Positions 1-39,817 of a stretch of DNA of 39,817 bases are shown here, one piece after another (positions within the stretch are counted from its first letter, which is position 1; every line of letters starts with the position of its first letter). A model generated the notes under the pieces. The model did not search any database and was not told the origin of the DNA. It saw only the letters and a program-made list of their open reading frames with translations. The stretch lies in the sequence record MT808983.1. The stretch is one strand, 5' to 3'. This DNA is from Escherichia phage TM1. A program made the translations under genes and the position numbers.

Positions 1-179
1 TCACAGTTCAAGAACCTCAAGTCTCCCCATAGGCCCTCTTTTAGTCCAGACCAAAGGCCCTACCCCAGTCTATCATAAGGTGGGACCGATGGTCAAGACT
101 TCAGGTCAACGATAGGTTGAGGCTATGGCTGGAGGTCGGGACGATAGGTAGGGACTATGGGTCTGCCTCTAAGTCCCTA
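1..179. repeat. Left direct terminal repeat (DTR), identical to 39639-39817
   Basis: First 179 nt (tcacagttcaagaacctcaag...ctaagtcccta) recur at the extreme 3' end of the window; T7-like phages have terminally redundant linear genomes. Confidence 0.85.
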
Positions 180-215
180 TCTGTATAGTGTTATAGTATA
201 ACATTACGTCCTACA

Positions 216-299
216 CCTACAGTCTCACTAACCTACAGTCTCACTAACCTACAGTAACAACCATAAGACACTCACATCCTACAGTCATAGACCTACAGT
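216..299. repeat. Array of 5 copies of the octamer CCTACAGT just inside the left DTR
   Basis: CCTACAGT at 216-223, 232-239, 248-255, 278-285, 292-299; a matching array lies just inside the right DTR. T7 carries short-repeat arrays in and beside its terminal repeats. Confidence 0.7.
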
Positions 300-410
300 T
301 AATAGACACAAAGCTATAGACTTAAGGTCAAAGAAATGTTAGTCAAAGACTATATCCTCTTACACCATGAGGCCGACGATAGCTTAATCAATATTATTTC
401 AAATTACCTA

Positions 411-440
411 TTGACTATAGGTCTAGACTATGGCTTAATA
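411..440 (+). promoter_or_regulatory. Candidate host sigma70 early promoter (TTGACT, 17-18 nt spacer, TTAATA)
   Basis: TTGACT at 411-416 followed by an AT-rich -10-like hexamer; located in the non-coding early leader where T7 has promoters A1-A3. Judged by eye only. Confidence 0.3.
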
Positions 441-551
441 GCTTCCGTCAACACGACACGGCAACAACCGGATAGTGAAGACGCCGGGTCATCCCGGTTA
501 AGTAGACAGCCTGATAAGTCATACGAACAACAGGCAGATGACAGAAAGTAG

Positions 552-581
552 TTGACAAGATGTACCGACTTAAAGTAGTAT
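552..581 (+). promoter_or_regulatory. Candidate host sigma70 early promoter (TTGACA, 18 nt spacer, TAGTAT)
   Basis: Perfect -35 TTGACA at 552-557 and a -10-like TAGTAT at 576-581; the downstream context (cttaaagt) resembles T7 A-promoter regions. Confidence 0.35.
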
Positions 582-775
582 GTACCACATCAACACGAAA
601 CAACGGTGAGTCCCAACACTGAAACGGGATAGCACGGCGACGACAGCCAACGCAAATGCTCTTTAACAATCTGGATAAACTCTTAATGTGCGCCGATAGC
701 GACTAACTACAGGGTCTTTGAGTCTACATCTGAGGTCCCTGACTGATAGTCACTAACAACCTAAGAGGAATCATT

Positions 776-1057
776 ATGAGACTGAACAAAACTACGGCAG
801 AAGCCTTCCGCAAGGAGCTAGACTCAAGATTATTGCGTGGAGTGGAAGAAGAAGCAAAGCGCTATAAAGAGAATGGTCTAACGTTCAAACGATTTATGTG
901 GGATTGCTATCACGGGGTGGGTCATAAAAGGTCTCAGGAGATAATCACCAGCAACAATGCGGAAGTGCAAGTGATAGGAGGATATATGGCTAACGTGAAG
1001 GATTCTCACATAGAGACCATGCTTAAGAATGCACTTAAAGATGTAGCCTACGAGTGA
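776..1057 (+). CDS. Early protein of unknown function (93 aa), first early gene
   Basis: ATG at 776 preceded by AAGAGGAA; sits at the start of the early region upstream of the Ocr-like gene; no recognised motif. Confidence 0.6.
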   Translation: MRLNKTTAEAFRKELDSRLLRGVEEEAKRYKENGLTFKRFMWDCYHGVGHKRSQEIITSNNAEVQVIGGYMANVKDSHIETMLKNALKDVAYE

Positions 1058-1123
1058 TTAACTACAGGTCGTTAGCTTATAGCGGCCTGACTGATAGTCA
1101 CTAACAACTGAGAGGATATAACT

Positions 1124-1459
1124 ATGGAACGTAACGCTAACGCATACTATGACCTGCTGGCTGCAACTGTGAAAGCATTCAACGAGCGCATCCAGTACGA
1201 CCAACTGACTCAAGATGATGACTACTACGATGCACTGCATGAGGTTGTCGATGGAATGGTTCCGCACTATTACCACGAGATTTTCACGGTGATGGCCGCT
1301 GATGGTATAGACCACGAGTTCGAAGACTCTGGGCTGATGCCTGAGACCAAGGACGTAACGCGTATATTACAAGCTCGCATCTATGAGGCGCTTTACAACG
1401 ATGTGTCTAATAGCTCAGATGTGGTCTGGTTTGAGCCTACTGAGGAGGACTGCGAGTGA
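1124..1459 (+). CDS. ocr: Ocr-like anti-restriction DNA mimic (T7 gp0.3 homolog, 111 aa)
   Basis: Acidic protein containing [43 protein letters not shown], which closely matches the recalled core of T7 Ocr ([43 protein letters not shown]); SD GAGAGGA before the ATG. Confidence 0.85.
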   Translation: [111 protein letters not shown]

Positions 1460-1620
1460 TGGTAACTTATGGTCTCTGCCAGCACCACGTCACCAACGCC
1501 CGGCTTATGGTCAAGACCGGGCAGTTAAACCACGATGCGACTATGCGTTACCTGAAAGCGGTCTATGAGGGCCGCAAGCGAATACACGACAGCTTACACG
1601 CTGAGGACAAACCACAATGA
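1459..1620 (+). CDS. Small early ORF (53 aa), unknown function
   Basis: ATG overlaps the Ocr stop (TGATG); ends 1618-1620 overlapping the next start. Below the 60-aa cut-off of the supplied ORF track; supported only by tight gene packing. Confidence 0.35.
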   Translation: MVTYGLCQHHVTNARLMVKTGQLNHDATMRYLKAVYEGRKRIHDSLHAEDKPQ

Positions 1621-1808
1621 TAACTGAAGGTTCAATCATAGAATACAGATGTGACCACGGGTATATCCTGAAGGGTAAAGTAACGCAGGTATACACGTCT
1701 GTAACTGGTAAGCGATGCGTTGAGTTAACTAGCGGTGTGCGCTTAGGTCTGCATGAGTGTAGGCTGTTAAACGAGACGCAAGCGCCTACACGACAGCTTA
1801 CACACTGA
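1617..1808 (+). CDS. Small early protein (63 aa), unknown function
   Basis: ATG at 1617 preceded by the repeated leader ctgaggacaaaccacaATG; lies in the T7 gene 0.4-0.7 position. Confidence 0.5.
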   Translation: MITEGSIIEYRCDHGYILKGKVTQVYTSVTGKRCVELTSGVRLGLHECRLLNETQAPTRQLTH

Positions 1809-1820
1809 GGACAAGTAAAC

Positions 1821-1946
1821 ATGTACCAGATAACTTATAGCAGTGAACAGGCGTTCTACGATGGATGCTACGAGATGATGAAGCGCGGGGCTTGCTACGT
1901 GGCTAACCACCATAGCTTGACCATAACGCTGACAGGTGGATACTGA
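1821..1946 (+). CDS. Small early ORF (41 aa, MYQITYSSEQAFYDGCYEMMKRGACYVANHH...), unknown function
   Basis: ATG at 1821 preceded by a second copy of the repeated leader (ctgaggacaagtaaacATG); stop TGA at 1944-1946. Confidence 0.35.
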   Translation: MYQITYSSEQAFYDGCYEMMKRGACYVANHHSLTITLTGGY

Positions 1947-2103
1947 GTGATAAACGAGAGGTCATCTTTCTGATAGGTGGCCTCAAAGATTATCACTTAC
2001 ATTGATAGGGGTTAACTATGAGTATTGGACATTGGGTATGCCTAGCGCCAGTTATCTTGATGATAGGTTATGGGATATACGATTGTATTAAACGGAAATC
2101 ACT

Positions 2104-2301
2104 ATGAGTAGCGCACTATTGACAGCCATAGGCTATGGACTTATCGCCTACGTGCTGATGAGAGACATCAACAAGGCACGTAAAGTCTACAAATTCAACT
2201 ATGTACGTCTGGGTCGCTGGACTGTACGTCAACCTAACGGACGATTCATGCGTAACTTAGCGAACGTCTGGGATATAGCAACTCTTGGGAGCAAACTGTA
2301 A
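2104..2301 (+). CDS. Small early protein (65 aa) with hydrophobic N-terminus, unknown function
   Basis: ORF with N-terminal LLTAIGYGLIAYVLM hydrophobic stretch; weak RBS; stop overlaps the next start (TAATG). Confidence 0.45.
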   Translation: MSSALLTAIGYGLIAYVLMRDINKARKVYKFNYVRLGRWTVRQPNGRFMRNLANVWDIATLGSKL

Positions 2302-2561
2302 TGAAAACCGTATACACTCACAAATCATCAAGCCGTAGCCGCATGGAGCAAGCCCAGCGTGATATGTTCTTACATCGTCGAATGATGGCAGAGGGGCATG
2401 AGTCTGAGCTGATGTACCTGCTGTATGGTGGACGACCAATCACCGACGATGGTAAACTTCTGGTCTCAGGCTGGAAGGCGATATACCAACGGTCAACCAT
2501 CAAGCACACGACTCACGGTGACTTCAGCCATCTTCACGCTAACCAACTGATATGCAAGTAA
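2301..2561 (+). CDS. Early protein (86 aa), unknown function
   Basis: ATG overlaps the preceding stop; last early ORF before the RNAP gene. No kinase motifs, so it is not a T7 gp0.7 homolog. Confidence 0.5.
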   Translation: MKTVYTHKSSSRSRMEQAQRDMFLHRRMMAEGHESELMYLLYGGRPITDDGKLLVSGWKAIYQRSTIKHTTHGDFSHLHANQLICK

Positions 2562-2566
2562 TTCTG

Positions 2567-2590
2567 ACTTAACTATCACTATAGGACTCA
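2567..2590 (+). promoter_or_regulatory. Phage-RNAP promoter (ttaACTATCACTATAGGact) immediately upstream of the RNAP gene
   Basis: Matches the 11-member promoter family of this genome (core ACTATCACTATAGG); predicted +1 G at 2584. Confidence 0.7.
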
Positions 2591-2658
2591 AGGTCTAAGA
2601 CTCCAAGTGAAAGACCAAAGAGACTTTAAGTGAAAGACTAATAACAAGGACTTTAAGT

Positions 2659-5340
2659 ATGAGCGTCATCTCTATTGACAAACACGACTTCTCTGATGTG
2701 TCGAACGCCATTGAGCCGTTTAACCTGCTGGCTGACCACTACGGGCAAGACCTTGCAGTCAAGCAGCTTCAGCTTGAGCATGAGGCATACACTGAAGGCG
2801 AGCGACGTTTCATCAAGAACCTTGAGCGCCAGACCGAGCGCGGTGAGATGGCAGACAATCAGGTCGCCAAGCCTTTGATGCAGACTCTGGTCCCTAAGAT
2901 TGCGCAAGCCGTCAAGGAGTGGCATGAAGGCCCAGACGGGAAGCTGTCAACCTCTCGTCCTAGCGTAGCGTTCACCATGTTGAGCACTGAAGATAAGGCC
3001 GTCAAGGACCGCTCTCTGCGCATCTCCTGTGAGTCTGCTGCGGTTATCATACTGAAGGTCATCCTCTCCAAGCTGGTAAAGCCTGAAGGGATACCGATTA
3101 CACCTATGGCCTCCGCGATAGGTCGCACACTTGAAGATGAGATCCGCTTCGGTCGAATCAGAGACAAGGAGCAGGAGCACTTCAAGAAGGCGATAGCTGA
3201 TAACCTGAACAAGCGAGCTGGGGCATCCTATAAGAAAGCCTACATGCAAGCGGTTGAGACCTCCATGCTGGAGCAAGGTCAACTGGAAGATGCGTGGGGA
3301 ACTTGGAGTCCGACAGAGGCGGTACACGTTGGCATCAAGATGCTTGAGATTGTCATACAGTCTACACAACTGGTCGATATTAAGCGTTATGGTGCTGGCA
3401 ATGCAGCGGCTGATGTTGAGATGGTCCACCTGTCAGACTTCTGGGTCAAGAAGATGGCACAACGTGGGTTCAGCCTTGCGGGTATCGCACCAGTCTATCA
3501 GCCTTGCGTAGTTCCACCTAAGCCGTGGACGGGTGTCGTAGGCGGTGGGTACTGGGCCAAAGGTCGCAGACCGTTACCATTGATTCGCTTAGGGTCTAAG
3601 TCTGCGGTAGCACGTTACGAAGACGTGTACATGCCGGAAGTCTATGACGCTGTGAACATCATCCAGAATACACCTTGGAAAGTTAACAAGAAGGTTCTGG
3701 ACGTGGTGAACATGGTCGAGAAGCTGAACAACACGCCTATTGACGACATCCCTCAGATGGAGCCACTAAAGCCTGAGGACTATGCGGGTGAGACCGATGA
3801 AGAACTGAAGGCATGGAAGAAAGCTGCTGCTGGTATCTATCGACGCGAGAAGGCCAGACAGTCGCGCAGATTGTCACTGAGCTTTATCGTCAACCAAGCG
3901 AACAAGTTCTCTCAGTTCAAGGCCATCTGGTTTCCATACAACATGGATTGGCGAGGTCGTGTCTACGCTGTCCCGATGTTCAACCCTCAGGGTAACGACA
4001 TGCAGAAGGGTCTCCTGACTCTGGCAGTCGGCAAGCCTATTGGTGCTGACGGTTTCAAATGGCTGAAGGTACACGGTGCAAACTGCGCGGGTGTTGATAA
4101 AGTCACCTTCGAGGAGCGAATCAAGTGGGTGGAAGACAATCACGACAACATTATGGCTGCTGCTAAGGCACCGATGGATAGTATTGAGTGGTGGGGCAAG
4201 TTAGACTCTCCGTTCTGCTTCCTTGCGTTCTGCTTCGAGTATGCTGGCGTAATGCACCACGGCCTGTCTTACTCCTGCTCGCTGCCGATAGCGTTCGATG
4301 GGTCCTGCTCTGGTATTCAGCACTTCAGCGCGATGCTTCGTGACCACATCGGTGGACATGCAGTAAACCTAACTCCATCCGGCAAGGTTCAAGACATCTA
4401 CCGCATCGTGTCTGACCGCATCGCGGAGGAACTCAAAGTCCTGCTTGTTAACGGTACGGATAACGAGATGGTGACTCACGAGGACAAGAAAACTGGTGAG
4501 ATTACCGAACGTCTCAAGCTGGGGACACGAGAGCTGGCCCGTCAGTGGCTGACCTACGGTATGTCACGTAAGGTCACTAAGCGTTCGGTCATGACTCTGG
4601 CCTACGGGTCGAAAGAGTATGGCTTCGCAGACCAAGTATACGAGGACATCGTGATGCCAGCGATTGACTCAGGGTCTGGCGCTATGTTCACTGAACCAAG
4701 CCAAGCGTCTCGCTTCATGGCTAAGATGATTTGGGAAGCTGTGAGTGTGACCGTGGTTGCTGCGGTTGACGCGATGAAGTGGCTTCAAGGTGCTGCCAAG
4801 CTGCTGGCTGCTGAGGTGAAGGACAAGAAGACTGGAGAAATCCTGAAGCCTTGCCTTCCGGTACACTGGGTAACACCTGATGGTTTCCCGGTCTGGCAGG
4901 AATACCGCAAGAAGGATACAACCCGTCTGAACCTGATGTTCTTAGGGTCATTCAACCTTCAGCCTACAGTCAACAAAGGCACGAAGAAAGAGCTGGACAA
5001 GCACAAGCAGGAGTCAGGCATTAGCCCGAACTTCGTCCACTCACAAGATGGCAGCCACCTGCGGAAGACTGTAGTCCACACTCATCGCAAGTATGGCGTG
5101 ATGTCATTCGCAGTGATTCACGATAGCTTCGGGACCATCCCGGCTGACGCTGAGTATCTGTTCCGTGGTGTCCGTGAGACGATGGTAGAGACATACCGCG
5201 ACAACGATGTGCTGCTTGACTTCTACGAGCAGTTTGAATACCAGCTTCACGAGAGCCAGCGCGACAAGCTGCCTGAGCTTCCGAAGAAAGGTAAACTAAA
5301 TATCGAAGACATCTTGTCTTCAGACTTTGCATTCGCTTAA
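2659..5340 (+). CDS. gp1: Single-subunit DNA-directed RNA polymerase (T7 gp1 homolog, 893 aa)
   Basis: Collinear similarity to recalled T7 RNAP along the whole length (e.g. PYNMDWRGRVYAVPMFNPQGNDM, DGSCSGIQHFSAMLRD, HDSFGTIPADA, C-terminal SDFAFA). Confidence 0.97.
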   Translation: MSVISIDKHDFSDVSNAIEPFNLLADHYGQDLAVKQLQLEHEAYTEGERRFIKNLERQTERGEMADNQVAKPLMQTLVPKIAQAVKEWHEGPDGKLSTSRPSVAFTMLSTEDKAVKDRSLRISCESAAVIILKVILSKLVKPEGIPITPMASAIGRTLEDEIRFGRIRDKEQEHFKKAIADNLNKRAGASYKKAYMQAVETSMLEQGQLEDAWGTWSPTEAVHVGIKMLEIVIQSTQLVDIKRYGAGNAAADVEMVHLSDFWVKKMAQRGFSLAGIAPVYQPCVVPPKPWTGVVGGGYWAKGRRPLPLIRLGSKSAVARYEDVYMPEVYDAVNIIQNTPWKVNKKVLDVVNMVEKLNNTPIDDIPQMEPLKPEDYAGETDEELKAWKKAAAGIYRREKARQSRRLSLSFIVNQANKFSQFKAIWFPYNMDWRGRVYAVPMFNPQGNDMQKGLLTLAVGKPIGADGFKWLKVHGANCAGVDKVTFEERIKWVEDNHDNIMAAAKAPMDSIEWWGKLDSPFCFLAFCFEYAGVMHHGLSYSCSLPIAFDGSCSGIQHFSAMLRDHIGGHAVNLTPSGKVQDIYRIVSDRIAEELKVLLVNGTDNEMVTHEDKKTGEITERLKLGTRELARQWLTYGMSRKVTKRSVMTLAYGSKEYGFADQVYEDIVMPAIDSGSGAMFTEPSQASRFMAKMIWEAVSVTVVAAVDAMKWLQGAAKLLAAEVKDKKTGEILKPCLPVHWVTPDGFPVWQEYRKKDTTRLNLMFLGSFNLQPTVNKGTKKELDKHKQESGISPNFVHSQDGSHLRKTVVHTHRKYGVMSFAVIHDSFGTIPADAEYLFRGVRETMVETYRDNDVLLDFYEQFEYQLHESQRDKLPELPKKGKLNIEDILSSDFAFA

Positions 5341-5354
5341 CAGGAGAGAGAGTT

Positions 5355-5555
5355 ATGGAATTTGCACACAAGCAGACTGGCGTTAAGGGTGGTACTCAAA
5401 TCGTGACCGTAACAGAACACAACGGCAAGGGTCTGGTGAAGACCACTGTCATCCCTACCGAGATGTCAAAGCAGCTTAACGTCCAGTTCAAGTGGCTGGT
5501 TAAGCAGGTGGAGCAGACGCACGAGCAAGTCCTTAAAGAGGCGGCAACCAAATGA
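5355..5555 (+). CDS. Hypothetical protein (66 aa) between RNAP and gene 1.1
   Basis: ATG with SD AGGAGAGAG; T7 has no gene at this position. Confidence 0.5.
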   Translation: MEFAHKQTGVKGGTQIVTVTEHNGKGLVKTTVIPTEMSKQLNVQFKWLVKQVEQTHEQVLKEAATK

Positions 5556-5629
5556 CATACCTACAGTTACTGGCCCTGTGGCTGGGAGCACTAGCAGTAT
5601 TCACTCTAATCCAACGCAGAAGAGGTTAA
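5552..5629 (+). CDS. Possible small hydrophobic peptide (25 aa, MTYLQLLALWLGALAVFTLIQRRRG)
   Basis: ATG overlaps the upstream stop (ATGA); predicted single transmembrane helix followed by a basic tail; very short, so tentative. Confidence 0.2.
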   Translation: MTYLQLLALWLGALAVFTLIQRRRG

Positions 5630-5633
5630 CCAT

Positions 5634-6113
5634 ATGTTCGGTAAGTCAAAACTTAAGGCACAAATCAAAGAGTTGAGCATGAAGGTGGCATACTTGGAGC
5701 GAGTCGTAGAGGTCCGGGACAAGGACAACGAGCGGCTGAAGGTTAAACTTGCTGAATCAGAGCGTAAGCGCCTAACGCCACCAGCTGCTGTAACTGTCAA
5801 GCGTATGGTAGGCATCAAGTTCAAGGCTCTATTCAACGGTATGTACCAACCGGCTGAGTTCAAGACTGGGCCGGGTAACTGTGGGAAGAACGTTAAGCAC
5901 TTCACCATCTCGAAGACTGAACGCACACTGACCATCCACCAGCACCACATAGACGGGTCTCAGAAAGACTTTGAGTACCGACTGAGCGACATCGACGGTA
6001 GAATCCAGTATGACTATGAGCTGGTTAAGGTATACGGTGAGGAGGCTGAACAGGAACGTATAGTCCAAGCCTTCCGCAACAGACACGATTCGTACCCTAA
6101 ACTATCACTATAG
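5634..6113 (+). CDS. Hypothetical protein (159 aa) with coiled-coil-like N-terminus, accessory gene
   Basis: ATG with SD GAAGAGG; its stop codon TAG lies inside the following phage promoter; no recognised motif. Confidence 0.6.
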   Translation: MFGKSKLKAQIKELSMKVAYLERVVEVRDKDNERLKVKLAESERKRLTPPAAVTVKRMVGIKFKALFNGMYQPAEFKTGPGNCGKNVKHFTISKTERTLTIHQHHIDGSQKDFEYRLSDIDGRIQYDYELVKVYGEEAEQERIVQAFRNRHDSYPKLSL

Positions 6114-6119
6114 GATTAG
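6096..6119 (+). promoter_or_regulatory. Phage-RNAP promoter (taaACTATCACTATAGGatt), phi1.1 position
   Basis: Family consensus; predicted +1 G at 6113; overlaps the 3' end of the upstream ORF. Confidence 0.8.
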
Positions 6120-6160
6120 ACTCAAGGTCATGACTCAAAGTCGTGGCCTTCATGATTAAC
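6118..6160 (+). ncRNA. Conserved leader hairpin, candidate RNase III processing site (R1.1 position)
   Basis: agactcaaggtcatgactcaaagtcgtggccttcatgattaa; one of three copies of a conserved AGACTCAAGGTCAT...GGCCTTTATGATTA element. Confidence 0.5.
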
Positions 6161-6195
6161 CCTAACCTAACGTAAACTACTGGAGATTTAACAAC

Positions 6196-6375
6196 ATGTA
6201 TCAGAACACTATCAACTTCGAGCGCATCCGTGAACGTCAACAGACTGAAGATTATATTCCGAAGGGCCGCAAGCTGAACAAGACCAAGCGTGGCGGTGGT
6301 GTCAAGGGTGCTTTCCGTAACGCTGAAGGCAAAGACTCTCTGGTCAACCAAGAGAAATACTTCGTAGGAGCATAA
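6196..6375 (+). CDS. gp1.1: gp1.1-like small basic protein (59 aa)
   Basis: Contains GRKLNKTKRGGG, matching the GRKLNKTKR motif recalled from T7 gp1.1; position after RNAP and the phi1.1 promoter. Confidence 0.7.
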   Translation: MYQNTINFERIRERQQTEDYIPKGRKLNKTKRGGGVKGAFRNAEGKDSLVNQEKYFVGA

Positions 6376-6378
6376 GCC

Positions 6379-6630
6379 ATGAGTAAACGTTGGTTATTCG
6401 ACGCATCACCGAGCCAGTGGTCATCGTTAGGCCGGACCCACAGAGAGATGAGCGAGGCAGGACTTGAGGTCAGAATGGATGACCTGCCGTGCTCCGGAAA
6501 GACTCTGGTCCAAATCATTGAAGCAGACGATGGGAGGATTCTGGTCACGCGCAAATTTAACGAACACGAAATCTTTAGCTGTGAGCAATGGTGCTTGCAG
6601 CAACTGAATGCTTACAGGAGCTGGAAATAA
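6379..6630 (+). CDS. gp1.2: gp1.2-like protein (83 aa; the T7 homolog is a dGTPase inhibitor)
   Basis: Position between gp1.1 and ligase, similar length and C-terminal WK as recalled for T7 gp1.2; internal similarity is weak. Confidence 0.55.
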   Translation: MSKRWLFDASPSQWSSLGRTHREMSEAGLEVRMDDLPCSGKTLVQIIEADDGRILVTRKFNEHEIFSCEQWCLQQLNAYRSWK

Positions 6631-7670
6631 TGACAACTATCAAGACTAACCCTCACCGCGCTGTAGACTACTCTGAGTCTGGCGTTAAGAAAGCGCTCGA
6701 AGCTGCCGGGTCACTGGAAGCTGAAGTGAAGTATGACGGTGTGCGGTTGAACCTTCCGGTGCTGCGAGAGGGTGAGACTTATTGGTTAAGCCGTGAGTCG
6801 AAACCTCTGCCTGCCTTGGAGTGGATGAACTCTGAGCTAGGTAATGCGTGGACCCAAGCTGACTGGCGATGGTTCCTGCGGCAAGCTGGATACGAAGGTG
6901 TGGGCCTGATGATCGATGGCGAGGTCATGATCAAAGGTGTGGACTTCAACACCTCCTCAGGTCTCATCCGAACGAAGTGGCTCAAGCCTAACAATGAGGA
7001 GGTCGCTGAATGCTATCCGGGCCGTGGCAAGAAGGTCCCGTTCTTGGTCTCCCGGTCACGACTTCAGGTTGTGGTATATGGCGTTGTCGATATGACAACC
7101 ATAGCAGACCCGAAAGCCGAAGGTCCTATCCATAGCGTCACACGCCTGAAGGCCGAAGCCATCGTCCCTCTCCTCCAGAAATACTTCCCGGAAATCGACT
7201 GGGTATTATCTGAGAGTCATACAGTGTATGACCTTGAGTCGCTCAACTCCCTGTACGAAGAGAAGCGTCTGGAAGGACACGAGGGTCTGGTAGTCAAGGA
7301 CCCACTTGGTAAATACAAGCGTGGCAAGAAGTCAGGCATGTGGAAAATGAAGCCTGAGGAGACAATCGACGGGACAGTGTGTGGCCTCGTGTGGGGGACT
7401 CCGGGTAAGGCTAACGAAGGTAAGGTGATTGGCTTTGAGGTGCTGCTTGAGGATGGCATGGTGGTTAATGCTTGTGGTCTGACTGAAGAACAGAAGGATG
7501 AGTTTACGGAAGCCTGTAACACTGATACATATATTCTCGGTGGAATCAATCCATACGAAGGCTGGCAGTGTGAAGTCCTTTTCATGGAGCGGTTCCCTGA
7601 TGGCTCACTCCGTCACCCTAGCTTCAAGTGCTGGCGAGGGACGGAAGACAACCCGACCGTTAAGAGTTAA
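6630..7670 (+). CDS. gp1.3: ATP-dependent DNA ligase (T7 gp1.3 homolog)
   Basis: MTTIKTNPHRAV...EVKYDGVR (KxDG adenylation motif) ...GHEGLVVKDP...KRGKKSGMWKMKPE...SLRHPSF, collinear with T7 ligase; start taken at ATG 6630 (T7-like MxxIKTNP) rather than the upstream alternative start in the ORF track. Confidence 0.92.
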   Translation: MTTIKTNPHRAVDYSESGVKKALEAAGSLEAEVKYDGVRLNLPVLREGETYWLSRESKPLPALEWMNSELGNAWTQADWRWFLRQAGYEGVGLMIDGEVMIKGVDFNTSSGLIRTKWLKPNNEEVAECYPGRGKKVPFLVSRSRLQVVVYGVVDMTTIADPKAEGPIHSVTRLKAEAIVPLLQKYFPEIDWVLSESHTVYDLESLNSLYEEKRLEGHEGLVVKDPLGKYKRGKKSGMWKMKPEETIDGTVCGLVWGTPGKANEGKVIGFEVLLEDGMVVNACGLTEEQKDEFTEACNTDTYILGGINPYEGWQCEVLFMERFPDGSLRHPSFKCWRGTEDNPTVKS

Positions 7671-7678
7671 CTAAACGT

Positions 7679-7720
7679 CAACCCAGTGGTCTTCGGACTG
7701 CTGGGTTTCTTTGCTTTATG
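7679..7720 (+). terminator. Rho-independent terminator, analog of T7 early terminator TE
   Basis: GC-rich hairpin (aacccagtggtcttcggactgctgggtt) followed by a T-rich tract tctttgcttt directly after ligase, where T7 has TE. Confidence 0.7.
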
Positions 7721-7753
7721 CTAGCAAGCTATCGTCTGGTCAACCAGCCTGAC

Positions 7754-7777
7754 CCTAAGCTATCACTATAGGACAAC
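7754..7777 (+). promoter_or_regulatory. Phage-RNAP promoter (taagCTATCACTATAGGaca)
   Basis: Family consensus with one upstream substitution; predicted +1 G at 7771. Confidence 0.7.
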
Positions 7778-7803
7778 CATAACTTCGACCTAAGGAGGCC
7801 GAC

Positions 7804-8064
7804 ATGTTTAAGAACTTAATGTTCAACCGTTATACCAGTACCTTCCACCTGTCCCACAACCCGTTCGCTTGCATTAAGCGCAACGAGAAGCTGGGATACT
7901 TCGGGAAGGCCGTTAAGCTGTCACCTACAGTCTTCGCTCTGATTACTCCGGGCAAAGCTGAAGAGGCTCGCCAGAAGCGTGAGACCAACGTACCTGTGGT
8001 CTACACTAAGTGGCCCCGCGTTCGTCTGTTCGTTGAGCTCGTGAAGGAGGTGGTAAATGGTTAA
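7804..8064 (+). CDS. Class II hypothetical protein (86 aa)
   Basis: Strong SD (AAGGAGG) before ATG 7804; first gene after the TE-like terminator. Confidence 0.6.
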   Translation: MFKNLMFNRYTSTFHLSHNPFACIKRNEKLGYFGKAVKLSPTVFALITPGKAEEARQKRETNVPVVYTKWPRVRLFVELVKEVVNG

Positions 8065-8392
8065 GCACAAGGAGTGGTGCCGCTGGGTCCTTAGGTTCGG
8101 TTCGTGCGACTGCGGCGCTGTTACCATCATCCCCGCCCCGAGCAGTAAAGATGACGGGGTACGCAAGCCATCCCACTATCAGGTCTTTGATGGCGTGGAA
8201 TCCATTGAGATTATCGCCCGGTCCATGACTGTCAGTGAGTTCCGTGGTTTCTGCATGGGTAACGTCCTGAAGTATCGACTCCGAGCTGGTAAGAAGTCAG
8301 AGCTGGCGACTATGGAGAAGGACCTGAACAAAGCAGCCTTCTATCAGGAGCTGTTCGACCTGCATAAAGGTAAGTGCTATGCTGCCGAGTGA
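8057..8392 (+). CDS. Hypothetical protein (111 aa); tentatively related to the C-terminal region of T7 gp1.7 nucleotide kinase (DUF3310-like)
   Basis: SD GGAGG before the ATG; motif NVLKYRLRAGKK...DLNKAAFY recalled as typical of the DUF3310/gp1.7 family. The assignment is from memory and unverified. Confidence 0.55.
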   Translation: MVKHKEWCRWVLRFGSCDCGAVTIIPAPSSKDDGVRKPSHYQVFDGVESIEIIARSMTVSEFRGFCMGNVLKYRLRAGKKSELATMEKDLNKAAFYQELFDLHKGKCYAAE

Positions 8393-8470
8393 GTGGTGCC
8401 TGGAGATGTACGAGAAGACTCTCAACCCGGACTACATTACGTTATACAACCAATGGAAGGAGCGTGGTTT

Positions 8471-8629
8471 ATGACTGAGGTTGAGAAGAAATACATCGTG
8501 GAGCTTGAGGGTCGCGTTCAGTCCTTCGAGGTTCCGGTGTACGCAAAGTCTCTTGAAGAGGCTGCCCTGAAGTCCCAAGAGTATGAGGACGCTGGGTTTG
8601 TGGTCGGACGGATTCGTCCTGAGACCTAA
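8471..8629 (+). CDS. gp2: gp2-like inhibitor of host RNA polymerase (52 aa)
   Basis: [33 protein letters not shown] parallels T7 Gp2 ([34 protein letters not shown]); start placed at ATG 8471 with SD AGGAGCG rather than the upstream alternative start. Confidence 0.75.
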
Positions 8630-8648
8630 ACTATCACTGTAGGACAGA
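8625..8648 (+). promoter_or_regulatory. Phage-RNAP promoter variant (taaACTATCACTgTAGGaca)
   Basis: Family consensus with A to G at -3; precedes the SSB gene. Confidence 0.6.
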
Positions 8649-8686
8649 CGTCCAGTTCGTAACTTTAAAATAGGAGATTTACACCG

Positions 8687-9385
8687 ATGGCTAAAGAGCA
8701 ACTGAAGACTTTCACCACTCCGGTAGCTGGTATCGTTGAGCCTTACGCATGGCTGAACAAAGCAGACACCAAGTTTAACGAGCGTGGTGAGCATAAGGTT
8801 AACCTGACATTCGACCTGAGCAACCCGAAGGTCCGTAAGATGATTGATGTCTTACAGAAGATTCACGACGATGCGTATGCGAAAGCACTCGCAGACCACG
8901 AGAAGAACCCACCTCAGGTTCAGCGTGGCAAGAAGCCTATTGAACCACGAGAAGGCGACATGCCGTGGATTGAGAATGGTGACGGTACTGTTACCCTGAA
9001 GTTCAAATGCTTTGCGTCTTACCTTAAAGACGGCAAGTCCGAGCCTATCGTATTACGGTTCTACGGCACTGATGCTAAACTCATCCGTGACGTCCCGAAT
9101 ATTGGCGCTGGGTCTAAGCTGAAGGTCAAGTTTAAAGTCCTGCCGTTCAAGTGGAACGCTGCGACTGGTGCAAGCGTTAAGCTCCAGCTTGAGTCCTGCC
9201 TTCTGGTAGAGCTGAAGGAGTGGAAAGGTGATGGTGCTGGTGGTGATGGTGGCTGGGGTGATGATGAAGACCTCGGTACTGGCTACAAAGCGTCAACCGA
9301 TGGTGACTTCGGGTCTGATGACTTCGGTGACGATGGCTCCGATGGCGCTGACGACTCTAACTCTGGTGGCGATTACGACTTCTAA
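8687..9385 (+). CDS. gp2.5: Single-stranded DNA-binding protein (T7 gp2.5 homolog, 232 aa)
   Basis: MAKEQ...GDMPWIENGDGTVTLKFKC...GSKLKVKFKVLPFKWNAATGASVKLQLESCLLVEL, with an acidic C-terminal tail ending DYDF, as in T7 gp2.5. Confidence 0.92.
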   Translation: MAKEQLKTFTTPVAGIVEPYAWLNKADTKFNERGEHKVNLTFDLSNPKVRKMIDVLQKIHDDAYAKALADHEKNPPQVQRGKKPIEPREGDMPWIENGDGTVTLKFKCFASYLKDGKSEPIVLRFYGTDAKLIRDVPNIGAGSKLKVKFKVLPFKWNAATGASVKLQLESCLLVELKEWKGDGAGGDGGWGDDEDLGTGYKASTDGDFGSDDFGDDGSDGADDSNSGGDYDF

Positions 9386-9831
9386 TGAAACTTAAAGAGA
9401 AACTGGAGGTTTACTCTGAGGTTTCTCCTACTGGGTGCTGGGAGTGGCAACTCTCCCGGTTCCCTGCTGGATATGGTCGAATATCAATAGGACGTCAGAA
9501 ACAGGACTACGCTCACCGAGTTTCATACAGGGAGTACAAAGGTCCGATACCTGATGGATTGGTTGTTAGACATAAATGTGATAACCCCTGCTGCTGTAAC
9601 CCTGAGCACCTTGAATTAGGTACGCAGAAGGACAACATGAGGGACTGCATGGAGAGAGGACGAAAGTCCAACCCTCCCGTATTCAAAGGAGAAGCTAATC
9701 ATAAGACTAAGCTGACCAAGGAAAACGTAGAGTTCATCTTAGAGTCGATGCTGCCAGCTACAGAACTAGCCAAGATGTTTGGAGTCACACCAGCAGCTAT
9801 AAACTGGAGGAGACAACATGGCTGGACGTAG
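9385..9831 (+). CDS. HNH homing endonuclease (148 aa)
   Basis: H-N-H core HRVSYREY...VVRHKCDNPCCCNPEHLELGTQKDN; ATG overlaps the SSB stop (TAATG). Confidence 0.85.
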   Translation: MKLKEKLEVYSEVSPTGCWEWQLSRFPAGYGRISIGRQKQDYAHRVSYREYKGPIPDGLVVRHKCDNPCCCNPEHLELGTQKDNMRDCMERGRKSNPPVFKGEANHKTKLTKENVEFILESMLPATELAKMFGVTPAAINWRRQHGWT

Positions 9832-10270
9832 CATAAGCAGAGGACATCAAGTAGGGGCCTACCGCTCAGGACTTGAAGCAAAGAACCAAGAGTGGCTTGA
9901 GAAGAACGGCGTGAAGGCTGAATACGAGGCTTATAAAATAGGCTACGTAGTACCGTCCAGCGACCATTTCTACACGCCAGACTTTGTGTTGCCTAACGGT
10001 ATCATCGTGGAGACCAAAGGTATCTTCGATAGTGATGACCGTAAGAAGCACCTTCTGGTACGAGAACAGCACCCAGAGTTAGACATTCGGTTCGTGTTCT
10101 CAAGTTCCCGCTCCAAGTTATACAAAGGGTCTCCGACCACGTATGGCGCATGGTGCGAAAAGAACGGCTATAAGTATGCCGATAAGTTCATCCCGGTTGA
10201 GTGGCTTCGAGAGGCGACTGTACGTCTGCCTTCGGGCATACTCATCCCCAAGAAGAAAGGAGTTAAGTAA
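9818..10270 (+). CDS. gp3: Endonuclease I, Holliday-junction resolvase (T7 gp3 homolog)
   Basis: AYRSGLEAKNQEWLEKNG...YTPDFVLPNGIIVETKG...DDRKKHLLVREQHPELDIRFVFSSSRSKLYKGSPTTYG, collinear with T7 gp3. Confidence 0.92.
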   Translation: MAGRSISRGHQVGAYRSGLEAKNQEWLEKNGVKAEYEAYKIGYVVPSSDHFYTPDFVLPNGIIVETKGIFDSDDRKKHLLVREQHPELDIRFVFSSSRSKLYKGSPTTYGAWCEKNGYKYADKFIPVEWLREATVRLPSGILIPKKKGVK

Positions 10271-10725
10271 TGACTACCTGTAAAGACCTTGAAGTTGGAA
10301 CACGTTACAGATTCTCAAAGAACACCCTGCTGAATAACCCCGGATTCACTGATGCTGTTTTCGAAAAGCGAGAAGACCATAGCGTACTTGTGGAGAAGGG
10401 GTGGCATCCTGAGGATTACATCGGTGAGATTACAAGCTGGAATGGTCACGATACCTACAGTGTAGAAGTTGTTGACCAGCCTCAGGTCCTGCCAGCTTCG
10501 AGCGTACCACCTGTGACTGTGAAGCGTGAAGTCCTGACCATCGACAAGATTGGTGTAGGCCAGACGTTCATCGTCCACGGAAAGCCTGAAGAAGTTTACG
10601 TGAAGATTAGCAACTCACACGTCTTCAACCATAAGCGTCTCCAGATGCACACCACGGACGCACAACGCTTCACCCAGCACCTGAATCTGGTGGTCGTAGA
10701 ATTGGTGGTGTACAATGGTAAGTAA
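10270..10725 (+). CDS. Hypothetical protein (151 aa) between endonuclease I and lysozyme
   Basis: SD AAGGAG; start and stop overlap the neighbours; no counterpart at this position in T7. Confidence 0.6.
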   Translation: MTTCKDLEVGTRYRFSKNTLLNNPGFTDAVFEKREDHSVLVEKGWHPEDYIGEITSWNGHDTYSVEVVDQPQVLPASSVPPVTVKREVLTIDKIGVGQTFIVHGKPEEVYVKISNSHVFNHKRLQMHTTDAQRFTQHLNLVVVELVVYNGK

Positions 10726-11173
10726 GGTACAGTTCAACCCACGGTCCCGGACTGACGCTATCTTCGTTCACTGTTCGGCTACCAAGCCAGATATGGACAT
10801 CGGGGTAGAGACCATCCGTATGTGGCACAAGCAGCAAGGATGGCTGGACGTAGGCTACCACTTTATCATCAAGCGCGATGGTACTGTGGAAGAGGGTCGC
10901 CCGGTCAATGTCGTAGGGTCACATGTTAAGGACTGGAACTCAAAGTCCGTAGGCGTCTGCCTTGTAGGTGGAATCAACGCTAAGGGTCAGTTTGAAGCTA
11001 ACTTCACTCCAGCCCAGATGAACTCCCTTCGCAACAAGCTGGCTGACCTGAAGGCCTTGTATCCTCAGGCAGAAATCAAAGCACACCATGACGTAGCACC
11101 TAAGGCGTGTCCAAGTTTCGACTTGCAACGCTGGTTGACTACCAACGAACTGATCACTTCCGACAACGGTTAA
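10715..11173 (+). CDS. gp3.5: N-acetylmuramoyl-L-alanine amidase / T7 lysozyme homolog (gp3.5)
   Basis: VQFNPRSRTDAIFVHCSATKP...WLDVGYHFIIKRDGTVEEGR...AHHDVAPKACPSFDL, near-collinear with T7 lysozyme. Confidence 0.93.
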   Translation: MVSKVQFNPRSRTDAIFVHCSATKPDMDIGVETIRMWHKQQGWLDVGYHFIIKRDGTVEEGRPVNVVGSHVKDWNSKSVGVCLVGGINAKGQFEANFTPAQMNSLRNKLADLKALYPQAEIKAHHDVAPKACPSFDLQRWLTTNELITSDNG

Positions 11174-11197
11174 TAAATTCTAAAGGAGAACAACTCA

Positions 11198-11413
11198 ATG
11201 ATTAAACTTATCGAATTTCTTGGTCGTCTGGTGGTGCGTGGTTATCGTCGTGCTGCGGTACTGGAACGAAAGGTAGAAAAGAAGAATGCTGACGGTGCGA
11301 CTGATGCTGCTGCTCTGGCTGACAAGCTGACCATCGCGTCACTGGAAGCTGGCATGAAGGCACGTCAAGCTGACACCAAAGCTGACCAGTTGGCTCAGTT
11401 CTTCAAAGCCTAA
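11198..11413 (+). CDS. Small alanine-rich protein (71 aa), unknown function
   Basis: Strong SD AAAGGAGAA; its stop codon TAA lies inside the next promoter. Confidence 0.55.
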   Translation: MIKLIEFLGRLVVRGYRRAAVLERKVEKKNADGATDAAALADKLTIASLEAGMKARQADTKADQLAQFFKA

Positions 11414-11431
11414 ACTATCACCTTAGGGATG
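11408..11431 (+). promoter_or_regulatory. Phage-RNAP promoter variant (taaACTATCACcTtAGGGat)
   Basis: Two substitutions in the -4/-3 region; upstream of the tRNA-like element and the primase-helicase gene; probably weaker. Confidence 0.45.
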
Positions 11432-11476
11432 GGACCATGAGTCCTTTCCCTTTGTTCGCATTTGTGATTAAGAAAT

Positions 11477-11555
11477 GTCTCCATAGCTCAAACGGTAGAG
11501 CGGCGGGTCATGATGGCCTATTGCGATTAGGGTTCGAATCCCCGTGGAGACGCCA
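11477..11555 (+). tRNA. tRNA-like element (possible degenerate tRNA, candidate anticodon CAT; anticodon arm ambiguous)
   Basis: Perfect 7-bp acceptor stem (gtctcca/tggagac), T8, D-arm gctc-aaacggta-gagc with GG, T-loop GGTTCGAATCC, discriminator G and encoded CCA; but 26 nt between the D- and T-arms with imperfect anticodon stem pairing. Confidence 0.4.
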
Positions 11556-11566
11556 ATAAGGAGTGA

Positions 11567-13270
<1,704 letters not shown>

Positions 13271-13281
13271 GGAGGAGTACA

Positions 13282-13446
13282 TTGCTAAGAAAACTTAAAG
13301 CTCGCTACCATCGGTTCATGTACAAATGGTGGAGTGATGAAGCAACCTGCCTGTCCAACATTCTGGGAGACCAGAGGTTCTACTCTAAGGCATGGAAGAA
13401 AGCTAACCGGAAGTTTATGTATCACTTCTTGCGTACAGACTTCTAG
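13282..13446 (+). CDS. Small basic protein (about 54 aa), unknown function
   Basis: TTG start 7 nt after AGGAGG (alternative GTG at 13249, as in the ORF track); lies between the helicase and DNA polymerase genes. Confidence 0.35.
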   Translation: MLRKLKARYHRFMYKWWSDEATCLSNILGDQRFYSKAWKKANRKFMYHFLRTDF

Positions 13447-13450
13447 GTCT

Positions 13451-13498
13451 AGACTCAAGGTCATTCACATCGATTGGCCTTTATGATTAGACTAAACG
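13451..13498 (+). ncRNA. Conserved leader hairpin, candidate RNase III site (R4.7 position, upstream of DNA polymerase)
   Basis: agactcaaggtcattcacatcgattggcctttatgattagact; second copy of the conserved element. Confidence 0.5.
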
Positions 13499-13510
13499 CG
13501 GAGGATTAAC

Positions 13511-15679
13511 ATGGACTTAAGTAACGTATATGGGTCTGACATCGAGACCAACGGTCTCCTTGATACAGTCTCCCAGTTCCACTGCGGGGTCCTGATTAAC
13601 GCCGAGTCGAATGAGACCCTTAAGTATGGGGTAGCTCCGATGGTCGGTATCGTCGGTGGCTTCAAAGAGTATGTGCATAAAGTGGAAGAGATTGCCGCAT
13701 CGCCTGATGGTATGCTTGTCTTCCATAATGGTATCAACTACGACGTCCCGGCTATAGACAAGCTGAAGCGTCTGTACTTTGGGAAACGCTTTAACTTCCC
13801 GAAACACAAGATGATTGATACCTTGGTGCTGGGCCGCTTGATGTATCCAAACATTAAGTTCTCAGACATGGGCGCGGTGAAAGCTGGTCGTCTGCCACCT
13901 AATATGATGGGACGTCAGTCTCTTGAGGCTTGGGGCTATCGTCTCGGTGAGATGAAAGGTGAGTACAAACACGATTACATTGCCAAGTGCAAGGCTGAAG
14001 GTATCGAATATAAGGCTGGGGACGAATGGTTGTTCCCGTCTCAGGAGATGCTGGACTATAACGTTCAAGACGTTGTGGTCACGCTGGCGTTGTTCAAGAA
14101 GTTCCTGACTGACAAGTATTACTTCCAGTCTGAACAGTTCGCTTTCGACCAGATTTATGCGTTGCGTCTGGAACATGATGCTGCGTGGACCTGCGCGAAG
14201 ATGGAACGTAACGGCTATCCGATGAACACCGAGATGGTCGAAGGCTTATATCGTGAACTCACCGTCAAACGTGCAGAGCTGCTGGACAAGCTGCGTTCGA
14301 CTTTCGGTAGCTGGTATGCACCGAAGGGAGGCAAGGAGTTCTTCAAGCATCCACGTACAGGTAAGGACCTTCCGAAGTATCCGCGAGTCGTGTATCCTAA
14401 GGTCGGTGGCATCTTTAAGAAGCCGAAGAACAAAGCTCAACGCTTAGGTCTGGAGCCTTGCGAGTTCGACTCACGAGACACGATGGAGGGAGCACCGTTC
14501 ACACCTATCACTTACATTGAGTTCAATCCAGGGAGCGGAGACCACTTAGCGAAAGTCTTGATGGAGCGTGGCTGGGAGCCTGTGGACTTCACTGACACCG
14601 GGAAACCTGTAGTCGATGACGAGACGTTAGAGCACGTTAAGTTGCCAGACGCAGAGGCTCAGGCTTGCGTAGAGCTGGTTCGTGAGTATCTGGTAGTCCA
14701 GAAGCGCATCGGTCAGGCGGCTGAAGGTAAGAACGCATGGTTGAAACTTGTAGGTCCAGACGGACGTATGCACGGTTCAATCAACCCATGCGGGGCAGTA
14801 ACCGGACGTGCGACTCATAGTTCACCAAACATGGCTCAGGTCCCTGCTAACGGTGCTCCGTATGGTGAGACTTGCCGTGGTGCTTTCGGTGCAGCATGGA
14901 ACAAGAAGGACGGTAAGCCAGACCCTTGGATTCAAGTGGGTGTGGATGCCTCAGGTCTTGAGCTTCGTTGTCTGGGGAACCGAGCAGCTCCGTTTGATGG
15001 TGGTGCCTATGCGAAGACTGTGGTCGAAGGTGACATCCACTGGGCCAACGCAGTCAACGCTGGGTTAGCACCTAACGTCCCACGCGATAAGTCGAACCAC
15101 GACCATGATGCTTTCCGTAACAACGCTAAGACGTTCATCTATGCGTTCCTGTATGGTGCAGGGGCCGCTAAGATTGGACTGATAGTCGGAGGCGGTAAGA
15201 AGGAAGGTTCAGCTCTCATGAAGAAATTCATTGAGGGTACACCAGCCATCAAAGACCTCAGGGAAGCTGTGAGTAATACGTTAATATCAGACTCTAAGTG
15301 GGTGGACGGAGAGAACATCGTCAAGTGGAAACGCCGTTGGTTGCGTGGACTTGACGGTCGCCGTATCCACATCCGGTCGCCACACTCAGCACTTAACGCC
15401 TTACTTCAAGGCGATGGTGCGGTAGTCTGTAAAACGTGGTTCACTTGGCTTGAGAGGAACCTAGAAGCTAAAGGCTACGTTCACGGCTGGGATGGTGACT
15501 TTGCGATTATGGCTTTTGTCCATGACGAAGTTCAGGTTGCCGCAAGGACTATGGAAATAGCTGAGGACATAGTTAGGGTGGCGCAGTCTACAATGCGAGA
15601 GGTTGGAGAGTTCTACCAGTTCAAGTGTGTGCTTGACACCGAGGGGAAGATAGGACCTACGTGGCGCGAATGTCACTAA
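13511..15679 (+). CDS. gp5: DNA polymerase (T7 gp5 homolog, 722 aa)
   Basis: N-terminal exonuclease motif SDIETNGLL, FHCGV, LVFHNGINYDVPA, LEAWGYRLGEMKGEYK and C-terminal polymerase motifs, collinear with T7 gp5. Confidence 0.97.
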   Translation: MDLSNVYGSDIETNGLLDTVSQFHCGVLINAESNETLKYGVAPMVGIVGGFKEYVHKVEEIAASPDGMLVFHNGINYDVPAIDKLKRLYFGKRFNFPKHKMIDTLVLGRLMYPNIKFSDMGAVKAGRLPPNMMGRQSLEAWGYRLGEMKGEYKHDYIAKCKAEGIEYKAGDEWLFPSQEMLDYNVQDVVVTLALFKKFLTDKYYFQSEQFAFDQIYALRLEHDAAWTCAKMERNGYPMNTEMVEGLYRELTVKRAELLDKLRSTFGSWYAPKGGKEFFKHPRTGKDLPKYPRVVYPKVGGIFKKPKNKAQRLGLEPCEFDSRDTMEGAPFTPITYIEFNPGSGDHLAKVLMERGWEPVDFTDTGKPVVDDETLEHVKLPDAEAQACVELVREYLVVQKRIGQAAEGKNAWLKLVGPDGRMHGSINPCGAVTGRATHSSPNMAQVPANGAPYGETCRGAFGAAWNKKDGKPDPWIQVGVDASGLELRCLGNRAAPFDGGAYAKTVVEGDIHWANAVNAGLAPNVPRDKSNHDHDAFRNNAKTFIYAFLYGAGAAKIGLIVGGGKKEGSALMKKFIEGTPAIKDLREAVSNTLISDSKWVDGENIVKWKRRWLRGLDGRRIHIRSPHSALNALLQGDGAVVCKTWFTWLERNLEAKGYVHGWDGDFAIMAFVHDEVQVAARTMEIAEDIVRVAQSTMREVGEFYQFKCVLDTEGKIGPTWRECH

Positions 15680-15688
15680 GGAGGTAAG

Positions 15689-16003
15689 ATGGGAGGTGTA
15701 GCAACCTTACGCTTCCATAAGATGCCTACTGGATGTATCGTCTGTGTATCTCACAAGAGGAACCAAGATGGATACTTTCGGTACACGGTAGGATCTGCCC
15801 GTAAGCCAGGACGCAAGGCGTTTATGTTTCACCGATGGGTGTGGGAACAGAAGCGCGGGCCTATACCAGATGGCTATGAGATAGACCATTTGTGTTTGAA
15901 TCGTGGGTGCTGTAACGTAGAGCATCTGCAATGTATTCCAAAGCGTGAGCACGTCATCAAGACGAACCGTGAGCGCAAACTTGTCAAGAAGGAGTGTCAC
16001 TAA
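15689..16003 (+). CDS. HNH homing endonuclease (104 aa)
   Basis: FHRWVWEQ...IDHLCLNRGCCNVEHLQCIPKREH (H-N-H motif); SD AAGGAGG; occupies the T7 gene 5.3 position. Confidence 0.85.
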   Translation: MGGVATLRFHKMPTGCIVCVSHKRNQDGYFRYTVGSARKPGRKAFMFHRWVWEQKRGPIPDGYEIDHLCLNRGCCNVEHLQCIPKREHVIKTNRERKLVKKECH

Positions 16004-16320
16004 TGGCTATGACAAAACGTATGCGAGTTTCGTTCTCGCTGTGTACTGTATTATCAACTAAAGACATCGAGGGCCTCAATGGGGCTCTCTGCAAGCTGAG
16101 TCGTAAGGTTCTGAACGGAGAGAAGACCACTGGCTTCGAGCGTAAGATGGTAGAGGTAGGTGTTACAGAGGGTATGGAAGCTGTGGTAGAGCTTGTCTTA
16201 AAGAAAGGCATTGTTGACGGGCTGAAAGAAGATCTTACGTCCTACTCAAATAAGCCCAGCTTCGGAGATTTCAGAGTGGAGTTCAAGCTATCTCCTGCTA
16301 CTGTACGGGAGGTGTTCTAA
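16003..16320 (+). CDS. gp5.5-like protein (105 aa)
   Basis: Starts MAMTKR, as recalled for T7 gp5.5; position after DNA polymerase and HNH; ATG overlaps the upstream stop. Confidence 0.55.
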   Translation: MAMTKRMRVSFSLCTVLSTKDIEGLNGALCKLSRKVLNGEKTTGFERKMVEVGVTEGMEAVVELVLKKGIVDGLKEDLTSYSNKPSFGDFRVEFKLSPATVREVF

Positions 16321-16439
16321 TGGCTATCAAGCGTATCAAGAATAAGAAGGAGTGCGACCACTCTTTCGTAGTTAAAGGTGTCATTGGTTTTGCTGCCGAG
16401 AGTGTATTAAATGTGGATATTTTGAGGTTCAAGCAATGA
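16320..16439 (+). CDS. Small ORF (39 aa), unknown
   Basis: SD GGGAGGTG 7 nt upstream; ATG overlaps the previous stop (TAATG); very short. Confidence 0.3.
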   Translation: MAIKRIKNKKECDHSFVVKGVIGFAAESVLNVDILRFKQ

Positions 16440-16645
16440 GTGAATACTTACGGGTCCTAGCGGCCCTTAAGTCCTGCCCGAAGACATTTCAGTCCAACTA
16501 TGTGCGCAACAACGCTGCACTTGTGGCTGAGGCTGCGAGTCGTGGACATCTAAGCTGCCTGTCTATGGATGGGCGTAACAACGGTGCGTGGGAGATTACC
16601 GCTGCTGGCACCAAGTTCCTGAACCAACACGGAGGCTGTCTATGA
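16436..16645 (+). CDS. gp5.7: gp5.7-like protein (69 aa)
   Basis: MSEYLRVLAALKSCPKTFQSNYVRNNAALVAEAASRGHLSC...GAWEITAAGTKFL, near-identical in pattern to recalled T7 gp5.7. Confidence 0.85.
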   Translation: MSEYLRVLAALKSCPKTFQSNYVRNNAALVAEAASRGHLSCLSMDGRNNGAWEITAAGTKFLNQHGGCL

Positions 16646-16770
16646 GCCTGAAAGGTCTATTTGCATCTAGGTTAAAGTGTAAAAAGTGTGGACAACATCC
16701 TATGCTGGAGGGATATGCTGGCAGCTCATACTGGTGGTGTCTCAAATGCAACAAGGAGGTGAAAGAATGA
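16642..16770 (+). CDS. Small zinc-ribbon-like protein (42 aa, CxxC...CxxC)
   Basis: MSLKGLFASRLKCKKCGQHPMLEGYAGSSYWWCLKCNKEVKE; SD GGAGG; overlaps its neighbours by 4 nt at each end. Confidence 0.45.
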   Translation: MSLKGLFASRLKCKKCGQHPMLEGYAGSSYWWCLKCNKEVKE

Positions 16771-17636
16771 CTTCGAATAAGAAGATAGCTATGGTGCTGG
16801 ATGGTGACTATCTGGTCTTCTCTTCTATGGCTGCTGCTGAGGACGAGACAGATTGGGGCGATGATATTTATACCCTTATCTGCGATCATGCCAAGGCTCG
16901 TCGTATCCTTGAGAACACCATCGCTGAAATCGTTAAGAAGCGCAAGGCGTGGAAAGACGCTAAGATTGTGATGTGCTTTACTGACGATAACAACTGGCGT
17001 AAGGACGTTCTGCATACCTATAAGGCCAACCGTAAAGGTTCTCGCAAGCCTGTAGGTTACAAGAAGTTCGTAGCCGAAGTGATGGCTGACCCACGGTTCA
17101 ACAGCTTCCTACGTCCTACGCTTGAGGGCGATGACTGTATGGGTATCATCGGGACCCGACCTCAGATTGTTGGCTGTGACCATGCGGTTCTGGTGTCCTG
17201 TGACAAGGACTTCAAGACAATCCCGAACTGTGAGTTCTACTGGTTGACCACTGGTGAAATCCTGAGTCATACTACTGCCGAGGCAGACTACTGGCACATG
17301 GAGCAGACCATCAAGGGTGACCCTACAGATGGCTATGGTGGCATTCCGGGGATGGGTGAGGACACCACTCGTGCGTTCCTTGACGAGCCGTACTACTTCG
17401 TGCAGGAGAGCCGTGAGCTTAAGACTGGCAAGAACAAAGGCCAGATTAAGACTGAGTGGAAGAAGTATCCGAAGCGTGAAGACATGACGCTGTGGGACTG
17501 CATGGTTACACTGGCTGCGAAGGCTGGCATGACCGAGGAGGAACTTCTGGTCCAAGCTCAGGTCGCTCGTATATGTCGAGCCTCCGACTATGACCCTAGG
17601 TCCAAGGAGGTCATCCTGTGGACACCATCCATGTAA
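16767..17636 (+). CDS. gp6: 5'-3' exonuclease (T7 gp6 homolog)
   Basis: CDHAKARRILE, KANRK, PVGY, LEGDDCMGII, SCDKDFKTIPNC, HMEQTIKGDPTDGY, LWDCM...AKAGMTEEEL, collinear with T7 gp6; start taken at ATG 16767 (SD AGGAGG). Confidence 0.93.
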   Translation: MTSNKKIAMVLDGDYLVFSSMAAAEDETDWGDDIYTLICDHAKARRILENTIAEIVKKRKAWKDAKIVMCFTDDNNWRKDVLHTYKANRKGSRKPVGYKKFVAEVMADPRFNSFLRPTLEGDDCMGIIGTRPQIVGCDHAVLVSCDKDFKTIPNCEFYWLTTGEILSHTTAEADYWHMEQTIKGDPTDGYGGIPGMGEDTTRAFLDEPYYFVQESRELKTGKNKGQIKTEWKKYPKREDMTLWDCMVTLAAKAGMTEEELLVQAQVARICRASDYDPRSKEVILWTPSM

Positions 17637-17710
17637 TCTACTGGGCCGGACTTCTGGCCCTTTACTGCATGTACAAGTGGTTCGGGTCGAACAACCGTCC
17701 TAAACACTGA
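17618..17710 (+). CDS. gp6.3-like small membrane peptide (30 aa)
   Basis: GTG start 7 nt after AAGGAGG; VIYWAGLLALYCMYKW resembles the hydrophobic T7 gp6.3 as recalled. Confidence 0.35.
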   Translation: MDTIHVIYWAGLLALYCMYKWFGSNNRPKH

Positions 17711-17762
17711 GTCTAACCGATAGTCATATCCTATCAATCCAACAGTCATCCATAGGTGAAAC

Positions 17763-17786
17763 ACTAAACTATCACTATAGGGACTT
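17763..17786 (+). promoter_or_regulatory. Phage-RNAP promoter (taaACTATCACTATAGGGac), phi6.5 position
   Basis: Family consensus; predicted +1 G at 17780. Confidence 0.8.
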
Positions 17787-17846
17787 TAGGACCTAAGATA
17801 TGACTATAAGATAGACTTTAGTCTTAACTTAAAGAGGAGATTCAAG

Positions 17847-18119
17847 ATGGCGCTTAATGCTATTGAAAACGTTGTTAAGCAGTTACAGGAAGAAAGACTT
17901 GATGTCCCGAACATCTCCCAGTCTGCTATCCAGTTCCTGCACGTATTGTTCAACGCAAGCTACGCTGAGAAGATGGGAGCTATTAGTCTCCTCAAGCAGC
18001 AGGGCTACAGCGATGCGTTCATTGCCGGATTCATCAAGGGTCTCCAGTATTGCTCTGACACTCTCGACTCTGCGATTGCTATGCGTCGTGAGCTGAAAGA
18101 TACCGTTCAGTTCGATTAA
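17847..18119 (+). CDS. gp6.5-like protein (90 aa)
   Basis: SD AGAGGAG; first gene after the phi6.5-like promoter. Confidence 0.55.
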   Translation: MALNAIENVVKQLQEERLDVPNISQSAIQFLHVLFNASYAEKMGAISLLKQQGYSDAFIAGFIKGLQYCSDTLDSAIAMRRELKDTVQFD

Positions 18120-18133
18120 CTGTAGGAGGGACT

Positions 18134-18358
18134 ATGTGTTTCAGTCCAAAGATTAGCACTCCGAAGCCTTCGGTCCAAGCGCCTGAACCAGCACCTCTGA
18201 GTGAGGAAGTTGCGTCAGTTGACATCGGGGCTGAATCGGATGTTGATACCAACGAGACCAAAGGTATCAAAGACCTTAAGGTTAAGAAGGAGTCTGCAAC
18301 TAAAGATAAATCGTCAGTAAGTCGCGCTATGCGAGCCTCTGGCGTCAACATGGGGTAA
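18134..18358 (+). CDS. gp6.7: gp6.7-like virion protein (74 aa)
   Basis: Begins MCFSPKI, as recalled for T7 gp6.7; low-complexity basic/acidic composition. Confidence 0.8.
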   Translation: MCFSPKISTPKPSVQAPEPAPLSEEVASVDIGAESDVDTNETKGIKDLKVKKESATKDKSSVSRAMRASGVNMG

Positions 18359-18362
18359 GACA

Positions 18363-18767
18363 ATGCTACCATATCTCAACTCACGCGAAGGTCGCCACAT
18401 GTGCGCTTGTCGCCTCTGGGAAGACGGGCAGTCTAACTTCAAGTCATTCGAGGACTTCAAGGCTCATACTTACCGTATGGCTGACGAGTTCGACGGTGAA
18501 GAATACACAATCTACGATGTCTCAGGTCAACCAGTAGCGTATCTCTACATGCTGGCTACCGCATCTTGGCACCGACCGACTCCCGGTCTTGACCTTTCAA
18601 TCGTCGCTGTTCGTCGTGACTCGCAGTCCTCCCGCAAGGTTCTTGAGACTGTCAGGCACATCGTAAACGAAGAGTGCAAGCGTTGGGGTCTTGACTGGTA
18701 TTCTCGTGTCAAGCATGTTTCTGGGTCGGTAGACATCGTAACAACTAAGGAGATTAATCGTGGGTAA
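18363..18767 (+). CDS. gp7-like protein (134 aa)
   Basis: Position between the 6.7 and 7.3 homologs and length similar to T7 gp7 (about 133 aa); sequence similarity not verified from memory. Confidence 0.5.
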   Translation: MLPYLNSREGRHMCACRLWEDGQSNFKSFEDFKAHTYRMADEFDGEEYTIYDVSGQPVAYLYMLATASWHRPTPGLDLSIVAVRRDSQSSRKVLETVRHIVNEECKRWGLDWYSRVKHVSGSVDIVTTKEINRG

Positions 18768-19008
18768 ATCAATCAGTAAGGCTTTCAAGAAAGTGGTGAA
18801 AAGTACGCTAGGGACCGTTGGTCTTGGCTCTGATGACGCGCCTAAGGTTGTTGAGGCTCAGACCCCAGCAGCACCAGTGGAAGTACCGAACGACAAAGTG
18901 GAGGATGTGGATACTGAAACAACAGCATCTGACGAGAAGAAAGTGAAGCGTTCCGGTAAGCGTAGCCTTCAGGTCTCTCGCACCTCTGGTGGCGGTATTT
19001 CTATTTAA
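18760..19008 (+). CDS. gp7.3: gp7.3-like tail/virion protein (82 aa)
   Basis: MGKSISKAFKKVVK...KRSGKRSLQVSRTSGGGISI parallels T7 gp7.3 (MGKKVKKAVKKV...SLSVARSSGGGINI); GTG start after AAGGAG. Confidence 0.8.
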   Translation: MGKSISKAFKKVVKSTLGTVGLGSDDAPKVVEAQTPAAPVEVPNDKVEDVDTETTASDEKKVKRSGKRSLQVSRTSGGGISI

Positions 19009-19019
19009 GGAGGTGACGA

Positions 19020-20588
19020 ATGGCTGAACGTGAAGGGTTCGCTGCTGAAGGCGCGAAGGCAGTTTATGATAGACTGAAGAACGGTAGACAGCCATATGAG
19101 ACACGCGCTCAGAACTGCGCTGCTGTCACTATCCCGTCACTGTTTCCTAAGGAGTCAGACAACTCGTCTACGGAATACGTGACGCCGTGGCAAGCTGTAG
19201 GTGCTCGCTGTTTGAACAACTTGGCTGCAAAGCTGATGCTGGCATTATTCCCTCAGTCACCGTGGATGCGACTTACAGTCTCCGAATATGAGGCCAAGAC
19301 CTTGAGTCAGGACTCAGAGGCTGCTGCTCGTGTTGACGAAGGTCTGGCTATGGTCGAGCGTGTGTTGATGGCCTACATGGAGACTAACAGTTTCCGTGTG
19401 CCATTGTTCGAAGCTCTGAAGCAGCTTATCGTCTCCGGTAACTGTCTGCTCTACATTCCAGAGCCTGAACAGGGAACCTACAGTCCTATGCGAATGTACC
19501 GCTTAGTGTCCTACGTTGTTCAACGTGATGCTTTCGGTAATATCTTGCAGATTGTAACTCTCGACAAGGTAGCGTTTAGTGCTCTACCGGAAGACGTTAA
19601 GTCCCAACTCAACGCAGAAGACTATGAGCCTGACACCGAGCTGGAAGTGTATACGCACATCTACCGTCAGGACGACGAGTATCTGCGCTACGAGGAGGTG
19701 GAAGGAATTGAGGTAGCAGGGACCGAGGGTTCTTACCCACTGACTGCCTGTCCGTACATCCCGGTGCGAATGGTTCGACTGGATGGTGAAGACTATGGTC
19801 GTTCTTACTGCGAGGAGTATCTGGGAGACCTGAACTCGCTGGAGACGATTACAGAAGCTATCACCAAAATGGCTAAGGTAGCCTCCAAGGTGGTGGGCCT
19901 CGTTAACCCGAACGGTATCACGCAACCTCGTCGTCTGAACAAGGCGGCTACAGGTGAGTTCGTGGCTGGTCGCGTTGAGGACATCAACTTCCTGCAACTG
20001 ACGAAAGGTCAGGACTTTACGATTGCCAAGTCGGTGGCTGATGCTATCGAGCAACGTTTAGGCTGGGCCTTCCTTCTTAATAGTGCTGTTCAGCGTAATG
20101 CCGAGCGAGTCACTGCTGAAGAGATTCGTTATGTTGCTGGCGAACTGGAGGCGACCTTAGGTGGCGTGTACTCAGTACAATCCCAAGAGCTTCAGCTACC
20201 TATCGTCCGTGTACTGATGAACCAGCTTCAGTCTGCTGGCATGATTCCTGACCTTCCGAAAGAAGCGGTAGAGCCTACGGTCTCCACAGGTCTTGAAGCG
20301 TTAGGTCGTGGTCAGGACTTGGAGAAGCTGACTCAGGCAGTCAACATGATGACAGGTCTACAGCCTCTGCAACAGGACCCGGACATTAACTTGCCTACCC
20401 TGAAGCTGCGACTGCTGAATGCCTTAGGCATTGATACTGCGGGTCTTCTGCTGACTCAGGACGAGAAGATTCAGCGCATGGCTGAGCAGTCGTCTCAACA
20501 GGCAGTTGTCAAAGGTGCTAGTGCTGCTGGTGCTAACATGGGCGCTGCTGTAGGTCAGGGAGCTGGTGAGGACATGGCTCAAGCCTAA
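19020..20588 (+). CDS. gp8: Head-to-tail connector / portal protein (T7 gp8 homolog, 522 aa)
   Basis: Position, size and acidic C-terminus as in T7 gp8; SD AAGGAGG. Confidence 0.9.
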   Translation: MAEREGFAAEGAKAVYDRLKNGRQPYETRAQNCAAVTIPSLFPKESDNSSTEYVTPWQAVGARCLNNLAAKLMLALFPQSPWMRLTVSEYEAKTLSQDSEAAARVDEGLAMVERVLMAYMETNSFRVPLFEALKQLIVSGNCLLYIPEPEQGTYSPMRMYRLVSYVVQRDAFGNILQIVTLDKVAFSALPEDVKSQLNAEDYEPDTELEVYTHIYRQDDEYLRYEEVEGIEVAGTEGSYPLTACPYIPVRMVRLDGEDYGRSYCEEYLGDLNSLETITEAITKMAKVASKVVGLVNPNGITQPRRLNKAATGEFVAGRVEDINFLQLTKGQDFTIAKSVADAIEQRLGWAFLLNSAVQRNAERVTAEEIRYVAGELEATLGGVYSVQSQELQLPIVRVLMNQLQSAGMIPDLPKEAVEPTVSTGLEALGRGQDLEKLTQAVNMMTGLQPLQQDPDINLPTLKLRLLNALGIDTAGLLLTQDEKIQRMAEQSSQQAVVKGASAAGANMGAAVGQGAGEDMAQA

Positions 20589-20607
20589 ACTATCACTATA
20601 GGAACAA
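20584..20607 (+). promoter_or_regulatory. Phage-RNAP promoter (taaACTATCACTATAGGaac), phi9 position
   Basis: Family consensus; the portal stop codon TAA lies at promoter positions -17 to -15. Confidence 0.8.
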
Positions 20608-20677
20608 CGTCTGGTCTACAATTTGTAGGTTTCTAGTCCCGTTGTTCCTACCATTTCAATCAAAGGAGAATGACTCA

Positions 20678-21562
20678 ATGTCTCAATCAGTTTATGCCGA
20701 GTTCGGCGTTAGCTCTAATGCAATCACTGGTTCCGTTGAGGACCTGAACGAACACCAGAAGTCTATGCTTGAACAGGACGTAGCTGTTCGTGATGGCGAT
20801 GACGCTATTACCTTCAAGCAACTGGAAGCCGAAAACGAAGAGGCGACCGAAGAAGACGAGAACGTCGAAGAGACTGAAGGTGAAGAAGACCACGAGTCCG
20901 ATGACGAAGAGTCTGAGACCGATGGCGATCAACCTGAGTTCGTCGAACTTGGTGATGCACCTAAAGAGCTGACCGAAAGTGTCACCGCTCTGGATGAAAA
21001 CGAAGCTGCATTCGACGACATGGTGTCTTCTGCTGTAGAAGCTGGCAAGGTCACTGCTGATGAAATTACCGCTATCAAGGCTGAATACGCCAAGGACGGT
21101 AAGCTGTCTGACGCATCCTACGCTAAGTTGCAGGAAGCAGGTTACACCAAGCGTTTCGTAGATTCGTTTGTCCGTGGTCAGGAAGCTCTGGCTGAACAGT
21201 ATGCTGCTGGTGTGGTTCGCTACGCTGGTGGTGCTGAGCAGTTTAATCGCATCTTGTCACACCTTGAGTCCAACGACCCGTCAACTCGTGAAGCACTGGA
21301 AGCTGCTATCGTTCGTAAGGACATTGCGACTACCAAGGCTCTGCTGAATCTGGCTGGCAAGACTCTGGGTAAAGCTGTAGGTATTAAACCTCAGCGTACC
21401 ATCACAACTCAGGCTAAACCTGTGGTTGCACCTAATGCTCCTCAGACCGAAGCATTCAGCTCAAAGGCTGACATGATTAAGGCTATGAGTGACCCGCGAT
21501 ACCTGCGTGACGCTAAGTACACGATGGAAGTTCGCGCTAAGGTAGCTGCCTCAAGCCTGTAG
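20678..21562 (+). CDS. gp9: Capsid assembly/scaffolding protein (T7 gp9 homolog)
   Basis: Highly acidic N-terminal region (EEATEEDENVEETEGEEDHESDDEE); position between portal and capsid; start taken at ATG 20678 (SD AAAGGAGAA). Confidence 0.8.
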   Translation: MSQSVYAEFGVSSNAITGSVEDLNEHQKSMLEQDVAVRDGDDAITFKQLEAENEEATEEDENVEETEGEEDHESDDEESETDGDQPEFVELGDAPKELTESVTALDENEAAFDDMVSSAVEAGKVTADEITAIKAEYAKDGKLSDASYAKLQEAGYTKRFVDSFVRGQEALAEQYAAGVVRYAGGAEQFNRILSHLESNDPSTREALEAAIVRKDIATTKALLNLAGKTLGKAVGIKPQRTITTQAKPVVAPNAPQTEAFSSKADMIKAMSDPRYLRDAKYTMEVRAKVAASSL

Positions 21563-21563
21563 G

Positions 21564-21587
21564 ACTAAACTATCACTATAGGGAGAC
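21564..21587 (+). promoter_or_regulatory. Phage-RNAP promoter (taaACTATCACTATAGGGAGACC), phi10 position
   Basis: Longest match to the T7 class III consensus downstream region (TATAGGGAGACC); precedes the major capsid gene. Confidence 0.9.
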
Positions 21588-21689
21588 CAATAGACAGGCT
21601 CAAGGTTTCCCCTATTACTTCAGTCCATACGGATTGGGCATACAGTAAGTAATAAACTTTATCTTTCAATTGAATAGGAGAATTATCAT

Positions 21690-22733
21690 ATGGCAAACGT
21701 TCCGGGTCAGAAAATTGGTACAGACCAAGGTAAAGGCAAATCTGGTTCCGACGCTCTGGCGTTGTTCCTGAAGGTCTTTGCTGGTGAAGTCCTGACCGCA
21801 TTCACTCGCCGCTCTGTAACTGCCGACAAGCATATTGTCCGTACCATTCAGAACGGTAAGTCTGCTCAGTTCCCGGTCATGGGTCGCACCTCTGGTGTGT
21901 ATCTGGCTCCGGGTGAGCGACTGTCCGATAAGCGTAAAGGTATCAAACATACCGAGAAAGTGATTACCATTGATGGTCTGCTGACTGCCGATGTGATGAT
22001 TTTCGACATTGAAGACGCGATGAACCACTACGACGTGGCTGGCGAGTATTCCAACCAGTTGGGCGAAGCTCTGGCTATCGCTGCTGATGGTGCTGTTCTG
22101 GCTGAAATGGCTATCCTGTGTAACCTCCCGGCTGCATCCAACGAGAACATCGCTGGTCTGGGTACTGCGTCCGTACTGGAAGTTGGTAAGAAAGCTGACC
22201 TCGACACCCCGGCTAAACTGGGTGAAGCAATCATCGGTCAACTGACCATTGCTCGCGCGAAGCTGACCTCCAACTACGTTCCTGCTGGCGACCGTTACTT
22301 CTACACCACGCCTGACAACTACTCTGCAATCCTCGCGACTCTGATGCCGAACGCTGCTAACTATGCTGCTCTGATTGACCCAGAGACTGGTAACATCCGT
22401 AACGTGATGGGCTTCGTTGTTGTTGAAGTTCCGCATCTGGTACAGGGCGGTGCTGGTGAGACCCGTGGTGCTGATGGTATCACTATCGCTTCCGGCCAGA
22501 AACACGCATTCCCGGCAACTGCTGGTGACGACGTTAAAGTTGCTATGGACAACGTTGTTGGTCTGTTCTCTCACCGTTCTGCTGTGGGTACTGTGAAGCT
22601 GCGTGACTTGGCGCTGGAACGTGACCGTGACGTCGATGCTCAGGGCGACCTGATTGTTGGTAAGTACGCTATGGGTCACGGTGGTCTGCGTCCTGAAGCG
22701 GCTGGCGCACTGGTTTTCAGCCCAGCGGCGTAA
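21690..22733 (+). CDS. gp10A: Major capsid protein (T7 gp10A homolog, 347 aa)
   Basis: GTDQGKG...LALFLKVFAGEVLTAF...KSAQFPVMGRT...HTEKVITIDGLLTADVMIFDIEDAMNHYDV...AMGHGGLRPEAAG, collinear with T7 gp10A. Confidence 0.96.
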   Translation: MANVPGQKIGTDQGKGKSGSDALALFLKVFAGEVLTAFTRRSVTADKHIVRTIQNGKSAQFPVMGRTSGVYLAPGERLSDKRKGIKHTEKVITIDGLLTADVMIFDIEDAMNHYDVAGEYSNQLGEALAIAADGAVLAEMAILCNLPAASNENIAGLGTASVLEVGKKADLDTPAKLGEAIIGQLTIARAKLTSNYVPAGDRYFYTTPDNYSAILATLMPNAANYAALIDPETGNIRNVMGFVVVEVPHLVQGGAGETRGADGITIASGQKHAFPATAGDDVKVAMDNVVGLFSHRSAVGTVKLRDLALERDRDVDAQGDLIVGKYAMGHGGLRPEAAGALVFSPAA

Positions 22734-22864
22734 GCACCTTTAGCCAACCTAACGTCGCTACAGTAGCGGCTGCACCTGAAGAGGAGACTCTAACTCCTCA
22801 ACAGAAAGCTGCGCGTACTCGTGCTGCGAACAGGGCCGCTAAACTGGCTGAGTCCAACAACTAA
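22712..22864 (+). other. gp10B: Putative -1 frameshift extension of the capsid gene (gp10B-like minor capsid C-terminus)
   Basis: U-rich stretch GGTTTTC at 22712-22718, 5 codons before the 10A stop; the -1 frame stays open for about 50 codons (GFQPSGVSTF...KLAESNN) and stops at 22862-22864, just upstream of the Tphi-like terminator. Confidence 0.55.
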
Positions 22865-22865
22865 T

Positions 22866-22908
22866 TGAAACCCCTTGGGTGCCTTCGGGTGCTTGAGGGG
22901 TTTTTTGC
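22866..22908 (+). terminator. Late terminator, analog of T7 Tphi
   Basis: aaccccttgggtgccttcgggtgcttgaggggttttttg; close resemblance to T7 Tphi (AACCCCTTGGGGCCTCTAAACGGGTCTTGAGGGGTTTTTTG). Confidence 0.85.
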
Positions 22909-22927
22909 TTAAAGTGAGAGGAGACTT

Positions 22928-23494
22928 ATGGCTCAATACATTCCACTGAATGCTAACGATGACTTAGACGCCATCAACGATATGTTAGCAGCTATCGGTG
23001 AACCAGCAGTCCTACAGCTTGACGAGGGGAACGCTGACGTCTCGAACGCTCAACGTATCCTGCATCGTGTCAATCGTCAGGTCCAAGCTAAAGGCTGGAA
23101 CTTTAACATCAACGAAGCTGCTGTCCTGACACCTGATGTCCAAGACAATAGGATTCGATTCTTGCCGTCATACCTTCGTGTAATGACCGCTGGGGCCACC
23201 AGCTACTACAGCAACATGGGTGGATACCTGTACGACCTGTCCACTCAGTCAACCACTTTCACCGACCCCATCACGGTAGAGCTTGTGGAGATGAAGCCAT
23301 TCTCCGAGATGCCTGTGGTCTTCAGGGACTACATCGTCACTAAAGCTAGCCGTGAGTTCAACGCTAAGTTCTTCGGTAGCCCAGAGTCAGAGCTATACCT
23401 TCGTGAGCAGGAAGCAGAACTCTATCAGCAGGTTATGGAGTACGAGATGGACACTGGTCGCTACAACATGATGTCTGACATCGGGAGGGACTAA
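22928..23494 (+). CDS. gp11: Tail tubular protein A (T7 gp11 homolog)
   Basis: ANAQRILHRVNRQVQAKGWNFNINE...YIVTKASREFNAKFFGSPE...MEYEMDTGRYNMM, collinear with T7 gp11. Confidence 0.9.
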   Translation: MAQYIPLNANDDLDAINDMLAAIGEPAVLQLDEGNADVSNAQRILHRVNRQVQAKGWNFNINEAAVLTPDVQDNRIRFLPSYLRVMTAGATSYYSNMGGYLYDLSTQSTTFTDPITVELVEMKPFSEMPVVFRDYIVTKASREFNAKFFGSPESELYLREQEAELYQQVMEYEMDTGRYNMMSDIGRD

Positions 23495-23721
23495 TGGCTA
23501 GTCACAACCTGAAGATTCACCGCCAGCACTTTGGTCCGGTACAGCTAGGTCTAAAGACAGCAGAGCTGAGACTTAACGACCGGGACTTTAAGGTTGGCGA
23601 TTGGCTTATCCTGAATGAGTGGGACAACGGGTATACCGGACAACAGGTAGCGCGTAAGGTTGTCCACATTGCTGACGTTGGTGACATCTCTGAAGGATAC
23701 GTCCTAATGAGTATGATTTAA
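23494..23721 (+). CDS. ASCH/DUF3850-like small protein (75 aa) inserted between the tail tubular genes
   Basis: LKIHRQHFGPVQLGLKTAELRLNDRDFKVGDWLILNEWD...YTG...EGYVLMSMI matches the recalled DUF3850 (ASCH-like) pattern; ATG overlaps the gp11 stop. T7 has no gene here. Confidence 0.65.
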   Translation: MASHNLKIHRQHFGPVQLGLKTAELRLNDRDFKVGDWLILNEWDNGYTGQQVARKVVHIADVGDISEGYVLMSMI

Positions 23722-23730
23722 GGAGGGCCT

Positions 23731-26088
23731 ATGCCACTAATTACTCAATCAATCAAGAACCTTAAAGGTGGCATTAGCCAGCAGCCTGATATACTGAGGT
23801 TCTCAGACCAAGGCGAGGCACAGGTTAACTGCTGGTCATCCGAGAGTGATGGCCTCCAGAAGCGCCCACCTACAGTCTTCAAGAGACGTCTTAACATCGA
23901 CGTTGGGAGCAACCCTAAGTTCCACCTGATTAACCGTGACGAGCATGAGCAGTATTACATCGTGTTCAATGGGTCAAACATTCAGGTAGTTGACTTGAGT
24001 GGTAATCAATACTCAGTGTCAGGTGAGGTAGACTACGTTGAGTCCTCCAACCCACGAGATGACATCCGTGTCGTTACCGTGGCAGACTATACGTTCGTCG
24101 TTAACCGTAAGGTTGTCGTCAAAGGTGGAAACGAGAAGTCACACTCTGGTTATAACCGCAAAGCACGAGCTTTAATTAACCTGCGTGGTGGGCAGTATGG
24201 TCGAACCCTTAAGGTGGGAATTAATGGTGGCGTTAAGGTCTCGCATAAGCTACCAGCAGGTAATGATGCCGAGAATGACCCGCCTAAGGTGGACGCTCAA
24301 GCCATTGGTGCAGCTCTTAGAGACCTTCTTGTTCAGGCCTATCCTGACTTCACGTTCGACCTTGGGTCTGGATTCCTGCTAATCACAGCTCCTTCAGGGA
24401 CTGACATTAACTCAGTTGAGACGGAGGATGGCTACGCTAACCAGCTAATAAGCCCAGTCCTAGACACTGTGCAGACAATCTCTAAACTACCTCTTGCAGC
24501 TCCTAACGGGTATATCATTAAGATTCAAGGTGAGACAAACAGTAGCGCCGATGAATACTACGTGATGTATGACTCCAACACTAAGACGTGGAAGGAGACA
24601 GTGGAGCCGGGAGTTGTTACTGGGTTCGATGTCGCCACAATGCCACATGCTCTGGTCAGAAAGTCTGATGGCTCCTTTGAGTTCAAGACTCTGGATTGGT
24701 CCAAGCGTGGTGCTGGTAACGATGACACAAACCCTATGCCTAGCTTCGTGGATGCTACGATTAACGATGTGTTCTTCTACAGGAACAGGCTAGGGTTCTT
24801 GTCAGGCGAGAACGTAATCATGAGCCGTTCAGCCAGCTACTTTGCGTTCTTCCCTAAGAGTGTGGCTACACTGAGTGATGATGATCCTATTGATGTAGCT
24901 GTAAGTAACCCTCGTATCTCAATCCTTAAGTATGCCGTTCCGTTTAGCGAGCAGCTACTACTTTGGTCGGATGAGGTTCAGTTCGTGATGACAAGCTCTG
25001 GGGTACTTACCTCGAAGTCTATCCAGCTTGATGTAGGCTCAGAGTTTGCCTTAGGTGATAATGCCAGACCGTTCGCTGTAGGACGCTCCGTCTTCTTCTC
25101 AGCTCCTCGTGGGTCATTCACCAGCATTAAGCGATACTTCGCTGTAGCTGATGTGTCTGATGTGAAGGATGCCGATGATACAACTGGTCACGTACTGTCC
25201 TACATCCCTAACGGGGTGTTTGATATTCAAGGTACAGGTACTGAGAACTACATCTGCGTCAACTCTACAGGTGCATACAACCGAATCTACATCTACAAGT
25301 TCTTGTTTAAGGACGGCGTACAGCTTCAATCCTCTTGGTCACACTGGGAGTTCCCTAAAGATGATAAGATTCTGGCGTCTGCTTCTATTGGCTCTACCAT
25401 GTTCATCGTTCGTCAGCACCAAGGAGGGGTAGACATTGAGCACCTTAAGTTCATCAAGGAGGCAACTGACTTCCCGTCAGAGCCATATAGACTACACATT
25501 GACTCCAAGGTGTCTATGGTAATTCCAATTGGCTCATATAATGCTGACAACTATAAGACTACGGTTGACATTGGTGCTGCTTATGGCGGCAACGCTCCGT
25601 CTCCCGGTCGGTACTATCTGATTGACAGTCATGGTGCTTATGTGGACCTTGGGGACTTGACCAGTATCTCTACTGTGGTTATCCTCAACGGCGATTGGTC
25701 AGGACGCACAGTGTTCATCGGACGGTCTTATCTGATGTCCTACAAGTTTTCACGGTTCCTGATTAAGATTGAAGACGATAGTGGTACTCAGTCTGAAGAC
25801 ACGGGTCGTCTACAGCTTCGTCGGGCTTGGGTAAACTACAAAGACACTGGCGCTCTGAGACTCATTGTCAGAAACGGTGAGCGGGAGTTCGTGAATACCT
25901 TCAACGGGTACACCCTTGGTCAGCAAACCATCGGGACTACAAACATCGGTGACGGGCAGTATCGCTTCGCTATGAATGGTAACGCATTAACCACGAGTCT
26001 AACCTTAGAGTCCGACTATCCTACCCCAGTGTCAATCGTTGGGTGTGGCTGGGAGGCGTCATACGCTAAGAAAGCTCGTTCCGTTTAA
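23731..26088 (+). CDS. gp12: Tail tubular protein B (T7 gp12 homolog, 785 aa)
   Basis: Size and position after gp11; SD AAGGAGGG. Confidence 0.9.
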   Translation: MPLITQSIKNLKGGISQQPDILRFSDQGEAQVNCWSSESDGLQKRPPTVFKRRLNIDVGSNPKFHLINRDEHEQYYIVFNGSNIQVVDLSGNQYSVSGEVDYVESSNPRDDIRVVTVADYTFVVNRKVVVKGGNEKSHSGYNRKARALINLRGGQYGRTLKVGINGGVKVSHKLPAGNDAENDPPKVDAQAIGAALRDLLVQAYPDFTFDLGSGFLLITAPSGTDINSVETEDGYANQLISPVLDTVQTISKLPLAAPNGYIIKIQGETNSSADEYYVMYDSNTKTWKETVEPGVVTGFDVATMPHALVRKSDGSFEFKTLDWSKRGAGNDDTNPMPSFVDATINDVFFYRNRLGFLSGENVIMSRSASYFAFFPKSVATLSDDDPIDVAVSNPRISILKYAVPFSEQLLLWSDEVQFVMTSSGVLTSKSIQLDVGSEFALGDNARPFAVGRSVFFSAPRGSFTSIKRYFAVADVSDVKDADDTTGHVLSYIPNGVFDIQGTGTENYICVNSTGAYNRIYIYKFLFKDGVQLQSSWSHWEFPKDDKILASASIGSTMFIVRQHQGGVDIEHLKFIKEATDFPSEPYRLHIDSKVSMVIPIGSYNADNYKTTVDIGAAYGGNAPSPGRYYLIDSHGAYVDLGDLTSISTVVILNGDWSGRTVFIGRSYLMSYKFSRFLIKIEDDSGTQSEDTGRLQLRRAWVNYKDTGALRLIVRNGEREFVNTFNGYTLGQQTIGTTNIGDGQYRFAMNGNALTTSLTLESDYPTPVSIVGCGWEASYAKKARSV

Positions 26089-26111
26089 CTTATTGAATGG
26101 CCTATAGATTT

Positions 26112-26135
26112 ACCTTAACTATCACTATAGGGACT
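26112..26135 (+). promoter_or_regulatory. Phage-RNAP promoter (ttaACTATCACTATAGGGac), phi13 position
   Basis: Family consensus; predicted +1 G at 26129. Confidence 0.8.
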
Positions 26136-26174
26136 ATAGGCCCTTTAAGTTATAATACTTTAATAGGAGACTTT

Positions 26175-26657
26175 ATGTATATTCGTAAAGCTACGGAACC
26201 AGATGTCCACTACTTTCTCTGGCATCTTTCGGCAGATGATGTTAATGAGTGCAAAGCAAACTATGGGTCAACCGTGGGTCTCTCTGAAAGACTGCTTAAG
26301 CACCTATCTCCGTCATCTGTGGTTTTAACGAACGGTGTAGGCGAAGTGTTTGCCTATGGTGGCAGCCAAGGGGATAACGTATGGTTTTTGACTTCAGGTC
26401 TGGTCAACAAGCTGAGACCTAAAGAGAAGCGAGAGTTCATAAAGCGTATCTCTGAGTACAGGGACTTAATGTTAGACCAATACGGGACCATCTGGAACTA
26501 CGTGTGGTCAGGCAATAAGTCTCACATTAAATTCTTGAAGTTGCTTGGCGCTAAATTCCATGATGATTGGACTATCAGTCCGGTAACTGGTGAGCGTTTT
26601 CAATTATTTACTATCTCTAAGGAGGACGTATGTGTGAACCAGTATCCATCGGTCTAG
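26175..26657 (+). CDS. gp13-like internal virion/assembly protein (160 aa)
   Basis: ATG 26175 with SD AGGAG downstream of the phi13-like promoter (the longer track ORF from 26097 would span the promoter); position between gp12 and gp14. Confidence 0.6.
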   Translation: MYIRKATEPDVHYFLWHLSADDVNECKANYGSTVGLSERLLKHLSPSSVVLTNGVGEVFAYGGSQGDNVWFLTSGLVNKLRPKEKREFIKRISEYRDLMLDQYGTIWNYVWSGNKSHIKFLKLLGAKFHDDWTISPVTGERFQLFTISKEDVCVNQYPSV

Positions 26658-27217
26658 GAGTCATGTCTGTAGCCGGGGCCACTATGTCCTCATCCATGCA
26701 GGCCAAGGCCGAAGGTGCAGCAATTGACGCTCAGAACCGACAGGCTCAGGAGATGATTAAGCAGATGAACTACTCTGACGCCAACCTGAAGATGCAGGAG
26801 CGAGACCTGAAGGAGCAGCAGATGGCTGAACTGACAGAGACCACGCTCAACGGTATACGCAATCAAGGTATGGTCCGAGCTGCGGTGGCTGAGTCCGGTC
26901 TGGAAGGTAACTCTATGGACAGGATTGAACGTCAGGTCGAAGGAGATACAGTCAAGGAGCGAGCAGGGATTACCGAAAGTTACAACCGCGACTATGCAGC
27001 TATCTTCGGAAACCGTATCGCCAACATTGAGAACACCAAGTCTGCTATCCGTGGTCAGGGTAAAATCATCAAGACCAGCCCACTGGCTCATGCACTTAAT
27101 GTTGCTACAGCAGGGATGCAAGGTTACGCCGCTGGTAAGTCAATGTCTGGGACTTCAGGCTCTGGTGGTGCTGCACCAATTAGTGCTGCTAAAGGCACAC
27201 CGACAGGTCATAGATAA
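26630..27217 (+). CDS. gp14: Internal virion protein B (T7 gp14 homolog, 195 aa)
   Basis: Position between the gp13-like and gp15 genes; length as in T7 gp14 (about 196 aa); SD GGAGGA. Confidence 0.85.
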   Translation: MCEPVSIGLGVMSVAGATMSSSMQAKAEGAAIDAQNRQAQEMIKQMNYSDANLKMQERDLKEQQMAELTETTLNGIRNQGMVRAAVAESGLEGNSMDRIERQVEGDTVKERAGITESYNRDYAAIFGNRIANIENTKSAIRGQGKIIKTSPLAHALNVATAGMQGYAAGKSMSGTSGSGGAAPISAAKGTPTGHR

Positions 27218-27228
27218 GAGGAGGACTA

Positions 27229-29511
27229 ATGGCTAGTAATATTCAATCAGCTCTGGCTAATCGGACTATGGGTCGTGGCAGAGCGCCGGGTAAAACTATC
27301 GCCGTCAACTACCAAGCAGCCAACGTTCAGGCTCCGACTGGGGACTCCGGGCTGGCTCGTGCATTGACTAACTTCGTTGAGTCTGGGACAGGATTGTACA
27401 AGCAGTTCAAGGACGAGGAGAAGACACGGGCCGACGAGCGGTCTAACGAGATTATCCGTAAGCTGACACCTCAGCAAAGACGTGAGGCTATCCAGAACGG
27501 CACATTGCTGTATCAGGATGACCCTTACGCTATGGAAGCACTTAGAGTCAAGACTGGTCGTAATGCTGCCTTTGCTGTAGACGACGAGATTAACGTTAAG
27601 ATTCAGAACGGTGAGTTCCGTACACGTCAAGACATGGAAGAGTATCGCCACCAGCGACTTCAGGATGCAGCCAAGTCCTATGCTGAAGAGGCGGGTATTA
27701 ACCCTACCGACGAGTTCTTCCAGCGTGGGTTCAACGATAACATCACGGACCGAAACATCGCTATCTACGGGTCCTTCAATAAGTATTTCAGCAAGCAGTC
27801 TGAAGAGACAGCAATGTTGAACACTCGTATTGAGCTGAACTCGTTCCTTAACGATGGGGACCTGATGCGTTCGCCTGAGTCTGGAAAGACCTTCATGGCC
27901 TACCTTCGGGATGGACTGACGACTGCTGCTATACCTTCGGACCAGAGAGCACGAGAGGTCATCACACAGACGGTCCGTGACGCAATCCAGAAGTCAGGAG
28001 GCTCAAACTTCCTACAGCAAGTGCGAGGAGAGCGAATCACCCTTAACGGTGTGGATGCTACAGTCGAAGAGATTGTAGGACCTGATGTCTTCAATGCTGC
28101 TATGGTTGAGGCCCAAGGTACTGAGTATAAACTGGTAGCTAAGTATCAGGAAGACTTGGCGTTAGGCGTTCAGTCTGCGATTCTTCAGGATGACCCAACC
28201 ATCGGTCTGGCCCAGATTCAAAAACTCAAGGAGCAGAACAACCTGCTTCAACCGGGTGAAGAACTCACACCCCAGCGTCAGATGCTTATTAATGCCGAAG
28301 CCAGCTTACTGGAAGCGGTCAAGCGTAAGTCTGCTGAACAGGCGAAGGAGAACACTAAGTTAATCCAGACCCAGAACAAGCAACTGGTCATTGACCAAGT
28401 GTATCAGCGACGTCTGGCTGGGGACAACGTGTCCACCAACTATGAGGACCTTCCGGTCTCTGACGCTACAGGTGAGTTCAAGCGTTCAGATATGAACAAC
28501 TACGCGTCTGCCAAGCTGCAGCAGATTGACCAGATGGACATCCCTGAGGCTGCTAAAGACGCTCAGAAGGTGGCATTGTTAAGAGCTGACACTAACAACG
28601 GTCCGTTCCGTAATGCCTTCCAGACTCTAACTCAGGACGCTGCTGGCGAGTGGCAAGCTGCGGTCATCCGTGGACAGTACGACCCAGACAAGATGCAACG
28701 CTTCGAGTCTCTTCGTCGTGCCTACACTCAGGACCCTTCAAGTTTTGCTGCTCTGTATCCTGACCAAGCTCAGTTGTTCTCTACGTTCGACCAGATGGAC
28801 AAGATGGGTCTGGACCCTCAGACGATGATTGAAGCTGATAAGCAAGCTGCAAGTCAAAGCCGTGAGATGCGCATGGAGTCAGACAAGGCGTGGCAGGAGT
28901 TGAAGAACGACTCTCGGAATAAGGACCTTTCGCGTCTTCCTACGTCTCTGGACGCAAGTGCTCGTAAGGTCTGGGACTCATGGTACTATCGTACAGGTAA
29001 CGCTGACGCTGCAACTCAGCAGACTCAACGCTGGCTGAATGAGAACACCGTAACGTTCCAGTCTGAAGGTTCTGATGGTAAGTCCATCGGCATGGTGTCC
29101 AAACACCAGCTTATGGTCGGGGATAACCCAGAGTCGTGGCAGGTTGGTCGAGACATTATCGACACCGCTCGTAAGCAGCTCATTAAGGCCAACCCTTGGG
29201 TAGTGAACTCTCAGTTGTCCGTTGTTGAACAGAACGGCTCTATCTTCCTCCAAGACGCTACAGGGACTATTCGTATTCGTTACGATAAAGAACTTGTAGG
29301 TAAACTCTACCGCGAACAGCAGCAGAAGGCACAAGATGCCGCATACGCTCAGGCAGAACGTGACGCTAACAAGCGAGCGCGTATCGTCGGGACTAAAGCT
29401 GCTGGTGACAAACGTCGAGCTGACCGAGAGGCCAACATCGAGAAGCGCGGAGGGATGTACAATGACGTCTCATTGGAGGGTATCGCAAACGTACTAATCG
29501 GTAAGGAGTAA
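27229..29511 (+). CDS. gp15: Internal virion (ejection) protein C (T7 gp15 homolog, 760 aa)
   Basis: Size and position as T7 gp15 (747 aa); SD AGAGGAGG. Confidence 0.85.
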   Translation: MASNIQSALANRTMGRGRAPGKTIAVNYQAANVQAPTGDSGLARALTNFVESGTGLYKQFKDEEKTRADERSNEIIRKLTPQQRREAIQNGTLLYQDDPYAMEALRVKTGRNAAFAVDDEINVKIQNGEFRTRQDMEEYRHQRLQDAAKSYAEEAGINPTDEFFQRGFNDNITDRNIAIYGSFNKYFSKQSEETAMLNTRIELNSFLNDGDLMRSPESGKTFMAYLRDGLTTAAIPSDQRAREVITQTVRDAIQKSGGSNFLQQVRGERITLNGVDATVEEIVGPDVFNAAMVEAQGTEYKLVAKYQEDLALGVQSAILQDDPTIGLAQIQKLKEQNNLLQPGEELTPQRQMLINAEASLLEAVKRKSAEQAKENTKLIQTQNKQLVIDQVYQRRLAGDNVSTNYEDLPVSDATGEFKRSDMNNYASAKLQQIDQMDIPEAAKDAQKVALLRADTNNGPFRNAFQTLTQDAAGEWQAAVIRGQYDPDKMQRFESLRRAYTQDPSSFAALYPDQAQLFSTFDQMDKMGLDPQTMIEADKQAASQSREMRMESDKAWQELKNDSRNKDLSRLPTSLDASARKVWDSWYYRTGNADAATQQTQRWLNENTVTFQSEGSDGKSIGMVSKHQLMVGDNPESWQVGRDIIDTARKQLIKANPWVVNSQLSVVEQNGSIFLQDATGTIRIRYDKELVGKLYREQQQKAQDAAYAQAERDANKRARIVGTKAAGDKRRADREANIEKRGGMYNDVSLEGIANVLIGKE

Positions 29512-29515
29512 CATA

Positions 29516-32500
29516 ATGGCGACTCGTGGTATTCGCAATAACAATCCGGGTAACATCCGGGTAAGTAAGGACCAATGGGAAGGAATGACTGGAGATGATG
29601 GCGCATTCGTCACCTTCGATAGTCCAGAGTCTGGCGTCCGAGCTTTAGGTAAAAACCTGCTGTCCTACGGTCGCCAAGGTTATGATTCCATCGAGAAGAT
29701 TATCAACAGATGGGCACCTCCTAACGAGAACGACACTCAGGCTTATATTAACTCAGTGGTGGCTGCGACTGGTATTCCAGCTACCCAGAGTCTCGACCTC
29801 TCGAACCCGGACACCCTGTCTTCTCTGGCACAAGCTATCAGCTTCCATGAGACAGGCTCCCGGTACGACCCTGAAGTCTATCAGAAGGGAGTCGCACGAG
29901 CACTCAACGGCATTAGCCCAAAGACTCCACCAGTAAGCGCTAACGTATTTGACTCACTCACGGAAGGACTCAAGGCTAAACCTAAAGTAGCTCTGGGCGA
30001 GAATCTTCCGACCGCTGCTGGTCTAAACATTGAGGGTCAAGCACCTGAAGCTCCCAACGAATCGTTCGGTGAGATGTTCTATAAGGCTACTGGCGAGACC
30101 ATGCAGGAACGAGAGGACCGCTCTACGTGGTTCGGTTTCGGTGCGGCTACAGAAGCTGAAGTGAAGAACTCTATGGTCGGCGTGGCTATCCGAGCTGGCC
30201 AGACTGAGGATTCACTGGATGTCATTGGCGATGTGTTCAACCCAACCAGATGGAACAACCATAAGTGGTCTCGTGAGGAGCTGGACCAGATTCGTAACGC
30301 TGGGGTTTTGCCTCAGTATTACGGAGTCATTACTGGTGGTTCTCCTCAGAATCTGACAGAGCTGATCAACTTGGCGCTGGAGAACCAGAAGTTAGACGCT
30401 GAGAAGGCCAAGGCTGGTACTGGCGCTCAGTTAGCCGCTGGTGTGATTGGAGCTGGAGTTGACCCTCTGACTTACGTTCCTATTGCTGGACAGGTAGGTA
30501 AAGGTGGTAAGCTGGTAAACAAGATGTTCACCGTGGCTGCGCAATCTGGAGCGTTGGCTGGTGTGTCTGAGATGTCCCGTACCTCAGTGGCTGGTGGCGA
30601 TGCTCATGTGGCTGAAGCTATCCTTGGTGGTGCTCTCTTCGGTGGTGGTATGACTGCTATTGCTGATGGACTAGGCAGAGCCTTAGGCCGAAACACTAAT
30701 GAGTTTGCTGGTCCAGCCACACGTCTGGAAGCCCGTGAGACTGCACGTAATGTTGATGGTCAGGACCTGTCTCGTCTACCTATTCAGGAAGGTGAGCAGA
30801 CCTTTAGTCACCAAGGCGTTAAGTTCGCTGACGTTCCGAACGAGCCTGGTAGTGTACGACTTGAAGATGGTTCAATCCTGATTGGTGAGAACCCTCTGAA
30901 CCCTAAGACACGTAAAGTCTTTGACGAAGTGATTGAGCCTGAACGTGCCGCTGCTGGTGTGAACCTTGGTGGGCTGACTGAGATTGGCCTGAAGCTGCTT
31001 CGGTCCGAGAACCCTGAGATTCGTGGAGTCGCTGCTGACTTAGTGCGTTCACCAACTGGTATGCAGTCAGGGGCCACAGGTAAAATAGGGACCACTGCGT
31101 CAGACGTATTCGAGAGACTTCGTGCTGTGGACCATCGGTTCTACAACGACATCGACGATGCAGTTAGAGAGGCACTCAAGGACCCATACTTCCAAACAGC
31201 ATTCTGGCGAGACTCTGGCGCATTCCGTCAGGACATCTATCAGCGTGTGTCTATGGCTATCGAAGACGGTAGTGGGAACCTGAAGGCTGAACTGACTCCG
31301 GGAGAACTGAAAGTCTATGACCTGCTGAAGAACCAGTTTGACGCCAAGCGTGAGATGATGGAGAACCCATCTATGTTCGGGCGTCCAGACGCTCAGTCTA
31401 TCTTTCCGGGTAGCCGCTTCAAGGGAACCTACGTCCCGCATGTGTATAGTAACCAGATGAAGGAGCTGTACATCAAGGAGCTTGGGAGTCCAGAGGCGTT
31501 GCAGGAGGCAATCAAGAAGTCATGGCTTACCAGCTATGCGTCTCGACCTGAAGTAAAGAAACGTGTGGACGAGGCACTATTAGAGGCGGACCCTACGTTG
31601 ACTCCAGAGGGACTTGCGGCTGCGGTCGATAAGTACGCCAACGATAAGGCTTACGGTATCTCCCATACAGAGCAGTTCGAGCGTTCATCCGTAATGGAAG
31701 AGAACATCAACGGTCTGGTAGGTCTGGAGAACAACAGCTTCCTTGAGGCGCGCAACCTGTTCGATAGCGATATGTCAATCGTCCTGCCTAACGGTCAGAC
31801 CTTCAGTGTCAATAACCTACGTGAGTGGGATATGGACAAGATTGTCCCGGCCTACAACCGTCGAGTTAATGGTGATATTGCTATCATGGCTGGTACAGGA
31901 AAAACCACGAAGGACATGAAGGACTTGGTTGAGACCATGATGAACAAGGCTGGGGATGACGGTAAGTTGAAAGGTGAGGTATCTACCTTACGTGACACCT
32001 TGAAGATTCTCACTGGTCGTGCTCGACGTGATGGTGCTGATGATGCAGCACTCAATACCGTGCTACGCACAATGACAGACCTATCGTTCTTCGCTAAGAA
32101 TGCCTACATGGGTGTTCAGAACTTAACGGAGATTGGTGGTATGCTGGCCCGTGGTAACGTCCGTGCAATGCTGCATGGGGTCCCGATTTTCCGTGACCTA
32201 GCCTTCCGTAACAAGAAGGTAGGGGCCTCAGAGATTAAGGACCTGCACAATGTTATATTCGGTAAGGAACTGGATGACTCAATCCGTCCGTCTAAACAGG
32301 ATGTCATTGACCGTCTGCGGTCTTACAGTGACCTCGGTCGTGGTACGGCTACAGCTCTGGGGACTGCCAAGTATTACACTGGTGAACTTGCAGTACGCTC
32401 TCCGCTCACTAAAGTCCTCAACGGTACGACCAACTACCTGTTAGATGCTGGACGTCAAGGATTCCTGTCTGACATCGTGGAACATAGTCTGACTGGTAGT

Positions 32501-33403
32501 AAGCGTCGGTTCGATGACCGCTGGCTTAAGACCGCTGGTATCTCCGAAGAGCAGTGGAAGGGCATTAAGTCATTAATCCGTGAGTCAGTGACTCGTGGTC
32601 CAGACGGGAAGTATACCATCAAGGATAAGAAGGCGTTCAGTCAGGACCCAAGGGCTATGGACCTGTGGCGTATGGGTGACACCATCGCTGACGAAACGTT
32701 ACTCCGTCCTCATAAGCTGTCCAACATGGACGCCAAGGCTTATAGTCCCCTCGCTAAGACTGTCCTTCAGTTTAAGAACTTCGTCATCAAGTCCATCAAC
32801 GGGCGAACCATGCGAACCTTCTACAACGCCACGAAGAACAACCGAGCGATGGACGCTGCACTGTCTACTGTGATGTCTATGGGTCTGGCTGGTATCTACT
32901 ACATGGCTCAGGCGCACGTCAAGGCTTACGCTATGCAGGACGGTCGAGACAGAGATTACCTCAAGCAAGCTCTGGACCCGACGATGATTGGCTATGCGGC
33001 TCTGTCCCGTAGCTCACATCTGGGTGGCCCACTTGGGGTCGCTAACATTCTGGGCGGCATCGCTGGGTATGAGGACACTAAGATGCTCCGCTCGTCTATC
33101 CTCCCTCGTTCACCTACAGAGAAGCCTGAACGTGCCATCTCGTATGGTGCGGCTACAAGTGACCCTGTGATGAATGTCGTCGGTAACTTCTTGGAGCAGG
33201 TTCCAGCTTTCGGCTATGCTGCTAACGTTGGTGCTTCGGCTTACAACTTGGCTGGCTACCTCAAGGCTGATACTCGTGTCAACGAGCGAGACTACATGAC
33301 CGGGATGTATAACACGTTCCGTGAACTGGTCCCGAACGACCCGATTACCCAGAAGTTGCTGCTTGGAACGTTTGAGGAGCATGGTATCCACATCAAGGAC
33401 TAA
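29516..33403 (+). CDS. gp16: Internal virion (ejection) protein D (T7 gp16 homolog, 1295 aa)
   Basis: Middle and C-terminal regions collinear with T7 gp16 (FGFGAATEAEVKNSMVGVAIRAG, KGTYVPHVY, AYGISHTEQF, NNSFLEARNLFDSD, TNYLLDAGRQG, AMDLWRMGD...LRPHK); the N-terminal about 120 aa diverge. Confidence 0.92.
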   Translation: MATRGIRNNNPGNIRVSKDQWEGMTGDDGAFVTFDSPESGVRALGKNLLSYGRQGYDSIEKIINRWAPPNENDTQAYINSVVAATGIPATQSLDLSNPDTLSSLAQAISFHETGSRYDPEVYQKGVARALNGISPKTPPVSANVFDSLTEGLKAKPKVALGENLPTAAGLNIEGQAPEAPNESFGEMFYKATGETMQEREDRSTWFGFGAATEAEVKNSMVGVAIRAGQTEDSLDVIGDVFNPTRWNNHKWSREELDQIRNAGVLPQYYGVITGGSPQNLTELINLALENQKLDAEKAKAGTGAQLAAGVIGAGVDPLTYVPIAGQVGKGGKLVNKMFTVAAQSGALAGVSEMSRTSVAGGDAHVAEAILGGALFGGGMTAIADGLGRALGRNTNEFAGPATRLEARETARNVDGQDLSRLPIQEGEQTFSHQGVKFADVPNEPGSVRLEDGSILIGENPLNPKTRKVFDEVIEPERAAAGVNLGGLTEIGLKLLRSENPEIRGVAADLVRSPTGMQSGATGKIGTTASDVFERLRAVDHRFYNDIDDAVREALKDPYFQTAFWRDSGAFRQDIYQRVSMAIEDGSGNLKAELTPGELKVYDLLKNQFDAKREMMENPSMFGRPDAQSIFPGSRFKGTYVPHVYSNQMKELYIKELGSPEALQEAIKKSWLTSYASRPEVKKRVDEALLEADPTLTPEGLAAAVDKYANDKAYGISHTEQFERSSVMEENINGLVGLENNSFLEARNLFDSDMSIVLPNGQTFSVNNLREWDMDKIVPAYNRRVNGDIAIMAGTGKTTKDMKDLVETMMNKAGDDGKLKGEVSTLRDTLKILTGRARRDGADDAALNTVLRTMTDLSFFAKNAYMGVQNLTEIGGMLARGNVRAMLHGVPIFRDLAFRNKKVGASEIKDLHNVIFGKELDDSIRPSKQDVIDRLRSYSDLGRGTATALGTAKYYTGELAVRSPLTKVLNGTTNYLLDAGRQGFLSDIVEHSLTGSKRRFDDRWLKTAGISEEQWKGIKSLIRESVTRGPDGKYTIKDKKAFSQDPRAMDLWRMGDTIADETLLRPHKLSNMDAKAYSPLAKTVLQFKNFVIKSINGRTMRTFYNATKNNRAMDAALSTVMSMGLAGIYYMAQAHVKAYAMQDGRDRDYLKQALDPTMIGYAALSRSSHLGGPLGVANILGGIAGYEDTKMLRSSILPRSPTEKPERAISYGAATSDPVMNVVGNFLEQVPAFGYAANVGASAYNLAGYLKADTRVNERDYMTGMYNTFRELVPNDPITQKLLLGTFEEHGIHIKD

Positions 33404-33422
33404 ACTATCACTATAGGAAACT
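33399..33422 (+). promoter_or_regulatory. Phage-RNAP promoter (taaACTATCACTATAGGaaa), phi17 position
   Basis: Family consensus; the gp16 stop codon TAA lies at -17 to -15. Confidence 0.8.
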
Positions 33423-33468
33423 GGAGGCGCTACCATAGGTCTCCCTTTAATTCATAACAGGAGGCATA

Positions 33469-35772
33469 ATGTCCACGATTACACAATTCCCTTCAGGAAA
33501 CACTCAGTACAGGATTGAGTTCGACTACCTAGCCAGAACGTTTGTTGTTGTTACGCTGGTGAATAGCTCTAACCCTACCCTGAACCGTGTACTGGAAGTT
33601 GGTCGAGATTACCGATTCCTTAATCCAACGATGATTGAGATGTTGGTTGACCAATCAGGTTTCGACATCGTTCGTATTCACCGTCAGACTGGAACTGACT
33701 TAGTGGTAGACTTCAGGAATGGCTCAGTGTTGACAGCTAGTGACCTGACCAATGCAGAGCTTCAGGCTATCCATATTGCAGAAGAAGGTCGAGACCAAAC
33801 TGTTGACTTAGCGAAGGAATATGCCGATGCTGCTGGTAGCTCTGCTGGCAACGCTAAGGATAGCGAGGACGAAGCACGACGACTCGCTGCGAGTATCAAG
33901 GCAGCTGGTCTAATTGGCTATATTACCCGTCGCTCCTTCGAGAAAGGCTTCAACGTTACAACATGGAACGAGGTCCTGCTATGGGAAGAGGATGGTGGTT
34001 ATTACCGCTGGGATGGTACGCTACCTAAAGAAGTTCCTGCTGGTTCAACCCCTTCGACAACTGGTGGCGTTGGTCTGGGTGCATGGGTGAGTGTTGGTGA
34101 CGCCTCTTTGCGTTCAAATCTTATTAGTGACAATTCAACTAATGGAGATGCACTGATAACCGTCAAGCAGCCATTTGCTAATTCCACGCCAAGAACGCAG
34201 CATGATAAAAACTCGGACATCATAAATATCCGTGATTTTGGTGCTGTTGGTGACTGGGACCCAGTCACAGACACCGGAACTGACAGCACACAAGCACTTA
34301 TTAACGCGGTTAATGCCGCCGTTTCGTTAGGAGGGGCTGAAATTGTTGTCCCTGAGGGGGTGTTCTGTACTACAAAGCCGTGGTATATACCAAGCGGCAT
34401 CGTTGTCAGAGGTAGTGGGTATAATTCTGTTATTTACAATCATCAGGTTTCTGGTTCAGTTTTCCCGCAAACTAACTGCATTCACGTTGGATATAGCACC
34501 GAGTGGGGAAACAGCGGTGAGCCAATGCCGACGGCCCCTGATGCAAAAATGGCTGAAATTCTGGCAAATAATTTCAGTAACATTACAACAAGGAATTCTC
34601 GTGTAACTAATATCCGCGTAATGAATAAGGGGTTTGGTCTTGGTATTTGGTTCATGAATGCTATGGATTGCTCTTGCGACAATATATGGGCTACTAATAC
34701 TACCACACCAATTAACATAGCCAATGATAACCCCTCGGCAGAAATGGCGTGCAAAAATATATCCGTTGATAATATATTTCAAGATGACGGTACGTTAGGC
34801 GAATGGTACGACCTGGCTTTCTTAGGTTCAGCGCTGGACTGTTCTTTATCTCGTCTATACAATAACCCGAACACAAAAAGTAAATTGGCAGAAATGATTG
34901 CTGTCAACGGTGCTCGTCGTTGCAAACTGTCAAAACTATCCCTTTGCGGTAATGAGGACGGTGTGGACCTGCAAATCGCCACCGGGGTGCTTATTTCTGG
35001 TTCATCTACAGGGAACTCTGTAACTAACTCAACATTCTCTAAGATGTCCAATGGGGTGAGTATCACCGGCACTGGCGGCAACACAGTAAAAGATTGTCGA
35101 GGCGAAAACATTTACACGACAGTATATCTTAACTCACCGAAGAACAAGATTTCCGGATTATCTGGTATTGATGTTGTTAACGACATTAGAGGTAATGTAG
35201 ACGCAATCAAAAATGACATAAATAATTGTAATATAAATTCCGTTAATATTTTCGATGTAAACCCTCCAGCTATGTATAATAGATTCAGAGATAACTCAAA
35301 AGATGATTCTATTCTTTTTAATAACTACAATAGCTATGCTGGGCTTCGTGCGAGAAAGATAGCAATGTTCCCCGCCGACGCTGCCATGCTCGCGTCGGAT
35401 AGAGAAGCAACGACAAATAACCTTGCGCGCATAACCAGAAATTCTAACGGAATATTTTCGTTATATTACAAAATACCTAATAACGTTAAGCAATTAACTA
35501 ATGTTACAGTTTACGGATACGGCGCACAATCCGGTGAAGCTGTAGACATAAGCATTGTTGGCATTGACTCCGATAACAACATAAATGGATTCCCAACATT
35601 TCAGTCACTAGGCACAAAAACTACAACTTCCACCGCCGATTTTGCTTTTGTATTCGGACCAACTAACCCTTTTTATGCTGCGGGTAGTTATTATGTGAAA
35701 GTAACGGTGACAATAGGTAATACTGCGACACAAATAAGGAGTGTTATGCTTGAATGTCTGTGTGATGACTAA
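33469..35772 (+). CDS. gp17: Tail fibre / tailspike (gp17 homolog, 767 aa) with T7-like N-terminal adaptor and a predicted beta-helix depolymerase-like C-terminal domain
   Basis: N-terminus (FDYLARTFVVVTL...DLVVDFRNGSVLTASDL...IHIAEEGRD) parallels the T7 gp17 tail-attachment domain; from about residue 240, INIRDFGAVGDWD...TDDT...ALINAVNAA is a pectate-lyase-3/beta-helix-type start followed by N/S/T-rich repeats; the DNA turns AT-rich from about 34100. Confidence 0.9.
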   Translation: MSTITQFPSGNTQYRIEFDYLARTFVVVTLVNSSNPTLNRVLEVGRDYRFLNPTMIEMLVDQSGFDIVRIHRQTGTDLVVDFRNGSVLTASDLTNAELQAIHIAEEGRDQTVDLAKEYADAAGSSAGNAKDSEDEARRLAASIKAAGLIGYITRRSFEKGFNVTTWNEVLLWEEDGGYYRWDGTLPKEVPAGSTPSTTGGVGLGAWVSVGDASLRSNLISDNSTNGDALITVKQPFANSTPRTQHDKNSDIINIRDFGAVGDWDPVTDTGTDSTQALINAVNAAVSLGGAEIVVPEGVFCTTKPWYIPSGIVVRGSGYNSVIYNHQVSGSVFPQTNCIHVGYSTEWGNSGEPMPTAPDAKMAEILANNFSNITTRNSRVTNIRVMNKGFGLGIWFMNAMDCSCDNIWATNTTTPINIANDNPSAEMACKNISVDNIFQDDGTLGEWYDLAFLGSALDCSLSRLYNNPNTKSKLAEMIAVNGARRCKLSKLSLCGNEDGVDLQIATGVLISGSSTGNSVTNSTFSKMSNGVSITGTGGNTVKDCRGENIYTTVYLNSPKNKISGLSGIDVVNDIRGNVDAIKNDINNCNINSVNIFDVNPPAMYNRFRDNSKDDSILFNNYNSYAGLRARKIAMFPADAAMLASDREATTNNLARITRNSNGIFSLYYKIPNNVKQLTNVTVYGYGAQSGEAVDISIVGIDSDNNINGFPTFQSLGTKTTTSTADFAFVFGPTNPFYAAGSYYVKVTVTIGNTATQIRSVMLECLCDD

Positions 35773-35834
35773 AGCAGACTAACGTATGGTAACAACTTTG
35801 GGTCACGGACGACCCGCTTTAAACTGGAGGTTTT

Positions 35835-36029
35835 ATGATTGAGTTAGACTTCAAGAATGAGGTCCTTAAAGCCTCTCCTATCGTCGGGACCGCTGCGGCT
35901 GATGGTGCCAGTCGGTTCTTCTTCGGACTCACACTGAACGAATGGTTCTACGTTGCAGCTATCGCGTACACCGTTGTCCAGATTGGTGTGCTGGTCTACA
36001 AAACGATTAAAGGAGGCGGTAAAACATGA
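35835..36029 (+). CDS. gp17.5: Class II holin (T7 gp17.5 homolog, 64 aa)
   Basis: FFGLTLNEWFYVAAIAYTVVQIG matches T7 holin (FFGLSLNEWFYVAAIAYTVVQIG). Confidence 0.9.
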   Translation: MIELDFKNEVLKASPIVGTAAADGASRFFFGLTLNEWFYVAAIAYTVVQIGVLVYKTIKGGGKT

Positions 36030-36289
36030 CGCAGATGGACTTAGAGAAGTTCCTCTTGATGCTGGATACTGAACGTGCTCGACTCATGCTGCAAGACCTG
36101 CGGGATGACTCTAAGCGTTCACCTCAGCTCTACAACGCCATTGAGAAGCTACTGGCTCGTCACAACTTTGTGTTAAGCAAGGTGTCTGTGGACGAGAAGA
36201 CGCTCGCTGATATGGAGGCCCTGAACGCAGAGTACGATAAGGTGCTTTCAGAGACTGAGGATAATGACACCGGTTATGGTATTCAATAA
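36026..36289 (+). CDS. gp18: Terminase small subunit (T7 gp18 homolog, 87 aa)
   Basis: LMLDTERA...SKRSPQLYNAIEKLLARHNF parallels T7 gp18 (EMLDTAMA...RRSPQLYNAINKLLDRHKF). Confidence 0.85.
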   Translation: MTQMDLEKFLLMLDTERARLMLQDLRDDSKRSPQLYNAIEKLLARHNFVLSKVSVDEKTLADMEALNAEYDKVLSETEDNDTGYGIQ

Positions 36290-36290
36290 G

Positions 36291-36345
36291 TGTTAGACTC
36301 AAGGTCATTACTATATGTAGTGGCCTTTATGGTTAACACTAAGGA
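36291..36345 (+). ncRNA. Conserved leader hairpin, candidate RNase III site (R18.5 position)
   Basis: tgttagactcaaggtcattactatatgtagtggcctttatggttaacac; third copy of the conserved element. Confidence 0.5.
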
Positions 36346-36351
36346 GGTTAC

Positions 36352-36753
36352 ATGAAAGATTCATACATAAGTGGCGGTTACTGGAAGGTTACTCGTAATG
36401 GTAAGGTTCATGGAGTTCATAGATTACTATGGGAGGAAGCCTACGGTCCTATCCCAGATGGTTACGTCATAGACCACATTGATAGGAATCCTATGAATAA
36501 CGAACTGTCAAACCTTAGGTGCATACCTAAAGGCGCAAACAAGGCTAACACGGTATCCTCTAGGGAACTGCCTAAAGGCGTATACTCTAGGTTTGCTAAA
36601 CGTCAAGGTGTAACTGTGTACTATGGTGACATTAGGATGGGAGGTAAGAAAGAAACTCATGCGCCTACTGAGAATCTGAAGGAAGTCGTGGAATGGGCTA
36701 AGTCAACTCATAGCAGAATGCTAAAGGAGACATATGGTATTTCAAATGTTTAA
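36352..36753 (+). CDS. HNH homing endonuclease (133 aa) inserted between gene 18 and the spanin genes
   Basis: VHRLLWEEAYGPIPDGYVIDHIDRNPMNNELSNLRCIPKGAN (H-N-H/N motif); SD AAGGAGG; locally AT-rich. Confidence 0.85.
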   Translation: MKDSYISGGYWKVTRNGKVHGVHRLLWEEAYGPIPDGYVIDHIDRNPMNNELSNLRCIPKGANKANTVSSRELPKGVYSRFAKRQGVTVYYGDIRMGGKKETHAPTENLKEVVEWAKSTHSRMLKETYGISNV

Positions 36754-37186
36754 GAGAGCGGCTCCGTGGTTACTTGCAGCAGTGATGTTTGCTGGTGGCT
36801 ACCACACCGCTAACAGTAAGTGAGAGGCTAAGGTAAATGCAGAATACACCTCGAATCTTAAGGCATCGGAAGATACAAGGCTTGCTGTCCAAGCTGAAGT
36901 CAACAAAGTGTCCAAACGTTTTCAGGACGAAATGTCCTCGCTGGAAGGCAGCACTGATAGGATTATTGCTGACCTTCAGTCTGACAATAAGCGGTTGCGC
37001 ATCCGAGTCAAACCAACGAGTGGAACCACGCAAAGTGACGGTCGATGCGTCATTGATGATTTCGCCGAACTTGACGAACGAGATGCTAAACGTCTTATCG
37101 CCATCGGACTGAAAGGGGACAAGTGGATTAAGGCCCTTCAGGACACTGTGAGAGCCTTGCAGCAAGATAAGGAGGTGAAGCATTGA
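36746..37186 (+). pseudogene. gp18.5: Rz-like i-spanin (T7 gp18.5 homolog) interrupted by an in-frame TGA at 36821-36823
   Basis: N-terminal 25 codons (MFKRAAPWLLAAVMFAGGYHTANSK, TM anchor) then TGA, then the same frame continues EAKVNAEY...SSLEGSTDRIIADLQSDNKRLRIRVK...DERDAKRLIA...KWIKALQDTV, collinear with T7 gp18.5 on both sides of the stop. Confidence 0.6.
36837..37112 (+). CDS. gp18.7: Rz1-like o-spanin lipoprotein (T7 gp18.7 homolog), embedded in the +1 frame of the i-spanin gene
   Basis: PRWKAALIGLLLTFSLTISGCASE (signal peptide with lipobox ISGC) ...MISPNLTNEMLNV parallels T7 gp18.7 (PRWKGALIGLFLICVATISGCASE...MVEPNLTTEMLNV). Confidence 0.8.
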   Translation: MQNTPRILRHRKIQGLLSKLKSTKCPNVFRTKCPRWKAALIGLLLTFSLTISGCASESNQRVEPRKVTVDASLMISPNLTNEMLNVLSPSD

Positions 37187-38946
37187 GTAAAGACTTAGTG
37201 GCGCGTCAGGCGCTAATGACTGCACGTATGAAGGCAGACTTCGTGTTCTTCCTGTTCGTCCTGTGGAAAGCTCTGTCACTCCCAGTCCCGACTCGCTGTC
37301 AGATTGACATGGCGAAGAAACTATCGGCTGGGGACAACAGGCGTTTCATCCTACAGGCGTTCCGTGGTATCGGGAAGTCCTTCATTACGTGTGCCTTCGT
37401 GGTCTGGAAACTATGGAACAACCCAGACTTGAAGTTCATGATTGTGTCGGCCTCAAAGGAACGAGCCGATGCTAACTCCATCTTCATCAAGCGAATCATC
37501 GACCTCATGCCTCAGCTTCAGGAACTCAAACCTAAGCAGGGCCAACGAGATGCGGTTATCAGCTTCGACGTTGGACCAGCCAAACCAGACCACTCACCTT
37601 CGGTTAAGTCCGTTGGTATCACTGGTCAGTTGACTGGTAGTCGTGCTGACATACTGATTGCCGATGACGTGGAGGTTCCGAACAACTCAGCGACTCAGGC
37701 TGCTCGTGACCGTCTGTCAGAGCTTGTGAAAGAGTTCGACGCTATCCTGAAGCCTGGAGGTACAATCATCTATCTGGGTACTCCTCAGAACGAGATGACC
37801 CTGTATCGTGAGCTGGAAGGTCGTGGGTACACAACTACTATCTGGCCAGCTCGTTATCCACGCGATAAGAAGGACTGGCAGTCCTACGGCGACCGTCTGG
37901 CTCCTATGCTTCAAGCAGAGCTGGAAGAGGACCCTGAGTCCTTCTACTGGCGTCCTACTGATGAAGTACGCTTCGATGATACTGACCTGAAGGAACGTGA
38001 GCTGTCCTATGGTAAAGCTGGCTTCGCTCTCCAGTTCATGCTTAACCCGAACCTGAGTGATGCCGAGAAGTACCCTCTGAAGCTACGTGACCTTATCGTA
38101 GCAGACTTGGACCCAGCGTCAAGCCCAATGGTCTACCAATGGTTGCCGAACCCTCAGAACAAGCGTGAGGACGTTCCTAACGTTGGACTCATGGGTGACT
38201 CATACCACACGTATCAGACTGTAGGTTCTGCCTTCAGTTCGTACACCCAGAAGATTCTGGTCATTGACCCTAGTGGTCGTGGTAAGGATGAAACTGGTTA
38301 TGCGGTACTGTATCAGCTCAACGGCTACATCTTCGCTATGGAAGTTGGCGGTATGCGGGGTGGTTATGAAGACTCTACGCTTGAAGCCTTGGCTAAGATT
38401 GGTCGTAAGTGGAAGGTCAACGAATACGTCATTGAGGGTAACTTCGGTGATGGTATGTACCTTGAGCTATTCAAGCCTGTAGCGGCCCGTATCCATCCTG
38501 CGGCTGTAACTGAAGTGAAGAGTAAGGGTCAGAAAGAACTCCGCATCTGTGACGTTCTGGAGCCTATCATGGGGTCTCACCGACTTATCGTCAACGCTGC
38601 TGCTATCGTCCAAGACTACCAGACAGCCTCTGACAAGGATGGTGTTCGTAACCCTATCTACTCTCTCTTCTATCAGATGACCCGTATCTCTCGTGAACGT
38701 GGAGCCTTGGCACACGATGACCGACTTGATGCGCTGGCTATCGGTGTACAGTTCTTCGTTGAGTCTATGGCTAAGGATGCCAACAAAGGAGAACGTGAAG
38801 TCACTGAGGAGTGGCTGGAGGAACAGATGGAGAACCCACGGAAAGGCTTCGAGTCCATCCACACTGAGTTCTGGGACAATGGGGTCCGGGTAACTCACGA
38901 TACGGACGACGAGATGGGTCTAGGGTCCTACGTTACGTTCCACTAG
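37183..38946 (+). CDS. gp19: Terminase large subunit (T7 gp19 homolog, 587 aa)
   Basis: [29 protein letters not shown]...[20 protein letters not shown]...[17 protein letters not shown]...[11 protein letters not shown], collinear with T7 gp19; apparent TTG start 7 nt after AGGAGG, overlapping the spanin stop. Confidence 0.96.
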
Positions 38947-39040
38947 CTGAATGAATAACTATGGGTGAAAGCTGCATGAATACGCAGTTAGTAACCTATA
39001 GTTACTACCAGTCTAACCTACTGTTTTACAAGGAGTTTGG

Positions 39041-39064
39041 ACTTAACTATCACTATAGGGAAGA
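39041..39064 (+). promoter_or_regulatory. Phage-RNAP promoter (ttaACTATCACTATAGGGaag) near the right end (phiOR position)
   Basis: Family consensus; predicted +1 G at 39058; T7 has a promoter at the equivalent right-end position. Confidence 0.8.
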
Positions 39065-39242
39065 CCCCCGGTTACTTATAGTATTACTGTAGTGAATATA
39101 CATATGCAGACTTTATGCAAGACCTTAGGAGGCAGACTCCGAGTTCTTACCTAAGGCTTGCACCGATGGAAGGAGGTGATATTAATCATAATACCTCCAA
39201 TACAGATAGTCACCGACCATAGATACAGGAGGTATGTAGCAT

Positions 39243-39401
39243 ATGGCAAAGACCAAAGCTGTACTTAAAGCTCTGGCGACCAATCGAGCTACATACAGGT
39301 TTCTTGCTGCTGTTCTACTTGCTGCTGGCGTTACTGCTGGAAGTCAGTGGGTCGGGTGGGTCGAGACTCTCGTATGTTCTCTGGTGTCTGAGTGTCATTA
39401 A
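39243..39401 (+). CDS. Small hydrophobic protein (52 aa), gene 19.5 position
   Basis: ATG after AGGAGG (long spacing); MAKTKAVLKALATNRATYRFLAAVLLAAGVTAGSQWVGWVETLVCSLVSECH; last ORF before the right DTR. Confidence 0.45.
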   Translation: MAKTKAVLKALATNRATYRFLAAVLLAAGVTAGSQWVGWVETLVCSLVSECH

Positions 39402-39551
39402 CGCCGTAATGGTAACAATCAACGAAAGTAAGACCTAAGGTCAGTTCATAGCTGACGCTACTCTACTGACCTTAGCTACTGTAGTCAAGGACTTTAGGTA
39501 ACACCTTAAGAGAAGCTCACTTAGGGTCATCCTACTTATTGGTCTATCCTA

Positions 39552-39589
39552 GTGTCACCTGACCTACGGTCCTTGACCTACAGTAGCTG
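39552..39589. repeat. Array of 3 CCTAC(A/G)GT octamers just inside the right DTR
   Basis: CCTACGGT at 39552-39559, CCTACAGT at 39566-39573 and 39582-39589; same motif as the left-end array. Confidence 0.65.
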
Positions 39590-39638
39590 CCACCTACAGT
39601 CTTCGATGAGTTTTGGACCAAAAGTTTGAGACCACATC

Positions 39639-39817
39639 TCACAGTTCAAGAACCTCAAGTCTCCCCATAGGCCCTCTTTTAGTCCAGACCAAAGGCCCTA
39701 CCCCAGTCTATCATAAGGTGGGACCGATGGTCAAGACTTCAGGTCAACGATAGGTTGAGGCTATGGCTGGAGGTCGGGACGATAGGTAGGGACTATGGGT
39801 CTGCCTCTAAGTCCCTA
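39639..39817. repeat. Right direct terminal repeat, identical to 1-179
   Basis: Sequence tcacagttcaag...ctaagtcccta matches the first 179 nt of the window. Confidence 0.85.

Follow-up and report, generated by a model that had tools for sequence, protein, structure and literature searches.

What is the function of a perfect 11-bp inverted repeat that lies between the last small gene and the terminal repeat of a T7-like phage genome? The repeat, designated here as H1, is found near the right end of Escherichia phage TM1 (MT808983.1), whose entire sequence of 39,817 bp (the window) was analyzed. H1 is unannotated in all of the records that we examined. In a preliminary description, the repeat was considered as a possible site of RNA processing, as a palindrome bound by a protein or as a structure related to packaging.

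The window is the complete genome of a T7-family podophage of the K1F-like type (Kayfunavirus), with all of its genes on the plus strand. Bases 1-179 are an exact copy of 39639-39817, and the genome thus carries direct terminal repeats of 179 bp. The right end displays 94-97% identity to those of K1F-like Kayfunavirus phages. Within the last 900 bases, the elements are arranged in the order of terminase gene 19, phiOR, gene 19.5, H1 and terminal repeat (Table 1), which matches the annotation of EcoDS1. The phiOR promoter is annotated at the homologous site in EcoDS1, T7, T3, BA14 and K11, and is nearly invariant in an alignment of 31 Kayfunavirus sequences. Concerning H1 itself, we confirmed the presence of a perfect 11-bp repeat (CTAAGGTCAGT/ACTGACCTTAG) and the position of its right arm (39465-39475). 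The left arm had previously been placed one base too far to the left (39434-39444 instead of 39435-39445), and the spacer, described as 20 nt, is 19 nt (39446-39464). H1 starts 34 nt past the stop codon of gene 19.5 and ends 164 bp before the right terminal repeat, in agreement with its initial placement after the last small ORF and before the right-end repeat.

Table 1. Positions of H1, of neighbouring elements in the window and of comparable hairpins in other T7-like phages (window coordinates unless another genome or contig is named).
Feature	Position	Strand	Basis or remark
ATCTGTA at the boundary of repeat and unique sequence	179-185	+	'concatemeric junction' of EcoDS1 at homologous 177-184
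RNase III-type hairpins, GACTCAAGGTCAT..GTGGCCTT(T/C)ATGATTA	6124-6150, 13457-13481, 36301-36327		two conserved G.U wobbles and a lower stem
Large terminase gene 19	end at 38946	+	order as in EcoDS1
Phage RNA polymerase promoter, phiOR equivalent, ACTTAACTATCACTATAGGGAAG (CACTATAGGGAAG)	39041-39063, +1 at 39058	+	sequence
Gene 19.5 homologue, 52 aa, small membrane-type protein	39243-39401	+	gp19.5 annotated in EcoDS1
H1 left arm, CTAAGGTCAGT	39435-39445		perfect 11-bp inverted repeat
H1 spacer, 19 nt, with upper stem TAGC/GCTA (39450-39453/39458-39461) and TGAC loop	39446-39464		fold
H1 right arm, ACTGACCTTAG	39465-39475		perfect 11-bp inverted repeat
H2, long imperfect inverted repeat, arms 39474-39499/39562-39588	39474-39588		~26 bp, 2 mismatches and 1 bulge, 62-nt interior
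AGTCAA box, GTAGTCAAGG	39483-39488	+	conserved across genera with differing hairpin sequences
Pre-repeat box with AAAAGTTTGAGACC and small palindrome TTTTGGaCCAAAA (39611-39623)	39604-39638		near 100% conserved
Right direct terminal repeat, 179 bp	39639-39817		identical to 1-179
T7 hairpin, AGGGATTCAGCGGTATGATTGCATCACACCACTTCATCCCT, AGGGAT..ATCCCT	about 39569-39609 of T7		centre 189 bp left of repeat
T3 hairpin, T7 architecture			four compensatory changes relative to T7
K11/KP32 hairpin, AGGGAT..ATCCCT, top longer			fold
BA14/Berlin hairpin, AGTGATTATGG..CCTATAATCACT			fold; variant L081 compensatory
L068/L069 hairpin, further class, AATTACTAT..ATAGTAATT			IMG/VR locus scan
L082 hairpin (IMGVR_UViG_2974592438), arms CCTTAAGGTC..GACCTTAAGG	2682-2730 of contig		IMG/VR locus scan

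In the predicted structure of H1, the lower stem of 11 bp is separated by an asymmetric internal loop from a short upper stem of 4 bp. The lower stem cannot be extended, as it is bordered by C/C outward and T/T inward. Folded as DNA, the plus strand gave a free energy of -11.2 kcal/mol (z=-5.0) and the minus strand -13.4 kcal/mol (z=-6.3). Folded as RNA, the corresponding values were -20.5 kcal/mol (z=-5.1) and -24.1 kcal/mol. Folding had been proposed as a check of the repeat, and H1 folds stably in both forms, with z-scores overall of about -5 to -6.

As a repeat alone, H1 is not significant. In dinucleotide shuffles of the window, 0.38 perfect inverted repeats with arms of 11 bp or longer and a loop of 3-40 nt were expected per shuffle, and 28.5% of the shuffles contained at least one; the window contains two. 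Approximately 0.4 such repeats are expected by chance in a genome of this size, which would be in favour of a fortuitous repeat. The significance of H1 derives from the fold z-scores of about -5 and, above all, from the conservation and covariation in relatives described below. The other perfect 11-bp repeat with a short loop, at 20599-20650 (TAGGAACAACG..30 nt..CGTTGTTCCTA), is the only one in the genome besides H1. Its start falls in the initially transcribed sequence of a phage promoter (TATCACTATAGGAACAACG), and the transcript would thus carry a stem-loop in its 5' leader, resembling in this respect the leader of T7 gene 10.

A second, long and imperfect inverted repeat (H2) directly abuts H1, beginning at its last bases. 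The region comprising H1 and H2 has fold z-scores of -4.1 as DNA and -4.65 as RNA. H2 is shortened or lost in EcoDS1 and in loci L007/L008, L010 and L032, and is thus less conserved than H1. A long inverted repeat abutting the hairpin distinguishes the K1F-type phages from T7, in which a shorter hairpin occupies a comparable site, about 110 bp from the terminal repeat.

Both arms of H1 were identical in every Kayfunavirus locus examined (K1F, EcoDS1, SH3/SH4, GW1, Salmonella and Enterobacter phages, and IMG/VR contigs). The spacer, on the other hand, occurred among the relatives in at least eight versions with lengths of 19, 21 or 23 nt. When 31 distinct Kayfunavirus sequences were aligned, the 22 arm positions were 100% conserved while conservation of the spacer positions dropped to 45-60%. 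The block at 39476-39504 was at least 87% conserved in the same alignment. In an alignment of 23 sequences, none of the 22 arm positions was variable, compared to 25 of the 52 positions in the spacer and the 33 nt upstream (Fisher P=2.2e-5). A lack of conservation in relatives had been named beforehand as a result that would speak against the element; the arms turned out to be invariant in 23-31 distinct relatives. A scan of viral contigs anchored downstream of the arm revealed no new arm variants, only contigs already known. A metagenome scan was carried out with the 15-mer TGTAGTCAAGGACTT, an anchor too short for specificity, and almost all of the 120 rows obtained were chance matches; among these rows, the element was found only in L201, with an identical hairpin.

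The position of the hairpin was also informative. K1F and SH4 harbour insertions of 78-120 bp between the 19.5 stop codon and the hairpin (L004 576-683; L012 571-723) that are absent in the window. In spite of these insertions, the distance from the hairpin to the terminal repeat is kept (~183-186 bp). As the hairpin maintains a constant distance to the repeat and not to gene 19.5, H1 can be regarded as a part of the right-end block rather than of the gene.

We found sequence changes that preserve the pairing in both stems. Citrobacter phage CR8 (genus Caroctavirus) has the left arm TTAAGGTCTGT, and arms TTAAGGTCTGTA/TACAGACCTTAA are located at the same place. Relative to the window, its lower stem displays two double changes that preserve pairing, C:G to T:A and A:T to T:A. 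The upper stem occurs in the versions TAGC/GCTA, GTG/CAC, GTGG/CCAC and GTAGG/CCTAC, all with pairing kept, and at alignment columns 20/33 a switch between GC and AU is seen in 6 of 14 sequences. Over the 14 distinct sequences, 95.2% of the cells are standard pairs and four pairs have changed on both sides. The observed pairing or covariation score was not reached by any of 500 shuffles (0/500), and sliding the partner columns lowered the pairing to only 21-47%. Judging from these alignments, a chance origin of H1 is ruled out by conservation, covariation and the positional equivalents in several genera described below, and H1 is a real hairpin under strong selection. With a spacer that is variable in length and internally paired, an extruded hairpin is favoured over two half-sites on a straight duplex. 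A palindrome of the operator type would have a fixed half-site spacing and an unstructured spacer, neither of which is seen in H1. The protein-binding palindrome of the preliminary description is thus disfavoured in its simple duplex form, with a spacer of 19-23 nt that contains a covarying stem of its own.

H1 was rejected as an intrinsic terminator. There is no T/U run past the stem (the sequence there is CTACTGTAGTCAAGG), and no terminator-like site (0) was detected in 38900-39817, in accordance with the earlier remark that the repeat, without a U-tract, is not an obvious terminator. ATCTGTA at the junction would have the role of a class II signal of the kind known for T7 RNA polymerase. 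The class II pause/termination signal CJ of T7 belongs to the same right-end/junction machinery as H1, but is a short linear signal (ATCTGTT) that acts on RNA polymerase and involves no inverted repeat. H1 has no such motif; in the window, the equivalent of CJ is the junction sequence at 179-185, away from the hairpin. It is thus extremely improbable that H1 arose by chance or serves to terminate or pause transcription by the RNA polymerase of the phage or of the host.

In other T7-like phages, we folded the sequence that separates gene 19.5 from the terminal repeat, and equivalents were searched for in 80 diverse IMG/VR loci retrieved by terminase alignment. A hairpin was found that starts 18-34 nt past the 19.5 stop codon and has its centre 145-216 bp left of the repeat, with stem sequences that are unrelated (Table 1). 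The IMG/VR loci confirmed the classes seen in the named phages and contributed L081, L068/L069 and L082. The hairpins of T3, K11/KP32, BA14/Berlin, CR8 and L068/L069 are positional orthologs of the T7 element, with compensatory changes that maintain the structure. For T7, T3 and K11, a MAFFT alignment placed the hairpins with a register shift of one column that was not consistent with their structures, and compensatory changes were read from the folds instead. In more distant contigs (terminase identity of 66% or lower), an AGTCAA-linked hairpin was not clear, the hairpin of L082 apart. L082 is a distant T7-like contig with ~50% terminase identity and a hairpin at the equivalent place, and its arms indicate that stems of the TAAGGTC type are not confined to Kayfunavirus and CR8.

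The sequence AGTCAA lies 5-9 nt past the hairpin in every class other than L082 and gh-1, and is present as AGAGTCAAG in T7, AGAGTCAAC in T3, ACAGTCAAT in K11, GAAGTCAAC in BA14, TAAGTCAAG in CR8 and AGAGTCAAC/GTAGTCAAG in L068/L069. The occurrence of a hairpin at the same place together with AGTCAA in several genera indicates that the element is a conserved feature of the subfamily (Studiervirinae) and not a peculiarity of the window. Two candidate functions for the box were discarded. We considered a sigma-70 -35 element (TTGACT on the minus strand), but T7 does not have an acceptable -10 element at the right distance. In the window, TTGACT together with TAGAGT inside the hairpin provides a 9/12 sigma-70-like match (39488->39460), which is probably coincidental. 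A primase site was rejected, as NAGTC does not fit the canonical T7 sequences GGGTC/TGGTC/GTGTC. GTCAA-type motifs recur across the terminal regions.

The element of T7 with which H1 can be compared is the M-hairpin. Its region is reportedly the subject of studies by Chung, Nardone and Hinkle in 1990, Kim and Chung in 1996, and Kim, Kim and Chung in 1997, and the first of these is said to have described a T7 hairpin end as a probable processing intermediate. The tip of the M-hairpin is, as we presume, ~190 bp left of the junction, which agrees with the T7 inverted repeat at about 39569-39609. We infer that this repeat, which at 30 nt past gene 19.5 is the obvious candidate for a neighbouring hairpin, corresponds to the published M-hairpin site, although T7 contains several inverted repeats between phiOR and the terminal repeat, and 'adjacent to gene 19.5' could denote another one.

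T7 and the window share the order of phiOR, 19.5, hairpin, short repeats and right terminal repeat. The inverted repeat starts 30 nt past the 19.5 stop codon in T7 and 34 nt past it in the window, and its centre is 189 bp and 184 bp left of the terminal repeat, respectively. In both phages AGTCAA follows the hairpin, and the minus strand folds better than the plus strand. The stems themselves differ; that of T7 (AGGGAT..ATCCCT) is an interrupted stem of 15 bp, whereas that of the window is a perfect 11 bp with an upper stem of 4 bp. As expected of an M-hairpin, H1 occupies a right-end site between 19.5 and the repeat and is predicted to form a stable hairpin in single-stranded DNA. Taken together, these comparisons make H1 most likely the K1F-group equivalent of the T7-type right-end hairpin (the M-hairpin region).

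Two articles provide a functional background. The T7 M-hairpin adjoins gene 19.5 and its deletion is stated to impair concatemer processing, while a deletion of 19.5 plus M is viable (PMC2680503), suggesting that the element is helpful rather than essential. Hairpin DNA with the terminal repeat occurs in T7 infection, according to PMC4281155. Among the three options initially offered, the packaging-related structure is thus the best supported, through the positional equivalence of H1 to the hairpin beside T7 19.5 and the literature on the M-hairpin.

Does the element act as DNA or as RNA? When 11 representative hairpins were folded with DNA parameters, the minus strand was at least as stable as the plus strand in all of them (11/11; sign test P=0.001, with lineages that are not independent). 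Free energies of the minus and plus strands were -13.4 and -11.2 kcal/mol in the window, -11.1 and -7.2 kcal/mol in T7, -8.9 and -6.8 kcal/mol in T3, and -10.5 and -7.9 kcal/mol in K11. In the remaining seven hairpins, the minus strand was more stable than the plus strand by 0.2-1.1 kcal/mol, so that the asymmetry is small outside the T7/T3/K11 class, and it is likewise small in the K1F class. The higher stability of the minus strand in T7, T3 and K11 is due to A.C mismatches on the plus strand that are G.T wobbles on the minus strand. The minus strand of the hairpin region is not transcribed from any phage promoter. The minus-strand bias obtained in these calculations hints at a hairpin that forms at the level of single-stranded DNA.

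An RNA role has to be weighed against this. Since the region is transcribed from phiOR and from all of the late promoters, H1 could act as a stem-loop in the plus-strand RNA, as a cleavage site of host RNase III or as a block to 3'-5' exonucleases, defining or stabilizing the 3' end of the phiOR/19.5 and late transcripts. The RNA fold is stable, as given above, and a few of the Kayfunavirus spacer variants permit a possible plus-strand G.U (G.T) pair. A stabilizing 3' hairpin would also fit the report that 19.5 RNA is the most abundant late transcript of T7 (bioRxiv 10.1101/647024). In addition, the GenBank record of phage gh-1 contains a stem-loop in the same position, between the last small gene and the terminal repeat and ~75 bp from the latter (NC_004665 37000-37069), annotated as 'R13; putative RNase III recognition site'. 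R13 differs from H1 in its greater length, in its G.T/G.U pairs on the plus strand and in the lack of an AGTCAA box, and its RNase III label is by prediction only.

The RNase III sites of the T7 group (R0.3 ... R18.5) are, like H1, hairpins in transcribed intergenic regions, and the arms of H1 share their AAGGTC/GACCTT core. The window itself harbours three hairpins of the canonical type (GACTCAAGGTCAT..GTGGCCTTtATGATTA; Table 1), in which a lower stem is present and two G.U wobbles are conserved. They are probable RNase III processing sites according to their sequences, the last being equivalent to T7 R18.5. Ten T7 RNase III sites, at the coordinates reported by Dunn and Studier, all folded as expected and displayed the same pattern. 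H1 does not follow it. The extended consensus (CTCAAGGTC..GGCCTT(T/C)ATGATT, with internal loop and lower stem) is represented in H1 only by AAGGTC/GACCTT. H1 lacks the CTCAAGGTC..GGCCTTTATGATT sequence, the G.U wobbles and the additional lower stem of these sites; its own lower stem is entirely Watson-Crick and its fold is not one favoured on the plus strand. It measures ~15 bp in total and is located after the last gene, not before a gene. The plus-strand A.C mismatches of T7, T3 and K11, which become wobbles only on the untranscribed strand, also argue against an RNA function, as does the absence of any relevant Rfam match for H1, sub-threshold hits included. To our knowledge, there is no mapped RNase III site after 19.5 in T7. 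We thus consider the RNA role unlikely. The RNA processing site suggested initially retains the analogy with the annotated stem-loop of gh-1, but lacks the T7-type RNase III pattern.

The third possibility is that H1 is mainly a sequence-specific protein site within the packaging signal. It would be a putative pacB-like site bound by the small terminase gp18 or by another phage protein such as gp19.5, and would be read either as a hairpin/cruciform or as half-sites together with AGTCAA. The arms are fully invariant within the genus even though pairing alone would tolerate compensatory or wobble changes; an invariance that exceeds the need for pairing suggests that a protein recognizes the sequence as well. 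The adjoining AGTCAA is a conserved single-sequence motif within the conserved block 39476-39504, and stem sequences that are specific to each genus are as expected for packaging specificity. In T7, the Pac signal is given as PacB, bound by gp18, and PacC, cut by gp19 (PMC9860248). However, spacers of 19 to 23 nt would change the phasing of the half-sites on duplex DNA, and the covarying stem inside the spacer points to an extruded structure. As the main function of H1, a protein site is quite unlikely. It overlaps with a role in DNA processing and does not exclude it; DNA-level, RNA and protein-site roles are not mutually exclusive.

A DNA-level role in concatemer processing or packaging is the function that H1 probably has. 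H1 would act as DNA and not as a terminator, with single-stranded DNA of the region, probably of the minus strand, folding back at the repeat during concatemer processing. A concatemer junction contains one terminal repeat, and yet two genomes each need one. In the mechanism that we envisage, transcription from phiOR would pause where the junction signal marks the right edge of the repeat. After a nick at the junction, DNA polymerase would synthesize leftwards through the repeat and displace the old bottom strand. Once the inverted repeat is reached, the newly made strand of bottom sense would fold back on itself and copy its own repeat, generating a hairpin-capped end that holds a second copy of the terminal repeat. 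Terminase would then cut at the repeat boundaries. H1 would function in this process along with phiOR, the AGTCAA box, the pre-repeat box and the junction pause site ATCTGTA. Our data demonstrate that the proposed fold-back site exists, is conserved and has a strand bias, and that the other signals are present; we infer the steps of nicking, fold-back and resolution from the T7 literature.

In a broader and more tentative form, H1 and AGTCAA together would be a cis-element present throughout the subfamily that has not been described comparatively. The hairpin in minus-strand single-stranded DNA would be the turn-around point of leftward displacement synthesis from the junction nick, duplicating the repeat, and the genus-specific stem may aid packaging specificity. 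We regard this proposal as possible rather than probable. If it is true, the unsolved duplication of the T7-like terminal repeat becomes directly testable, and the natural covariation can guide compensatory mutagenesis. T7-like phages are widely used in phage therapy, display and synthetic genomes, whereas the cutting of their concatemers and the duplication of the repeat are still only modelled. The hairpin represents a defined cis-element to be kept, or tested, in synthetic genomes of the K1F/T7 type, transducing particles and plasmids with packaging signals. For the window itself, the results are largely confirmatory, as H1 is an unannotated but expected part of a T7-type right end. On the level of the subfamily, selection maintains the hairpin at the 19.5 side across several genera, with genus-specific stems, shared AGTCAA and bottom-strand bias.

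Several further features were noted at the right end. The pre-repeat box directly adjoins the right terminal repeat on the left side, and AAAAGTTTGAGACC within the box resembles AAAAATCTGAGTGAC of T7 and the equivalents in T3, BA14 and gh-1 just left of their repeats. The box is probably the left-end cleavage or recognition site. Hardly any variation occurs in Kayfunavirus at the left boundary of the repeat and over the preceding 35 nt (39604-39664), while few sequences of the region vary as much as the interior and right part of the repeat (39665-39817).

The nucleotide sequence of gene 19.5 (39243-39398) is almost invariant among the Kayfunavirus relatives, synonymous sites included. Variable third codon positions numbered 9 of 52 in gene 19.5 and 132 of 199 in the adjacent terminase gene (P=1.7e-10). 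The conservation of synonymous sites suggests either an overlapping cis-acting constraint, perhaps a packaging signal, or a recent sweep. Several GenBank records (e.g. Salmonella phage CHRF_10037, L007 593-682) call small ORFs for a 'hypothetical protein' over the hairpin and terminal repeat. These ORFs are probably spurious, annotation artefacts in a non-coding, cis-acting region.

Finally, the three canonical T7 primase pentamers GGGTC, TGGTC and GTGTC (39524-39528, 39540-39544 and 39552-39556) are clustered within 33 nt in the loop of H2, on the top strand. The same three pentamers are present in the homologous stretch of T7, and the last primers of the lagging strand ahead of the terminal repeat may be determined by this cluster.
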